Shown here: in pieces, positions 1-64,000 of the stretch
Position numbering within the stretch: position 1 is the first letter of the stretch
How the letters are laid out: each line of letters opens with the position of its first letter
NCBI GenBank assembly: GCA_944336125.1
Contig: CALVLA010000004.1
Span: 12,784-76,783 of the forward strand
DNA length: 64,000 nucleotides
From: an uncultured Clostridia bacterium
GTDB taxonomy: Bacteria; Bacillota; Clostridia; Christensenellales; CAG-314
Reading direction: 5' to 3'
Position numbers and translations under genes: made by a program
Notes under the pieces: generated by a model
Database searches by the model: none
Told to the model about the DNA's origin: nothing
The model's input: only the letters and a program-made list of their open reading frames with translations

Positions 1-1751
1 TGAGCGGCAAGTTCAAGTCCGTGGGAGTTGTAAATCAAGGTGTAGCCGGCAATACCCGTAGTCTTGTGATAAGCCTTGCAGAAGCCGCCGTCGATAACAA
101 GAAGTTTGCCTTCGGCTTTGATAGGATTTTCGCCGTCGATTTCTTTTACAGGCACGTGACCGTTGATGATGTGGCAGTGTTCTCCCTCGATACCGAAATC
201 TCTCAAAAGTTTTTCGCACCACTGTTTTTGCTGGCAAAGCTTGTAATAGCTGTTTTTCTGTTCATGGTGCCACTTTTTGTCGTCGATGTAAACGCGTTCG
301 AAAGTGGTCATTTTGTCCTTGCCGAAAAGCGGAGAAAGCTCGCCGCACCACAGATACCAAGCAAGGTCAAGGCAGTAAGTATTGGTTCTGCCCGCGGTGT
401 AAGCGACGTATGCCTGACGTACGCACTGTTCGCAGTAATCCATTAGTGATTTTCCGTAGTAAGACACGTTGCCCACCTTGAATTTTGCGTAATCGCCGTT
501 TTCGTCGAGAGGAATGCATCCGTGGAAAATGAGGTTGCCATTATAGATGTTGTAAAGCGCGCCCTTTTCGAAGAAGAAGTCAAGGTGTCTGCGAAGTTTT
601 TCGCTGCTGAGGAAGGATTTTTTAAGTCCGTTGAAAATACGTTCTTCCTCTTCGGTAAGTTTGTAAGGGTCGTTTTTGTCAATGGTAGGAAAATCGTTGG
701 AATTGAGTTGTACCTTAGTGCCGTTAATTTCGAGAGTACCGTTTTCGGTATCAAGCCTGTCGATAATAGGCGACATGTTGTACTCAGGATGCCTTTTGAT
801 AGTTTGAGCTTCCTTTTTGAGCATAATGAAGAAAATTGCTTTTCTCATTTTTGCACTGAGTTCGATGTCGTCCTTGCTGATTTTTTGTCCGGTAATCGAA
901 GGGTCGAAATGCTTGTCGTAAGACATGTATCTGTCTGCGTAAAAAGCAAGTTCTCTGAGGCTTATTCCGTAACCGCTTTCAAGCACGTCGGCGTTTCCGT
1001 ATTTGAGGGAAATAGTAACGACGTTTGCAATGCAGGCGTCCTGTCCCATTGCCGCGCCCATCCAAAGCATATCGTGATTGCCCCATTGAATGTCAAGCGA
1101 TTCCTGTTCGCAAAGCATATCGAGGATTTTTTCAGGAGCTTCACCCCTGTCGAAAATGTCGCCGACAATGTGGAGGTGATCCACGACGAGGTTTTTGATG
1201 ACGGTTGCGAGTGAAATTATGTAAGCCTCGGCCCTGCCCAGTTCGATAATGGCGTCAAAAATGCCGTTGTAATATTCTTCCTTGTTGAAATTTGTTCTGT
1301 CGACGTTGATAAGTTCTTCGATGATGTAACCGCAGTAAGCAGGAAGTTTTTTTCTTACCTTGCTGCGGGTATATTTTGACGCTACAAGCCTGCACACGTC
1401 GACAAGGCGGTAAAGATTTGTTTTGTACCACTCGTTGATGTTGTCGCCGCCGTGAACTTTCATTTCCTCGATAATCTGCTGAGGATAATAAATAAGCGTA
1501 GCGAATTTAGCCCTTTCGTTTTCAGGCAAAATTTTGTCGTAAAGCATATCCACTTTTTCGCGGATTGCGCCCGACTTGTTGTTCATGATATGGCAAAAAG
1601 CCTCGTACTCGCCGTGAAGGTCGCTGACAAAGTGTTCGGTTCCCTTCGGGAGTCGCAAAATTGCCTCAAGGTTAATAATTTCCGACGTAGCGGCTTGAAC
1701 GCTCGGATATTTTTCACCCAACAGTTCCAAGAATTTTTCGTTTTTAGTCAT
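1..1751 (-). CDS. fbp: Fructose-1,6-bisphosphatase class III (Firmicute type), 3' end runs off the window
   Basis: Absent from the ORF track because no stop falls in the window. Manual translation from ATG at 1751 gives MTKNEKFLELLGEKYP..IINLEAILRLPKGTEHFVSDLHGEYE, later HIVGDIFDRG, QWGNHD, WYLWCG..FGKDKMTTFER, INGHVPV and VIDGGF..TTGIAGYTLIYNSHG; the segments checked at 1751 and 443 share a frame. Confidence 0.95.
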   Translation of the reverse strand, partial: MTKNEKFLELLGEKYPSVQAATSEIINLEAILRLPKGTEHFVSDLHGEYEAFCHIMNNKSGAIREKVDMLYDKILPENERAKFATLIYYPQQIIEEMKVHGGDNINEWYKTNLYRLVDVCRLVASKYTRSKVRKKLPAYCGYIIEELINVDRTNFNKEEYYNGIFDAIIELGRAEAYIISLATVIKNLVVDHLHIVGDIFDRGEAPEKILDMLCEQESLDIQWGNHDMLWMGAAMGQDACIANVVTISLKYGNADVLESGYGISLRELAFYADRYMSYDKHFDPSITGQKISKDDIELSAKMRKAIFFIMLKKEAQTIKRHPEYNMSPIIDRLDTENGTLEINGTKVQLNSNDFPTIDKNDPYKLTEEEERIFNGLKKSFLSSEKLRRHLDFFFEKGALYNIYNGNLIFHGCIPLDENGDYAKFKVGNVSYYGKSLMDYCEQCVRQAYVAYTAGRTNTYCLDLAWYLWCGELSPLFGKDKMTTFERVYIDDKKWHHEQKNSYYKLCQQKQWCEKLLRDFGIEGEHCHIINGHVPVKEIDGENPIKAEGKLLVIDGGFCKAYHKTTGIAGYTLIYNSHGLELAA

Positions 1752-1806
1752 TTCAACCTCGTATACAAAGAGAGTGACAAATTCGCCACTCTCTGATTGT
1801 CAAAAA

Positions 1807-3636
1807 TTATTTAAGCTCGCGTTCTTTAGGTCTGACGAATATCAACACGATAATGCCTGTGCCGGCGAGGCAGGCAACAACGATGAGAGCGACTCGCAGG
1901 AAATCGTTGAACGGGTTGTTTGAGTAATCCGGAGTACCTTCCACCACTTTAACGATGGTTTCGACTTCTTCTGCGACGTTGCCATCGAGGTCGCGCGCCT
2001 GATAAACGATTACGAATGAGCCGTCAAGGTCAGCGGCGGTAAGTTCTTTCGGAGTAAGCACGCCGTCTTTAAGAATGCTGTCCTCGTAACCTTCTTCGCC
2101 CTCTTTAATGTTTTTAATTTCCGCGCCGCGTGAGCCGTCGGCGTTGAGGTAATAAAGTTTCCAAGTCGAGTAAGCTGTGTCCACACCCGACGCGTTGTCG
2201 GTAATAGTTCCCGTAGGAATTGTGTATTTCTGGTTTACGTCAATTTCGACGGAAGACTCAACAGTGATTGTAGGCGGAGTTTCGTCAAACACTCTGAAGG
2301 CGAAAGGTTCGCTTTCTGTAATGTTGCCTGCAGGATCGGTAAACTTGTATCTGAAATACCAAGTACCGGTTTTGTTGAGTTTAACGGCGTATGACGAAGC
2401 ATAAGTAAATTCGCCGCTTGAACCCGGAGCAAGGTAACCCACCTGAATTTTTACGTTGGAGTAATCGTCGAGTCCGTCGGTAACGGTAACTATTCTCGAA
2501 AATTCTTCTGAGTCGATGTGAGGGAATTCAAAGGTGTTGCCCTCTGTGCTTGCTACGAGGTGGTCAACCTTCAAAACTTCCGCATTTGAAATAAAGCTTT
2601 TGAAAGCCTCGTCGTTTACGGTAACTTCCGCAGTATCCTTTTTAGCAGTAACCTTTAAAGTGATGAGCGGATTTTCGTCTGACTTCAAAGCGTAAATTTT
2701 AATTGTATAAACAGAGCCTTCGGAGCCGATTGCCTGCGAAGTTTTGCCTTCGACTTTTTCGCCTTCCGCTCCGTCCTGAGTAACGGATACAGCCCAACCT
2801 GTTCCCAAGATGTCAAGACAGAAGTAAGGGAAACCGTAAGTCGAATCGGCAGCGGCGTTTACCGCAACGTTAACCGCACTGTCAGATTTGACGATTTGGT
2901 CTTTGCCGTCTTCTTTAGGGATGACTACGGGAGCAATTCTGTTTTCGCCCTCGAATTTGCTGTTTGCAGTAACAAGGGTCTGCGTTCCGTTTGAGCTTTT
3001 GATTGATTTGATTTGAATGACCGCGTCGTTGTCTTCCTCATCGCCTGAAACGCCCTTTACGCCGAAAGACATGTCGGCAATGTTTTTGTAGAATGAAAGC
3101 GTTTTGATGTCGCCTGAGTTAAGTGTAACGCCGTTGAGCGAAAAAGCCCTCGAATTTTTGTCGTAAGACAAAGTAAGACCGGTTTCCGAACTCAAGCTGT
3201 CAGAGCTTACGGTAGTAGCGGCAAAAGCGGTTTCGACGTGGTTGTTATCCTGCATTTTGTAGGAAATTTTTCCGTCTTGAACTTTAAAGGAAAGCTGAAC
3301 CCACTTCGTGTCGTTGTCGTTGTCGGTAAACTTGAACCAGAACTCATCGAAATTTACGCTGTCAAATCTGAAGTTGACTGCAAAGTCGTTCATATCCAAA
3401 GCGTTTTTGTAGCTTGCGGAACTGTCTTTGCTTGCTTTTTCAAAGGTAATTTGCAAGCCGTTTGACAATGACGAAGTAATTTTTGACGAGCCGTCGCCTG
3501 TTGAAGCGAGAGTTGAACCGTAGTAATATTTAACGGTTTCCGCCGCAAAAACGGAGTTGTCCGACAGCACTGCGACAGACGCCGAAAACATCATAAGGAA
3601 AGCGCAAATCACGCCAAGCAGTTTTTTACTTTTCAT
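1807..3636 (-). CDS. Secreted, membrane-anchored surface protein with Ig-like repeats
   Basis: Start after a GGAGGAG RBS (MKSKKLLG); N-terminal signal peptide; DPAGN..DETPPTI and TDNASGVD Ig-like motifs; C-terminal TM helix followed by a basic tail. Confidence 0.7.
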   Translation of the reverse strand: MKSKKLLGVICAFLMMFSASVAVLSDNSVFAAETVKYYYGSTLASTGDGSSKITSSLSNGLQITFEKASKDSSASYKNALDMNDFAVNFRFDSVNFDEFWFKFTDNDNDTKWVQLSFKVQDGKISYKMQDNNHVETAFAATTVSSDSLSSETGLTLSYDKNSRAFSLNGVTLNSGDIKTLSFYKNIADMSFGVKGVSGDEEDNDAVIQIKSIKSSNGTQTLVTANSKFEGENRIAPVVIPKEDGKDQIVKSDSAVNVAVNAAADSTYGFPYFCLDILGTGWAVSVTQDGAEGEKVEGKTSQAIGSEGSVYTIKIYALKSDENPLITLKVTAKKDTAEVTVNDEAFKSFISNAEVLKVDHLVASTEGNTFEFPHIDSEEFSRIVTVTDGLDDYSNVKIQVGYLAPGSSGEFTYASSYAVKLNKTGTWYFRYKFTDPAGNITESEPFAFRVFDETPPTITVESSVEIDVNQKYTIPTGTITDNASGVDTAYSTWKLYYLNADGSRGAEIKNIKEGEEGYEDSILKDGVLTPKELTAADLDGSFVIVYQARDLDGNVAEEVETIVKVVEGTPDYSNNPFNDFLRVALIVVACLAGTGIIVLIFVRPKERELK

Positions 3637-3799
3637 ATATAAAACTCCTCCGAGTTTGTAACTCATATGCTTCAATATTTTACATTCAAAGGGCGACGTT
3701 TGTCAATTAAAAGGCGTAAAAGAAAGGCATCAAAAGTAAATTAACGCTAAAAACACCAAAATTTTTGACACTACATAGGATAAACCGAAGGACTTTTTA

Positions 3800-4336
3800 T
3801 TGGCGGCTATGAATTTTTATATATTTTTGGGAGCGACGGCGCTTGCGGTAAGTCTCGACAGCGGATTTGCCGGTTTTGCGATGGGGATGAAGACTGAAAG
3901 ATACTGGGCAGGCTTTCCGCTGGCAGTTGCGGCAATCACGCTGCTTCTTTGCGTAATTGCGGTAAAAGCGGGTGAAATTTTAGACGGACTGTTGGGAGAC
4001 TTCGTTACCTTTGCAGGCGTTGCGGTACTGGCGCTTGTAGGTATAATCAACTTTTTCAAATCTGAAAAATGCGAAATATCCTTCAGACCTACGCTAAAAG
4101 AAAGCCTGCTTATCGGAGCCGCCGTAGGAACAGACGCCGCGGCGGCAAACTTTTCGCTTTGCCTTATGGGACACACATCCCTTTTGATTCCCCTGCTTTT
4201 TGCCGTCACGCACTTTATCACGGTTTCGGCAGGCTTTTTCCTCGCAAACCGTTCGTTTTTAAAAAATCTCAAACACACAAACAAGTTTGCAGGGTTGCTG
4301 CTTGTGAGCCTTGCCCTATTCAAACTTTTCGGTTAA
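3800..4336 (+). CDS. MntP/YtaF family membrane protein
   Basis: Duplicated motif ALAVSLDS..G / GAAVGTDAAA..FS and about 6 hydrophobic segments. Confidence 0.75.
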   Translation: MAAMNFYIFLGATALAVSLDSGFAGFAMGMKTERYWAGFPLAVAAITLLLCVIAVKAGEILDGLLGDFVTFAGVAVLALVGIINFFKSEKCEISFRPTLKESLLIGAAVGTDAAAANFSLCLMGHTSLLIPLLFAVTHFITVSAGFFLANRSFLKNLKHTNKFAGLLLVSLALFKLFG

Positions 4337-4362
4337 AAAAAACACGGCAATTTGCCGTGTTT

Positions 4363-5079
4363 TTACATTGAGTAATTTTCGATATATTTTTTAAGTTCAA
4401 ACTTTTTCCAAGGTTCTTTGTCCTCAGGAGGATAAGCAACAAACACCATGCTGTCGCCTGTAACGGGATGAGTAAATTTCAGCTCATACGCCCACAAAGC
4501 AAGGTTGCTTCCCTTTGAAAGTTTGTCGCCGTACTTAACGTCGCCGAAAAGCGGACAGTTTTGCGCCGCCATCTGCACGCGAATCTGATGACTGCGTCCC
4601 GTTTCCAGTGAAACTTTGACAAGGGTAATTGCTCCCTTGCTTTCAAGCTGACGGTATTTCAAAACGGCTTTTTTTGCTCCTTCGGTAAGGCTCGTGGCTA
4701 TGTAAACGGTGTTGGTGTTGGGATTTTTTTTCAGCCAGTTGACAAGCTCGCCGCTTTCGTTTTTAAGGCTGCCGTTAATTACCGCGAGATAGTTTTTTTC
4801 CACTTCGCGCTCGCGAATTGCCGCGCAAAGCCTGTCTGCGGCTTTTGACGTCTTGGCAAACACCATTACGCCGCCGGTTGGCCTGTCAAGCCTGTGGACA
4901 AGTCCGAGATAAACGTCGCCCGGCTTTTGATATTTTTCCTTAAGCCAGTTTTTAAGGACGTTCAGCAAATCGTCGTCTTTCGAGCTGTCTTCCATAACGG
5001 GCATATTTTGCGGTTTGACCACCACAAGCAAATGGTTGTCCTCGTACAATACGCTTACGTCATCCATTGAAAAAAGCAT
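4363..5079 (-). CDS. RluA/RluD family pseudouridine synthase
   Basis: LYEDNHLLVVVKP, VHRLDRPTGG and LETGRSHQIRVQ motifs; start overlaps the upstream stop (TAATG). Confidence 0.92.
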   Translation of the reverse strand: MLFSMDDVSVLYEDNHLLVVVKPQNMPVMEDSSKDDDLLNVLKNWLKEKYQKPGDVYLGLVHRLDRPTGGVMVFAKTSKAADRLCAAIREREVEKNYLAVINGSLKNESGELVNWLKKNPNTNTVYIATSLTEGAKKAVLKYRQLESKGAITLVKVSLETGRSHQIRVQMAAQNCPLFGDVKYGDKLSKGSNLALWAYELKFTHPVTGDSMVFVAYPPEDKEPWKKFELKKYIENYSM

Positions 5080-5942
5080 TAGGTTTCTCCCTGCCAGATA
5101 CCGCTGGCGCCGCACGGCAACACGATACCCTCGTCGGTATCCAGACAAACTTCGTAGCTGTCTGTTTTGCCCTTGCGGTTTTTCATCGTCATTTTTAGTA
5201 TGTTGTTCAAAACCGCGGGTTGAAGTCCCGTGGTGTAACTGTTAATCAGCACAAAAAGCGGATTGTCCGAAAGCACCTGTTCGCAAAGTTGCATGAAGTC
5301 GAACAAATCGTTTTCGATCTTCCAGATTTCGCCGTTGGAGCCCCTTCCGTAACTAGGCGGATCGAGAATTATGGCGTCGTACTTTTTGCCTCGCCTGATT
5401 TCGCGCATGACAAACTTTTTACAGTCGTCTACTATGAAACGCGCCTTGTCAAAACTAAGTCCGGAAAGGGAAATGTTTTCCTTCGCGCGCTCCACCATAT
5501 TTTTGGCAGCGTCCACGTGGCATACGCTTGCTCCCGCCGAAAGGCAGGCAACGGTAGCCCCGCCGGTGTAAGCAAAAAGGTTAAGCACGTTTATCGGACG
5601 GTTTGCTTTTTTGATGAGGTCAATCATCATGTCCCAGTTTGCCGCCTGTTCGGGGAAAAGCCCCGTGTGCTTAAATCCCATGGGTTTGACGCGAAACTTA
5701 AGGTCGCGCCACCCCACAACCCAGCTTTCCGGCATAGGCTTGAGATATTCCCAATGTCCTCCGCCGGTGTCGCTGCGTAAATATTTTGCGTTAAGCTTGG
5801 GAAACTTTTCGAGGTTTTTTTCCGTTTTCCAGATGACCTGCGGGTCAGGCCTTAAAAGGTAAACGTCTTTCCACCTTTCAAGCTTCATTCCGTCGCTTGT
5901 CGCGAGTATTTGATAATCTTTCCACTCTTTGTTTATTTTCAT
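5079..5942 (-). CDS. Class I SAM-dependent methyltransferase (RlmI/RlmK-like)
   Basis: HTGLFPEQ, VLNLFAYTGG and IILDPPSYG motifs; start overlaps the ileS stop. Confidence 0.85.
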   Translation of the reverse strand: MKINKEWKDYQILATSDGMKLERWKDVYLLRPDPQVIWKTEKNLEKFPKLNAKYLRSDTGGGHWEYLKPMPESWVVGWRDLKFRVKPMGFKHTGLFPEQAANWDMMIDLIKKANRPINVLNLFAYTGGATVACLSAGASVCHVDAAKNMVERAKENISLSGLSFDKARFIVDDCKKFVMREIRRGKKYDAIILDPPSYGRGSNGEIWKIENDLFDFMQLCEQVLSDNPLFVLINSYTTGLQPAVLNNILKMTMKNRKGKTDSYEVCLDTDEGIVLPCGASGIWQGET

Positions 5943-8900
5943 TTTACCTGTGTGAGAGAGATGGTTACTTCTTCGCCGTTGATGTCCCACACCTTGGAAA
6001 CCTGACCTTCGCTTCCCTCTTTGATGCTGTCGCAAAGAGTGTCAGCCATGATTTCCTTTCCGCGTTTGACGAATACGTCCTTAGCCTTGCCCTTTGCGAC
6101 AAACTGCAAAGTGATGTGGTCGGTTACGTTGAAGTCGCTTTCCTTTCTCATTGTCTGCACTTTGGAAACGATTTCCCTTGCGATACCCTCTTCGATAAGG
6201 TCTTGATCAAGCGAAGTGTCGAGAGCAACCGTTACGCCCTTGTCGGAAACTGTTTCAAAACCGTCTCTGTTTTTGGAAGAAATGAGAAGGTCTGCCTCGG
6301 TAAGCTCAACGGTTTTTCCGTCGATTTCGGTAACGTATGCCTTGCCGCTTCTGACGGTGTTAACCACTTCGTCGGCGTTGCACTCGGTCAAGAACACTTT
6401 GATTTTTCCGAGGAGAGCGCCGTATTTAGGACCGATTGTCCTCATTTGAGGTTTAAGTTCGTAACCGGCAAAAGCGCTTGCGTCTTTTGCGTATTTGACT
6501 TGTTTTACGTTAAGCTCGTCGGCGAGAATGTCGGTAAGTTCCTTTGAAAACTCTTCGCCGTCGGACACTATGAACAACTGCGAAAGCGGTTGTCTGTTTT
6601 TGATGTTTGCGGAGTTTCTTGCGCTTCTGCCGAGAACAACTACGTCCATGAGTTTTTCCATGTCTTTTTCAAGTTTGACGTCAATCATACTTTCGTCGCA
6701 GACAGGGAAAGTAGTCAGGTGAACGGATTCAGGAGCGTTTTTGTCAACGCTTTTAACAAGGTTTTGATAAATGCTTTCCGCCATAAACGGAACGTAAGGA
6801 GCGAGAAGTCTTGACAAAGTCACGAGAACGTGGTCAAGCGTCATGTAAGCCGCTTTTTTGTCCTCAGTCATTTCGCTGCCCCAGTACCTTTCGCGGCAGC
6901 GGCGGACGTACCAGTTGGAAAGAACGTCCACAAACTCTTCGATCTTTCTCGCGGTTTCGGTGATTTGATATTTGTCAAGTCCCTCGTCAACGAATTTGAT
7001 GAGCGAGTTGAGTTCCGACAAAATCCATTTGTCCATAACCGTCAAAGCGCAGTCTTTGAGGTTTATGCCGGTCGGGTCAAACTTGTCGATGTCGGCATAA
7101 AGCACGAAAAACGCATAGGTATTCCACAAAGTGCCCATAAAGCGTCTTTGCGCTTCGGAAACGGCGTCGGCGTAAAATCTGCTAGGAAGCCAAGGCGCGC
7201 TTGAAGTGTAGAAGTACCACCTTACCGCGTCGGCGCCCTGTTTGTCGAGTACCGTCCACGGATCGACTACGTTTCCTTTGTGTTTGGACATTTTTTGTCC
7301 GTCCTTGTCGTTGACGTGACCCAAAACGATACAGTTTTTGAAAGGCGCTTTGTCAAAAATCAGGGTAGATACGGCAAGCAATGTGTAAAACCAGCCCCTT
7401 GTCTGGTCAACCGCTTCGGAAATGAAGTCGGCAGGGAAGTTCTTTTCAAACAATTCCTTGTTTTCGAAAGGATAATGGAATTGGGCAAAAGGCATCGAGC
7501 CGCTGTCGTACCAGCAGTCAATAACTTCGGGTTCTCTCACAAAAGTACCGCCGCACTCACACTGCCATTTGCAGTCGTCGATGTATGGCCTGTGAAGTTC
7601 GATGTCACCTTTTATGCCGCAAAGGTTTTTGAGTTCTTCCTTGCTTCCGATTACGTGAATTTTGCCGCATTTGTTGCAAACCCAGACAGGAAGCGGAGTA
7701 CCCCAGTATCTTTCACGCGAAATGCCCCAGTCGATGAGGTTTTCGAGGAAGTTTCCCATACGTCCGGTGCCGATTGTAGGAGGCATCCAGTTGACGCTGT
7801 TGTTGCTGTTTATGATACGGTCTTTGATTGCGGTAACTTTGATAAACCAGCTTTTGCGAGCGTAATAAATGAGCGGAGTGTCGCATCTCCAGCAAAAAGG
7901 ATAGCTGTGCTCGAACATAAGCTCTTTGAAAAGAAGTCCTGTGTCAGCGAGTTTTTTAAGCACGAGCTTGTCGGCGTCTTTCACAAACACGCCCTTCATG
8001 TCGTAAACTTCTTCGGTCATGCAGCCGTCTGCGCCTACGAGCTGAACGAAAGGCAGGTTGTATTTGAGGGAAACTCTCGCGTCGTCCTCACCGAAAGCAG
8101 GCGCGATGTGAACGATACCGGTACCGTCGGTAAGGGTTACGTAATCGTCACAGATGACTTTGTAAGCATTTTCAGGATTTACATAGTCGAAAAGCGGAAT
8201 ATATTTTCTGAGTTCAAGCTGTTTGCCCTTTACGGTTTCGACCTTTTCGTAAGTTCCTTCCTCAAAGCAGGTAGGAATAAGGGCGTCCGCCATAATGAAA
8301 TATTCGTCGCCGCATTTGAGTTTTGTGTAGTCCTCGTTTGCGTTTACGCAAAGACCCACGTTTGAAGGCAATGTCCAAGGAGTGGTCGTCCATGCGAGGT
8401 AGTAAGTGTTTTCCTCGTCGGCAGCTTTAAACTTCGCGATTACGGATTTTTCTTTAACGTCCTTGTAGCCTTGAGCGACTTCGTGGCTTGAAAGAGCCGT
8501 TCCGCAGCGAGGGCAGTAAGGAACGATTTTGTGTCCTTTGTAAAGGAGTCCTTTGTCGAAAATCTGTTTAAGGCTCCACCAAACCGACTCGATGTACTTG
8601 TCGTCGTATGTGATGTAAGGGTTTTCCATGTCGACCCAGTAACCCACGCGGTCGCTCATTTTTTCCCATTCGCCTTTGTATTTCCAAACCGACTCCTTGC
8701 ACTTTTTGATAAAAGGCTCGATACCGTAGTTTTCGATTTCCTTTTTGCCGTCGATGCCCAAAAGCTTTTCAACTTCCAACTCGACAGGAAGACCGTGAGT
8801 ATCCCAGCCTGCTTTGCGCAGTACGGTGTAGCCCTTCATCTGTTTGTAGCGAGGGATAATATCTTTCATGACACGGGTGAGAATATGCCCGATGTGAGGT

Positions 8901-9058
8901 TTTCCGTTAGCGGTAGGCGGCCCGTCGTAAAATGAAAAAACGGGTTTGCCGTCTGTATCTTCGGCAGTTTGTTCGAAGATGCGGTTTTCTTTCCAGAATG
9001 TGAGGATGTCCTTTTCCCTGGAGATAAAATCAAGTCCGGTGTCAACTTTTTTGTACAT
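5939..9058 (-). CDS. ileS: Isoleucine--tRNA ligase
   Basis: GPPTANGKPHIGH (HIGH) and KMSKH motifs; real start MYKKVD follows an AAGGAG RBS. Confidence 0.97.
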   Translation of the reverse strand: MYKKVDTGLDFISREKDILTFWKENRIFEQTAEDTDGKPVFSFYDGPPTANGKPHIGHILTRVMKDIIPRYKQMKGYTVLRKAGWDTHGLPVELEVEKLLGIDGKKEIENYGIEPFIKKCKESVWKYKGEWEKMSDRVGYWVDMENPYITYDDKYIESVWWSLKQIFDKGLLYKGHKIVPYCPRCGTALSSHEVAQGYKDVKEKSVIAKFKAADEENTYYLAWTTTPWTLPSNVGLCVNANEDYTKLKCGDEYFIMADALIPTCFEEGTYEKVETVKGKQLELRKYIPLFDYVNPENAYKVICDDYVTLTDGTGIVHIAPAFGEDDARVSLKYNLPFVQLVGADGCMTEEVYDMKGVFVKDADKLVLKKLADTGLLFKELMFEHSYPFCWRCDTPLIYYARKSWFIKVTAIKDRIINSNNSVNWMPPTIGTGRMGNFLENLIDWGISRERYWGTPLPVWVCNKCGKIHVIGSKEELKNLCGIKGDIELHRPYIDDCKWQCECGGTFVREPEVIDCWYDSGSMPFAQFHYPFENKELFEKNFPADFISEAVDQTRGWFYTLLAVSTLIFDKAPFKNCIVLGHVNDKDGQKMSKHKGNVVDPWTVLDKQGADAVRWYFYTSSAPWLPSRFYADAVSEAQRRFMGTLWNTYAFFVLYADIDKFDPTGINLKDCALTVMDKWILSELNSLIKFVDEGLDKYQITETARKIEEFVDVLSNWYVRRCRERYWGSEMTEDKKAAYMTLDHVLVTLSRLLAPYVPFMAESIYQNLVKSVDKNAPESVHLTTFPVCDESMIDVKLEKDMEKLMDVVVLGRSARNSANIKNRQPLSQLFIVSDGEEFSKELTDILADELNVKQVKYAKDASAFAGYELKPQMRTIGPKYGALLGKIKVFLTECNADEVVNTVRSGKAYVTEIDGKTVELTEADLLISSKNRDGFETVSDKGVTVALDTSLDQDLIEEGIAREIVSKVQTMRKESDFNVTDHITLQFVAKGKAKDVFVKRGKEIMADTLCDSIKEGSEGQVSKVWDINGEEVTISLTQVK

Positions 9059-9064
9059 AGTAAA

Positions 9065-9290
9065 CTCCTTAATAAAAAAATGCCCGTTGTCTAGACCAAC
9101 AGGCACCACTAAACATATACAATCATATAGTTTCCCTTTAACGGAGGAAAGGCGCGTCCGCTTACTCAATTTGGGCGGCCGAGCTAACGCGGTGATAATT
9201 TTTTGAGGGAAGATGCGTATTTGCACCAGACAACGCTCTCTGAAAACTTCCTTGTCGAAAAACCGTGTCCGCGGTCAAAGCTTTTTAACT
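9065..9290 (-). promoter_or_regulatory. T-box riboswitch, Ile specifier (AUC)
   Basis: Minus strand: CAGAGAG, GGTGCAA, specifier ATC-A at 9194-9196 before the CCGC stem base, CCGTTA box, TGGT bulge, and a terminator TGCCTGTTG..CAACGGGCA followed by T7. Confidence 0.75.
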
Positions 9291-9364
9291 ATTCAGCTAA
9301 AATATTTTACAAAAATAAACGAAAAATGTAAAGCGAAATGAAGCGAAAGGCAGTTTAAAAGTAA

Positions 9365-9916
9365 TCAGTCCTGCTTCATGTCGTAGCTGTCAAACACTTC
9401 GCCGTCCAGGTCCTTAAACAAAAACAGACCGTTTTCCAAAGTCAGGTATGAGTGTCTGCTGTTTTGTTTTGGAATCGAAACCGAGCCGCAGTTGATGTAA
9501 ACAAAAGTATTGGTAACGATTTTGGCAGGCACGTGAGTATGCCCGTGCAAAAGCACGTCCCCTTTGTTTAAAAGCGGCGGATTGTCAAGGTTGTACCTGT
9601 GACCGTGAGTTGCGAAAATGGTTTTTCCGCACTGCTCGATTAAGCCGTAATCTGCCATAATGGGAAAGTTAAGCACCATTTGGTCCACTTCGCAGTCGCA
9701 GTTTCCCCTTACGCAAAAAATTTTGTCGCGAAGTCCGTTGAGCATGTCGATGACCTTTTTTGGAGCGTAAACGTCAGGCAGGTCGTTGCGCGGTCCGTGA
9801 TAAAGCAAATCGCCCAAAAGCAAAAGTTTGTCGGCTTTTTCCCTGTGAAATGCATCGACAAGTTTTGTGCAGAAATACTCTGAACCGTGAATGTCCGAAG
9901 CAATCAAAAATTTCAT
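9365..9916 (-). CDS. yfcE: YfcE-family metallophosphoesterase (phosphodiesterase)
   Basis: ASDIHGS, LLGDLLYHGPRN, VRGNCD and HGHTH motifs. Confidence 0.9.
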   Translation of the reverse strand: MKFLIASDIHGSEYFCTKLVDAFHREKADKLLLLGDLLYHGPRNDLPDVYAPKKVIDMLNGLRDKIFCVRGNCDCEVDQMVLNFPIMADYGLIEQCGKTIFATHGHRYNLDNPPLLNKGDVLLHGHTHVPAKIVTNTFVYINCGSVSIPKQNSRHSYLTLENGLFLFKDLDGEVFDSYDMKQD

Positions 9917-9995
9917 AAATCACCTTTTATTTAAAAAATTATACCACAAAAAAGGGTTTTCAACAATTGATTTTAAAAAGCGACAAAGATTTGTG

Positions 9996-10024
9996 TTGCA
10001 AAAACAGCGGTTTTGATTTATAAT
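9996..10024 (+). promoter_or_regulatory. Sigma-A promoter of the SRP RNA
   Basis: TTGCAA-17 nt-TATAAT, 7 nt before the RNA 5' end. Confidence 0.85.
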
Positions 10025-10030
10025 GTCACT

Positions 10031-10296
10031 ACTGTGCTAGGTGGGGAGCCAGCGGTGCCCTGAACCCGCAATCCGCTACAGCGGGGCTGAAAGCCGGCCG
10101 AGGCTTGGTTTTGGAGGGTATGGAACCGATAAGGAGTGTTGATAACAAGGTCCCGTGCAACAGTGCACTGTGAACCATGTCAGGGCGGGAACGCAGCAGC
10201 ATTAAGCAGACCGTACTGTGTGCCACGGGGAAACTTTGCAGTAGCCACCTGTCGGGATACCTCCTCGGGGATTTAAGTCGACGCCGGAAGCACGGT
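10031..10296 (+). ncRNA. ffs: Large (Firmicute-type) SRP RNA
   Basis: Alu-like 5' GTGCTAGGTGGGGAGCCAGCGGTGCCCTG..GCAATCCGCT; helix 8 TCAGGGCGGGAACGCAGCAGC; the ends ACTGTGCT and AGCACGGT can pair. Confidence 0.92.
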
Positions 10297-10298
10297 TT

Positions 10299-10552
10299 TA
10301 AAAAGCGCACTCGCAAGAGTGCGTTTTTTTTAAGTCCTCAAACATCGTTCTTTGACTTCATTTTTTGTTTAACAAAAGCGCACTCGCAAGAGTGCGTTTT
10401 TTTTAAGTCCTCAAACATCGTTCTGTGGTTTCATATTTTTGTTTAACAAAAGCGCACTCGCAAGAGTGCGTTTTTTTTAAGTCCTCAATCATCGTTCTGT
10501 GGCTTCATCTTTTACTCTTAACAAAAGCGCACTCTTTTGAGCGCGCTTTTTT
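10299..10552. repeat. Tandem ~74-bp repeat (3 units plus a variant 4th hairpin), each unit with a bidirectional terminator
   Basis: AAAAGCGCACTC-GCAA-GAGTGCG-T8-AAGTCCTCAAACATCGTTCT units start at 10301, 10374 and 10448; a variant hairpin starts at 10523. Confidence 0.93.
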
Positions 10553-10554
10553 CT

Positions 10555-11259
10555 TTACACCATTTTGGTAATTTCCTTTTTCAGCCGGAGAATAATTTTC
10601 TTTTCAAGCCTTGAAATATACGACTGCGAAATACCCATGAGGTCGGCTACTTCCTTTTGAGTGATTTCCTCCGCGCCGTCAAGGCCGAAACGCATTGACA
10701 CTATCTCCTGCTCGCGTTTTGAAAGTTTTGTGATTGCTTTTTTGAGCAAATCCCTTTCGACTCCGCATTCTATGTCGTTGTAAATCATATCGCTGTCGGT
10801 GCCCAACACGTCTCCCAGCAAAAGCTCGTTTCCGTCGCTGTCCACGTTAAGCGGTTCGTCAAGGCTTATCTCGAAGCGACGTCGCACGACTTTTCTCAAA
10901 TACATCAAAATTTCGTTTTCAATGCACCTGCTGGCGTATGTTGCCAACTTTATTTTTTTGTCGCTTTTGAAACTGTTTACCGCTTTGATAAGCCCTATCG
11001 TTCCCACAGAAATCAAATCCTCGATGTCAATTCCCGTGTTGTCAAATTTTTTGGCAATGTAGACGACAAGCCTCAAATTTCTTTCAATGAGCTGATTTTT
11101 AGCGTCGACGTCCCCTTTTTGAAAACGGCTGATAACCTCCTCCTCTTCGTCGGGAGTAAGCGGCTGCGGCAAAACTTCCGCTCCGCATATGTAACAAACG
11201 ATTTTTTCGTCGATAAAGTTAAGTTTCAAAAACTTTTTGAGCAAATTCAAAATTTTCAT
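10555..11259 (-). CDS. sigE: Sporulation sigma factor SigE (pro-sigma E)
   Basis: Pro-sequence; [46 protein letters not shown] and [12 protein letters not shown] motifs; directly downstream of spoIIGA. Confidence 0.93.
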
Positions 11260-12104
11260 AAACCGCCTCCGATATCCATTTTTCCGTTCAAAAGCAAATC
11301 GAACTCGTCTTTTGCCGAAACCTTTTTGTCATAAACGCCAAGCACCGCGTCTGTTTTTTTGCCGTTGACCTCAAACACGTCGGGGCAAAATACAAACATT
11401 TTGTTTACCCCTCCCGCAACGGTGGAAAAAGAAAGGTAATGAGCGTTTTTGACGATTTTTTTGTCGTACAGCAGACTTTCGGCTACCTTTTGCTTTACCG
11501 TGTTTTTAAGCTCTTCCGAAAGAACTATTGCAACGGGAAAACCCGTTTTGTTGTCGGTAAGCCTGTTTCCGCTGTCGAGGAAACCTTTGAGCAAAAAACT
11601 TTCGCCGCCTATTTCAAGCCTCACGTCGAAGGTAAAACCCACGTCGTTTTTTTTCGCATTGAGGTAACAAACGAGGTTTTTGACAAGCAGGAAAAAAAAC
11701 AGGCCGCCCGCAAGAATGAGTGGGAACGCGCTTGCCGAAATTATGCTAAGGTCCTCCTGAACGGAAAAATCCGTTTTGGTAACGTAGTAAAAACCGAACA
11801 GCACACCGCCGAACAAAAAGGTCAACGCCCAAAACACCAAAAGGTTTTTGAAAAACTGCCCCTTTGATTTATATTTGGCAAGTATGCCCACTATACCCAA
11901 ACTCAAAAAAAGTTTGGTCAAAGTCGAAAACACAAATCCCGGCGAAAAAAGAGGCAGAACAATGGCGACAAACGAACCCAACAAATCGGCAAAAAACAGC
12001 CGCAGTTTTTTTAAATCGGTTTTGCATATTTTCACCGTAAAATAAAGCAACATGAAGTTGACCGAAAAGTTGCTTAAAAATACGTATTCGACGTACACCG
12101 TCAT
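11256..12104 (-). CDS. spoIIGA: Sigma-E processing peptidase SpoIIGA
   Basis: N-terminal TM block and the aspartic motif GFLDSGNRL; overlaps the sigE start. Confidence 0.88.
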
Positions 12105-12221
12105 AGGCATAATTTTAGCTTTGTCGTTTTGCCGCAAAAGGCTGAAAAAAGCTGCTTTTAAAGTTTTTTTGTCAAAAAAACAACCCGCACATCGCGGGTT
12201 GTTTTTTACAAAAGCGGTTTG

Positions 12222-12860
12222 TTAATTAATTTTAAGGTATTCACGGGGGGAAACGTGTTTACCGTCTTTTGTCATTTCAAAGTGAACGTGAGGACCTTCC
12301 TTAAATTCGAGGTAGCCGCTGTCGCTTGCCTCGCCGATTTTGTCGCCTTTCTTAACCTTGTCACCCTTTTTTACCGCAGGGTTTTCGGCAAGAGAAGAAT
12401 AAGTTGATTTAAGGCCCTGACCGTGGTCGATGACAATGGTAGTACCGTGTTCCGCGGTATTTGTTACGCTTTCGATAGTACCGTCGGCAACCGCGAGAAC
12501 GTCCTTGCTGTTTTTCACTACAAAGTCAATGCCCTTGTGGGTTGTCCACTCTTCCATAGTGGCCGAGTAAACAAAGTCGTCGCCCTCGGTGAAGTCCATC
12601 GAAATTGTGTATTCCGCAAGAGGGAGTCCCCATTCGATAGGGTCGGTATCGACGTCGGTATTGTCGCCGCCGTCATTGTCATTGTCGTTGTCGTTATCGG
12701 TATCGCCGCCGCCCACATCTATAATCGGGTCAGAAGGTTTGGTGCTTTCAACCACCACGATAGTCACGATGGCAAGCACGCAGGCGATAATGATAATAAG
12801 CGCCAGATTACGTTTAACGAAGTTTAAAAACCCGTTTTGTTTGTTAGTTTTTTCTGCCAT
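12222..12860 (-). CDS. M23 peptidase-domain protein (SpoIIQ-like)
   Basis: Single N-terminal TM, acidic DN-rich linker, HKGIDF and GPHVHFE motifs. Confidence 0.8.
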   Translation of the reverse strand: MAEKTNKQNGFLNFVKRNLALIIIIACVLAIVTIVVVESTKPSDPIIDVGGGDTDNDNDNDNDGGDNTDVDTDPIEWGLPLAEYTISMDFTEGDDFVYSATMEEWTTHKGIDFVVKNSKDVLAVADGTIESVTNTAEHGTTIVIDHGQGLKSTYSSLAENPAVKKGDKVKKGDKIGEASDSGYLEFKEGPHVHFEMTKDGKHVSPREYLKIN

Positions 12861-12920
12861 AATTTCCTCCGAATTTTTTGTACAGTGATTTTTGCCATAA
12901 AATTAATTTTTATACATTTT

Positions 12921-13367
12921 TTAAAAAGAACCCAAAATTACGGGAGTTCCCACGGTAATTATTCCTTCCGAAAAAGCCGTCTGAAAGTTGACATCACCCT
13001 CTTTGCCCTCTACGGTTTTTCCCAAACGGGAGGAAAATCCCTCTGCCACCATAACACCGTCGACGTCGTAAAAAACACAGTTTCCCAAAGAACGCGATAT
13101 ATTAACAAAGTCGTTTTCATCTCCGTAAAAACAAACGCTTTCGCCTATGACCTCGTCAAGTATCATCCGAAGGCTTTTTGCATAAGCGGCGTCGCATGAA
13201 ATTTCAAATACGCAGCCGTTTTTGACTACCGAGCAGTTTTCGTCGGATATCTTTTGAGTCGAGTAAAAAGTATATCTGCCGTCGAAATCAAGCCCCGAAG
13301 CTTGTTGAGAAGGAATATGTAAAAACAAAAGAATAAGCATTAAAAAGGAAAAACAAATTTTTTTCAT
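12921..13367 (-). CDS. YwmB-like secreted protein
   Basis: Signal peptide; C-terminal VNFQ..ITVGTPVI motif; position upstream of the spoIIQ-like gene. Confidence 0.55.
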   Translation of the reverse strand: MKKICFSFLMLILLFLHIPSQQASGLDFDGRYTFYSTQKISDENCSVVKNGCVFEISCDAAYAKSLRMILDEVIGESVCFYGDENDFVNISRSLGNCVFYDVDGVMVAEGFSSRLGKTVEGKEGDVNFQTAFSEGIITVGTPVILGSF

Positions 13368-13437
13368 AAAAAAACTCCCTGAATTTATTTTCAGAGAGTT
13401 TTGACAAAAAACAAAATTTTATACTTTAAAAAGCAAA

Positions 13438-14400
13438 TCAGTCGTAAAGTTTGCTTACCGGCAAGTCGCTGTAAACCCTTTCGATAGCTTCGGCAAACAA
13501 ATCTGCAACGGTAACGATTTTAATTTTAGGGGAACGTTTTTCCTCAGGAATTTCAATCGTATCGAGAACGACAACTTGTTTGAGAGGAGATTTTTCAATC
13601 CTCTCGATTGCAGGACCGCTCAAAACGCCGTGCGAGCAGCAAGCATAAACTTCCGCAGCGTTGCCTTTTTCGACGATTGCGGCAGCGCCCTGAGTGATTG
13701 TGCCTGCGGTATCGATCATATCGTCAATCATTATGCAGCGTTTACCCTCAACGTCGCCTATGATGTTCATGACTTCCATAACGTTAGCCTTAGGTCTGCG
13801 TTTGTCGACGATAGCGAGGCTTGCGTTAAATTTGGTGGCCATAAGTCTGCTTCTTGCTACGCTGCCCACGTCAGGCGAAACAACGACGATGTCATCGCTT
13901 TTGAGTCCTTGTCTTGTGAAGTAACGGGCAAGAACAGGCATACCGTAAAGGTTATCTACAGGAATATCGAAAAATCCCTGAACCTGACTTGAGTGCAAGT
14001 CCATGGTAAGCACTCTGTCTGCGCCTGCCTTTTCGAGGAGGTTAGCAACGAGTTTAGCGGAGATAGGGTCACGAGCCCTTGCTTTTCTGTCCTGACGAGC
14101 GTAACCGAAATAAGGAATAACTGCCGTAATTCTCGAAGCGGACGCGCGTCTGACGGCGTCAATCATAACGAGAAGTTCCATAAGGTTTTCGTTGACAGGC
14201 GAAGAAGTTGACTGGATAAGGAACACGTCGCAGCCCCTTACCGTTTCCTGAATATTGACGCTGACCTCGCCGTCGGAAAATCTGCCGACTTCCATATTAC
14301 CGAGAGGCAGTCCCAACTTGTCGGCTATTTTTTTAGCCAGCGATTTGTTTGAGTTACCGGAAAAGATTTTTACTTGACCGTGCGTACCATGCCCTACCAT
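13438..14400 (-). CDS. prs: Ribose-phosphate pyrophosphokinase
   Basis: [24 protein letters not shown] and DDMIDTAGT motifs. Confidence 0.97.
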
Positions 14401-14503
14401 GATTTATCCCCCGTGAAAAACTTTTGACACAAAATTGTCATAAATATTTTACAACGGTAAGCGAGGCAAGTCAACAAAAAAGGCAACCGAAGTTGCCAAT
14501 TTG

Positions 14504-14662
14504 TTATTTTGTGATGTCAGCCTCGTAATCGTAGCAGTAATGAGCGGTAGGAGCGGCCACCGAGTTTACGACTGTGATGGAATCCAGCACACAGCAAGAG
14601 TTTTTGCAGTCGTGATGTTTGCAGTTTTTGACGTTGCAGTTGATTTTTTGATTTTTTTCCAT
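14504..14662 (-). CDS. Small Cys-rich DUF1540-like protein (52 aa)
   Basis: MEKNQKINCNVKNCKHHD..C...C..YE pattern after a GGAGG RBS; it is the 3' part of track ORF 14504..15073. Confidence 0.75.
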   Translation of the reverse strand: MEKNQKINCNVKNCKHHDCKNSCCVLDSITVVNSVAAPTAHYCYDYEADITK

Positions 14663-14762
14663 AATATACCTCCGCAGATATTGTGTACAAGAAAAATAAA
14701 TATATACCCTCGTTGACAAAAAAGGCGCAGTCGTTATAAAATAACGCAAAGGAAGTGAAAAA

Positions 14763-15209
14763 ATGAAAGTAATACTTTTGAAAGACGTAAAAGCACAGGG
14801 AAAGAAAGGCGACGTAATAGAAGTAAGCGACGGATACGCAAAAAACTTTTTGTTGAAGCAGGGATTGGCGCAGGTAGCAAACGTTGACAATATGAACAGT
14901 CTGACGATAAAAAACGCTGCGGTTGCAAGGCAAAAGGCATTGGAAAAGCAGGCGGCGCAGGAACTTGCGGAAAAACTTAACGGAAAAACGGTAACCGTTG
15001 AGGTAAAAACCGGCGAAAACGGAAAAATTTTCGGAAGCGTGACGGCGAAAGAAATTGCGGAAGCTTTTGTCAAAGCGGGCTACTCGGTAGACAAAAAGCA
15101 AATCGTGCTTAAAGAAGGCATAAAAAACATCGGTGAGTTTAAACTTACGGTAAAGGTTTATCCCGAAATCAGCGCAACGTGCTACGTGAAAGTAGTTCCC
15201 AACGCGTAA
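14763..15209 (+). CDS. rplI: 50S ribosomal protein L9
   Basis: [27 protein letters not shown] and GKIFGSVT motifs. Confidence 0.97.
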
Positions 15210-15217
15210 AATTTGGC

Positions 15218-15248
15218 GGCAGGCGTTTGACAAAACGTCTGCCCTTTT
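15218..15248 (+). terminator. rplI terminator hairpin overlapping the -35 of the next promoter
   Basis: GGCAGGCGTTT-GACA-AAACGTCTGCC-CTTTT; TTGACA (15227) lies in the loop and TAAAAT at 15251. Confidence 0.7.
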
Positions 15249-15261
15249 GATAAAATAACGC

Positions 15262-15385
15262 GGTAATAAAAGGGAGTAGTAAGCGTAAATTACGCGGTTT
15301 GGTCGTCATCACGTAGAAATACCGGTCAAACCTTAAAAAGCGAGACTTTTGTTGCGACATTGTCGCGGCGGAAGTCTTTTTTTTG
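15262..15385 (+). promoter_or_regulatory. yybP-ykoY (Mn2+) riboswitch with terminator
   Basis: AAAGGGAGTAG...TCGTCATCAC...GCGAGAC signature, then AGACTT..AAGTCT plus a T-run before the RBS. Confidence 0.82.
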
Positions 15386-15403
15386 CTGAAAAGGAGTGTA
15401 GTT

Positions 15404-16333
15404 GTGGAATATTTACTTTTAATCGTAGGCTTCGCACTTCTGATAAAAGGTGCCGACTATTTTGTCGAAGGCAGCTCTGACATAGCGCGATTTTTAAAAA
15501 TCCCCTCTGTAATCATAGGGCTCACCATAGTGTCCATGGGAACAAGCGCGCCAGAAGCAGCCGTCAGCATAACGGCGGGACTTACCGGAAACAATGACAT
15601 CGCATTGGGAAACATCATCGGCTCAAACATATTCAACCTGCTTGTAGTAGTAGGCGTGTGTGCCGCGATAAGAGTGTTTAAAGTTGACGACACGATTTTC
15701 AAGCGTGATTTTCCTATATGCATAGGCATCACGGTACTTCTCATGCTGCTGGCTTTTGACGGAAGCATAGCTCTTGCGGACGGCATCATATTGCTTGCGC
15801 TGTTTGTAGGCTACATCGCGCTCACCGTGGCACTTGCAATGAAAAAAAGAAAACGCGGCGAAACCGAAGTGGAAATGAAAAAACGCAAGCCTTTATTAAG
15901 CGTGATATTCATTATAGCCGGACTTGCGGCGGTAATTTTCGGCGGCGACCTGGTAGTCGACAACGCAGTAAAAATCGCAATCAACCTCGGTATGAGTCAG
16001 TCGCTTGTGGCAATGACGATAGTCGCGGTAGGCACCTCTCTGCCTGAACTTGTAACGTCAATCACAGCCGCAAGAAAAGGCGACAGCGGACTGGCGTTGG
16101 GAAACGTGGTAGGTTCAAATATATTCAACATACTGTTTATTTTGGGCATGTCCTCCGCCCTTCACCCTATCTCTGTTTCTGCGCAGGCACTCACCGACAT
16201 TTATTTCTGCCTCGGAGCAACGGCGGCATTTTACATCGCATGCTTCAACAAGGAAAGAAAAGTCGGCAGGTTCCTCGGCGTCGTCTGCGTTCTCGTTTAC
16301 GTTGCCTACACAATCATGCTCATCATGAGGTAA
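15404..16333 (+). CDS. CaCA family calcium/sodium antiporter (YrbG-like)
   Basis: Two alpha repeats, GTSAPE..GNIIGSNIFN and GTSLPE..GNVVGSNIFN; GTG start after AAGGAG. Confidence 0.9.
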   Translation: MEYLLLIVGFALLIKGADYFVEGSSDIARFLKIPSVIIGLTIVSMGTSAPEAAVSITAGLTGNNDIALGNIIGSNIFNLLVVVGVCAAIRVFKVDDTIFKRDFPICIGITVLLMLLAFDGSIALADGIILLALFVGYIALTVALAMKKRKRGETEVEMKKRKPLLSVIFIIAGLAAVIFGGDLVVDNAVKIAINLGMSQSLVAMTIVAVGTSLPELVTSITAARKGDSGLALGNVVGSNIFNILFILGMSSALHPISVSAQALTDIYFCLGATAAFYIACFNKERKVGRFLGVVCVLVYVAYTIMLIMR

Positions 16334-16371
16334 AACAAAAAAAAGAAAAGACGCTTTTCAAGCGTCTTTTT

Positions 16372-16998
16372 TTATTGCGTTTTTTCATTGTCTGTCAAAG
16401 AAAACTCACAGCCGCAGTATTCCTGACGGTAAAGTCCGTACTTTTTGCTAAGTTCCACCGACTGCTTGTAGCCCTCCCGCTTTTTAAAGTCGGAAAACAA
16501 AAATTTGACTTTATGTTTGTTTTGAAGTTTTTCTCCTATAGAGTTTATTAACTCAGCGTTTTTGTGAGGGCTTACGGTAAGCGTAGTGCCGAAAAAATCA
16601 AATCCCTTTTCGGCGGCATATTCCGCCGTCTTTTCAAGGCGAAGCAAAAAGCATTTTTCGCACCTTGCTCCCCCTTCCCTTTCCTTTTCAAAACCCTCTG
16701 CCGCTTTCAAAAATTCCTCGTGACGGTATCCCGCGTCGATAATTTTTATCGAGTTTGCCGACGGCATTTTTTCTTTTAGGGCAAACACCTGCTCAAGCCT
16801 TAAAAAATACTCGCTTTCGGGATATATGTTTGAATTGCAGAAAAAAACCGTTACGTCAAAAAACTCGGCAAGATAGTTTATCACATAGCTGCCGCAAGGA
16901 CCGCAGCAAGCCTGCAACAACAGTTTCGGCTTGTACGGCAGGTTTTTAATTTCCTCGACGGTTTTGTCGGTGAGTTTTTGAAAATTGATTTTTTGCAT
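16372..16998 (-). CDS. queH: Epoxyqueuosine reductase QueH
   Basis: LLQACCGPC, NSNIYP, RCEKC and YRQEYCGC motifs. Confidence 0.9.
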   Translation of the reverse strand: MQKINFQKLTDKTVEEIKNLPYKPKLLLQACCGPCGSYVINYLAEFFDVTVFFCNSNIYPESEYFLRLEQVFALKEKMPSANSIKIIDAGYRHEEFLKAAEGFEKEREGGARCEKCFLLRLEKTAEYAAEKGFDFFGTTLTVSPHKNAELINSIGEKLQNKHKVKFLFSDFKKREGYKQSVELSKKYGLYRQEYCGCEFSLTDNEKTQ

Positions 16999-17067
16999 AA
17001 CAGAATATTAACACAAAACAAAAAACACCGCAACATGCGGTGTTTTTGCATAGGCTTTTTGGCCCTA

Positions 17068-17442
17068 TTATTTCATTTCAACTTCAGCGCCTGCAGCTTT
17101 GAGTTTTTCTACGATTTCAGTAGCAACTTCTTTGCTGACAGCTTCTTTAACTTTGCTTGGAGTTTTGTCAACCATGTTTTTAGCTTCCATAAGACCAAGA
17201 CCGGTGAGTTCTCTGACAACTTTGATAACTTCGATTTTCTTAGCGCCTGCGTTGTTGAGAATAACGTCAAATTCAGATTTTTCTTCAGCAGCAGGAGCAG
17301 CTTCACCGGCACCTGCAGCAGGACCTGCAACAACTGCAGCAGCTGCGCTTACGCCGAATTCTTCTTCGATAGCTTTAACCAACTCGTTGAGTTCGAGTAC
17401 AGACATACCTTTAATATCTTCGATAAATTGTTTGATATCCAT
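17068..17442 (-). CDS. rplL: 50S ribosomal protein L7/L12
   Basis: [10 protein letters not shown] and [16 protein letters not shown] motifs. Confidence 0.98.
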
Positions 17443-17467
17443 TTTAATTTCTCCTTGTAATTATTGA

Positions 17468-17956
17468 TTATTGAGCCTTTTTGGCAATTTCGTTGAGAGC
17501 AACAGCAAGACCTCTGACAGGTGCTTGGAGTACGCTCAGGAGCATTGCAAGCAAAGTTTCCTTGTTAGGAACTTTAGCCAATGCGTTGACGGTAGCTTCG
17601 TCGACGAATTTTTTGTCGAGCATACCGCATTTAATTTGCATTTTGTTGAGCTTTTTGATACTGTTTACTGCAATCTTTGAAGGAGCGATTGCGTCGTCGT
17701 AAGAAAAAGCAATAGCTGTAGGACCGTTGAGAGCCTCGTCGAAATCGTGATAGCCGAGTTCGTTGAGCGCGATTTTGACCAAAGTGTTTTTGAGGACTTT
17801 GTATTCGACTTTAGCGCTTCTGAAATCGTTACGCAAAGCGGTATCCTCAGCCACAGTCAAACCTTTGTAATCGATGATGACAAAAGAAGCGGCTCTTTCA
17901 ATTCTGTCTTTGATTTGGTCCACAACTTCTCTTTTAGCAAGTTTGTTAGCGTTCAA
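17468..17956 (-). CDS. rplJ: 50S ribosomal protein L10
   Basis: TTG start after AGGAGG; DYKGLTV, KVLKNTL and GPTAIAF motifs. Confidence 0.95.
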   Translation of the reverse strand: MNANKLAKREVVDQIKDRIERAASFVIIDYKGLTVAEDTALRNDFRSAKVEYKVLKNTLVKIALNELGYHDFDEALNGPTAIAFSYDDAIAPSKIAVNSIKKLNKMQIKCGMLDKKFVDEATVNALAKVPNKETLLAMLLSVLQAPVRGLAVALNEIAKKAQ

Positions 17957-17989
17957 AAGAAAAACCTCCTTTATAATTTTTTTTGCGGA

Positions 17990-18125
17990 TTTGAAAAAAC
18001 TCATTTCCGCGATATAAAGAAGCCCTTGTACTAAGGCACAAGGGAAACAAAACGAAACGTTTGAATCTTTGTACCTCGGCAAGATTTAACCCGAAGGACT
18101 TGCTGTCTATGGTCAAAGGGCTTTT
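17990..18125 (-). promoter_or_regulatory. L10 ribosomal leader
   Basis: AGACAGCAAG..CTTGCCGAGG kink-turn stem followed by a CCCTTGT..ACAAGGG attenuator hairpin upstream of rplJ. Confidence 0.8.
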
Positions 18126-18144
18126 TATTTTTTTAAGGGCAAAC

Positions 18145-18828
18145 TCAGTTAGCTCTGTAGTTAACTTTGATGCCGGGGCCCATCGTCGAAGCGATGGCAA
18201 CGCTCTTGAGGTAAGTACCTTTCGCAGCGGCAGGTTTAGCCTTTACGATAGCTTCCATGATAGCGTTGAAGTTTTCCTGAAGTTTTTCAGGGCCGAAGCT
18301 CTTTTTGCCGAAAATAACGTGGATAACGGCGGTTTTGTCAAGTCTGTATTCGACTTTACCTGCTTTGGCGTCTTTGATAGCACGTGTAACGTCCATTGTT
18401 ACGGTACCGCTCTTAGGGTTAGGCATGAGGCCTTTAGGTCCCAGAATCCTAGCGATTCTGCCGACAACACCCATCATGTCAGGGGTTGTGATGCAGACGT
18501 CAAAACCAAACCAGTTTTCGTTTTGGATTTTAGCGATGATTTCTTCAGCGCCTACGAAATCCGCGCCGGCAGCAGCAGCTTCGTCTGCTTTTGCGCCTTT
18601 TGCGATAACGAGAACTTTAAGGTCGCGGCCTGTGCCGTGAGGCAAAACCAAAACTCCGCGGACTTGCTGGTCAGCTTGTTTAGGGTCAACGCCGAGTTTT
18701 ACGTGAAGTTCCATAGTTTCGTCAAACTTAGCTTTAGCAAGTTCGCAAGCAAGTTTGATAGCTTCGTTCGCCTCGTAAGCGGTGTTGTTTACCTGCTTAG
18801 CGGCGTCAATATATCTTTTACCTTTCAT
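18145..18828 (-). CDS. rplA: 50S ribosomal protein L1
   Basis: [15 protein letters not shown] and [11 protein letters not shown] motifs. Confidence 0.98.
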
Positions 18829-18840
18829 TAATTACCTCCC

Positions 18841-18874
18841 GTGGTACAAACGAATTTGAACCAAACTCTCCCAC
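18841..18874 (-). promoter_or_regulatory. L1-binding leader site upstream of rplA
   Basis: GTGGGAG...ACCAC stem directly before the GGGAGG RBS. Confidence 0.65.
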
Positions 18875-19300
18875 TTAGTCTACGACAACAACACCCATGC
18901 TGCGTGCCGTACCGGCAATCATGCTGCAAGCTGCTTCGAGAGAAGCGGCGTTGAGGTCTTGCATTTTAGTTTTAGCGATTTCTTCAACTTGCGCTTTGGT
19001 GATTTTAGCGACTTTGTCAGCGTTAGGTCTAGCCGAGCCGCTGTTGATGTTGCAAGCTTTTTTGATAAGAACAGGAGCAGGCGGAGTTTTAAGGATAAAT
19101 GTGAAAGACCTGTCTTGATAAATAGTGATAACGACAGGGATGATAAGACCTTCCTGACCCTGAGTTTTAGCGTTAAATTCCTTGGTGAAGCCCGGGATGT
19201 TGATACCGTGAGGTCCCAAAGACGAACCTACAGGAGGGCCCGGAGTCGCCTTGCCGGCAGGCAATTGTAATTTAACGACTGCAGTTACTTTTTTAGCCAT
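18875..19300 (-). CDS. rplK: 50S ribosomal protein L11
   Basis: [16 protein letters not shown] motif; start MAKKV follows AAGGAG. Confidence 0.98.
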
Positions 19301-19316
19301 GGTAAATATCTCCTTC

Positions 19317-19358
19317 GTGGTTTGACGAAAAACGGCTGAGAATTTGTTTTTCTCCCAC
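19317..19358 (-). promoter_or_regulatory. Second putative L1-binding site upstream of rplK
   Basis: The same GTGGGAG...ACCAC motif directly before GAAGGAG. Confidence 0.55.
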
Positions 19359-19395
19359 ATATTTGATTACGCCATAAAAAGCGTAAAACACAAAA

Positions 19396-19911
19396 TTAAA
19401 CAGCTTCCACCTGAACGAAATCCATGTCGATGGTGGTTTCTCTGCCGAACATAGAGACGGCAACGCTGACTTTCTGTTTGGATTGATCGATAGTTTTGAT
19501 GGTGCCGACTTGTCCCTCGAAAGGACCTGAAATAATACGCGCAAAATCGCCGACGTTAAGTTTAAAGTCGGTTACGACGGTTTCGAGACGCAATCTTTTC
19601 ACTTCCTCGTCGGAAAGAGGCAAAGCTTTGCCCTGAGGACCTACAAATCCGGTAACTCCTCTGGTGTTGGTAATGAGATACCAAATCTGGGAAGAATATC
19701 TCAGTTTGATATAAACGTAGCAAGGCATAATTTTCGTCTGCACCACTTTTTTCTTGCCGTTGCGTTCCTCAACGGTGCTGTCGACAAGAATTTTGATGTC
19801 GAAAATTTCATCCTGCAGATGGTTGTTTTCAATCATCTGCTCGATGTTGGCCTTGACCAAATCTTCATACCCCGAATAGGTATGAATGACGTACCATTTA
19901 GCTTCTTCCAT
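19396..19911 (-). CDS. nusG: Transcription factor NusG
   Basis: WYVIHTYSGYE, TRGVTGFVG and the KOW motif GPFEGQVG. Confidence 0.97.
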   Translation of the reverse strand: MEEAKWYVIHTYSGYEDLVKANIEQMIENNHLQDEIFDIKILVDSTVEERNGKKKVVQTKIMPCYVYIKLRYSSQIWYLITNTRGVTGFVGPQGKALPLSDEEVKRLRLETVVTDFKLNVGDFARIISGPFEGQVGTIKTIDQSKQKVSVAVSMFGRETTIDMDFVQVEAV

Positions 19912-19914
19912 TTA

Positions 19915-20148
19915 TTACGCTCCGACAGAAGTCAACAGAGACAAAAGCCAGCTGAACAACAAGTCAGCGAGACCGATTGCGATCAAAAAGAACAATACGA
20001 CCACCAAAACGATACCGAGGTTTTTGAAAACGGTACCTGCGCTCGGCCATGAAACCTTTTTGAATTCAGCCCAGCTTCTGGAGAACCAAGCCCCCATTCT
20101 TTTGAAGATATTGGGTTTTTTCTTTTTAGCTTGTTGTTGAGACGCCAT
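19915..20148 (-). CDS. secE: Preprotein translocase SecE
   Basis: EFKKVSWP plus one TM; synteny between rpmG and nusG. Confidence 0.92.
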   Translation of the reverse strand: MASQQQAKKKKPNIFKRMGAWFSRSWAEFKKVSWPSAGTVFKNLGIVLVVVLFFLIAIGLADLLFSWLLSLLTSVGA

Positions 20149-20165
20149 AAAATACCTCGCAAACC

Positions 20166-20330
20166 TTATTTAGCTTCTTTGTGAACCGTATGTTTTTTGC
20201 AGAATCTGCAATATTTTTTGAGTTCGATGCGGTCAGGGGTATTCTTTTTATTTTTCATGTTGTCGTAGTTGCGTTGTTTGCACTCAGTGCAAGCCAATGT
20301 AACTTTAACCCTAGCACCTTTAGCTGCCAT
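20166..20330 (-). CDS. rpmG: 50S ribosomal protein L33 (zinc-binding form)
   Basis: [28 protein letters not shown]. Confidence 0.97.
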
Positions 20331-20463
20331 AATAACACTCTCCAAACAAAAAAATTCACACCCGATACGAGTGCTAAAATATATTATCACAACAAACTTA
20401 AGCTGTCAAACGTTTTGTCGAAAATAAAAACAATAATAAAAGCCGCTTAAAAGCGGCTTGAAC

Positions 20464-21510
20464 TTATTTAGTAACGCTTAATGTTTCCTGAGGAATCTGT
20501 TGCTCGTTTTGCTGAGTTTTTTGTTTTGCGTCAGGTTCTTTTCTTGCGAAGAAGTTTGCGACAAGCGCGCCTACGATTTGGTGAATAACGGTTGCCAAAA
20601 CGCAAGGCAGTGCCGCAAGCGAGCCGTAAGCAGAAGCAAGTCCCACCGCAAGTCCGCTGTTTTGAAGTCCCACCTCAAGTGTCAACGCCCTTGTTTTTGC
20701 GTCGTTGAACTTAAACAGTTTTGAAATTCCGTATCCTGCGGCAAGCCCCAAAACGTGGTGAAGCAAAACTATAAACATGATAAGCAGCGAACTTGTCTGC
20801 AAAAGCTGGTTTGTATTCGGAGCAACGCACATCGCAACGATAAGCACGATTGAAAGAGTGGAAACCAAAACAAGCAGACTTTTGATTTTTTCAGCCTTGT
20901 CCCCTATCAAGGTGTGAACGACTATTCCCAAAACGATAGGCAAAGCGACAACCAAAACTACCGACAAAAACATGTTGAGAAAATCCACTTCAACCCATTG
21001 GCTGCCCAAAGCGTATGTAAGCGCAGGTGTAAGCAAGGTTGCCAAAATCGTCGTGCACATGGTGATTGTTACAGAAAGCGGAACGTCCCCTTTTGCGAGA
21101 AAAGTCATGACGTTACTTGCCGTGCCTCCGGGAACACAACCCAAAAGTATAAGACCGATTGCCGTTTCGGCGTCGAGAGCAAAAATTTTGGCAAGCAGGA
21201 ACGCAAGACCCGACATCACTATATATTGACTGAAAATTCCGATAATGACGTCTTTAGGACGTTTTACTATTTCCTTGAAGTCGTCGGCTTTGAGAGTCAT
21301 GCCCATGCCGAACATGATGACGCCCAGCAAAATGTTGGTTAAACTGAGCGAAGCCATGTGACTTCCGAAAAGCGCTTGGGTGTTTACGCTGGCAGAGGCC
21401 AGCGATTTAAAAAAGTCGGTGAACAAAAATGCCGCCGCGGCAAAAACTATCGTGAGCAAAGCCATATATTTGCCGCAGAACTTACCTAGGGTGTCAATTA
21501 CTTTCATCAT
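20464..21510 (-). CDS. Bile acid:sodium symporter (BASS/PanS-like) family transporter
   Basis: LGVIMFGMGMTL, GCVPGGTASNVMTFLAKGD and LEVGLQNSGLA motifs. Confidence 0.9.
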   Translation of the reverse strand: MMKVIDTLGKFCGKYMALLTIVFAAAAFLFTDFFKSLASASVNTQALFGSHMASLSLTNILLGVIMFGMGMTLKADDFKEIVKRPKDVIIGIFSQYIVMSGLAFLLAKIFALDAETAIGLILLGCVPGGTASNVMTFLAKGDVPLSVTITMCTTILATLLTPALTYALGSQWVEVDFLNMFLSVVLVVALPIVLGIVVHTLIGDKAEKIKSLLVLVSTLSIVLIVAMCVAPNTNQLLQTSSLLIMFIVLLHHVLGLAAGYGISKLFKFNDAKTRALTLEVGLQNSGLAVGLASAYGSLAALPCVLATVIHQIVGALVANFFARKEPDAKQKTQQNEQQIPQETLSVTK

Positions 21511-21513
21511 GTA

Positions 21514-22623
21514 TCAGGCATTTTCCTTTTTGAATTTTTTGCCGCATTCGTCGGTTTCCTTCATGCAGGCGATAAGCGTTTCCTTAGTGATGTTTGCCTC
21601 TGGAGCGCGGTGAGCCCATTCTGTTGTTTTTGTGGCTTTTTCCGCAATTGCTTCGAAGTCGCTTTGTTCAACCTCGATGTCGCCGAAGCAAACAGGAAGT
21701 CCTACGCTTGCGTTAAACTTCATTATCTTGTCCCTTTCCTCAAAGTTTTTGTCAAAGGTCAAAAGACAAAGCACACCGAGAGAAACGACTTCGCCGTGAA
21801 GATGATTGTGTGCGTTTTTGGTAACGGTCGTTCCGTTGTAAACCATGTGAGCGATTGAGCTGTTGTAGTAGTAATCGTCTGCTGTAGTAGTAAGGTTGGA
21901 CACGATACCCGTGCTTATGATGATGTCAAGTGTAACCTGGTCAAGCTCGAAGGAAGGTTTTTTAGCCTTGATGTCATCGAGTGCTTTTTTGCCGTAAGTC
22001 AAAAGCGGTGAAGTGCAGATACGGCTCATCTGCCTGCCCATCAAAGTAGTATGGAACAAATCTGCGTACTTTGACGAGAAGATAACTTCGCACTCCTTGC
22101 TGAGAGCGTCGCCGATACCTGCCCACAAAAGTTTTTCAGGAGAGTCGGCAATTACCGCGGAATTGATAAACGCGTGGTTGGCCAGTTTTTTAGGGTAGTA
22201 ATAGTTGCAGAAGGAGCCGTCCTCGTTGTACATGACGCAAATTTGAGTTACCGAAGCGCAGTTTGAAGCAACGGTAGGAAAAGTAAACACGGGTTTTTCG
22301 AGAACGTCGGCAACGTATTTGCCGCAGTCGCATGCCCTGCCGCCGCCTACGACGAAAAGCATATCTGCGTTTTTGACTCTCTCGTCGTTAATGAGCTTGT
22401 CGCCGTTTGCGTATGAAGCGTCACCGCCGTACCAGATAAAGTCTGTAATGTTGATTTGTGAATTTTCCACGCCTTTCAAAAGGAAATCATGCGTCTTTTG
22501 CATGGCGATTTTACCGCCTATTACGACGGCGTTTTTGCCGTAAAATTTGCATACTTCGGGGATGGACTTGTATGCGTCCTCACCTATCGTGTAACTTGGA
22601 AGCGAAACTGTGTAAGTTTTCAT
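21514..22623 (-). CDS. Glycerol dehydrogenase-like (GldA/HcxA family) NAD-dependent dehydrogenase
   Basis: VGGGRACDCGK, PTVASNCA and AGIGDALSK motifs; metal-ligand His in IAHMVY and HLHGEVV. Confidence 0.85.
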   Translation of the reverse strand: MKTYTVSLPSYTIGEDAYKSIPEVCKFYGKNAVVIGGKIAMQKTHDFLLKGVENSQINITDFIWYGGDASYANGDKLINDERVKNADMLFVVGGGRACDCGKYVADVLEKPVFTFPTVASNCASVTQICVMYNEDGSFCNYYYPKKLANHAFINSAVIADSPEKLLWAGIGDALSKECEVIFSSKYADLFHTTLMGRQMSRICTSPLLTYGKKALDDIKAKKPSFELDQVTLDIIISTGIVSNLTTTADDYYYNSSIAHMVYNGTTVTKNAHNHLHGEVVSLGVLCLLTFDKNFEERDKIMKFNASVGLPVCFGDIEVEQSDFEAIAEKATKTTEWAHRAPEANITKETLIACMKETDECGKKFKKENA

Positions 22624-22654
22624 AATATATCTCCTTTTTCGAAAAAATTTTTTA

Positions 22655-22915
22655 AAAAAAAGTCTCTTCGTGCCTAAGCACAAAGAGACGAGTTTTGTTT
22701 ACCCGCGGTACCACTCTTATTCGTCAAACGACGCTCTCATGAGATATCCAACAATATCCTGCTCTTTAACGGGAGCAAAGCGGTTTTGCTTACTCTGTTG
22801 GGCAAAACGGCTCCAAGGTGATGAAAAAAAGGATTGTTTTGTTGCCTCGCACCAAACGGCAATTCTCTGAAAAACAACGGCCTTAATCCCGTATCCTTAT
22901 CTACGCTTATCTTGA
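22655..22915 (-). promoter_or_regulatory. T-box riboswitch, Ile specifier (AUC)
   Basis: Canonical AATAAGAGTGGTACCGCGG (22703-22721), CAGAGAA, GGTGCGA, CCGTTA, specifier ATC-A at 22820-22822, and a terminator GTCTCTT..AAGAGAC followed by a T-run. Confidence 0.92.
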
Positions 22916-23071
22916 TTGCTGAAGATTTTAGCACTGTGAATTTCAAATGTCAAACGATTAAAATAAATTTTTCAAACTTTTTTTCATTTTAAAAGCACAC
23001 CCTTTTTTTGAAGTAATATATGCCGCCGTATCCTAAAAAAAACCTGCCGCATAAAATAAAAAGAGGTATTT

Positions 23072-24070
23072 ATGAACTGCGACAAATGGGACAAATGCAC
23101 TAAAATAATATTTGCCAACGGTCCGCGGGGGCCACGCGGATTTCCGGGACCGGCGGGCAGCGACGGTGCCACGGGACCAACGGGACCCGCCGGAACACAG
23201 CAAGGACCCACAGGTCCGACGGGACCGACAGGACCTCAGGGAACACAAGGCGCCGCAGGTCCCACAGGTCCTACGGGGGCAGACGGGGTCACGGGTCCTA
23301 CCGGCCCGCAGGGAATTCAGGGTGAAACAGGGCCCACAGGCCCAACTGGTTTAAGCGGCGCGCTTGCGACAAACCCCTACGACTTGTTTGTAAAAGCAGG
23401 AAGCGTGGGCGGTGACGGTAGCAGACAAAATCCATACGGCACGATTGCCGAAGGTTACGCCGCCGTTATGCCTTACGGAACAATCAATATTCTCGAAGGG
23501 ACCTATCCTCTGACGACGCAGCTGCAAATAGCAAAAGACGGAGTTACGCTTGAAGGAAAAAACGGAGCCAAAATTGTTTTGCAAACGGCGGTAATCCCCT
23601 TTTTGATTACGTCAAATGACGTAACGATAAAGAACCTTAAAATAACAAGCGACCTGCCTTACCCCAACGAATTCATACAGATAGGCGGAAGCAACGCGGT
23701 CATAAAAGACAACGAAATTTTCGGCCCGCCTCAGGCAGGCGATTCAAGCGGCTGGGTGGTCAACCGCGGTGTAGTTGCACAAAACGGCGCAAGTGACTTT
23801 TTAATTGAAAGCAATTTGTTTTATTCACTACGCCAGCCTGCCTACTTCAATCCCTCCTCCAACGGCGAAGTTCTTTTCAACACGGTGTTAAACACAAGGG
23901 GTTACGTAGTAGATAGATCCTCGGTGCTGTTTTCCGGCAACTCATGGGGAATACCCGAAAATGCCGTTGACATAGCCTTGCTTTCAGGCACTCAAAGCGG
24001 CGCACCCTACGACCCCACCGCAAAACTTTCCCAGTACAATTCAGCCGCCAACATCAGCGACCAAAGATAA
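23072..24070 (+). CDS. Collagen-like (GPT-repeat) protein with a C-terminal beta-helix domain; probable spore surface protein
   Basis: About 25 Gly-X-Y triplets; Cys-containing N-terminus; [13 protein letters not shown] (DUF1565-like) followed by beta-helix repeats. Confidence 0.75.
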
Positions 24071-24097
24071 AAGCCCCGACACCGTCGGGACTTTTTA
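24069..24097. terminator. Bidirectional terminator between the collagen gene and the CRISPR trailer
   Basis: AAAAGCCCCGAC-ACC-GTCGGGACTTTTT. Confidence 0.75.
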
Positions 24098-24150
24098 TTA
24101 TGTATTAAATTTTAAATTAACCCTTCCCCCACTTGCTCAACACAAAATTC

Positions 24151-25636
24151 GTTTGAGATATTTACAAAATAACAAGACTCTCAAACACCGTATAAAAGGT
24201 TTTCCAACTTGAAATCGTTTGAGATATTTACAAAATAACAAGACTCTCAAACGGTTTGAGCTGTCCGCTCGCCTCCCATTTCGTTTGAGATATTTACAAA
24301 ATAACAAGACTCTCAAACACCGTCATGAGTAATCTGCATTTTCGCGAAGTTTGAGATATTTACAAAATAACAAGACTCTCAAACTCTATCTTGACAAAAG
24401 ACGCGTTTTTGAGTGTTTGAGATATTTACAAAATAACAAGACTCTCAAACAAAAATGTAGCTACACAATGGAGCGGTAATGTTTGAGATATTTACAAAAT
24501 AACAAGACTCTCAAACTGGACAATTACTTTACAAAACTGAACGACAGTTTGAGATATTTACAAAATAACAAGACTCTCAAACAAAGACAAAGAAATAACA
24601 ACAACATTTCCTGTTTGAGATATTTACAAAATAACAAGACTCTCAAACCAAACCACGAACCAAAGCAAACATAATAAGTTTGAGATATTTACAAAATAAC
24701 AAGACTCTCAAACACGAGAATAAAGCCACCCAGGAAACCAGCAGTTTGAGATATTTACAAAATAACAAGACTCTCAAACCACACGCCACATCTTTCAACC
24801 GAATGTCTGGTTTGAGATATTTACAAAATAACAAGACTCTCAAACATGTTGTCGATAAAAACGGAAAAATTGTTTGTTTGAGATATTTACAAAATAACAA
24901 GACTCTCAAACAACAAAAGCGTTGTAAAACTCGGCGAATTCGTTTGAGATATTTACAAAATAACAAGACTCTCAAACATTAAGGCAGTAAAAGACGATGT
25001 TGTTGTTGTTTGAGATATTTACAAAATAACAAGACTCTCAAACTTAAGTATAATTTGATTTAAAAAGGCGCGGTTTGAGATATTTACAAAATAACAAGAC
25101 TCTCAAACTTGACACACGCAAGGAGGCTTACACCTTTGGTTTGAGATATTTACAAAATAACAAGACTCTCAAACATTTCGGGCGTGCTTTTTACGGTGTT
25201 TTTCGTTTGAGATATTTACAAAATAACAAGACTCTCAAACGACAAGGCTTTTTGCAAAGGTGTCTGCCTCGTTTGAGATATTTACAAAATAACAAGACTC
25301 TCAAACAGCAAGCCGAAAAGGAATTGCAGGAGGAAGGTTTGAGATATTTACAAAATAACAAGACTCTCAAACGCGAAGAAAACTATCTGCATAACACGGG
25401 GAGTTTGAGATATTTACAAAATAACAAGACTCTCAAACTATTGTTGGTCTTGTTGGTAACGTTTCAAAGTTTGAGATATTTACAAAATAACAAGACTCTC
25501 AAACTATACCGTCGGGATATAATTCCTCTAAAATGTTTGAGATATTTACAAAATAACAAGACTCTCAAACCGAAATAACCGCATTCTTTGTGAACCAAGT
25601 GTTTGAGATATTTACAAAATAACAAGACTCTCAAAC
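24151..25636 (-). CRISPR. Type II-A CRISPR array: 23 identical 36-bp repeats, 22 spacers (20 of 30 bp, 2 of 29 bp)
   Basis: Repeat (minus strand) GTTTGAGAGTCTTGTTATTTTGTAAATATCTCAAAC, counted from 24151 to 25601; orientation set by tracrRNA pairing and leader position. Confidence 0.99.
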
Positions 25637-25688
25637 CTCAAACGGGTCAAAAGCCGTATTTTGCAAATTTTTTTAAGACAACAACATT
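25637..25688 (-). promoter_or_regulatory. CRISPR leader with TTTGAG leader-anchoring end
   Basis: Short region between the csn2 stop and the first repeat, ending ..CCCGTTTGAG|GTTTGAGAG on the minus strand. Confidence 0.75.
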
Positions 25689-26390
25689 CTAAATCATTTC
25701 AGGCAAATTTACAAGCAGTTCACACAAATCTTCCGTGATGACAATCCCCCTTTCTTCTTCAAAAAGGGTACCTTTTCTGCCAAACTCAATCAAAAGCAAC
25801 GGCACATCTTCAAGTTCACAATGATGAAAAACCTGTTTGAGTTTTTGCGGCAACAAAAGCTGTTTCAACCCGACAAACACAAAAAAACCGCAATTTTTAA
25901 GCTGAAGCATTGCGTTTATGTAACAAATCAGTTTTTCCTCCAACGTTTCAAATTTTGAAGCAGGTAAAACAGTGGTGCTTTTGAGCAATGCGGAAAAAGG
26001 CATTTCGTCAAACGTTACCTCAAACGGCAAATCGACAAGCAAATTGTTTAAAAACACCGCAATGTCGGTGTTGATTTTGTTGAAATCAAAAAATTTTTCG
26101 CCTTGCATGCAATTTTGCTCAAGCTGTTTGTAAAGCAACGATACGATTTTTTTGTCGTTGAGGTCAAAATTGAAAAAGTCACAAACAAAGTCACCTGTTT
26201 TGTCAAAAGCAACCTCTTAACCGTCTTTCAAAAACACAAAATTGCCTTCTCCTCCCATCGCTTGCGAATTCAGCTCGCTGACCAATTTAAAAAATTCGCA
26301 TGGTGACTCAATAATCAAGCTGAACGGATGCCCTGCTTCAAGCGAAATTTTTGTTTCGATGTCAAAATGTACTACTTCAAAACGAGGCAT
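25689..26390 (-). pseudogene. csn2: Csn2 with an in-frame premature stop (TAA at 26217-26219, codon 58)
   Basis: ATG at 26390 just after the cas2 stop; MPRFEVV..FLKDG*EVAFDKTGDF..LLYKQ continues in frame into track ORF 25689..26138; 233 codons in total; FVGLKQLL, LLIE and ITEDLC motifs. Confidence 0.85.
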
Positions 26391-26392
26391 AG

Positions 26393-26716
26393 TCAAATCT
26401 CCACAAGTCTGTCGGAGGAGTCAAGTGTAGTGGTGTCTTTTGTGCCGACAAGATACTCAATACGCGAAAACTGGTTTTCAGTCACTTCAAGAATTTCTAC
26501 CAAACCGTCAGACGGCAAATTTGATGCGATTTTTTTGCGGACTTGCAGGCTTGTCACGTTGTTTATCACAAGTTTTGTGTAAACTGATTTTTGCATCATA
26601 ATGAAGCCGTTTTTCAACAAAAACTTCCTGAAACGCGCATATTCGATACGGTTTTTTTCCGAAATCATGGGCAAATCAAAAAAAACAATCAATCTCATAA
26701 ATCTATAGTTCATCAC
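26393..26716 (-). CDS. cas2: CRISPR-associated Cas2
   Basis: MRLIVFFDLP, FRKFLLKNGFIMMQKSVY motifs. Confidence 0.97.
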   Translation of the reverse strand: MMNYRFMRLIVFFDLPMISEKNRIEYARFRKFLLKNGFIMMQKSVYTKLVINNVTSLQVRKKIASNLPSDGLVEILEVTENQFSRIEYLVGTKDTTTLDSSDRLVEI

Positions 26717-27587
26717 AGAACTCTATCTTTTCGGGAAACACTATTGACTGCGGAGAGTCATTGTTTAGCGCATGCAAAACACTTCGAGTATACACGCGTA
26801 TTGCGACATCAAGCGTGGTGTGCTTGCCTTCGATCACCACTTTTGCATTAAGCAAATTGATCATTTTTCTTTTGAAATCCTTGTCGTTTTCCTCCAGTGA
26901 AAAAGCAAGCCTGTCAACCGCGACACGAAAAGGCTCCATCAAATCACACGCCAAATTGAACTGATTAAATTCGTTTTCATGCCAAATGCCAAGCTGCGTC
27001 AAATAGCCGCTACCGACAATTTCCCTGTTGAAGGCCGACAAAATTATCGCATAGCCGTAGTTCAGGCAAGTGTTGCACCAGTTGTCACTGCCGCGCGACA
27101 CTCCGTCAGCAAACAAACAGTTAAAATAAACTTTTGCCGCATGCCCCTCCCTGTTTGTCGCGTCATCGGGCAAAACGTCGCATGCATACTTGCAAAGCAT
27201 TTCGTACTGCTGTCTGAAGCCGTTTGACAGCAAAAAATTGGCTTGCTGCAAAATTTTGTTTTGCACAATCCTTTGCCAAACAATCCCTTTTGTTTCACTT
27301 TTCCAACCAAGCTGCTGACGGTATCTTTTTGAAGTGTTGTGAGCCCCGTAATAAGGCAACAGCTCGGCAGAAGGATTGTGTTTTTCGTCACAAAAAACAA
27401 CCTTAACGTTGCACTTGACAAGCTCATTGAGGAGAGCCGCAGTCAACGAAACCGCAGTGCTTTGAATTATCAGCGTGTTGATTTCGTTTAGCAAAACTTT
27501 CTTTTCGGTCTCTCCTCGTATGACCATGCTGTTTAGTCTGAACTCGAGCTTTGCGCGCGACTTGACGACAACCGTGCGAAATCCCAT
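26703..27587 (-). CDS. cas1: Type II Cas1
   Basis: MGFRTVVV, NREGHAAKVYF, LNYGYAII and FNLACDLMEPFR motifs. Confidence 0.97.
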   Translation of the reverse strand: MGFRTVVVKSRAKLEFRLNSMVIRGETEKKVLLNEINTLIIQSTAVSLTAALLNELVKCNVKVVFCDEKHNPSAELLPYYGAHNTSKRYRQQLGWKSETKGIVWQRIVQNKILQQANFLLSNGFRQQYEMLCKYACDVLPDDATNREGHAAKVYFNCLFADGVSRGSDNWCNTCLNYGYAIILSAFNREIVGSGYLTQLGIWHENEFNQFNLACDLMEPFRVAVDRLAFSLEENDKDFKRKMINLLNAKVVIEGKHTTLDVAIRVYTRSVLHALNNDSPQSIVFPEKIEFCDEL

Positions 27588-27588
27588 A

Positions 27589-30500
27589 TCAAACGATGAC
27601 CTCTCTTTGTTTCAAACCGCACGGCGACATGTGAACAATGCGAAGCGACTTGTCTGTTATGTTTTTTGAAATTAGGCACTTTCCGGCATGTTTTGAGCCT
27701 CCCATCAAAGACAAGTCAACCGTATCGCTTTTACCCGCGAGGTAAGCCACGCAGCCGAGCAAACATTTTGCCTGACTCAAAACCGAAAGTGCCATGAAGT
27801 TTGATTCATTTGACCTCAATGTTTCAAGCGCATTTTTGACGCCTGTCACCCCGCCGTAAATGTCCTTTGACATTTGTTCCTCAATTGTTTTGAAAAGCTT
27901 TTCGTTGCCGTTTCTGTCAACCTGCAAAGTTATGCCCTCGGTGCTTTGACGTATCGGATAACTTTCTTTAAACGGGTCATCCTTTTTGTCAAACATGCTG
28001 ACGAGTTTGAGCAAAGCGTTGACGTACCTGTCCTGGTCAGGCGTAGTCCTCCACTGGATTTCAGGCACGAAAGAAATTTGTTGTCCTGTAATACCGCGTA
28101 TAGTGCAAGGCGTTTTGCCTATTTTGACAACGGTGCGAGGTTTGATTTTTGCAACGAGTATTTCAGGCTTGTCAAACCCCACGGACTCGAAGTATTTTTG
28201 CAATGTGACGACGTCGCCTTTTATGGAATACTCTGCCAAAACAGGCACTTGTTCAATGGTTTTTTGCTTTTTGCCTTTTGCGTCAATTGACTGCACCACG
28301 GCAAAATAAGCGGTGTTTTGACTTTTGAATCCGCCGTATTTTGAAGTGTCCTTGTAAGGACCTTTGTTTTTGCGAGGAGCCGTCACCGCGCCGTCGTTTT
28401 TAGCGTAAACGGTGGCATCGTAAAACTCACCCGTCGTTGTTTTTGTGTAACGCGTGACACACATTGTTGTTTTTGACAAAGTGTTTTTTACAGTTGTGAT
28501 TGAGTTTTTGCTGTCCCACGCGTTTTCAATGCCAAACTCATAAAGTTTTTTGAAGTAATTGTTTGTTTCGGCAACACCCAAACCGTCGTTTACAAAACGC
28601 ATTTTGTCATAATTGGTTTTGTTTACGTTGCCTGCTACAATGTTGAGATAAGCGTCCCTTGCATGGTGAAAATCGTTTGTCTCACGGCATTTGACTATGT
28701 CATATTTTTGTTTAAACTCAACCACCCATGACGCCTTGCTGAACACCACCTGCGAATCGGGATATTTTGCCTCGAGTATGTCTTTGAGTATTTTTGTCGA
28801 CTGATTTGTGGACGTCATTTGACGCTGAACAAATCCCCTCAAATCATCATCGGTAAGCGGAGTTTTTCTTGTGAGCAGCGCATACTTTTTAGGCGACATC
28901 AAACCTTTTTCTTTAAGGACGTCCCACAGTTTTTCCTGCCTGAATTTTTGCGGCACGGGATAAAAGTTCTTTTTGGCGTCGTTTACTTCACGAATTACAA
29001 GCACGCGATTGTCGATACTGTCGTCTTTTGTAAGCGACTGCGGCACAATGTGATCTATGTCGTATGCTTTGGTGTTTAACCGCGCCAAATCAATTTGCTC
29101 CCCTGTGTATGCGCATTTGCCCAGCTGCAAAAAGTACAGATACAGCTTGTCCTGACGCAACTCAAAATCCTCTTTGCCTGAATCATTAGCACCGTTTCCG
29201 ACAAGCTGCAAAGTCAAATCCCTTATGCTGTCCAAATCCTTAATTGCCGCGTATATTTCTTCAAGCTGTTTTCTGCGCGACGGCGTCTGTTTGTGATTGC
29301 CCGTCTTTTTACGCGCAGTTTCGATGAAAATTTTGTCTGGTGTTTTGCCTACTGCCGACACATATTCGTCAACCATTCTTAACGCCTGCCATACCGAACG
29401 TCTCGCGTATGGCGCAAGCCCCATTTTTTCAAGGTCTTCGATATCAATGTCGGATTTAAGCGTATCGTTTGCCTTTGACAACTCGTCTTTGAACGTATAC
29501 CTGTCACTATAAATCAACGACATCATGTTTTGGTTTGTATTGTACATCTCGCCTATCAACGTGCAGTGTTCGCCTGTCGTCTTGTTTATGCCGGCAAGCA
29601 GCAAAAACTCTTTTGACAACCTGCCGAACTCTTTAAAGCATGTTAATCTGCAAAGTGCTTTGACATTGTTTTTTATCTCAGGTATGTCGCCGTATTTGTC
29701 CGCTAAATAATCTGCAACGAGTTTTTTGTCTGTATGCAAAGTATGTCTGAGTATTATGTCTTCGCACAACGCCCTGTTGTTGTCCACAAAATCTCTCCCG
29801 AGAATTTTTGAAAGTTCAACATATGATGTCAGGCTTGAAACGCAATTTTCGTTTATACCGCCCAAAACAATTTGTGCTACTTCATCCTTTTTGCAAAAAC
29901 CGTTATTCACCAAAAATTTTTTGATTTGTATGTTTGTCACCTTTTTGTTTGCTTTAAACAATTCGTCAAACAACTTCTGTTTGCATACGACAGAAATCGG
30001 CACGCTGTCTATCGTAAGATTGTTTATTTGGTTGAGCAACATGAATTCCTGATAAAGCAACGAACACTTTGGCAAAACATCGCATGAATAAAGATAAGTA
30101 CACTTGTTTGTCATTTTTCGTATAAATTTTTCGTTGCTCAGATGTTTGTCGACGATTTTATCAAATGTCCATGGCGTTATTCTTCCTGTTTCACCCTCTT
30201 TGCGTACAAGATTGGAGTATTTGCTTTTTTCGACGAGCGGCCCGACATAGTAAGGTATTCTGAACAAAAACAATGCCTCAATCTTATCTATAGCTGAAAG
30301 TCCGTCGATGCCTTTTTCGGCAAACTGCGGATATTGCTTTCCTAATTGTTGCAGTATTAATTTGAGCTCCACACCGTTTGCCTGATGAGGAAAAGTTCCG
30401 TTGTCCGCCTTTGAAATTTTTGGCAGAAAATCGTCGGCACCTATCCTTTCAAACATCAAGTCAAACTCTTTTTGTGGAAAATTGTCAGGTTTTATGTCTG

Positions 30501-31716
30501 TAAGAAATTTTTTGAGCGCTTTTTTAAAATCATCAACACCGCATTTTTTTACATTTACCTTTTTTTTGTCAATTTTGGTATATCCGATATAATTTGCGTA
30601 GTTTACTGCAATTTTTTTCGCATTATCTCCCGAAAGCGCGGTTTCAAACACGAGTTTATATGTTTCTTTCGGATAATATTTTTTTATCGTTTCTTTAAGC
30701 CACTTTAAATCGCTTTTATGCTTGTTGAAAAAATTTTCTATCATCGCGTCAGACAACAAGCCGTCACCGCATATTCGTTGAAACGACAAGTTTTTGTACA
30801 GCTCAAAAGCAGTAAGCAAAAGCGCAAAATATTCCCCTGTTTTTTCCTCTTCTGCCAAAATCGTTTCGTCCGTTACCTTTTCAAAACAAATTGAATCCTT
30901 TTTGTCGGCAACAGGACCGAATAAACTATTATACCTGACAGTGTTTCCCATCAGTAACTCCACATACGAAGTCATGCTGACAAAATCGCTTATGTCGGTT
31001 TTTTCTTTTTTGGGCTTTTCTGCTTTGCGCACTCCAAAAAGACTCAAGGCCTGACTAACCTTTTCTTTTTTGTTTAGCCGCCTGTTTTTAAAAATTTCCG
31101 CAAATGCATCGGAATATTTCAAATCAAAGTAAACGTCGCTGTCAGGCAACATGTCCTCACACTGATCGTTCAACTTTGAAATAAGATTTTGAAAAATCGC
31201 TTTGTTGCCCTGATTAACGTCTATCGGAGTGTCATCCAAAAAATGTCCTCTGTATTTGATTATGTGGTGCAACGCCATGTAATAAAGGCGCAAATCATAT
31301 TTTTCTTCTCCGCTTGTCAGCGCCTTTCTTAAATGAAAAATCGTAGGAAACTGTTTGTAAAAATCTTTGTCGCAAAAATCCTTATCGGCAAACAACGAGT
31401 TTTTTCCGCGCACCTCATAATCCTTGTCTTCCGCATAAAATCCGCTATTGTTGAGTCGCATAAAAAAGTTTGCGTCTTTTTCGCTAATAAACGGCATAAA
31501 AATTTCCTGCAACAGGTCTATGCGGCAAGCTCTCCTTGCAAGTCTGCGCCGTGCTGTTCTTGCAGCCCTTCTTTGCGATGCGGGCTTCGCCTCATCAAAT
31601 AAGCGTGTCGCCCACAAATCTTTTCCTTTTGCATGTAAAAGGCGATATTGTTCATCTGTGCAGGCAATGCCGACAGAACTTGTTCCGACATCGAGCCCCA
31701 AATAAAAACTTTTCAT
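27589..31716 (-). CDS. cas9: Type II-A Cas9 (1375 aa), catalytic residues intact
   Basis: RuvC-I LGLDVGTSSVG; Arg-rich bridge helix; RuvC-II FIETAR; HNH DIDHIVPQS..DNRVLV..N; RuvC-III HHARDAYL. Confidence 0.98.
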   Translation of the reverse strand: MKSFYLGLDVGTSSVGIACTDEQYRLLHAKGKDLWATRLFDEAKPASQRRAARTARRRLARRACRIDLLQEIFMPFISEKDANFFMRLNNSGFYAEDKDYEVRGKNSLFADKDFCDKDFYKQFPTIFHLRKALTSGEEKYDLRLYYMALHHIIKYRGHFLDDTPIDVNQGNKAIFQNLISKLNDQCEDMLPDSDVYFDLKYSDAFAEIFKNRRLNKKEKVSQALSLFGVRKAEKPKKEKTDISDFVSMTSYVELLMGNTVRYNSLFGPVADKKDSICFEKVTDETILAEEEKTGEYFALLLTAFELYKNLSFQRICGDGLLSDAMIENFFNKHKSDLKWLKETIKKYYPKETYKLVFETALSGDNAKKIAVNYANYIGYTKIDKKKVNVKKCGVDDFKKALKKFLTDIKPDNFPQKEFDLMFERIGADDFLPKISKADNGTFPHQANGVELKLILQQLGKQYPQFAEKGIDGLSAIDKIEALFLFRIPYYVGPLVEKSKYSNLVRKEGETGRITPWTFDKIVDKHLSNEKFIRKMTNKCTYLYSCDVLPKCSLLYQEFMLLNQINNLTIDSVPISVVCKQKLFDELFKANKKVTNIQIKKFLVNNGFCKKDEVAQIVLGGINENCVSSLTSYVELSKILGRDFVDNNRALCEDIILRHTLHTDKKLVADYLADKYGDIPEIKNNVKALCRLTCFKEFGRLSKEFLLLAGINKTTGEHCTLIGEMYNTNQNMMSLIYSDRYTFKDELSKANDTLKSDIDIEDLEKMGLAPYARRSVWQALRMVDEYVSAVGKTPDKIFIETARKKTGNHKQTPSRRKQLEEIYAAIKDLDSIRDLTLQLVGNGANDSGKEDFELRQDKLYLYFLQLGKCAYTGEQIDLARLNTKAYDIDHIVPQSLTKDDSIDNRVLVIREVNDAKKNFYPVPQKFRQEKLWDVLKEKGLMSPKKYALLTRKTPLTDDDLRGFVQRQMTSTNQSTKILKDILEAKYPDSQVVFSKASWVVEFKQKYDIVKCRETNDFHHARDAYLNIVAGNVNKTNYDKMRFVNDGLGVAETNNYFKKLYEFGIENAWDSKNSITTVKNTLSKTTMCVTRYTKTTTGEFYDATVYAKNDGAVTAPRKNKGPYKDTSKYGGFKSQNTAYFAVVQSIDAKGKKQKTIEQVPVLAEYSIKGDVVTLQKYFESVGFDKPEILVAKIKPRTVVKIGKTPCTIRGITGQQISFVPEIQWRTTPDQDRYVNALLKLVSMFDKKDDPFKESYPIRQSTEGITLQVDRNGNEKLFKTIEEQMSKDIYGGVTGVKNALETLRSNESNFMALSVLSQAKCLLGCVAYLAGKSDTVDLSLMGGSKHAGKCLISKNITDKSLRIVHMSPCGLKQREVIV

Positions 31717-31735
31717 GCATTTTCTCCTTACAATG

Positions 31736-31764
31736 TTGACTTTTTACTTTTTTAGCGTTAAAAT
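31736..31764 (+). promoter_or_regulatory. tracrRNA promoter
   Basis: TTGACT-17 nt-TAAAAT. Confidence 0.75.
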
Positions 31765-31768
31765 TTTA

Positions 31769-31855
31769 TTACAAAATAACTCGACAAGTTCAAATAAAAT
31801 TTATCTGACCATTTGTTCGCACGTTGCGACGACTCCCTTTTGGGAGTTTTTCTTT
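31769..31855 (+). ncRNA. tracrRNA
   Basis: Anti-repeat TTACAAAATAAC-TCGACAAG-TTCAAAT pairs with the repeat GTTTGAG..GTTATTTTGTAA; terminator ACTCCC-TTTT-GGGAGT plus T-run. Confidence 0.88.
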
Positions 31856-31856
31856 T

Positions 31857-31885
31857 ATTATAATCAATCGAGACTACCTTTTCAA
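31857..31885 (-). promoter_or_regulatory. Putative cas9 operon promoter pointing back through tracrRNA
   Basis: Minus strand TTGAAA-17 nt-TATAAT. Confidence 0.65.
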
Positions 31886-31917
31886 TATCCAGTTCACAAA
31901 AGAACGGCGTATTGCTC

Positions 31918-31957
31918 AAAAATGCACCCCCGACATGTTGGTCGGGGGTGCATTTTT
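31918..31957. terminator. Strong hairpin terminator downstream of the antiporter fragment
   Basis: AAAAATGCACCCCCGAC-ATGTTG-GTCGGGGGTGCATTTTT. Confidence 0.8.
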
Positions 31958-31973
31958 GATTAACTCAATTCAG

Positions 31974-32849
31974 TCAGCTTTCTTTAATAATTTTGCTCTT
32001 AAAAAGCAAGTGCTTGAAACTCAAATCGGTGGCAAAGGCTCCCAGCGGCGCAGTTATCAAAATGGAAAGCCCTGCACATGTCAAAATTATTTCTCCGCCG
32101 GCAAGCCCTACCGAAAGAGGAATTGCCCCTATGGCAGCCTGAACAGTAGCTTTTGGTAGATATGCTATCGCGCAAAACAATTTTTCCTTAAAATTAAAGG
32201 TTGTTTTCAACAGGCTTGCAAATACTCCCAGCACTCGGAAAAGCAAAGCGATAAGCATAACCGCAATCACAGGTCCCGCATTTGCGGCGGCATACGAAAC
32301 GTCCACCTCGGCCCCGACAAGCACAAAAAGCAATAGCTCGGCAAAAACCCACAATTTTTCGTATTTGTAAGAAATTCTTTTTGCTCTCACCACGTCTTTT
32401 GCCCTGAACATCGCACCCAAAGCGACAACGGCAATAAGCCCCGAAAACGGAAATATGTTTTTTGCAAATTCTTCCAACGCCACAAGCAAAAAGGAAACGG
32501 AAAGTAACAGTATAATTTTTACGGTATCTCTCATATGAAACCGTTTGAAAAACATTGCAAACGCAAGTCCCAAAACAGCCCCCGCCGCTATGCCTGAAAT
32601 GATGGACAAAGGCACGGTCCACACAATGTTAAAATCAAAATTTCCCGTTGATGACATAGTGAGCAATGCCGAAAAAACAACGATTACAAACACGTCGTCG
32701 GATGAGCTTGCCACAAGCATTTGCGGTATCCCTTTATCCGCACCATATCCCTCGTCGGAAATTTTTATCATTCGAGGCACTACTACTGCGGGAGAAACCG
32801 CTGCCATAACCGCACCCATTACGGCGCAATCCAATAAAGAAAGTCCCAA
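31974..32849 (-). pseudogene. 5'-truncated cation:proton antiporter (middle and C-terminal part)
   Basis: AAVSPAVVVPRM, DDVFVI, LFVLVGA and PKATVQAAIG motifs; begins mid-protein at GLSLLD next to a terminator, with no RBS. Confidence 0.75.
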
Positions 32850-32884
32850 TAACGTCGGGACTTTTTATTATGCATTATTTTAAA

Positions 32885-33382
32885 TTAAACATTTTCTCTT
32901 GCCGCATTACGGCTCAAATAAAAGCCGACGCCTGTTAAAACAAGACTGGCAAAGCAAACAACGGCAACAGGCAAATAATACAAAAAAGGCGAAAACGCGA
33001 GATAAACGCAAAACGCAGTCACGACAAAGTCGGCAACAAGCCCCACGGTTAAAAACACGTTAAACTTTTTGCGGTTTGCCGCAAAATCATTTTTCAAAAG
33101 ATATTTTTTTCTTTTGCATGCCGAAACAATCAAAAACACTCCGACTACCAATCCGACAGCACAGATTATCACAAAAATCGTAATCAATACCACGACGGCA
33201 AGCGCCGAACCCAAAGCAACACCGAATGCCTGCACTATGTTTTCGCTTGTTTGCCCAGCATCGCTCAAAGCGTACTGCGGGAAAATCACGCAGGCAAAAA
33301 TTAAAAAATAAATCATGGCTGCGATAAGAGCCGCGGCACCCGCAATATCAAAAACGAAGGCTTTTTTTATTTTGTTTTCCAT
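32885..33382 (-). CDS. Hypothetical membrane protein (about 4 TM)
   Basis: GGAGGTG RBS before MENKIKK; alternating hydrophobic segments. Confidence 0.7.
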   Translation of the reverse strand: MENKIKKAFVFDIAGAAALIAAMIYFLIFACVIFPQYALSDAGQTSENIVQAFGVALGSALAVVVLITIFVIICAVGLVVGVFLIVSACKRKKYLLKNDFAANRKKFNVFLTVGLVADFVVTAFCVYLAFSPFLYYLPVAVVCFASLVLTGVGFYLSRNAARENV

Positions 33383-33463
33383 TTTACACCTCCGCACACA
33401 CCGCATAGGTACTTTTCTTTTTTAAAGAAAGCATTGCAGAGCGGTTTTTTATTTAATTATACC

Positions 33464-33774
33464 TTAGGCAGGTTTATTGTCAATATCGCTTTTCGAAAGC
33501 AAGTGCTTGAAACTCAAATCGGTGGCAAAGGCTCCCAGCGGCGCAGTTGTCAAAATGGAAAGCCCGCCCCTGTCAAAATTACAATAAGTGCCGCCTGACG
33601 AAGGTCTGTGGAAATATTCAAAATATCAGGTGATATCAGGTTTAAAGCGCAAGGTCCTAAAACAATGCCAACGATAAGCATGCCTAAAAGTGGAGGCAGC
33701 TTTAAAAGACAGGCAATTTTTCCGAAAAGCAAAGCGCAAAGAAAAATCACGGCAAACGAAGTTAAAAAAGACAT
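33464..33774 (-). pseudogene. Internally deleted cation:proton antiporter (N-terminus fused out of frame to the C-terminal tail)
   Basis: MSFLTS..LKLPPLLGMLIVGIVLGP..LRQAALIVILT joins at AGLS to a near-copy of the C-tail at 32003-32072, shifted by one base. Confidence 0.8.
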
Positions 33775-33922
33775 AATCACTCCTTTCAGGGCAGCAAAAA
33801 AGCCGATGAGCCCTGCATTTGAATTTGCAGAAGTCATCAGCTTAAAAAGCGGTTTAAGGTTTCCCTAAGGAAGAACTTCATTTCCGTCAACGATTATAAT
33901 TCATAAAAGTTAAACAGTCAAC

Positions 33923-34441
33923 TCAGTGCGAATAAATCGATGAAACAATCATTTCCGCAAGTGTATCCACCGATTCGCCACAGCCGTCGTCAAGCCATTT
34001 CATCGATACGTTAAAAAGCATGCCCGAATAAATGTACGGCTTGTATATATTCTCGTCGGGATAATCGTTTTCAAAAAGGCCAACAAAATTTTTGTTTAAA
34101 TAATCAAGGTAAATATATTCCAGCTTAGCCTTTCGGATAAGTCTGAAAGGCTCTATTTGCTTTTTGAACATCTTCAAAATATTTTTTACCAGATTTATGT
34201 AATCCTCACGGCAACGCGGGCAATAACGCTGAGTAAAAACAAATTCTTTGGTGTAATGCTCAAAGTAGTAAATTATTACGTCCTCTTTGCTTTTGAAATA
34301 TCTGTAAAAAGTAGCCCTTCCTACACCTGCCTTGGCAACGATGTCGGTAACGTTTATTTTTTCAAACTCATACTCGCTCATAAGCTTGAACAAAGCCTGC
34401 GTAATGTACCAACGAGAATACTCTTCCTGCGTAAATGCCAT
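33923..34441 (-). CDS. TetR/AcrR family regulator
   Basis: HTH VTDIVAKAGVGRATFYRYF; start follows a GGAGG RBS. Confidence 0.92.
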   Translation of the reverse strand: MAFTQEEYSRWYITQALFKLMSEYEFEKINVTDIVAKAGVGRATFYRYFKSKEDVIIYYFEHYTKEFVFTQRYCPRCREDYINLVKNILKMFKKQIEPFRLIRKAKLEYIYLDYLNKNFVGLFENDYPDENIYKPYIYSGMLFNVSMKWLDDGCGESVDTLAEMIVSSIYSH

Positions 34442-34539
34442 GATACACTTGCCTCCTTTTTGTCTTATTTTAAAAAACACAATTCTAAATTTGTCTCAAA
34501 GCCGTTTTTTTCGTTTGATCCGCAAAACTTTTTTCTATA

Positions 34540-34555
34540 TGATACACATGTCTCA
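34540..34555. promoter_or_regulatory. Putative TetR operator in the divergent promoter region
   Basis: Imperfect palindrome TGATACA-CA-TGTCTCA. Confidence 0.5.
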
Positions 34556-34610
34556 CAGATAAGTCAACGACAGCTGACGAAACGGAGAAAAAACAAAAAG
34601 GAGAAAAAAT

Positions 34611-35147
34611 ATGCAAAACAAGGATTTTATTTGTTACGAATACAAAACGGTATCGGCAAAACCAAAAGACCAGACAAAAGTAGCCGACATGTACGAAGCT
34701 TTCGGATGGGAAATTACCGACGCTTCTTTAAACGCGACGGGAACTGTCACCCTTTCGCTTAAAAGAGATCGCAAGCAAAAACACAAGCAGGAACTGACAA
34801 AACTTGAACGGCAAGCGGAATCGACTTTTGAAGTCATTGAAAAATTAAATTCATCAAAAACAAGAGGCGCTCAAATTTTTTCCATGATTTTCGGAGTAAT
34901 TGCCACGCTTGTTTTCGGAGGCGGACTTTCTATTACGCTTGCAACGCCGCAAAGCACGGTACCGCTGGTAATCGGAATAATTTTAGGAGTAATTGGCATT
35001 GCATTGTGCGGAGTAAATTATATACTTTACAAAAAAATAGCCGACAAAAAGACAAAACAGCTGCTCCCTATCATAGATGACAACGAGGAAAAACTTGCAA
35101 ATTTGCTTGAAAAAGGAAACGATTTGCTTAAAGCGGAAATAATTTAA
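34611..35147 (+). CDS. Hypothetical protein with 2 C-terminal TM helices
   Basis: AAGGAG RBS; soluble N-terminus (YEAFGWE) and two hydrophobic helices. Confidence 0.75.
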   Translation: MQNKDFICYEYKTVSAKPKDQTKVADMYEAFGWEITDASLNATGTVTLSLKRDRKQKHKQELTKLERQAESTFEVIEKLNSSKTRGAQIFSMIFGVIATLVFGGGLSITLATPQSTVPLVIGIILGVIGIALCGVNYILYKKIADKKTKQLLPIIDDNEEKLANLLEKGNDLLKAEII

Positions 35148-35149
35148 AG

Positions 35150-35839
35150 ATGAGACAATACGAAAGAACCGATATAAAACTGCTGACAAAACTGAAAAAA
35201 AATTATGAGTACCGCACTTTTTTCATGTCGGTTCTTTCCTCTGCGTCGGCATTGCTTTTTGCTTTATTCAACTTTTATCTCGAAACACTTTATGAAACAG
35301 GGTGGAACACGAGAATAGGAATATATTACTGCCTGCTAGTACTGTCAAAAAGCATAGTTGTTTTAAGCGAAAAAAGCTGGGCAACAAAACAACTTGATGA
35401 AAATCAAAAACAAAAAAAACGCGAAAGGATGCTTCTCAGGCAAAGCATACTGCTGTTTGCAGTCGACTTGTCTTTGGTTGCTCCGCTTGCGCTCATGATA
35501 TTTCAAAAAAGGCATATCGAATATACCGAAATTTCGGCAATAGCCGTTGCGGCATATACCTGCTATAAAACGGTCATGGCATCGATAAACTTTGTTAAAA
35601 CGAGAAAAAGCCGAAACCTAAGCGTAAAAATCATAAGACAAATTCACTTTAAGGATGCCTTGGTATCAGTACTTATGTTGCAATACGTATTGACCCTGAC
35701 TTTCGGAAACGGACTTGACGGCAAAATGCTTCGCGTTTGCGAAATCACAAGCGGCCTGATGTGGCTTGCCTTGATAACCGTATCTGCCCTTTCACTGTTG
35801 AAAGCCCTGAAATATCTCAAAATATCAAAACAAAACTAA
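35150..35839 (+). CDS. Hypothetical integral membrane protein (about 6 TM)
   Basis: Starts 2 nt after the previous stop; hydrophobic segments; followed by terminator AAAAGTCCATTG..CAATGGACTTTTT. Confidence 0.7.
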   Translation: MRQYERTDIKLLTKLKKNYEYRTFFMSVLSSASALLFALFNFYLETLYETGWNTRIGIYYCLLVLSKSIVVLSEKSWATKQLDENQKQKKRERMLLRQSILLFAVDLSLVAPLALMIFQKRHIEYTEISAIAVAAYTCYKTVMASINFVKTRKSRNLSVKIIRQIHFKDALVSVLMLQYVLTLTFGNGLDGKMLRVCEITSGLMWLALITVSALSLLKALKYLKISKQN

Positions 35840-35978
35840 AAGTCCATTGTCTTAGCAATGGACTTTTTAACTAAAAAGTGGCGATACACTTTTACGTTAA
35901 AATCGCATCGTTCTACCGACTAAGCCACGTCAACGCGCTTAAAAAAACCAAGCAAAGGCGTTGTCTTTGCTTGGTTTT

Positions 35979-36053
35979 TGGTGAGCAATAAGGGATTCGA
36001 ACCCCTGACTTCTTCCATGTGAAGGAAGCACTCTCCCGCTGAGTTAATTGCCC
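35979..36053 (-). tRNA. tRNA-Val (CAC)
   Basis: GGGCAATTAACTCAGCGGGAGAGTGCTTCC-TTCACAT-GGAAGAAGTCAGGGGTTCGAATCCCTTATTGCTCACCA; CCA encoded. Confidence 0.96.
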
Positions 36054-36169
36054 TTGTGGTGGAACTGAAAGCCACAAAAACGCACACAGTATTATATCAG
36101 ATAAACAGAACTGAATACTATTGCCAAGTCGATTTACCGCTTTCGGACTATCCGCTATACGGCAAACAA

Positions 36170-36355
36170 TTAGTCGCAAGCCGGAGCTAATGCCTTGCCG
36201 TTGGCTTGCTCCGCGCAAACGGCTGTCATTGCATCTTTATAGATACGCTTTGACAGCCGTTTTGACTGTTCTTTGTCTAATGGTAATTTTGCATACTTGT
36301 TTTTATTCTTGTTTGTAAAATAAATTACAGATAAACCATTAAATATTTTTTCCAT
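36170..36355 (-). CDS. Small hypothetical ORF (61 aa), possible remnant at the island edge
   Basis: Starts 7 nt after the thsA stop; no recognised motif. Confidence 0.3.
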   Translation of the reverse strand: MEKIFNGLSVIYFTNKNKNKYAKLPLDKEQSKRLSKRIYKDAMTAVCAEQANGKALAPACD

Positions 36356-36361
36356 AATCTT

Positions 36362-37801
36362 TTATGAACAATAATTTGAAATTATTCTTTGAATGGATTC
36401 ATAAATCTTATAATAAGAGGTCCATTCTTGATTTAAGAGATCAAAATCAGCTTCCTTGTAGCCTTTATCGGGACAATTCTTCATCTCTTCCCAAACTATC
36501 TTTGCCGCTCCACCGCTTACACCAATTGGAATAATTAAATTTCCTTGATTTTGAGATATTTTAACCTCCTCAATTACACCAGGAGAAGGGATTAAATTCC
36601 CTTTGTCATCTTTTTGTTCTCCACAAATTACTACTGTAATTTGAGTAGGTGCTATCATATTCTCTCTTAATCTAGTGTGTAATTTTACCCTTTCATCAGG
36701 GGGCAATTTTACATTGTATGGAAAAGGGAACAATGAAACATGTTTATTAAAATCTTTTCCCTCTCCTAATGTGCAACCATCAAATGCACCTTTTACAATG
36801 TGACCGCCAAAATTTTTTCCAAATCCCGAAAAAATTTTAAATCCACGTTCAACAAGCCAGGTTGCCAAAGTCGTTCCTAATTGAGCAATTTTATCTTTAT
36901 TGACGGTTTCATCTTCATATGCACCGCAAATAAAAACATTTTTCATATATACTCTGCGTTTAATTTCAGATAAAATATCATTAATTTCAGGATAATCATC
37001 AACCAATATAACATTCACCCCATAATTCTTGAAGTCAAGAATTTGATGATTTTGCTTTATGAGTTTATACTCATAATCTTTTGTTTTTTTACCATTCTCT
37101 CTTTTAGTAACTCTTTTCATAATGCAATAATGCTGCTTTGCATGCTTATCAAATACTTTTCTAATTCGTGCAAGTATATGATGAATATTTGGGTCACTAA
37201 AACTATATCCCAAAAATAAAAATGTTTTTGAACACATTTCACCTTTAAATTTAGCAAGCATCATTTCATGTGTATCGTCATATTTTTCATAATCCTCTTT
37301 AGCTATTATGGCAGAATTTGGGTTTTCTACATCTCCATGCATTTTGTGAAGAATTATTTGAGCATTATCCGTGGAAATAGATAGATTTTCATCAGAAAAA
37401 TGTGCCCGACAGGAAACACCTCTTAATTCAAAAGTTTTTTCAATTAATCTATCGTAATTTGTTGTCCAATAACTTCTTATTGGCAAAGCGGATAGCAACA
37501 TGTGCGTGTGTGTAGGGTTAATATCTTTTCTAGGCGCAAAAAAATTTCTGATTGATTCATTTATTTGCGTCCTTTGTCTTTTATTATTAAGATAATATTG
37601 AGCCAAAGATATCAAGTCACTATTTTCTTTATCAACATCTAAACCTATTTCAACTGCTTTATCTCTCAATAAATCTGTCCAACCAAGATAACCAGCTTCT
37701 CTCGAAAGCCCTGCACCAATAAATACTGCCGCATCTCCTGATAAAACAGATTGCGTGTAATTCCGAATAAAATTTTCTGTTTCCATTGCAAATTTTTTCA
37801 T
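36362..37801 (-). CDS. thsA: Thoeris effector ThsA (SIR2 NADase plus SLOG-type domain)
   Basis: AAVFIGAGLS..GW..EIGLDVDKE..DLISLAQYY, WTTNYD, KMHGD and LFLGYSFSDPN motifs; C-terminal SGFG.., GV.EE, IIPIG..GGAA. Confidence 0.9.
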   Translation of the reverse strand: MKKFAMETENFIRNYTQSVLSGDAAVFIGAGLSREAGYLGWTDLLRDKAVEIGLDVDKENSDLISLAQYYLNNKRQRTQINESIRNFFAPRKDINPTHTHMLLSALPIRSYWTTNYDRLIEKTFELRGVSCRAHFSDENLSISTDNAQIILHKMHGDVENPNSAIIAKEDYEKYDDTHEMMLAKFKGEMCSKTFLFLGYSFSDPNIHHILARIRKVFDKHAKQHYCIMKRVTKRENGKKTKDYEYKLIKQNHQILDFKNYGVNVILVDDYPEINDILSEIKRRVYMKNVFICGAYEDETVNKDKIAQLGTTLATWLVERGFKIFSGFGKNFGGHIVKGAFDGCTLGEGKDFNKHVSLFPFPYNVKLPPDERVKLHTRLRENMIAPTQITVVICGEQKDDKGNLIPSPGVIEEVKISQNQGNLIIPIGVSGGAAKIVWEEMKNCPDKGYKEADFDLLNQEWTSYYKIYESIQRIISNYCS

Positions 37802-38445
37802 GAATTTTTTCTCCTTAGCGGCGCAGAATGATCGTAACAATTAGTTTCGCGACGCTTAAAAGCATTATCAATTAATAATTTAATAGCATTTGTGTCATTA
37901 CATATATTATTCCAATTTGCTACGGATATAGTTACATCCTCCTTAGTCATATTGGTTAAAATACGCTCGGGCATATATGGATAGCTTTTTCTTAAATCTG
38001 AAATTTCTTTTGAGGCTGGCACCCACTTAATATTGGGTCCCATTGCTTCTTCTTCATCTTTCCCATAAGCAAGCATTTTACTGCTATTTGATATCGAAGG
38101 TAGATTTATGACTAAAATACCCATTTTGGGGTTTGTTTCGCTATCATACATTGCAGCGTGAATTTCCCAATCTATATGTTTTCTTTTTTTGGTATTTACC
38201 CCACATAGAAGTATTAAAACAGTTGCATTTTTTATGTAATTATCTCTAATTTCACAACGAATTTGTTCATCAGTCATACCTGTATCATCTATTTCATCTT
38301 CATGTACAGAGTAGTCATCAAAAATGCTAATATATTGCATTTTTTCATAATCATACTCTTGCATGTTTATTAAAATATCCTTATAATATTGATCATCATT
38401 GTGATAGTAACTAATAAAAACTCTATGACGGTTAATGTTTGACAT
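37798..38445 (-). CDS. thsB: Thoeris TIR-domain sensor ThsB
   Basis: HRVFISYYH, TVLILLCG and KHIDWEI (catalytic Glu); ATGA overlap with thsA. Confidence 0.85.
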   Translation of the reverse strand: MSNINRHRVFISYYHNDDQYYKDILINMQEYDYEKMQYISIFDDYSVHEDEIDDTGMTDEQIRCEIRDNYIKNATVLILLCGVNTKKRKHIDWEIHAAMYDSETNPKMGILVINLPSISNSSKMLAYGKDEEEAMGPNIKWVPASKEISDLRKSYPYMPERILTNMTKEDVTISVANWNNICNDTNAIKLLIDNAFKRRETNCYDHSAPLRRKNS

Positions 38446-38455
38446 ATCATCCTCC

Positions 38456-39061
38456 TTATTGCTTTGTTATAACATAAGAATCAATTAACTGACTTTTTTG
38501 ATATGCTGACTCAATATAGTTGCCAGGATTTTTTAAGAAACTATCTTCATTAACAATCTCTATATAGTCTCTCGGTAAATTAGATTCTGCATTATCCTTT
38601 TTATTAAATCTGTTATTGTAGATTACTGGGAAAAGTAATTCTTTTCTGTAACTAAAAGATCCATCAATGTTTCTTTTTTTCAACCAGCCATATGGATCAA
38701 AGTTAATTCCTGCTTGAATATAGGTTGCTGTATTCTTATCTTTTTGAATTACAGCAACTATCCCATTTGCGTAAGAACTTCGCCCATTGCGGGACTGTAC
38801 TCGTAAAGAATATTTAAGTTCCCATTCAATCCAATTGCTAAAAATCATCTGTGGAGACAAAATTACTATTGTTACTGACGTTCCCCAAATCATATCCGAA
38901 AGTCTATTCTTTATTGTTTCTGCTTTATAAGAAGATAAGTTTTCCGAGTAACCGTCTTCTCCGCGATAGTATTTGGCATCATCACCGAGTTTAGAAATTA
39001 TTTTATCGCGCAAATTTTGCGCTTCACTGTATTTATAAGAGATAAAAGTTTTACGAGCCAT
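38456..39061 (-). CDS. thsB: Second Thoeris TIR-domain sensor ThsB
   Basis: MARKTFISYKYSE, TSVTIVILSP and WIEWELKYSL motifs. Confidence 0.87.
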   Translation of the reverse strand: MARKTFISYKYSEAQNLRDKIISKLGDDAKYYRGEDGYSENLSSYKAETIKNRLSDMIWGTSVTIVILSPQMIFSNWIEWELKYSLRVQSRNGRSSYANGIVAVIQKDKNTATYIQAGINFDPYGWLKKRNIDGSFSYRKELLFPVIYNNRFNKKDNAESNLPRDYIEIVNEDSFLKNPGNYIESAYQKSQLIDSYVITKQ

Positions 39062-39185
39062 TTCAGTCCCCCCTAATATATCGTATAATTAAAAATATAA
39101 TAACATAAAATACCAAAAAAGTCAGTATGTAGGCAAATTACGTTACTAAAAAGGGGGACTTTCATCATCCATAATTTTTAATAAG

Positions 39186-39247
39186 GTAGGCGACTTTTTT
39201 AGTTCTCCCGTGAATTTGTTTACGGGAGAACTAAAAAAGCCGCCTAC
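39186..39247. repeat. Long inverted repeat (26-bp arms, 1 mismatch, 10-nt loop)
   Basis: GTAGGCGACTTTTTTAGTTCTCCCGT / ACGGGAGAACTAAAAAAGCCGCCTAC. Confidence 0.9.
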
Positions 39248-39323
39248 GCTCATAAAGATTGCAGACGACGGAGATATACCGTTTTAGCCCCGCAAGGGTG
39301 TGTTTTGGGTGGGTAGGACATAG

Positions 39324-39356
39324 AAAAAGCACAAGGGTTTTAACCTTGTGCTTTTT
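39324..39356. terminator. Probable ssrA terminator
   Basis: AAAAAGCACAAGG-GTTTTAA-CCTTGTGCTTTTT. Confidence 0.8.
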
Positions 39357-39436
39357 CCTTAATGGTATGCGATAAAGCCCGCGACACCGTTTACGAAAAT
39401 GTATTTCGTTTTACAGTGTTCAAACTTTAACGACAC

Positions 39437-39809
39437 TGGTGGAGGTGATGGGACTTGCACCCACGTACCGACGAGCGAACGTCATGCCTTCTCCGTGCGC
39501 AGTCGTTTTTTTGTTTTCCCCTTTCACGCTTGAAACGACACAATCGAAAAAGGGTGATACGCTAAGTTACTAAACGCCGACGCGTCAGGCGGCGTTTCAT
39601 TTTACCGTGTATTCTGATGCCGTTTGCCTGCCACACGGTATGCAGGGACGACACGCCGCAATAAGTTAAGCAGCAAGTGCAACGGTGTTGTAACCGTTGT
39701 TTACACTAGTTTTGTTAGCGTTTAAATTTAATTTCCGTTTTTACGCAGCCGAGCCTGCGGCACGCTTACACGACACCCGACCTCACCGGGCGAATCTGAA
39801 AACACCCCC
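39437..39809 (-). ncRNA. ssrA: tmRNA
   Basis: 5' GGGGGTG, 3' T-arm then CACCTCCACCA; tag ORF ending ALAA* at 39666-39719; downstream of smpB. Confidence 0.95.
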
Positions 39810-39861
39810 GAGCGGTGCCAAATAATAATAGCACAAAATTTTTGATTTGTTAACTTTTTTG

Positions 39862-40320
39862 TTAAAAACGTCCTTTCAATGCCTCGTGGATATCTCTTTG
39901 CTGTTGTCTTTCGACGTCTTTTTTTGCGATTGAGTCACGCTTGTCGTAAAGGTGCTTGCCTTTTGCAAGCGCAATTTCGACTTTTGCCAGAGAACCCTCA
40001 AAATAAACTTTGAGCGGAACTATTGAAAAGCCTTTTTCCTTAACTTTTCCGAGCAGGCGCATAATCTCTTGCTTGTGCATGAGGAGCCTTCTGTCCCTTG
40101 TCGGATCGACGTTTGAGTATCCCCCTTTGTCGTAAGGCTTGACGTAAACGTTTTTTAAAATGAGCTGCCCTTCGTGAACGGTGACGTAACCGTCTTTGAG
40201 GTTAAGCTCTCCTTTTCTCAAAGACTTTACCTCACAACCGACAAGATTTATGCCTGCCTCGAAAGTTTCCACCATGGAAAAATCATGAAAGGCTTTTTTG
40301 TTTGTAGCAACGACTTTCAT
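39862..40320 (-). CDS. smpB: SsrA-binding protein
   Basis: NKKAFHD, EAGINLVGCEVKSLR and KGKHLYDKR motifs. Confidence 0.97.
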   Translation of the reverse strand: MKVVATNKKAFHDFSMVETFEAGINLVGCEVKSLRKGELNLKDGYVTVHEGQLILKNVYVKPYDKGGYSNVDPTRDRRLLMHKQEIMRLLGKVKEKGFSIVPLKVYFEGSLAKVEIALAKGKHLYDKRDSIAKKDVERQQQRDIHEALKGRF

Positions 40321-40330
40321 AGTTTTTTAA

Positions 40331-42433
40331 TTATAACACACAAACGAAATCGAAATCAATCTTTCCTGTTTCGGGGTCTGCCGCCGCAACGGAAATTTTG
40401 ATTTTTTGGCTCAACGTAAACCTGTTTCGTTTTCCGAACAAGGTATATTTCTTTTCGTCAAACACGTAGTAGTCTTCAGGCAGATTTTCCAACCTTATAA
40501 GTCCTTCCACCGTATTCGGAAGCTCAACGAATATGCCGAAGGAAGTAACGCCGCTCACTATGCCGTCGAATTCGCGGCCGATGAGAGTTTTTGCGTACTC
40601 AGCCTTTTTCATGTCGTCAACGTCGCGCTCAGCCTCGTCGGCAAGCTTTTCCCTCTCGCTGGAGTGAGTTGCGGCAATTTTGACAAACTCGGTCATTTTT
40701 TTGAGCGTTGAGTCATCTACTCCGCCTTTAAGCAGATTTTTGACAGCGCGGTGTACGACAAGGTCCGGATAGCGGCGTATCGGCGAAGTAAAGTGGCAAT
40801 AACACTCGCTGGCAAGTCCGAAGTGCCCCAAATTTTGATAATAATATTTTGCTTTTTGCATGCTTCGAAGCATAACCTTTGACACTATGTTGGAGTAAGG
40901 CGTTTTTTCCGCCTCGTCCAAAACCTTTTGCAAAGTAGCGGAGCGCACGTTGTCGAGTTTTTCCTTTATACCGAGCCCGAAACCATTTAAGAAAGAATTG
41001 AGATCCGTGAGTTTTTCCGCGTCGGGTTTTTCGTGTACGCGGTAAACAAAAGGAATTTCGCAATGAAAGGCAAACTCGGCAACCGTCTCGTTTGCCAAAA
41101 TCATAAACTCCTCAATCATCTTATGCGCGAGGTTGCGTTCGTAAGGCAAAATGTCGGTTACTCTTCCCTTTTCGTCCATGGTGAACTTTACTTCTTTTGT
41201 TTCGAAGTCCATACAGCCGCGTTTTTTACGCTTTTCTATAAGAATTTCGGCAAGCTGCTTCATGAGAAGTATGTCGTCTTTTATGTTTGCGTATTTTTTG
41301 GAAAGGGTTTTTTCCCCCTGCATAATGGCAAACACGTCGTCGTAGTTCATTCTCTCAACGGTTTTAATCACACTGGGAGAAATTTCGTAATTTACCACTT
41401 TGCCGTTTTTGTCCACATCCATAACGCAACTGAGCGTAAGTCTGTCAACTTTCGGATTAAGCGAGCAAATACCGTTTGAAAGCTCTACCGGAAGCATCGG
41501 AAAAACCTTGTCGGGAAAATACACGCTTGTGCCTCTTTCGAAAGCCTCCTTGTCAATGACTGAGTTAGGCCTTACGTAATGAGACACGTCGGCGATGTGG
41601 ACGCCAAGCCTGAAAAGACCGCTGTCGGTAATTTGTATCGAAACGGCGTCGTCTAGGTCCCTCGCGTCCTTGCCGTCTATGGTAAACGTTTTTATGTTGC
41701 GAAAATCTTTTCTGTCTTTAATCTCTTTTTCCGACACAGTTTGAGGCACAGTCGCCGCGCTTTGAGAAACGGCCTTAGGAAAATCGCACTCGAGGCCGTA
41801 GCGGTATGCCGCAGAAATAATGTCGTTGCCTTTTTCAGACATAAAGCCTATGACTTTGACTATTTCGCCTTCGGGACACCTGTCGTCAAAAGGATAATGA
41901 GTGATTTTCACTACGACTTTTTGGTTGTTTTTGGCACCAAGAGTCTTTTTTTGCGGAATGTAAATATCCGAGGCAAATCTTTTTTCGTCGGGTATGACAA
42001 AAGACTGCGAACGCTTGTCAAGCCTTCCTACTATTTGAGTCATTCCCCTTTGCAAAACCTTTACGACCTGTCCTTCGTCCTCGGTACCTTCAACTTTTTT
42101 TACCAGCACGCGGTCCTTGTGAAAAGCGCCGTGCATGCTTTTGCGCGGGATAAACAAGTCGGGCGAAATACCTTTTTCGTCAATGCAAAAACCGAAGCCT
42201 TTTGCGTTTCCCTGAATTTCGCCTATCACGAACCTGTCGTCGAGAAATTTGTATTTTCTGCTTTTTTCGTCGAATATCATTTCGCCGTCAGAGCAAAGTT
42301 CCTCGACGGCTTTTAAAATTTCCGTTCCGCCGAATTTGTTTGCGACACCGAAAATTTCAAAAAGCTGTTTGACCGAAAAAGCCGTTTTGCTTTGGGACAT
42401 CAAAAGTTCCCTTACTTTATCCTTAAATGCCAT
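40331..42433 (-). CDS. rnr: Ribonuclease R
   Basis: TIDGKDARDLDDAVS, HFTSPIRRYPDL and a C-terminal S1 domain. Confidence 0.95.
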   Translation of the reverse strand: MAFKDKVRELLMSQSKTAFSVKQLFEIFGVANKFGGTEILKAVEELCSDGEMIFDEKSRKYKFLDDRFVIGEIQGNAKGFGFCIDEKGISPDLFIPRKSMHGAFHKDRVLVKKVEGTEDEGQVVKVLQRGMTQIVGRLDKRSQSFVIPDEKRFASDIYIPQKKTLGAKNNQKVVVKITHYPFDDRCPEGEIVKVIGFMSEKGNDIISAAYRYGLECDFPKAVSQSAATVPQTVSEKEIKDRKDFRNIKTFTIDGKDARDLDDAVSIQITDSGLFRLGVHIADVSHYVRPNSVIDKEAFERGTSVYFPDKVFPMLPVELSNGICSLNPKVDRLTLSCVMDVDKNGKVVNYEISPSVIKTVERMNYDDVFAIMQGEKTLSKKYANIKDDILLMKQLAEILIEKRKKRGCMDFETKEVKFTMDEKGRVTDILPYERNLAHKMIEEFMILANETVAEFAFHCEIPFVYRVHEKPDAEKLTDLNSFLNGFGLGIKEKLDNVRSATLQKVLDEAEKTPYSNIVSKVMLRSMQKAKYYYQNLGHFGLASECYCHFTSPIRRYPDLVVHRAVKNLLKGGVDDSTLKKMTEFVKIAATHSSEREKLADEAERDVDDMKKAEYAKTLIGREFDGIVSGVTSFGIFVELPNTVEGLIRLENLPEDYYVFDEKKYTLFGKRNRFTLSQKIKISVAAADPETGKIDFDFVCVL

Positions 42434-42508
42434 AAACTTATTATGTAAAAATATCTTGCGGTTAAACCCAAAAAAACAGGGCGACTTTCGTCGCCCCAAC
42501 AAACGTTA

Positions 42509-42775
42509 TTAAATAAGACCCAACACAAAAAACAGGACAGAACATACAGCCAAAACGATACCGGCGATCATAGTCCATTTTTTGAGTTTGTTTTCAAACC
42601 TTTTCGCCTGGTTTTTGCCGTAAAAAGTATCAGCCTGACTTGAGCCGGAAATTGCCGAAACGCTGCTGCCCGAGTTGCCCGGTTGTTTTAGCACCGCAAA
42701 GATGATAAACAAAGCGGAGATAGCCATAAGCGCCAGCAAAATAATCCTTAACGTCAACGCGACTTCATAACTCAT
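42509..42775 (-). CDS. secG: Preprotein translocase SecG
   Basis: Two TM helices around VLKQPG..ISG; synteny upstream of rnr. Confidence 0.85.
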   Translation of the reverse strand: MSYEVALTLRIILLALMAISALFIIFAVLKQPGNSGSSVSAISGSSQADTFYGKNQAKRFENKLKKWTMIAGIVLAVCSVLFFVLGLI

Positions 42776-42837
42776 TGTGGAAAACCTCCATTCAGTTTGA
42801 ACAGTTTAACATATTTTTTAATATTTGACAACAAAAA

Positions 42838-44385
42838 TCACTTGTTTTCCACAAGCACTTTGCCTGTCATTTCATGAGGAACGTCAAGTCCCATGAGGTA
42901 AAGCAAAGTCGGAGCGATGTCGCAAAGAGCGCCGTCATTGAGTTTGACTTTGTCTTTAAGCTCGTTATCTATCAAAACGAAAGGAACGAGGTTTGTAGTG
43001 TGAGCGGTAAATACCTTTCCCTTTTCGTCAAGCATTTTTTCGGAGTTTCCGTGGTCTGCGGTAAGCAAAACCCTGCCGCCCTTGCTGAGTATTTCCTTGA
43101 CCAACCTGTCCACACATTTGTCGACGGCGCCAACCGCTTTTACGGCTGCGTCCATAACGCCGGTGTGTCCGACCATGTCGCAGTTTGCGTAGTTCAAAAT
43201 CATGACGTCATATTTTCCGCTGTCCACCGCTTCGAGAGCTTTTTGAGTAACTTCGTAAGCACTCATTTCAGGAACGAGGTCGTAGGTAGCGTATTCCTTT
43301 TTGGACGGAACAAGAATTCTGTCCTCGTTTTGGTTAGGCTTTTCAACGCCGCCGTTAAAGAAGAAAGTAACGTGAGCGTATTTTTCCGTTTCGGCGATAC
43401 GCAACTGAGTTTTTGAGCATTTTGCGAGATATTCACCCAAAGTATTGTCAAGGCTTTCAGGTTTGAAAGCTATTTCGATACCCTCGAACTTTTCGTCGTA
43501 TTGAGTCATGCAAACCCAAAAAACTTTACGTTCCTTTCCCGAAATGTCAAAGCCGTCAAAAGGTCTTTGAGTGAAAGCGCGTGTGATTTCCCTTGCTCTG
43601 TCGGGACGGAAGTTGAAAAATATCACGCTGTCGTTGTCATTTACGGTAGCGACGGGTTTTCCGTTTTTCACGATTACCTTAGGAGTGACAAACTCGTCGG
43701 TAACGCCTTCGGCATAGCTATGTTTAACCGCTTCCGCCGCAGAGACAAACTCTTCGCCTTTGCCCAATGCAAGCATGTCGTATGCTTTTTCAACCCTTTC
43801 CCAACGATTGTCACGGTCCATCGCGTACATTCTGCCGCATACCGTGGCGATTTTTCCGACGCCTTTTTCAGCCATGACTTGTTGCATTTGTTCCACAAAA
43901 CCGAGGCCGCTGGTAGGACTTACGTCTCTGCCGTCGAGGAAGCAATGCAAATACACCTTGTCAATCCCTTCCCTCTTTGCAAGCTCGATGAGAGCGGAAA
44001 TGTGAGTGATATGGCTGTGCACACCGCCGTCCGAAACAAGCCCCATGAGGTGAAGCTGTGAGTTGTGCTTTTTGCAGTTGTTGACAGCGTTTTTAAAAGC
44101 AGAATTGGTGAAAAAGTCGCCGTCGTCGATGGATTTGGTAATGCGTGTAAGTTCCTGATAAACGACGCGCCCCGCGCCCATGTTGAGGTGACCTACTTCG
44201 CTGTTTCCCATTTGTCCCTCAGGAAGCCCTACCGCCATACCGCTGGCTTTGAGCTTTGAGGAGGGATATTCGTGAATAAGACGGCAGACGTTTTTGCTGC
44301 CGTCGGCTTTTATTGCGTTTCCTTCAAGCTTGTCGCAAAGACCGTAACCGTCCATGATGACAAGCGCAGTGAGTTTTTTATTCAT
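42838..44385 (-). CDS. gpmI: 2,3-BPG-independent phosphoglycerate mutase
   Basis: VIMDGYG, GQMGNSEVGH, AETEKYAHVT and ANCDMVGHTG motifs. Confidence 0.97.
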   Translation of the reverse strand: MNKKLTALVIMDGYGLCDKLEGNAIKADGSKNVCRLIHEYPSSKLKASGMAVGLPEGQMGNSEVGHLNMGAGRVVYQELTRITKSIDDGDFFTNSAFKNAVNNCKKHNSQLHLMGLVSDGGVHSHITHISALIELAKREGIDKVYLHCFLDGRDVSPTSGLGFVEQMQQVMAEKGVGKIATVCGRMYAMDRDNRWERVEKAYDMLALGKGEEFVSAAEAVKHSYAEGVTDEFVTPKVIVKNGKPVATVNDNDSVIFFNFRPDRAREITRAFTQRPFDGFDISGKERKVFWVCMTQYDEKFEGIEIAFKPESLDNTLGEYLAKCSKTQLRIAETEKYAHVTFFFNGGVEKPNQNEDRILVPSKKEYATYDLVPEMSAYEVTQKALEAVDSGKYDVMILNYANCDMVGHTGVMDAAVKAVGAVDKCVDRLVKEILSKGGRVLLTADHGNSEKMLDEKGKVFTAHTTNLVPFVLIDNELKDKVKLNDGALCDIAPTLLYLMGLDVPHEMTGKVLVENK

Positions 44386-45133
44386 TGTGTGCCTTTACGA
44401 TAACTTCAAATTTTTCGGGAACAAGACTAGCTCCGCCGATAAGTCCTCCGTCGATTTCGCTCATTGACAAAAGACCTTTTGCGTTTTTGTCGTTCATACT
44501 GCCGCCGTAAAGAATATAAAGTTCATCGGCGGTTTCCTTGCCGTAAACTTCTTTAACGACGCTTCTGATAAAGCCGATTGTTTCGTTTGCCTGTTCGTCG
44601 GTAGCGGTTTTGCCTGTGCCGATTGCCCAAACGGGCTCGTATGCAATAACGACGTTTTTCATGTCTTCGGCCGAAACGCCGTCAAGTCCCTTTTTGACCT
44701 GTTCGGACAAAACTTTTTCGGTAATACCGCCTTCGCGCTGTTCGAGAGTTTCACCCACGCAGACGATAGGTTTAAGTCCCGCCGAAAGAGCAGCCTTGGT
44801 GCGTTTTGAAACGGTTTCGTCTGTTTCGCCGAAATACTGACGTCTTTCGCTGTGACCGATAACAACGTATTTTACTCCCAGTTCGGTAAGCATAGCCGCC
44901 GAAATTTCACCGGTAAACGCGCCGCTTTCTGCCCAGTGCACGTTTTGCGCGCCTATTGCAATGTTAGTGTTTTCAGTCGCTTGGACGGCAGATGCCAGAT
45001 CGGTAAAAGGTACGCAAAGTACCACCGTGTTTTTGCTGCCCGCGACGACAGGAATAAGTTCGTCAAAAAATTTTTTTGTTTCGGCAACCGTTTTGTTCAT
45101 TTTCCAGTTGCCTGCTATAAATTTGTTTTTCAT
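44378..45133 (-). CDS. tpiA: Triosephosphate isomerase
   Basis: AGNWKM, GHSERR, AYEPVWAIGTG and YGGS motifs. Confidence 0.98.
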   Translation of the reverse strand: MKNKFIAGNWKMNKTVAETKKFFDELIPVVAGSKNTVVLCVPFTDLASAVQATENTNIAIGAQNVHWAESGAFTGEISAAMLTELGVKYVVIGHSERRQYFGETDETVSKRTKAALSAGLKPIVCVGETLEQREGGITEKVLSEQVKKGLDGVSAEDMKNVVIAYEPVWAIGTGKTATDEQANETIGFIRSVVKEVYGKETADELYILYGGSMNDKNAKGLLSMSEIDGGLIGGASLVPEKFEVIVKAHNE

Positions 45134-45192
45134 AATTACCCGCAATTATTTATTTGCGACGGCATTTTGCCGCCGCAGTTAATCAAATTTTT

Positions 45193-46392
45193 TTATTTTT
45201 CGTCAAGGCAAGCGATTCCCGGAAGTTCCAGACCTTCCAAAAATTCAAGGCTTGCTCCGCCGCCTGTAGAGATATGGCTGATTTTGTCGGCAAAGCCCAT
45301 TTGAATTGCAGCCGCAGCGCTGTCGCCGCCGCCGATGATTGTTACGGCTTCGGAGTTGTCTGCCAATGCCTGAGCAACAGCTTTTGTTCCTTCGGCAAGC
45401 ACAGGGTTTTCAAACACGCCCATAGGACCGTTCCATACCACCGTTTTTGCGTTTTTAACCGTATCGGCATAAAGTTTTTGAGTTTTTACGCCGATGTCAA
45501 GTCCCATTTTGTCGGCAGGAATTTTGTCGCTGTCCACAATTTCCACGTCGATTTTTGCGTCGATAGGTTCAGGAAACTTTGCCGCAACTTTAGTGTCGAC
45601 AGGAAGCAGAAGTTTTACGCCTTTTTCGTCGGCTTTTTTCAAAAGGCTTTTAGCGAGGTCAATTTTATCTGCTTCGCAAATGCTTGTGCCTACTTCGTAG
45701 CCTTTTGCCTTAAAGAAGGTATAAGCCATTCCGCCGCCGATAAGCAGGCAGTCAACTTTGTTCAAAAGGTTTTCGATAACGCCTATTTTGTCGGATACTT
45801 TTGAGCCGCCGAGAATAGCGACGAAAGGTCTGATCGGGTTATCCAGCGCGCCGCCCAAAAATTTAAGTTCTTTTTCGATAAGGAAACCGGCAACGCTCAC
45901 AGGTACGAATTTGCTTATACCTGCTGTGGAAGCGTGCGCCCTATGTGCCGTACCGAAAGCGTCGTTCACGTAAATATCGCAGAAGGAAGCAAGCTTTTTG
46001 CAAAATTCCTCGTCGTTTTTTTCCTCTTCGGCGTGAAAACGCAGGTTTTCAAGCATAACGACTTCGCCTTCCTTGACGTTTGCGACAAGAGCTTTTGCGC
46101 TGTCGCCCACTACGTCGCAGGCAAGTTTGACTTCCTGTCCCAAAAGCTCGGCAAGTCTTTTTGCAGCCGGAGCCAATGAGTATTTCGGATTAACCACACC
46201 CTTAGGTCTGCCGAGGTGGCTCATCAAAATAACTTTTGCATTTTTTTCAAGCAGAAATTTTATCGTAGGTAATGCGGCAACAATACGGTTGTCGTCCGTA
46301 ATGTTTTTGTTTTCGTCGAGAGGTACGTTAAAGTCCACTCTGACAAGACATCTTTTTCCTTCACAATTGATGTCAGCAATACTTTTTTTCAT
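45193..46392 (-). CDS. pgk: Phosphoglycerate kinase
   Basis: [21 protein letters not shown] and STGGGASLE motifs. Confidence 0.98.
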
Positions 46393-46423
46393 TGTATTGA
46401 CCTCCGAAATATATTACTTGTTG

Positions 46424-48073
46424 TTATTCGGCAACGCTTCTTGCTATTTTTGCCAGATGGTCGCCGACCCTTTCGATGTTATTTACAAGGTTGATAAAAA
46501 CAGAGCTGCTTTCTATGTTGCATTCGCCGTTGTTGAGGCGCTTAATGTGCGAATCGAGAAGTTCGCGTTTAAATTCGTCGACTTCGTCCTCGCGTTTTTC
46601 GATTTCAGGAAGTTTGGATTTGTCGCGGGACTCAAAAGTCGTGATGACAGCGTCAAACTGTTCGGTAAGCTTGTCGTGCATTTCGTTTACGTCGGTAATA
46701 ACCGAGTCGGAGAAAACAAGTCCGCCCTCTTCCGTCGTCTTGCAGTAACGTTTGATGTTGTCGGCGAGGTCGGTGACTCTCTCTACGTCGGTAAGCGCAT
46801 GGTAAAGTGACCCTATTGTTTTTTCGTCCTGATATGAAAGCTGTTCACTTGAAACGTCAACGAGATATTTGGTTGTTTTGTTTACGTAAAACTTGATTTG
46901 TTTTTTGAGGTCGTCAAATTTGTCAAGTTTCGAGTAGTCGCGCGAAGTAAAGGAATTTATCGACAGGTCGAGAGCCTGTTTGGAAACACGCAACGTATTG
47001 CCTACTTCCTTAATGGTCTGAGCGACAGCGATAGCAGGTGTATGCAAAAACCTTTCGTCGATAAATTTGCAGCGGAGTTCGTCGGAATCGCCTTTTTTGT
47101 CCTTAACGATAATTTTCGAAAGTTTAACGAGGAACGAGCTGAACGGAAGGAGCAGCAGAGTAGTGACGACGTTAAACATAGTATGGAACATCGCAATTTG
47201 AGTTGTGGACGCATCAGGGAAAAGACCGACAAGCACCTGATCGTAAAAGGCAGGCCAGCAAAGAAGCACGATAAGGAAGATAATTGCGCCTATTACGTTA
47301 AACATAAGGTGAATAATAGCGGTACGTTTACCGTTGGTATTTGCGCTGATACTGGAAAGGATAGCGGTAACACAAGTACCGATGTTAGTGCCGAGGATAA
47401 CGTAAAGGATAGCGTTGCCGCCCCCGCCGATAATGATTCCGCTTGCCGTCATGGAAACAAGAATACCGGTGACTGCTGAAGAGCTTTGAACAATAGCGGT
47501 AAAAACGGTACCTATGAGAATAAGCAAAAACGGATTGGTGATAGCCTGCAATGTTTCGGAGAAAAACGTGCTTTCTCTCATTGCGGACATTGATGAGGAC
47601 ATAAGGTCAAGACCGATGAACAAAAGGCCGAGACCGGAGAAAATGATACCGAGGGTTCTGGTTTTGTCCTTTTTGCCAAGGATTGACATAAAAGCACCGA
47701 TGATAACCAGCAAGGTAATATATTCGGTAATAGGAAAATTTTGCAAAGCGGCGAGCTGTGCGGTAATGGTGGTACCGATGTTGGCACCCATGATGATGGG
47801 AACGGCCTGAGTCAAAGTCAAAACGCCGGCATTAACGAAACCGACAGTCATGACGGTGGTAGCCGAGCTGCTTTGAATAATTGCGGTGGTAGCCGCACCT
47901 ACGCCCACGCCCTTCCACTTGTTGTTGGTAACGCTGTTAAGTAGAGAACGCAACCTGTTGTTCGCCAAAGTTTCCATACTGTCGGACATAAGCTTCATAC
48001 CGACAAGGAAAACACCGAGGCCGGCAAGCAAAAGAAGTATGTCAGAAACCTGAATTTGTGCCACTGCTAACAT
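46424..48073 (-). CDS. Na/Pi cotransporter family protein with PhoU-like C-terminal domain
   Basis: Two QSSS repeats with GANIGTT / GTNIGTC; C-terminal DVERVTD and NIERVGDH motifs. Confidence 0.92.
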   Translation of the reverse strand: MLAVAQIQVSDILLLLAGLGVFLVGMKLMSDSMETLANNRLRSLLNSVTNNKWKGVGVGAATTAIIQSSSATTVMTVGFVNAGVLTLTQAVPIIMGANIGTTITAQLAALQNFPITEYITLLVIIGAFMSILGKKDKTRTLGIIFSGLGLLFIGLDLMSSSMSAMRESTFFSETLQAITNPFLLILIGTVFTAIVQSSSAVTGILVSMTASGIIIGGGGNAILYVILGTNIGTCVTAILSSISANTNGKRTAIIHLMFNVIGAIIFLIVLLCWPAFYDQVLVGLFPDASTTQIAMFHTMFNVVTTLLLLPFSSFLVKLSKIIVKDKKGDSDELRCKFIDERFLHTPAIAVAQTIKEVGNTLRVSKQALDLSINSFTSRDYSKLDKFDDLKKQIKFYVNKTTKYLVDVSSEQLSYQDEKTIGSLYHALTDVERVTDLADNIKRYCKTTEEGGLVFSDSVITDVNEMHDKLTEQFDAVITTFESRDKSKLPEIEKREDEVDEFKRELLDSHIKRLNNGECNIESSSVFINLVNNIERVGDHLAKIARSVAE

Positions 48074-48254
48074 TTAATCTCCCCCATTATTTAAGCTGAC
48101 ATTATTGTATAATTTTTGACAAATCTAGTCAACATATTTAAAAACAAAAACCGCCTTAAAGGCGGGGGATTTTTAATAATATACGAAAAAATAAAGCAAA
48201 AAAACACCCGAAATTTACAAAAAACGGGCGTTTTTTTAGGAAAATTTACAAAAT

Positions 48255-49196
48255 TTATACATTTTTTAAAAAGTCTTTCACCAAACGGAGTTGGTCGTCG
48301 GCGCTGTTTCGGGTAAAAATCTCGTTCATAACGTTTTTAACGCCTCTGAGGCCTTTGAGGTAAACCGCGAGATGCTTTTTCATCTCGCAGGCGACGACTT
48401 TTTCGGGAAGAAATTCCAGCAAAACGTCATAGTGGGTGCAAATGTCGTCATACAAATTTTTTTCAAAAGGGACACCCAAAATGTCGGCGTATATGTATGG
48501 TTTTCCGACGGCGCCCCTTCCTATCGCGATACCGAAGGCGCCCGTGTATTGTTTTACGCGGTCTGCGTCTTCTTTGCTTTTTATGTCTCCGTTTGCGTAA
48601 ACGGGGTTTCCTGCCGCTTCCACTACACTACGAACGGTTTCCATGTCGGCTTGCCCCGTATACATCTGCTCGCGAGTCCTGCCATGCACCGTAACCGCCG
48701 ACGCGCCCGACTCAAAGCACATTTTCGCAAACTCGGGAGCGTTTACGTTGTTTTCGGTAAAACCTTTGCGAAATTTTACCGTGACGGGTTTTTTCGAGTG
48801 TTTTACCGTCTGCGAAATAACCTTTGAGGCAAGCGGCAAATCAAGCATAAGCGCGCTGCCGTCCCCGTTTTTAACCACCTTGTGAACGGGGCATCCCATA
48901 TTTATGTCAATTACGTCAAACTTTTGAATCTCGTCGTATCTGACCACTTCGGCAAAAACTTCGGGATCGTGTCCGAAAAGCTGAACAGCAACTTTGGACA
49001 CGCTGTTTTTTGGCATTCTTCCTTTCAGCAAATCAAATGCCACCCTGTTTTTTTGTTTCAGCGACATTGCCGACACCATTTCGGTAACGACAAGTCCGCA
49101 TCCGTACTTACAGCAAAGGTATCTGAATCCCGCGTCGGTGTACCCGGCAAGAGGCGCCTGCATTAACGGATTTGCCACAAAGGACTCAAACTTCAT
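48255..49196 (-). CDS. dusB: tRNA-dihydrouridine synthase (DusB-like)
   Basis: APLAGYTD, DINMGCP, TVHGRTR and ANGDI motifs. Confidence 0.9.
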   Translation of the reverse strand: MKFESFVANPLMQAPLAGYTDAGFRYLCCKYGCGLVVTEMVSAMSLKQKNRVAFDLLKGRMPKNSVSKVAVQLFGHDPEVFAEVVRYDEIQKFDVIDINMGCPVHKVVKNGDGSALMLDLPLASKVISQTVKHSKKPVTVKFRKGFTENNVNAPEFAKMCFESGASAVTVHGRTREQMYTGQADMETVRSVVEAAGNPVYANGDIKSKEDADRVKQYTGAFGIAIGRGAVGKPYIYADILGVPFEKNLYDDICTHYDVLLEFLPEKVVACEMKKHLAVYLKGLRGVKNVMNEIFTRNSADDQLRLVKDFLKNV

Positions 49197-50505
49197 TTTC
49201 CTTCTCCGCTTTTTCAAAACGGCTGACAAACCTTTCAACCTCGCCGTTCAATGCCACTTCGGGGTCCATGCCGCACTCTCTCGAAACGCTTGCCGCCTTA
49301 AACAAAAGCTTGCCCAAAAGTTTTTCCTTGTCCACTTGCGAAGCCGTTTTTAAAGCCTCGGTAATGTCCTCAAAGGAACAATCGTCTTCAATCAACTCAA
49401 AGTTCAGACCGCTTTTTAAACACCGTTTCTGCACCTTTGAAGCCCTCGTAAGAGAAGGCAGGCTTTTTGCCACCTTTTTCATGCTGTCCGAAACGGTGAC
49501 TGTTCCTTTTTCGACGGCTTTGTTTTTCTCCCAGACTTTCAGGGCTTCCTCGCTGCTTGCCGCCTTGTCATTTCCGAAAATGTGCGTGTGCCTGAAAATG
49601 AGCTTGTCGCAAAGACGGGTAAGCACTTCCTTTTCGTTAAACTCGCCGTTTTCCTCGGCAAGAGAAATGTGGAAGTATGATTGCAGCAGGTTGTCCCCCG
49701 TTTCTTCAACTATGTCCTCAATCACGCCGCTGTCTATAGCGTCCACCAGTTCGTAAGCTTCTTCGAGAACGTTTGGTCTCAAACTTTCGTGAGTCTGAGC
49801 CTTGTCCCACGGACAGCCGTTTTTGCCGCGTAAAACACGCAAAATTTCTTTAAGGTCGCTTACCTCAAAACTCTTTTTTTGCGTAAGGTTTTTCACTCCA
49901 ATGAAAACCGTAGTCTTTTCGTCGTATTTTTTGAGCCTGTCCAGTTCGTAAAGCAAAATCTTTTTAGGCCTTCCGTTTCCGAAAACTATTGCCTCGTCCT
50001 CTTCGTCAAAAAACTCAAACAGTTTTTCCTTTACCTCTGATGCCAAAAATTTATCGTCAAGCTCGGCAATTACGAGAGGAGTGTTTGTTGAAATGACTTT
50101 TGCGTTGAGCAAAGCCGTCGCGCAGAAAAACTGATAACCTTCGCACGGATATTTTTTCAACGCGTTTTCGCTTTGGGAAACTCCGGAAAAAACAGTTACC
50201 GAGTGCTTTTTCATAAGCCTCAACACGGTAGAGTCGTTTGAGCCGCTTCCGTTGACGCAAAAGACGATGTTTCCCTGCTGACTTGTCAAAAATTTTTCTA
50301 TCTTTTTGTCAAGGTCGGAAAAGTCATCTGCTTGGTCAAACAAAAAATCGCACGAAACAAATTGCACTCCGTTTTCCGCAAGAGTTTCGACGGTTGGAGT
50401 AAGCGCGGTTTTAACCACAACGACGTCCGCGCTTTTTACAACTTCAAGCCCTTCGAGAGTAATCTGATTTTTTTCGTTTCCGAGTCCGACGACGGAAAAT
50501 TTCAT
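49186..50505 (-). CDS. mazG: YabN-like tetrapyrrole methylase/MazG pyrophosphohydrolase
   Basis: N-terminal methylase-like domain; GCPWDKAQT, EEAYEL, EETGD and KLIFRH motifs. Confidence 0.88.
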   Translation of the reverse strand: MKFSVVGLGNEKNQITLEGLEVVKSADVVVVKTALTPTVETLAENGVQFVSCDFLFDQADDFSDLDKKIEKFLTSQQGNIVFCVNGSGSNDSTVLRLMKKHSVTVFSGVSQSENALKKYPCEGYQFFCATALLNAKVISTNTPLVIAELDDKFLASEVKEKLFEFFDEEDEAIVFGNGRPKKILLYELDRLKKYDEKTTVFIGVKNLTQKKSFEVSDLKEILRVLRGKNGCPWDKAQTHESLRPNVLEEAYELVDAIDSGVIEDIVEETGDNLLQSYFHISLAEENGEFNEKEVLTRLCDKLIFRHTHIFGNDKAASSEEALKVWEKNKAVEKGTVTVSDSMKKVAKSLPSLTRASKVQKRCLKSGLNFELIEDDCSFEDITEALKTASQVDKEKLLGKLLFKAASVSRECGMDPEVALNGEVERFVSRFEKAEKENEV

Positions 50506-52097
50506 TTTTCGTTTTCTCCGTACATTTTTTTAAGATACCGACCCACAACGGGAAGTCTCTCGGCTTCGGATTTGTCAAACACTTTGAGAAGCACCGTCAT
50601 CACGAAATAAATCAATCCGCCAAATGCGATAAGCACAAAAACCGCCGCGGCATTTGGCAAAAAATGCTGCGCGATGTTTCTCACCGCCATAAGGAACACC
50701 GTCATAACAAGGGTGCAGGCAAGCGGTTTAAACAATGTTTCCGAAAGGCTTAAAGGTATCTTTTGTACGTAAACAATATACAACAAATCACCCGAACACG
50801 CAACAAAATAGCAAATTACGCTACTGAGCGGCGCGCCGAAAATTCCTACCGAAGGATTTTTTAAAAGCAGTACGCAGCATACTGTTTTTACCACCGTGGC
50901 TCCGAACAAAAACAACACGGGAGCGTAAAGCCTGCCGCCTGCCTGCAATAGTGCGGTGGACGTTTGCACAAGGGACAAAAACAATATGCTTGCTCCCGCC
51001 GCAACCACCATATGCGAAGCGAGGGAAATTTCCTCGTGACTAAGTCCGCCGTAAAGCAATTTGGTCACAGGGTATGCCAACACGATGAGCCCCGCCACAC
51101 AAGGAAGCCCCACCGCAGTTGTCAGTTTTACCGAAAAAGCGGCCTTTTTCGCGGCTCCGTCAAAATCGTCTTTTGCGTAATGCTCGGACACGGCGGGAAC
51201 GATAGCGGTAGCTATTCCCAAAGTCAAGACCACCGGCATGTTGAGAAGCGAATGTACGGGTCCCGCCCACAAGCCGTAAAGCTCGGTAGCGTTTGTTTGC
51301 TTTATGATGTTAAGCACAAGCACGCTGTCAACAAGCTGAGTAAGCGGAATGATAAGTCCGCTCAAAGTAATAGGCAAACACAAAAGCAGCAGCCTTTTTA
51401 ATGTCGGCTTTACTTTAAAATCACTTTTTACCTCAACCGTATTAAATTGCTTGTCTTTGCGCTTGAAATACAAAACGGCAAGAAAAATCGCCGCGGCAAG
51501 TTCGCTCAAAGTAACCGCCAGCACCGCGCCGTTTACCGCTTTCAAAACGTCGGGCATAAACTTAACGGCGCAGTAAAGCCCGACGCTCATTTTCACCACC
51601 TGCTCGATGATTTGAGAAAGAGCGGTAGGTGTCATGTGCAACAGACCCTGAAAATAGCCTCTGTAAGCAGATATGACGCATACGAGAAAAACCGCAGGGC
51701 TTATCAGTTTGTATGCCAAGGAAGCGTCTGCGTTACCCTGCATTGCGGCGATTGAATCTGAAAGCACAAACAAAAGCAGCGAGCAAACCAACCCCAAAAC
51801 GGAAAGCGCCGCAAGAGAAAGCGAAAAAATTCTTTTTGCGGCATACCTGTCGCCTACAGCCGTTTTTTCCGCCACAAGCTTCGACACCGCGACGGGAATA
51901 CCCGCCGTCGAAATTGTGAGCAAAAGAGAAAACAGCGGAAACACCAGCTGATAAATGCCCATGCCGTAACTTCCCACTACGTTAGTTAGAGGAATACGGT
52001 AAAAAGCGCCCAAAAGTTTGGCAACAAAGCCTCCGACGCTTAAAATAAAAATACTTTTGACGAAACCGCCGCTGTTTTTGTTTGATGTTTTTTCCAT
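50502..52097 (-). CDS. SpoVB/YabM-like polysaccharide flippase (MOP family)
   Basis: KLLGAFYRIPL, RGYFQG and SQIIEQ motifs; about 14 TM; between spoVT and yabN. Confidence 0.87.
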   Translation of the reverse strand: MEKTSNKNSGGFVKSIFILSVGGFVAKLLGAFYRIPLTNVVGSYGMGIYQLVFPLFSLLLTISTAGIPVAVSKLVAEKTAVGDRYAAKRIFSLSLAALSVLGLVCSLLLFVLSDSIAAMQGNADASLAYKLISPAVFLVCVISAYRGYFQGLLHMTPTALSQIIEQVVKMSVGLYCAVKFMPDVLKAVNGAVLAVTLSELAAAIFLAVLYFKRKDKQFNTVEVKSDFKVKPTLKRLLLLCLPITLSGLIIPLTQLVDSVLVLNIIKQTNATELYGLWAGPVHSLLNMPVVLTLGIATAIVPAVSEHYAKDDFDGAAKKAAFSVKLTTAVGLPCVAGLIVLAYPVTKLLYGGLSHEEISLASHMVVAAGASILFLSLVQTSTALLQAGGRLYAPVLFLFGATVVKTVCCVLLLKNPSVGIFGAPLSSVICYFVACSGDLLYIVYVQKIPLSLSETLFKPLACTLVMTVFLMAVRNIAQHFLPNAAAVFVLIAFGGLIYFVMTVLLKVFDKSEAERLPVVGRYLKKMYGENEK

Positions 52098-52133
52098 AAA
52101 GTTATTTTATGCCTCGCATTTACTCAAAAGAAG

Positions 52134-52640
52134 TCAACAAACCTGTTGTGCGAGAACATCACAGCAAAACATCGTCAGCTTTTTGTCGGCAAAGGAAATT
52201 TCTTCTTTTGAAAACACGGCAAAAATGCCGATAAGATCGCCTTCCTTGATAAGCGGAGCGCAAAAAGCAAATTTTTCAACGCCGAACATTTCAAGGCAGC
52301 TTTTTTTGTCGCATTCAAAAGGCTGCCTCAGCTCAAATTTGTGAAAAAACGCATCGGTAAAATTCAAATTAAATTCTTCCTGCGACAAAAACAAAATTTT
52401 TTCCGAACCGTCAAAAAAACACACCGAAAGCCCCGTGTTTCTGAACAGGGTTTTTCCGATGTTTTTGATTTCCTGCTTGTTGTTTGCCGCCACCGAATAT
52501 TTTTTGAACAAAAGCGTGTCCCCTTCCACGAAAATTTCCAAAGGAGTGCCCTCTTTAATTTTCAAAATAGTGCGGATTTCTTTGGGAATAACGACTCTTC
52601 CGAGCTCGTCAACCCTTCGTGTCATACCCGTTTCTTTCAT
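52134..52640 (-). CDS. spoVT: Stage V sporulation protein T (AbrB-type N-terminus)
   Basis: MKETGMTRRVDELGRVVIPKEIR motif plus a GAF-like C-terminus; synteny. Confidence 0.8.
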   Translation of the reverse strand: MKETGMTRRVDELGRVVIPKEIRTILKIKEGTPLEIFVEGDTLLFKKYSVAANNKQEIKNIGKTLFRNTGLSVCFFDGSEKILFLSQEEFNLNFTDAFFHKFELRQPFECDKKSCLEMFGVEKFAFCAPLIKEGDLIGIFAVFSKEEISFADKKLTMFCCDVLAQQVC

Positions 52641-52757
52641 ATCAACTCCCGTGTAAACTTAAAATTAGTTTCTGTTTCACGGCGGAAAATATGCAAAAAG
52701 CCCCGAAAGTTGTTTCGGGGCAAAACAAAACCCCGAAAAAATCGGGGTTGAAAGTTT

Positions 52758-54491
52758 TTAATCGAGTTTGACGCCGAGAGTGTCGGTGTAACCTTTGATG
52801 ACGTTGTTGTTGATGACAAGCTGTCTGGATGAATCGGTGCCGTCCTGATACAGTTTGTAAAGAGCATCTATCTCGTCGTTAAGGAGTGCTTCCTTTACTT
52901 CGCTGTAAATCGCTTGATAGAAACGGAAACTTGCGCTACCGCCTTCGATGCCGTAGTCAAAACGGTTTTCCCATGAAATGTTGTCGGCTTCCACAACGCC
53001 GTCGTTAAAGATGAGGTGAATACCGTAGTCGGTAATAGCAAAGGTAGCGTTGTCGCTGCCGTTGACAAGCGATCTTGCCGCCGCAACAAATTCAGGAACA
53101 AAGGATTCGTCGCTTCCCGTCATCGTGCTTGCGTTTTTGGAAACAACATAGCTGCGAACAGGGTTTTGCATACCGCCGTCGGTGTTGTATTTGTAAGTCC
53201 AGTCGACAAACGTTCCTCTGTCTACGGTAGCAAGGCTCACGCCGTTAAATGTGGAGGAATCGATAATATCGAGTACGCTGATTAAAGTTTCAACACCCTT
53301 ATCGTCGTCGGTGTAATCTTTAACTTCGATTTGTTTAGCGAGGTTGTATCTGTAAGCTTCGTAAGCCGCGCTGTCGCTTCCGTAAAGAGTTTTAGCTCTT
53401 TCGAGGTCTTTGGACTGTTCGTCGGAGAACGGAATGAGAATGCTTCTTACGTAGTAGAATTCGCCTTGATACTGTTCAGGAACGTAATACACAAAAGCGT
53501 CGTCGGAAAGACTCATGATATAATCTTTAAATGCGCTTGCCGACTGCGAGAAAGCGTTTTTAGCCTGCTGCGTAAGGTTTTCAAGACGGGTTTCGAAAAT
53601 TTGCTGAGAGATAAGTTCTTCGCTTATATACTCGCCTGACATTTTGTAAAGCTGAGCATAGAAAAGTTCAGACAAAATCTGTTCTTCGATGGCATAAACG
53701 AAATATTCGTCCATGGACATGCTCTTTTTGTTTTTGATATTTTTGGTTGTCTGATTTACCGCTGCTTTTTGAGCTTCGATGTAATCGGCTACGGTAATGT
53801 CCTCCTCCCCTTCTTCCTTAACCTGTCTTTCAACAAGGTCGGCAACGATTTCTTTAACTCTTTCGTCGTTTTCGTCAAAAACGTATTTTACTGTTTTGAA
53901 GTCCTGAGCAGGGTAATCGGCGAGAGCCTTATCAAGAGCCTTAACGTCCTTGTAGCTGTCTTCGTCGACAGGAGTCCACTTATTTTTTCCGGTTTCGGAT
54001 TCGGTTCTGTCAATCATGGAAGGTTTTTCGGTAGTATCGTCTTCTTCGAAAGTAAAGTCTGCCGAAAGTTCCTGCAAGGTAAGTTCGTCAAGTGCCTGAT
54101 AGAAAGCGACATAAACGGATTTTTGAATATAAACGAGCATATCGTCGTCGAAGTATTCGCCGTTTTTGTAAGTTTTAGCGAGTTCCGACTGATTTTTAGT
54201 TGCGGTAAATCCAAGTTTATATTCGCTAATTAAAACTTTTTGTTGAACAAAGGCAGGGAACAGATTGTCCCAAACGGACTGAACGCTCTGACCCTGTTGG
54301 ACGTATTGCGTACCGTTGTTGTCAAAGTAGTCGATGATTTCGCCCAAAGTAACGACTTCGGTGCCTACCGTCATAGCTTCCTGAGCGCGGTATCTTTCTT
54401 GGTTAAGAACGAAAAGGCCGCAGCCCACGAGGAAAGTGAGACAAAATATAGCGACGGCGATCAAACTGATAAGTTTTTTAAATTTGGCCAT
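52758..54491 (-). CDS. PrsA/SurA-like lipoprotein foldase
   Basis: Lipobox LVGC; VRSILI, FVPEF and TDYGIHLI parvulin-like motifs; located between mfd and spoVT. Confidence 0.7.
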   Translation of the reverse strand: MAKFKKLISLIAVAIFCLTFLVGCGLFVLNQERYRAQEAMTVGTEVVTLGEIIDYFDNNGTQYVQQGQSVQSVWDNLFPAFVQQKVLISEYKLGFTATKNQSELAKTYKNGEYFDDDMLVYIQKSVYVAFYQALDELTLQELSADFTFEEDDTTEKPSMIDRTESETGKNKWTPVDEDSYKDVKALDKALADYPAQDFKTVKYVFDENDERVKEIVADLVERQVKEEGEEDITVADYIEAQKAAVNQTTKNIKNKKSMSMDEYFVYAIEEQILSELFYAQLYKMSGEYISEELISQQIFETRLENLTQQAKNAFSQSASAFKDYIMSLSDDAFVYYVPEQYQGEFYYVRSILIPFSDEQSKDLERAKTLYGSDSAAYEAYRYNLAKQIEVKDYTDDDKGVETLISVLDIIDSSTFNGVSLATVDRGTFVDWTYKYNTDGGMQNPVRSYVVSKNASTMTGSDESFVPEFVAAARSLVNGSDNATFAITDYGIHLIFNDGVVEADNISWENRFDYGIEGGSASFRFYQAIYSEVKEALLNDEIDALYKLYQDGTDSSRQLVINNNVIKGYTDTLGVKLD

Positions 54492-54554
54492 AATGTACTC
54501 CATAAAATGTATCGGTTAAGATTATACTAAAAAATAAAACTTTTGGCAATAAAT

Positions 54555-57500
54555 TTAACCGTTTTTAGGCAACGTCAAATCGACGAAGTCGGCAACTTTG
54601 TCGAACATTCTTTCCATAGACTCGCCGCCCTGCTGAAAAACGACGGAAAGTTTGTGAGTAACGTCGAGTTTTGCGATGTTTTTGAATTTTTCGAGGGCGT
54701 CGAAAACCTCCTGCCTTTGAAGATAAGACGTATTTTCGAAGGAAACGCAAATGTTTTTAGGGCGTATGACAACTTCGTTAATGCCTGATTCGGAGGCTTT
54801 TTGCTTGAGAAGCGAAAGCGAAATAAGGTTGATGACCTGTTTAGGAGGCGCGCCGTAAATGTCGGTAATTTCCTCCCGCAGTTCTTCCGCCTCTTCGTAA
54901 GTCGATATTTCCGCCAAACGCTGATAGAACGCCATCCTGCTTTCGCTGTCCTCGATGTAGCTTCCCGCAGTTGCGTCGATAGCCACGTCCATGACGGTGT
55001 CCACTTTGGCTTTGACTTTTTCGCCTTTGAGTTCTCCGACGGCTTCTTCCAAAAGCTTGCAGTACATGTCGTAACCGACTTTTTCCATGTGTCCGTGCTG
55101 CTCGCGACCCAAAACGTTTCCCGCGCCCCTTATTTCGAGGTCACGCATGGCTATTTTAAAGCCGCTGCCAAGCTCGGTGTATTCCAAAATGGAGTTGAGC
55201 CTTTTGTATGCCACGTCGGTCAGAACCTTGTTTTCACGGTACATAAAGTAAGCGAAAGCGCGCCTGTTGCTTCGCCCCACCCTACCCCTGAGCTGATAAA
55301 GCTGACTTAAGCCGAAGTTGTCGGAGTCGTAAACTATGAGGGTGTTGGCGTTTGGTATGTCTATGCCGTTTTCGATTATGGCGGAGCTTACCAAAACGTC
55401 GTAGTTGCCGTAAGTGAAGTCGTAAATGTTTTTTTCCAGTTCGCCTTCCTTCATCTGACCGTGAGCGATTACAAAACGGAAAGTCGGCATAAGCTCCTTC
55501 AGATGAGCGGTAAACCTTTCTATCGTCTCCACCCTGTTGTAGATGAGGAATGCCTGTCCTCCCCTGTTTATCTCACGGGTAATTACGTCGGTAAGCAGGG
55601 TGTCGGTACTTTCAAGCACGTAAGTTTCGACAGGCAGCCTGTCCTTAGGCGGCGACTGAATAATGCTTATGTCCCTCATGCCTGTGAGAGCCATGTGCAG
55701 TGTACGCGGAATAGGCGTTGCGGACAAGGTAAGCACGTCCACGTTGTTTTTGAGGTTTTTTATGCTTTCCTTTGCCTCGACGCCGAAACGCTGTTCCTCG
55801 TCGAGAATGAGAAGTCCCAAATCTTTGAATTTGACGTCCTTGCTCAAAAGCCTGTGAGTGCCGCAAATAAGCTCCGCCTCGCCGCTTTCCACTTTTTTCA
55901 AAATTTCTTTTTGCTCCTTCGCGGAACGGAACCTGTTGAGACACGCGGTTTTCACACCGAACTGTTCCATCCTTTTGGAGGCGGTTTTAAAATGCTGCTC
56001 GGCAAGAATAGTCGTCGGCGAAAGAAACGCCACCTGCTTGCCTGCCGAAATGACCTTGAAAGCGGCGCGCAAAGCGACTTCCGTCTTTCCGTAGCCCACG
56101 TCGCCGCAGATAAGACGGTCCATGATTTTTTCGCCGGTAAGGTCGTCGTTTATTTGTTTTATACATTTAAGCTGGTCTTCCGTTTCGGTGTACGGAAAGG
56201 ATTTTGCAAAAGCCTCTTCCAAAAATCCGTCGGAAGGATAGGAAAAACCTCTGGCATGCTCCCTTGCGGCGTAAAGCTTCAACAAATCGAAAGCCATCTC
56301 TTTGAGGTTGGCTTTTACTTTTGCCTTTACCTTTTCGAAGTCGTCGCCCCCGAGCTTGCTGAGCTTAGGCGTTTTTTCGCTTCCCGAGTATTTTGTCAAA
56401 AGGTTTGACGAATCTACGGGAACGTACAAAGTATCGTCGTTTTTGTATTTTACTTCGATAAAATCCTTGGTGCCGAAGCTTCCCGTCATGGAAACTATGC
56501 CCTTGCACAAACCGATACCGTGTACTTCGTGTACGACGTAATCGCCAATGTCGGGAGTGGTGAAAACCTTGTCGTTTGCTTTTTTAACTTTCTTTTTGGC
56601 AGTCTGTTTCGGGAAAAGGTCATATGCTCCGACAAACACCTTTTTGTCGTCGTGGTCTACAAAGCCGTAAAGGAGATTGTCGCAAAATATATTAAGCCCG
56701 TTTAAAGACAAATCGGCGGACTGCAACACGGGAGCCGAAAGCCTGAACCCTTCAAGCGTTTGAGAAAGTCTTTCGCCGGCTTCGGCATTTCCCGCAAAAA
56801 GCGATACCGAATAACCTCCCACAAGCCAGTTGTTAATGTCGTCGCATAAAAACTCGGGCTTGTTTTGATAGCCTACAACAGGCGACGATTTCACGTTTAC
56901 CGTTTCGGAAGAAGCGAAAAACACGTTTGACGAAGTAACGCCCTGAAAAGCCAGCTGCCCGAAACAGCCGAAAAGACCGATAACGGCGTTTTTGTCAACA
57001 AGTTGTTTTACGCTTTCCGGCAAAACTTCCCCCTTTGAAAGAAGATATGCCATACGCTGAAAATGCTCGGCATAAATTGCCGAAAGCCTGTCGGCAAGCT
57101 GTTTAGGCTCGTCCCACACCACAACCGTGTCTTTGGGAAGATAATCGCACAACGTACTGGTTTTCACAAACGGCATAAGCCACGAGTTGGAAAAGTCGCC
57201 GTTGTCCAAAGCCGAAAAGGCATCTTCGGCAACAGTTTTGAGACGGTTTTCGCCGTTGGCGTCGAGCTTTTGCCTTGACAGTGAGTAAAACACCTGTTCT
57301 TTGACTTGGTCGGCGTCAAAGTCGGAAGCAAAAAACTGGTTGAGGGGTATGATTTGAGCTTGGTCTATTTTTTCGATTGATTTTTTCGTCAGCTTGTCGA
57401 AAATCCTCACGTCGTCTATTTCGTCGCCGAAAAACTCGATACGAACGGGATTTTCATGCGAAGGACAAAATACATCGAGTATGTCGCCTTTTCGCGAAAA

Positions 57501-57989
57501 CTCTCCCACAGACGTGATTTGTTCGCTCCTGCGGTATCCTGCCGCCACGAGTTTTTGCACCACTTCGAAAATGTCCGCCGTCATTCCCTTTTTCAAAATC
57601 AAAGAGGAGTCGAAAAAGCTTTTGACGTTCGGGTAAAGCTGGCAAAGGCTTTCGACGGTGGTAACAATGCCGTTTAATCCCTTTTTGATGTCGAAAAGGG
57701 TGGCGTTTCGCTGCGCCCTGACAGAGGCTGATGAGCCTTTGTTGCTCAACAAAACTTCGTCTCGGAAGGTAAGGTACTCAAATCCCCCTTTCAAGGCGTT
57801 GAGCTGCCGCAAAACTTCCTGCGCCTGAATAAAGTCGCCCACGACGTACAAAACAAAGGCATCCATGGTGGAAACCGCCGCAGGTTTTTGATTTTGGCAC
57901 ACGCCGAAAACCGCGGTATTTTTTTTACCGCGGAGGTTGTCGTTTATTTTTTTGAAACAGTTTAAATTTTTGAATTGTCGATAAAGCAT
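54555..57989 (-). CDS. mfd: Transcription-repair coupling factor
   Basis: CarD domain, [26 protein letters not shown] and TRCF domain. Confidence 0.98.
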
Positions 57990-57998
57990 TTAAACAAA

Positions 57999-58565
57999 TT
58001 ATTTAACGTTGTGTTTTTGCATTATTTTTTGCATAGGTTCGCCGTGGCAAAACATTTCCAAAGCGTCGCAAAGCCCCTCAAAAACCTTGTCGAGGGCTTG
58101 TCTGTCGTCGGCAGGAACATGCGACAAAACGTAGTCCTTAAGTTCGTGAGGAGCGTTTTTGTTTTTAATTCCCACACGCATACGCGCGAAGTTTTGAGTA
58201 CCCACGCAGGAAACGATGTTTCTCATTCCGTTGTGAGTGCCCGCGCTGCCGTTTTCGCGGATACGCAGCGCGCCGATAGGCAAATCCACGTCGTCGTAAA
58301 CTATGACGAAATTTTCCTGCGGAATTTTGTATTTTGCGGTAAGCGAAATTACGCTTTCACCCGACAGATTCATATATGTTTGCGGTTTTGCCAAAATGAC
58401 TTTTTCCCCGTCCACGAAAATGTGCGAAGTTTTTGCCTTGCACTCGCTTTTTGAAAAAGTCGCGCCGTGTTTTTTGGCAAACTCGTCAATTGCCATAAAT
58501 CCGACGTTGTGAAAAGTGTTTTCATATGGTTTGCCGGGATTTCCCAAACCGACGATAAGATACAT
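57999..58565 (-). CDS. pth: Peptidyl-tRNA hydrolase
   Basis: IVGLGNPG, HNVGF, KPQTYMN and GTHNGMR motifs. Confidence 0.97.
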   Translation of the reverse strand: MYLIVGLGNPGKPYENTFHNVGFMAIDEFAKKHGATFSKSECKAKTSHIFVDGEKVILAKPQTYMNLSGESVISLTAKYKIPQENFVIVYDDVDLPIGALRIRENGSAGTHNGMRNIVSCVGTQNFARMRVGIKNKNAPHELKDYVLSHVPADDRQALDKVFEGLCDALEMFCHGEPMQKIMQKHNVK

Positions 58566-58577
58566 AGTGTTACCTCT

Positions 58578-59792
58578 TTAAATTTCCCCTGCGTCAAGGA
58601 TACCCTCCTGACACAAAAAGTCAAGCATCGAGCCGTATGAATAAACTTCGGCGGCGCACTTCACGCTTTTTAACAATATCTCGGAAGACACTGTTTTTTC
58701 AGCCGTTGCCTTAATGCCGTCAAAGCATTTTTCCAGATATGCAAAAAGGTTTTGCCTCTCTTTTTCAAAATTGCCGTCGATGTCTTTCCACCCTTCGCCG
58801 CATAGGCAATCTATACCGAATTCGTTTTTGAGCGTTTCCGCGTGAATAAGGCAATTTTTGCCCAAAGTCAAAAAACTTTTTTCCGTCAGCACAAGGCGGT
58901 AAATTTCGCCCAAAGCCAAGGTGGTCGTAGGCGCGAGGATTTTTTCGTCCAAAGCGGTTTTGCCTCGCAAAAGGTTTGTGACGGCGTTTACTGCACCAAA
59001 AAACTCTGTTTTTGATTTTGAAAGACTTTTTATCAGCGACACGCGTATTAACGCCGACAAAAGCATGGTCAATGCCTTTTTGTCAAACTCAAAAAAGGAA
59101 AGTTTTTTAACGGACAACAGGGTTTTGAGTATTGCTTCGCGAAGTTTTTCGCACCCCTTTACGCCAAACACCTTTTCCCTGAAAAAGTCGTCAAAAACGG
59201 CAAGACAGTTTCGCAAGGCGATGAAAATGCATTTTGCGTCGTCGGCTTTTCTCAGTCGAAAGGCAAGGTTCACATCGCAAAGCAAAACGTCGGGGGAACG
59301 TCCGTCAAAAATGCTTTTTACTCCGTTGTCCCACAAAAAAGCCCTGTCCGAAAGCATGTCGTCGGTGTCGGGGCGCACGCAAAGGAAAATCCACTGCGAC
59401 TGCCTTTTTGCCGAAATATATTTGCCTGCTTCCGCCGCGTCTCTTCCGCCCACGAAAACAAGCGACTGCGCCTCCTCGGGGATTTCGCTTTCCGCCGTAT
59501 CGCATATTTCTTTTGTCAAAAAAGGCTTTTTGTCAAGTACAGAAAATGAAAAACCGTAAGATTTGTCGATTTTTTTAAGCACGTCATCTTTAATTTTCTC
59601 AAAAATCTCCTTTTCAAAAACGACGTGAAAGACTTTTCCCGTTTTTTTGAGAAAAAAAGGCAACAACGAAAGGGCGTCGTCACGCAAAACGACGTCTTTT
59701 ACACTGACGGAATGTCTGTTTCCGCACGAACACTTGAAACTGATGCCGCCCAAATCAGCAAGGGCGGTTTTGTTAAGTCTGTCGGCAAACAT
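58578..59792 (-). CDS. Divergent glycerol-1-phosphate dehydrogenase (AraM/EgsA)-like protein
   Basis: N-terminal CSCGNRH; FVGG..A.KY; LLCD; the canonical Gly-rich and His motifs are degenerate. Confidence 0.55.
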   Translation of the reverse strand: MFADRLNKTALADLGGISFKCSCGNRHSVSVKDVVLRDDALSLLPFFLKKTGKVFHVVFEKEIFEKIKDDVLKKIDKSYGFSFSVLDKKPFLTKEICDTAESEIPEEAQSLVFVGGRDAAEAGKYISAKRQSQWIFLCVRPDTDDMLSDRAFLWDNGVKSIFDGRSPDVLLCDVNLAFRLRKADDAKCIFIALRNCLAVFDDFFREKVFGVKGCEKLREAILKTLLSVKKLSFFEFDKKALTMLLSALIRVSLIKSLSKSKTEFFGAVNAVTNLLRGKTALDEKILAPTTTLALGEIYRLVLTEKSFLTLGKNCLIHAETLKNEFGIDCLCGEGWKDIDGNFEKERQNLFAYLEKCFDGIKATAEKTVSSEILLKSVKCAAEVYSYGSMLDFLCQEGILDAGEI

Positions 59793-59938
59793 ATCTTAAA
59801 AAATTTTAACACTTAACCGCCTTTTTTGCAAACGATAAAAAAGGTCGAAAAGTAATGAAAAAACCGACATCGAGGGTCAAAAGTCTCAAAGTCGGCAAAA
59901 AAAGAAACCGTGAATAATCACGGTTTCGTAAAAAACAA

Positions 59939-60439
59939 TTACAACAAAACGATTTTTGCCATTTCAGCAGCGTCGCCCTTTCTAGGTCCGAGCTTGTAAA
60001 TTGCGGTGTAACCGCCGCGCTGACCGCTTTGCTTAGCCCTTTCGGCATATTTAGGAGCGTAAACGTTGAAGATTTTTTCAAACAACGGGTGTTTAACGTC
60101 CTGAGTCCTGAGTTTGTATGCGGTTTTGGATTCCTTAGCGCCTTTTTCTTCTTTAAGATCGTTAAGGTTAGCCATGAGCATACGTCTGGCAGCCAACTTT
60201 TGTGGACCGTCGTTTTGAACGTCGACAGTAGTTTCTTTGCCGTCAACGATACGGACTTTCTTAGCGGTGTAAATATCTTCGTAAGTATTTACCGCAAGGG
60301 TAATATATTTTTCAGCGAGTTTCTGAACTTCTTTCGCTCTAGCGAAGGTAGTAGTGATTTCGCCTTTCCACAAAAGGTTAGATACCTGGTTTTTGAGCAA
60401 TGCCAATCTTTTGTCTGTTGCTTTACCAAGCTTGTTCAT
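59939..60439 (-). CDS. rplQ: 50S ribosomal protein L17 (with internal insertions)
   Basis: ITTTFARAKE, GGYTAIYKLGPRKGDAAEM motifs. Confidence 0.96.
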   Translation of the reverse strand: MNKLGKATDKRLALLKNQVSNLLWKGEITTTFARAKEVQKLAEKYITLAVNTYEDIYTAKKVRIVDGKETTVDVQNDGPQKLAARRMLMANLNDLKEEKGAKESKTAYKLRTQDVKHPLFEKIFNVYAPKYAERAKQSGQRGGYTAIYKLGPRKGDAAEMAKIVLL

Positions 60440-60456
60440 TATGGTATCTCCTCCTC

Positions 60457-61428
60457 TTAATCATCCTTTTCTTTTAATTGCAAGCCGTAGCTCTTGATTT
60501 TTTCAAGCACTTCGTCGAGAGATTTTCTGCCGAGGTTTCTGACTTTGAGCATATCCTCTTCGGTTCTCTTGATGAGGTCTTCGACAGTCTGGATGCCTGC
60601 GCGTTTGAGGCAGTTGTAGCTTCTGACCGACAAATCCATATCGTCGATATTCATTTCGAGCACTTTTTGCTGTTTGTCTTCCTCGCGGCTAACGAGGATA
60701 TCCATTTTGCCCATAGTTTCGGACAGATCGACGAACATTTTGATGTGATCGTCAAGAACTTTAGCGGCGAGGCTGACGATTTCCACCGCGCTGAAAGCGC
60801 CGTTGGTTTCCACGTCAAGGACAAGCTTGTCGAAGTTAATGTTTTGACCTACGCGGGCGCTTTCGACATTGTAGCTGACCTTTTTGACAGGGGTGAAAAT
60901 GGAGTCGATAGGGATGTAACCGATAGGATAAGAGAGTTTGAGTTCCCTGTTGACTTCCTTGTTTTTCTCAGCCGATACATAACCTCTGCCTCTGCCCACG
61001 TGGAGTTCGGCGTCGAGGACGGCGCCTTCGTCGAGGGTGCAGATGTAAAGGTCAGGGTTCAACACTTCGACTTCTGCGTCGGTGTCGATATCCTTAGCGT
61101 AAACTACGCAAGGGCCCTGTTTTTTGATGTTAATGATTTTTCTGAACGAAGAATCCGTGTTGGCGGATTTGAGGGCAAGGCATTTGAGGTTGAGGATAAT
61201 TTCCGTAACATCCTCTTTAACGCCCGGAATAGTTGAGAATTCGTGTTGAACGCCTTCAATTTTGATACCTACGACAGCAGCACCCGGGAGCGAACCCAAA
61301 AGAACGCGGCGCAAAGCATTGCCGAGAGTAATACCAAAACCTCTTTCAAGCGGTTCTACCACGATGTGGCAGGATGCGCCGTCAGAGCTTTCTTCGATGT
61401 ACATTTTAGGTTTTTCGATTTCCATCAT
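60457..61428 (-). CDS. rpoA: RNA polymerase alpha subunit
   Basis: EPLERGFGITLGNALRR and LSVRSYNCLKRAGI motifs. Confidence 0.99.
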   Translation of the reverse strand: MMEIEKPKMYIEESSDGASCHIVVEPLERGFGITLGNALRRVLLGSLPGAAVVGIKIEGVQHEFSTIPGVKEDVTEIILNLKCLALKSANTDSSFRKIINIKKQGPCVVYAKDIDTDAEVEVLNPDLYICTLDEGAVLDAELHVGRGRGYVSAEKNKEVNRELKLSYPIGYIPIDSIFTPVKKVSYNVESARVGQNINFDKLVLDVETNGAFSAVEIVSLAAKVLDDHIKMFVDLSETMGKMDILVSREEDKQQKVLEMNIDDMDLSVRSYNCLKRAGIQTVEDLIKRTEEDMLKVRNLGRKSLDEVLEKIKSYGLQLKEKDD

Positions 61429-61455
61429 AAGATAGATCCTCCTTAGGGGTTAAGC

Positions 61456-62082
61456 TTATTTGCTGTACAATTCGACGATAAGCTGTTCGCGAACGTCCAT
61501 ACCGATGTCTTCTCTTTCAGGAAGAGCGATAACTTTACCGGAAAGGGTATTGATATCGAACTCCAACCATTTAGGGATGACGCCGTTAGGTTTTCTCTCC
61601 TTCAATTGTTTAAAGAAAGTATTGTTTGCTTTGGACTCTTTAACCGCGATAACGTCCCCTGCTTTAACGATGTATGAAGGGATAGTAACGGTTTTGCCGT
61701 TAACGGTGATGTGAGCGTGGTTAACGAGCTGACGAGCCTGGCTTCTGGAAACGCCAACGCCTACACGGTAAACGACGTTGTCAAGTCTTCTTTCGAGGAG
61801 CTGGAGCATGTTTTCACCGGTAACGCCCTTGCGTCTGTCTGCTTCTACGTAGTAGCTGTGGAATTGTTTTTCGCACAAGCCGTAAATTCTTTTAACTTTT
61901 TGTTTTTCCCTGAGCTGAGTGCCGTATTCCGTTACTTTCTTTCTTGCGGCGCCGTGCTGACCGGGAGCAACAGCTCTGCGGTTCATAGCGCAAGCCGCGG
62001 AGTAACATCTGTCGCCTTTAAGGAAAAGTTTTGCGCCTTCGCGTCTGCAAAGACGGCAATCAGGACCTGTATATCTAGCCAT
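61456..62082 (-). CDS. rpsD: 30S ribosomal protein S4
   Basis: [16 protein letters not shown] and [11 protein letters not shown] motifs. Confidence 0.99.
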
Positions 62083-62096
62083 TTTAAATTCCTCCG

Positions 62097-62486
62097 TTAA
62101 ACTCTTCTTTTCTTAGGCGGACGGCAACCGTTGTGAGCGATCGGAGAAACGTCTTTGATGAGCGTAACTTCGATTTCCGCCGTTTGCATAGCGCGGATAG
62201 CAGATTCACGACCTGCACCCGGACCTTTTACGTAAACTTCAACGCTTCTTACGCCGTATTCTTTAGCGGCGAGAGCGGCTTTTTCTGCAGCGGACTGAGC
62301 TGCGAAAGCTGTACTTTTACGTGAGCCTCTGAAACCCAAAGCACCTGCGGAGCATTGGCTCAACGCATTGCCTTCCATATCGGTAACGGTAATGATGGTG
62401 TTGTTGAAAGAGGCTTGAATATGCACTTGACCTTTGTCAACGTGTCTCAAAATCTTTTTCTTTTTGGTAACTTTTTTTACTGCCAT
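62097..62486 (-). CDS. rpsK: 30S ribosomal protein S11
   Basis: SFNNTI, GFRGSRK and [12 protein letters not shown] motifs. Confidence 0.99.
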
Positions 62487-62497
62487 ATCAAAACTCC

Positions 62498-62869
62498 TTA
62501 CTTCTTCTTACCTTTCGATACAGTGCGTTTAGGACCTTTTCTGGTACGAGCGTTTTGTTTAGTGGATTGACCCCTTACAGGAAGTCCTTTTCTGTGACGG
62601 ATACCGCGGTAAGAACCGATTTCCATCATATGTTTAATGTTCAAAGCGACTTCACGTCTGAGGTCGCCTTCGACATGCAGATTGTGTTCGATATACTCTC
62701 TGAGTTTGCTGACGTCTGTTTCGGACAAGTCTTTGACGCGTGTGTCAGGATTTACGCCTGTTTCAGCGAGAATCTTGTCAGCGGTCGGCCTGCCGATACC
62801 GAAGATGTATGTAAGGCCGATTTCAATTCGTTTTTCTCTTGGCAAATCTACGCCGGAAATACGAGCCAT
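62498..62869 (-). CDS. rpsM: 30S ribosomal protein S13
   Basis: [10 protein letters not shown] and GLPVRGQ motifs. Confidence 0.99.
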
Positions 62870-63012
62870 TGAATGATTTTCCTCCTAAAAATTGTTTGAA
62901 AAAAAAGTTTGAAATATATCAAATTAACTTTGACGCAGGCGAAAAAGAAAATCGGAATGTTTTACGCCTGACGGCAAACGATTATTTTCAAAGTTAACCT
63001 CTGAAAAGAGGA

Positions 63013-63129
63013 TTAGCCTTGGCGTTGTTTGTGGTTAGGATACTTGGAGCATATAACCATAACTCTGCCGTTTCTTTTGATGATTTTGCATTTATCGCAC
63101 ATTGGTTTTACGCTAGGTCTGACCTTCAT
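63013..63129 (-). CDS. rpmJ: 50S ribosomal protein L36
   Basis: Below the ORF-track cutoff; manual translation [38 protein letters not shown]. Confidence 0.97.
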
Positions 63130-63143
63130 AATAAATTCCTCCG

Positions 63144-63365
63144 TTATTTTTTACTTCTCCATGTAATACGGCCTTTGGTGAGGTCGTAAGGACTCATAGC
63201 CACAGTGACGCTGTCACCGGGGAGTATCTTGATATAGTTCATCCTGAGTTTGCCAGAGATATAAGCGGTAATGACCAACCCGTTAGTCAGTTTGACTTTA
63301 AAGGTGGCGTTACGCATGGCTTCCTCAACGACGCCTTCAACTTCAATTACATCGTCTTTCGACAT
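63144..63365 (-). CDS. infA: Translation initiation factor IF-1
   Basis: [10 protein letters not shown] and [10 protein letters not shown] motifs. Confidence 0.98.
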
Positions 63366-63380
63366 AAATACCTCCGTATA

Positions 63381-63659
63381 TTAGCGGTGTGACTGTGAAA
63401 AACATCTCAATCCGCTTTTAAGCTCGCTGTCGAAAACCTTTTTGTTTTCGATAAGTTTTGCGGCGATGCCGTCGAGCGAGGCTCCCGCGCTTTTGATATG
63501 TTTGATATTTTTGCGTTTGGGCTTGTTAAGTTTGTGAGTTGCGCCGTCGGAGACGAAAACGTAGTTGTCTTTGACAGGCGAAACGCAGACGTAAAAAACC
63601 CCTTTGTCTCTTCCTTTAACGGAATATACTACCGAGCCTTGTTTGAAATCAGTTGTCAT
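63381..63659 (-). CDS. KOW-domain (L14e-like) RNA-binding protein
   Basis: GSVVYSVKGRDKG..KPKRKNIKH motif; synteny between map and infA. Confidence 0.85.
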   Translation of the reverse strand: MTTDFKQGSVVYSVKGRDKGVFYVCVSPVKDNYVFVSDGATHKLNKPKRKNIKHIKSAGASLDGIAAKLIENKKVFDSELKSGLRCFSQSHR

Positions 63660-63674
63660 AAATGCTCCCGAAAA

Positions 63675-64000
63675 TCAAAGCGTCAAAATCTCGCAGCCGT
63701 CTTTGGTAACGGCTATCGTATTTTCGTAATGTGCGCTTGGTTTCCTGTCGGCGGTGACGCAAGTCCAGCCGTCGGACAAAAATTCCACTCTGTAATCACC
63801 CATGTTAACCATAGGCTCGATTGCGATAGTCATGCCGGCCTGAAGCCTCAAGCCCCTGCCGGGAACGCCGTAGTTAGGCACGTCGGGCATTTCGTGAAGG
63901 TTGTGACCTATGCCGTGACCGACAAGCACCTTAACGGTAGAATAACCGAAAGACGTGACATAGCTGTCGACAGCATGTCCGACGTCCCCCAGTCTGACTC
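63675..64000 (-). CDS. map: Methionine aminopeptidase, 5' part outside the window
   Basis: GHGIG, AIEPMVN and SAHYENT motifs. Confidence 0.95.
   Translation of the reverse strand, partial: VRLGDVGHAVDSYVTSFGYSTVKVLVGHGIGHNLHEMPDVPNYGVPGRGLRLQAGMTIAIEPMVNMGDYRVEFLSDGWTCVTADRKPSAHYENTIAVTKDGCEILTL

Follow-up and report, generated by a model that had tools for sequence, protein, structure and literature searches.

T-box leader RNAs (RF00230) in Firmicutes control genes of amino-acid biosynthesis and transport, for example ilv-leu operons and BrnQ-type carriers of branched-chain amino acids (BCAA) (Wels et al., 2008; PMC2494555). The leader described here shares with the surveyed T-boxes the RNA architecture and, by prediction, the antiterminator that is stabilised by uncharged tRNA, but its cargo, a GldA-fold dehydrogenase together with a carrier of the BASS family, differs from the T-box-regulated functions of that survey, in the text of which the words 'dehydrogenase' and 'bile' have no occurrence. 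Our literature search found no paper tying a T-box to a dehydrogenase of the GldA/Fe-ADH type or to a BASS carrier, and nothing directly relevant on hydroxy-acid salvage in gut auxotrophs. The mechanism of the T-box is textbook knowledge; the cargo is not.

On the enzymatic side, according to classical work the 2-hydroxy and 2-oxo analogues of Leu, Ile and Val can stand in for these amino acids in growth, and D- and L-2-hydroxyisocaproate dehydrogenases (HicDHs) occur in lactic acid bacteria. The physiology that we propose for the dehydrogenase of our locus (hereafter ADH) would be the same, with the hydroxy analogue being converted to the keto acid and, by transamination, to the amino acid. 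HicDHs, however, have LDH or D-2-hydroxyacid dehydrogenase folds and not the GldA/DHQS-like fold of ADH, and we know of none that is under T-box control or paired with a BASS carrier. HcxA (YbdH) of Escherichia coli has the GldA fold in common with ADH, as well as a Cys at the position of the glycerol-binding Asp of GldA. It acts on 2-oxo/2-hydroxy carboxylates, is annotated as a general hydroxycarboxylate dehydrogenase, and its gene adjoins the transaminase gene ybdL. Yet the two proteins share only 26% identity over 271 residues, ADH stays far below the cut-off of the HcxA model PRK10586 (109.5 bits, cut-off 429), and HcxA, unlike ADH, has no YYYNS loop, no T-box and no transporter partner.

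The window (the whole stretch of 64,000 nucleotides that was analysed) contains the following features of the two-gene operon and of a second T-box locus:

22925-22953, minus strand: sigma-70-type promoter, with TTGACA at 22948-22953, a 17-nt spacer and an extended -10 (TGnTAAAAT) at 22925-22930; 11 of 12 matches, TG before the -10
22681-22912, minus strand: T-box leader RNA (stem I, stem II/IIA-B region, stem III, T-box sequence, antiterminator), matched by the RF00230 covariance model (CM)
22820-22822, minus strand: specifier codon AUC (Ile) in the CM register, followed by A at 22819 and the CCUU strand 22815-22818, which pairs with AAGG
22710-22713, minus strand: UGGU of the T-box bulge (CM alignment GUGGUACCGCG), the final U of which pairs with tRNA discriminator A73
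22654-22689, minus strand: intrinsic terminator of the leader, with a 12-bp stem, a 4-nt loop and U8 (-25.6 kcal/mol, fold z = -3.8)
21514-22623, minus strand: GldA-fold, metal-dependent NAD(P) dehydrogenase (ADH), 369 aa, ATG at 22623, ribosome-binding site AAAGGAG at 22631-22637
20464-21510, minus strand: BASS/SBF-family carrier, 348 aa, with a Pfam SBF domain
20440-20459, minus strand: intrinsic terminator at the operon end, located 5 nt past the stop codon of BASS, with an 8-bp stem and a U-rich tail
9060-9287, minus strand: weaker Ile T-box before ileS (5939-9058, minus strand), matched at 9029-9287 with 35.9 bits, E 3e-6, in a local permissive scan only

The start of ADH was assigned to the ATG at 22623 behind AAAGGAG and not to the TTG of the 389-aa open reading frame, and exactly 3 nt separate the two genes (between 21514 and 21510), as the original prediction had stated. 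Fragments of the leader and of both genes are present in contigs of a chicken-gut metatranscriptome, which are short, have a depth of 2-4, may in the case of run X1 derive from DNA, and do not suffice to measure terminator read-through.

The operon leader matches RF00230 over the full model (positions 1-219) with 91.6 bits, at an E value of 1e-20 in the local cmscan and of 1.1e-18 when the whole window is scanned. A default scan of the window at Rfam gathering scores returned no T-box, and the leaders of the operon and of ileS both emerged in permissive scans; the operon leader was missed because it lies 1.4 bits below the gathering score of 93 bits. At the specifier position, the CM alignment reads C-AUC-A-CCUU. 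The distal AGAGA and GGUG platform motifs of stem I (CAGAGAAUUGCCG and UUUGGUGCGAGGCAAC) are present, as are the specifier-loop codon with its purine and the conserved T-box sequence with the UGGN bulge (AGAGUGGUACCGCGGG). The S-turn of the specifier loop (AGUA ... GAA) was not found in this leader, where the aligned positions are ACGGG and UUU; these positions are similarly degenerate in the leader of the orthologous locus L102, and other orthologous leaders keep GAA. Owing to the degenerate S-turn, the AUC call is based on the register of the CM, on the purine after the codon and on the leaders of the orthologues. With its 5' strand, the terminator (22654-22689) takes up part of the antiterminator's 3' strand, which makes the two structures mutually exclusive, and the single tRNA-Ile(GAU) of the genome has discriminator A73 and the end A-CCA. 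Orthologous leaders, those of L102 and L002, retain the promoter. As judged from its sequence, the operon leader is a transcription-attenuation T-box riboswitch reading tRNA-Ile(GAU), with the antitermination itself being predicted. The T-box with an ATC-A-CCTT specifier and the UGGU bulge matching A73 of tRNA-Ile, both part of the original prediction, are thus borne out by the Infernal T-box model, and the same holds for the corresponding arrangement that it had noted before ileS (AUC-A-CCGC, bulge UGGU), albeit with the weaker match. The two leaders form one Ile regulon.

Orthologues of ADH were found in 80 species, and T-boxes occur at about 21 of their loci, the T-box-linked copies being mostly from one Oscillospiraceae-rich clade. 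According to the CM register, the specifiers among the about 22 T-boxes are exclusively Ile, Val or Leu codons, with no codon of a non-BCAA amino acid:

AUC (Ile): the window, L102, L012, L049 and L061, all in the same CM register, and L073, which precedes a BASS-like gene
GUC (Val): L011 and L036
CUC (Leu): L002, L024, L032 and 11 near-identical leaders

Locus L102 has 82% ADH identity, shared synteny before rpmG-secE-nusG, an AUC-A specifier, the ADH-BASS gene pair and a leader that reaches 103.7 bits against RF00230. The gene pair is also found in L011, L012, L036 and L061. A single MAG encodes two sister paralogues with differing specifiers, L011 (Val) and L012 (Ile), and the sister of the window copy (Ile) is L002 (Leu), the leaders of these two being orthologous. 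The claim of an Ile-specific device did not hold, as orthologues carry Val and Leu specifiers too and, in the nearest sister species, the orthologous leader reads a Leu codon and BASS is missing. The ADH family rather appears to be a branched-chain (Ile/Val/Leu) device, the specifier of which was retuned by point changes in different lineages. In this it resembles the BrnQ carriers (PMC2494555), where a probably multi-specific BCAA function likewise stands under the specifier of one amino acid and switches by point mutation. A division of ADH into substrate-specific clades by specifier was considered and rejected, since copies with Ile, Val and Leu specifiers intermingle in the tree, and the idea of specificity-determining positions for each amino acid was therefore dropped.

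The AF2 model of ADH (pLDDT 85.7) superimposes on the structures 1kq3, 5zxl and 1jq5 with Foldseek TM scores of 0.83-0.86, at 22-26% identity to solved GldAs. The metal triad is kept (D172/H259/H276, aligned with D173/H256/H274 of 1jq5), as is the NAD-binding GGG motif (G93-G95). Going by this model, ADH is a GldA-fold, metal-dependent dehydrogenase of an uncharacterised subfamily. The Asp of STDAP and the Phe of GFESGG are the residues that we take to form the glycerol pocket of GldA (1JQ5/1JQA). The Asp is replaced in ADH by C122 (SNCAS), which is invariant in the family, and the Phe loop by an invariant DDYYYNSS with a 4-residue insertion. Automated family names would make the operon an ordinary glycerol or diol dehydrogenase with a bile-acid-type symporter, the T-box being fortuitous or vestigial. 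We consider this extremely improbable: both proteins remain far below the respective cut-offs (GldA 190 vs 336 bits, PanS 226 vs 400), ADH retains neither of the two glycerol-binding residues (Asp, Phe), and the leader is complete, conserved in L102 and recurrent at about 21 orthologous loci. The value of 190 bits refers to the GldA subfamily model PRK09423; the GldA equivalog model gives 124 bits (cut-off 700).

According to PMC4222570, which cites Wang et al. (2011), GlyDH* (gldA101, PDB 6csj) is a double mutant of the GldA of B. coagulans with D-lactate dehydrogenase activity. It is experimental proof that a GldA becomes a 2-oxo/2-hydroxy-acid enzyme when the Asp of STDAP and the Phe of GFESGG are exchanged, and the ADH family departs from GldA at precisely these two positions. 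GlyDH* is laboratory-evolved and acts on pyruvate/lactate, whereas ADH has a natural Cys and a Tyr-rich loop and its proposed substrates are branched-chain. We propose that ADH may be a branched-chain 2-hydroxy-acid dehydrogenase, an assignment to which the regulation, the phyletic pattern and the two pocket positions point.

The partner of ADH exceeds the Pfam gathering scores of the BASS carriers (PF01758 with 144.9 bits, cut-off 24.3; PF13593 with 84.3 bits) and falls below the equivalog cut-offs of the PanS model (226.7 vs 400) and of TIGR00841 (234 vs 326). PanS is a BASS carrier of Salmonella for ketopantoate and pantoate, and plant BASS proteins carry 2-oxo acids. The substrates of PanS are beta-branched 2-hydroxy/2-oxo monocarboxylates and chemically near 2-hydroxyisovalerate and 2-hydroxy-3-methylvalerate; the BASS fold is common to both carriers, but the genomic context is pantothenate-related for PanS and BCAA-related for the operon carrier. 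We propose that the latter may import a beta-branched 2-hydroxy (or 2-oxo) acid.

The transporter partner varies (BASS, the c2 family or MFS), while ADH is constant. BASS is present in the ADH operons of 6/7 Ile/Val leaders vs 0/14 Leu leaders, eight loci consist of a T-box followed by ADH alone, and IlvE lies directly upstream of ADH in L043 and L050, the gene order of L050 being IlvE-ADH-BASS. The c2 membrane family has no Pfam or NCBIfam model. About 59 of the 80 orthologues have neither a T-box nor conserved neighbours. A conserved partner or regulator was sought at these loci by reading the translations by eye and none was found, the neighbours being MltG-like proteins, an acyltransferase, a HAD hydrolase, EamA, a small HSP and others; as these are unrelated and variable, they provide no functional clue. 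The cluster 'c1', which consists of antisense ORFs over ADH produced by greedy ORF picking, was left out of the neighbourhood reading.

These gene arrangements bear on an unlikely but by no means negligible alternative, in which the operon serves Ile supply by importing a 2-oxo acid or isoleucine itself and the dehydrogenase is accessory, either regenerating a pair that accepts or donates amino groups, such as 2-hydroxyglutarate/2-oxoglutarate as in HcxA, or acting in redox balance. The substrates of the BASS relatives and the score against the PanS model are compatible with it, as is the general hydroxycarboxylate annotation of HcxA. In addition, a Leu T-box in the genome of the window controls a c2 membrane protein alone, without a dehydrogenase. 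The amino or keto acid itself might thus be what c2 transports, and the same might then apply to BASS, which counts against salvage of a hydroxy acid. However, it is ADH and not the transporter that is the constant T-box-controlled gene, up to the loci where it stands alone, and an accessory redox role would explain neither the restriction to Ile, Val and Leu specifiers nor the adjacency of IlvE.

IlvC was detected over cut-off in 2/19 genomes with a T-box-linked ADH vs 22/24 genomes without the T-box (Fisher p = 3.6e-8), an association that is partly confounded with phylogeny, and the class IV aminotransferase IlvE is present in 44/45 genomes. The genome of the window (94.6% complete) is short of ilv genes, as it has no IlvC over cut-off, only a degenerate IlvD-like gene, and no class IV aminotransferase (IlvE); the last of these counts against the salvage reading. 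An assembly gap as the cause of the missing IlvE was rejected because the site syntenic to the IlvE of the sister species holds other genes in a contiguous contig, and the loss consequently looks real, provided that the gene does not lie in the missing 5% of the genome. The genome does encode three AspB-like class I aminotransferases.

The original prediction had offered, as one variant, the oxidation of 2-hydroxybutyrate to 2-oxobutanoate, which would then enter the IlvBN-IlvC-IlvD-IlvE pathway. There is a precedent for 2-oxobutanoate in HcxA, of which the hydroxycarboxylate annotation was confirmed, but the absence of IlvC excludes this variant for the genome at hand, where IlvE is likewise missing and the IlvD-like gene is degenerate. 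With 17/19 of the T-box-linked genomes also lacking IlvC, and with 2-oxobutanoate being unable to account for the Val and Leu specifiers, we give it next to no probability. A reversed direction, in which a toxic or competing 2-oxo acid is reduced under Ile limitation and the hydroxy acid is exported via BASS as detoxification or overflow, would agree with the reversibility of GldA-fold enzymes and with the reductive direction in which HcxA and GlyDH* were characterised (PMC4222570). It is nonetheless very improbable, given that, by T-box logic, the induced genes are those that make more of the cognate amino acid available and that loss of biosynthesis with retention of IlvE points to acquisition.

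We posit that the operon serves the salvage of an Ile precursor. Upon Ile starvation, uncharged tRNA-Ile would pair by its anticodon with the AUC of stem I and by its free ACCA end with the UGGU, the antiterminator would replace the 12-bp terminator, and both genes would be transcribed. From the gut lumen, BASS would then take up a beta-branched 2-hydroxy acid, in the most likely case 2-hydroxy-3-methylvalerate, which ADH would oxidise with NAD(P)+ to 3-methyl-2-oxovalerate, and an aminotransferase would convert the latter to isoleucine. In most relatives this would be IlvE; in the IlvE-less genome of the window, presumably one of the three AspB-like class I enzymes aminates the keto acid. On balance, we regard this route from imported 2-hydroxy-3-methylvalerate to the Ile keto acid and its amination as probable, if by a modest degree. 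The core of the original prediction, import and oxidation of an Ile-precursor acid under Ile starvation, is supported by the BCAA-only specifiers, the loss of IlvC with IlvE kept, the IlvE adjacency and the pocket changes, and has to be given up with regard to Ile-specificity and 2-hydroxybutyrate.

Across the family, ADH would be a general salvage enzyme for branched-chain hydroxy acids, placed under Ile, Val or Leu control. The chances are about even that gut Clostridia without de novo BCAA synthesis use such an unrecognised salvage route, comprising a natural GldA-fold 2-hydroxy-acid dehydrogenase as the counterpart of GlyDH*, interchangeable importers (BASS for the beta-branched Ile/Val analogues, c2 or MFS for Leu), T-boxes in which one or two point mutations shift the specifier among Ile, Val and Leu, and microbially produced 2-hydroxy acids as a cross-fed currency. 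This provides a testable function for a large enzyme subfamily that goes by the names 'iron-containing alcohol dehydrogenase' and 'glycerol dehydrogenase' and for which a protein search gave more than 1,600 relatives, as well as for BASS proteins of a clade that is annotated as 'bile acid symporter'. If true, many gut auxotrophs of the Oscillospiraceae type would cover their Ile, Val and Leu needs partly by the 2-hydroxy acids of their neighbours, with a bearing on gut metabolic models of auxotrophy and cross-feeding. The family would also represent a clean natural case in which the T-box specifier switches before one orthologous gene, and a natural use of the two-residue route from glycerol to 2-hydroxy acids that directed evolution found as well.

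In the same genome, the gene of an MbcS-like branched-chain acyl-CoA synthetase lies behind another probable Ile T-box, and there is also a multi-subunit OFOR. Together with the membership of ADH in the Fe-ADH superfamily, these genes would allow for a different route, in which the substrate of ADH is a branched-chain alcohol, aldehyde or diol such as 2-methylbutanol or 2-methylbutanal and the oxidation leads to 2-methylbutyrate, which is activated to the acyl-CoA by the MbcS-like enzyme and reductively carboxylated by OFOR to the Ile keto acid. We hold this to be improbable, because ADH belongs to the GldA branch, with two adjacent substrate oxygens on the metal, and not to the monoalcohol branch of Fe-ADHs, because BASS carriers take anions, and because the pocket changes match those of relatives acting on 2-hydroxy acids. 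Alongside the proposed salvage of 2-hydroxy-3-methylvalerate, the MbcS-like gene under its probable Ile T-box and the OFOR suggest a wider regulon for the salvage of Ile keto acid.

The GldA-fold dehydrogenase gene (ADH) and the BASS carrier gene on the minus strand follow an RNA that is an ordinary member of the known T-box family. The default Rfam scan, run at the gathering cut-off, listed no T-box in the window; in the permissive scan the leader matched RF00230 over all 219 model positions (91.6 bits, E = 1e-20), which falls under the gathering score of 93. The operon comprises the following features.

Upstream of the leader: promoter TTGACA-17-TGnTAAAAT, 11/12 matches
22681-22912 (-): T-box leader, with a 12-bp terminator hairpin and eight U at its 3' end; the 5' strand of the hairpin is the antiterminator 3' strand
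22820-22822: specifier AUC
21514-22623 (-): ADH, 369 aa; ATG at 22623, preceded by AAAGGAG downstream of the leader
20464-21510 (-): BASS gene, beginning 3 nt past the ADH stop
20440-20459: terminator at the end of the operon

A 389-aa reading frame from TTG was rejected as an over-extension of ADH. In the covariance-model register, C-AUC-A-CCUU of the leader is aligned to the consensus a-uuc-a-CCcu, and the specifier therefore reads AUC, followed by the purine A; at the base of stem I, the CCUU strand that follows is paired to AAGG. UGGU forms the bulge of the T-box sequence AGAGUGGUACCGCGGG, and the single tRNA-Ile of the source genome (anticodon GAU) carries discriminator A73. The original prediction of an Ile T-box matched to A73, two genes 3 nt apart and an ileS T-box of the same AUC-A arrangement described the locus correctly in every particular; the caveat to the codon reading is that the specifier-loop S-turn motifs are degenerate. 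The riboswitch and its Ile specificity appear as certain as sequence data alone allow. Other features of the window are listed here, the last four scoring above their Rfam gathering scores.

5939-9058 (-): ileS, with a weak T-box ahead
9060-9287 (-): ileS T-box (35.9 bits, E 3e-6), AUC-A-CCGC and UGGU
23072-24070 (+): 332-aa protein with collagen-like G-X-Y repeats and then a right-handed beta-helix region, divergent from the T-box promoter
33821-33894 (-): fluoride riboswitch
18008-18130 (-): L10 leader
10032-10295 (+): large SRP RNA
39437-39809 (-): tmRNA

The terminator hairpin of the ileS T-box (GCCUGUUG ... CAACGGGC plus U7) begins immediately after the UGGU bulge, giving an atypical antiterminator geometry.

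The locus exists and is probably transcribed in vivo, as short, low-depth contigs from gut metatranscriptome assemblies (chicken and other) match the leader (22633-22899), the 5' end of ADH (22334-22641), the ADH-BASS junction (21406-21556) and parts of the BASS gene. Their depth is too low to quantify attenuation, and run X1 may contain DNA.

A profile search with one genome per species yielded 80 orthologous loci (56-78% identity), mostly from gut Clostridia and some from Desulfovibrionaceae. T-boxes were found at 21 of them with a regular expression and a leader-derived nhmmer profile. Specifiers were read by eye (L073 among them), and representative leaders were checked by cmscan. The specifier is AUC in the window, in the window-like locus L102 and in L012, L049, L061 and L073; GUC in L011 and L036; and CUC in L002, L024, L032 and 11 close relatives of these. 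Every leader whose specifier was read has UGGU, and none of the approximately 22 read has a specifier other than Ile, Val or Leu. The expectation that homologous gene pairs carry Ile T-boxes is borne out at L102, L012 and L061, all with the T-box-ADH-BASS order; in L011 and L036 this order stands behind a GUC leader. Gene layouts were as follows.

T-box, ADH alone: eight loci
T-box, ADH, BASS: window, L102, L011, L012, L036, L061
T-box, ADH, c2 (a membrane protein family): L049
T-box, c2, ADH paralogue, ADH, MFS, metallo-beta-lactamase-fold protein, MFS: five or six loci
IlvE-ADH-BASS, no T-box: L050
IlvE-ADH ... BASS, no T-box: L043

BASS genes occur in the ADH operons of 6 of 7 Ile/Val leaders versus 0 of 14 Leu leaders, and L073 has a BASS-like gene directly behind its Ile T-box. 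Across these loci the dehydrogenase is the constant element and the transporters are interchangeable. We keep open the alternative that the carrier takes the keto acid or the amino acid and the dehydrogenase is accessory. The six-gene Leu (CUC) operon is found in L040, L047, L051, L058, L075 (about 1080-8080) and L038; its ADH paralogue is 45% identical to ADH, and the tandem enzymes might serve D and L hydroxy acids.

In a maximum-likelihood tree the T-box-linked enzymes fall mostly into one clade, with Ile, Val and Leu labels interleaved. Sister pairs are the window (Ile) and L002 (Leu), L011 (Val) and L012 (Ile) from the same MAG, and L038 (Leu) and L061 (Ile). Leaders from the window, L102 and L002 share the same promoter, with a mean column identity of 76% in their alignment, and AUC-A versus CUC-G is therefore a change inside an orthologous leader, a clear example of specifier switching. 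L011 and L012 are two contigs of one Anaerotruncus MAG with paralogous T-box-ADH-BASS operons (GUC and AUC); L012 further carries a c2 gene in divergent orientation under T-box control, and a tRNA-Sec downstream. ADH is patchy in the window's own family (2/5 genomes of the genus, 0/20 others).

T-box control of ADH coincides with a defined pathway content. Of the 19 T-box-linked genomes, 2 have an IlvC above the cut-off; neither IlvE-ADH genome does, as compared with 22 of 24 genomes with a T-box-less orthologue (Fisher p = 3.6e-8, uncorrected for phylogeny). A class IV aminotransferase is kept in 44 of 45 genomes holding related loci, including the sister species that holds L002. T-box control thus tracks an inability to make branched-chain keto acids combined with a retained ability to transaminate them, as would be expected for a salvage step that yields keto acids. 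The source genome (1.24 Mb, 94.6% complete) is the exception on the aminotransferase. The check for missing ilv genes that the original prediction had proposed found no IlvC and no class IV aminotransferase at this completeness, and the only IlvD-family gene (C8:32898-34451 (+), locus L001) scores 389 bits, where the cut-off is 618. This gene reads ANDAAT at the cluster-binding motif in place of the expected GCDKNxPG, and is probably not a working dihydroxy-acid dehydratase. In the sister species IlvE lies beside an ABC-exporter pair; the contig of the source genome is contiguous there and has other genes instead. Six class I/II aminotransferases are present in the source genome, three of them AspB-like (C15:162-1211, C1:43630-44709 and C2:177319-178338).

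ADH matches Pfam Fe-ADH. Its closest curated NCBIfam is the glycerol dehydrogenase subfamily (190 bits, far under the cut-off of 336), and the YbdH/HcxA-type model scores 109 bits. All solved relatives are glycerol dehydrogenases (22-26% identity), on which the AlphaFold model (pLDDT 85.7) superposes with TM 0.83-0.86; a fortuitous T-box on a diol dehydrogenase is a reading that we keep open. Throughout the ADH family, the GGG dinucleotide-binding motif and the metal triad (D172, H259, H276) do not vary. The GldA Asp of S-T-D-A-P is replaced by an invariant Cys (SNCAS), and the Phe-bearing loop G-F-E-S-G-G by an invariant DDYYYNSS, four residues longer. A Cys is aligned to this Asp in E. coli HcxA as well, whose annotation is hydroxycarboxylate dehydrogenase A. 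The Bacillus coagulans polyol dehydrogenase double mutant GlyDH* (PDB 6csj), which acquired D-lactate dehydrogenase activity, reads ASTNAP / GIGSESGG, whereas wild-type GldAs read ASTDAP / GLGFESGG; its pyruvate reductase activity has been described (PMC4222570). As aligned here, laboratory conversion of GldA to a 2-oxo/2-hydroxy-acid enzyme took place at the same two positions that separate the natural ADH family from GldA, a natural parallel to the directed-evolution result. In E. coli K-12 (L103, 632389-634746) hcxA divergently adjoins ybdL, a methionine transaminase, so that dehydrogenase and aminotransferase are paired by the same logic as in the IlvE-ADH loci L043 and L050.

The BASS product is a clear SBF/BASS protein (PF01758, 145 bits) and scores under the cut-offs of the generic BASS and PanS models. 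The polytopic c2 proteins (~390 aa, motif HAGGGFATGNQ) have no match in Pfam or NCBIfam. Their genes lie under Leu (CUC; probably CUG in L012) or Ile T-boxes, often co-operonic with ADH, making c2 a candidate new family of transporters for branched-chain amino acids or their precursors. Members include the following.

G000 C3:32235-33700 (+): source genome, behind a Leu (CUC) T-box
L049:1617-2759
L012:1333-2787 (-)
L047:1178-2356
L028:3133-4377

Given the regulation seen across ~22 leaders and the phyletic pattern, we consider a role of the operon in branched-chain amino-acid supply likely. This part of the predicted precursor import and oxidation is supported; the version from 2-hydroxybutyrate to 2-oxobutanoate is ruled out in the source genome by the absence of IlvC and leaves Val and Leu specifiers unexplained. 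We posit, at slightly better than even confidence, that the BASS protein would import 2-hydroxy-3-methylvalerate and the dehydrogenase would then oxidise it, NAD(P)+-dependently, to 3-methyl-2-oxovalerate, because the dehydrogenase is constant where the keto acid is needed, its pocket substitutions are shared with HcxA and GlyDH*, its partners are anion carriers and IlvE adjoins it. The reverse, detoxifying direction is likewise kept open. Hydroxy analogues can stand in nutritionally for Leu, Ile and Val in lactic acid bacteria, where the enzymes have folds unrelated to ADH. As far as could be found the regulated function is new: the 2008 survey of T-box-regulated genes (PMC2494555) mentions neither dehydrogenases nor BASS carriers, and full-text searches returned no link of T-boxes to such genes. 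The comparison also predicts a function for a large enzyme subfamily that lacks annotation, and for the carriers that accompany it.

Eight T-boxes were found in the source genome. Synthetase genes follow four of them (Phe pheST, Val valS, Thr thrS, Ile ileS), and others precede ADH-BASS (Ile) and c2 (Leu, CUC). Two further ones lie outside the window.

C1:177450-180013 (-): T-box (106 bits, UGGU) before a 763-aa fusion of XRE-type HTH, cupin and acyl-CoA synthetase
C9:25489-27230 (+): Tyr (UAC) T-box before a 481-aa tryptophanase/tyrosine phenol-lyase-family gene

The best curated match of the fusion is MbcS, a branched-chain carboxylate CoA ligase (468 bits, under the equivalog cut-off). Its specifier is AUC with a five-pair basal helix and UCC by the strict covariance-model register; Ile is favoured because UGGU fits the A73 discriminator of tRNA-Ile, and the four tRNA-Ser all carry G73 instead. 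Together with a multi-subunit 2-oxoacid:ferredoxin oxidoreductase (about C1:7.5-10.5 kb), the fusion may form a route from 2-methylbutyrate to Ile. We also keep open a branched alcohol or aldehyde as the ADH substrate, supplying this MbcS-like route. With 2-hydroxy-3-methylvalerate as the substrate, 3-methyl-2-oxovalerate may be reached by two Ile-controlled routes in this organism, one starting from the hydroxy acid and the other from 2-methylbutyrate; the presence of some aminating enzyme would then be more probable than a dead end at the keto acid. The Tyr-controlled gene (PRK13238, 584 bits; TPL equivalog 433 bits, under cut-off) may, when Tyr is scarce, make tyrosine out of phenol, pyruvate and ammonia; the genome-wide scan found no T-box before tyrS.
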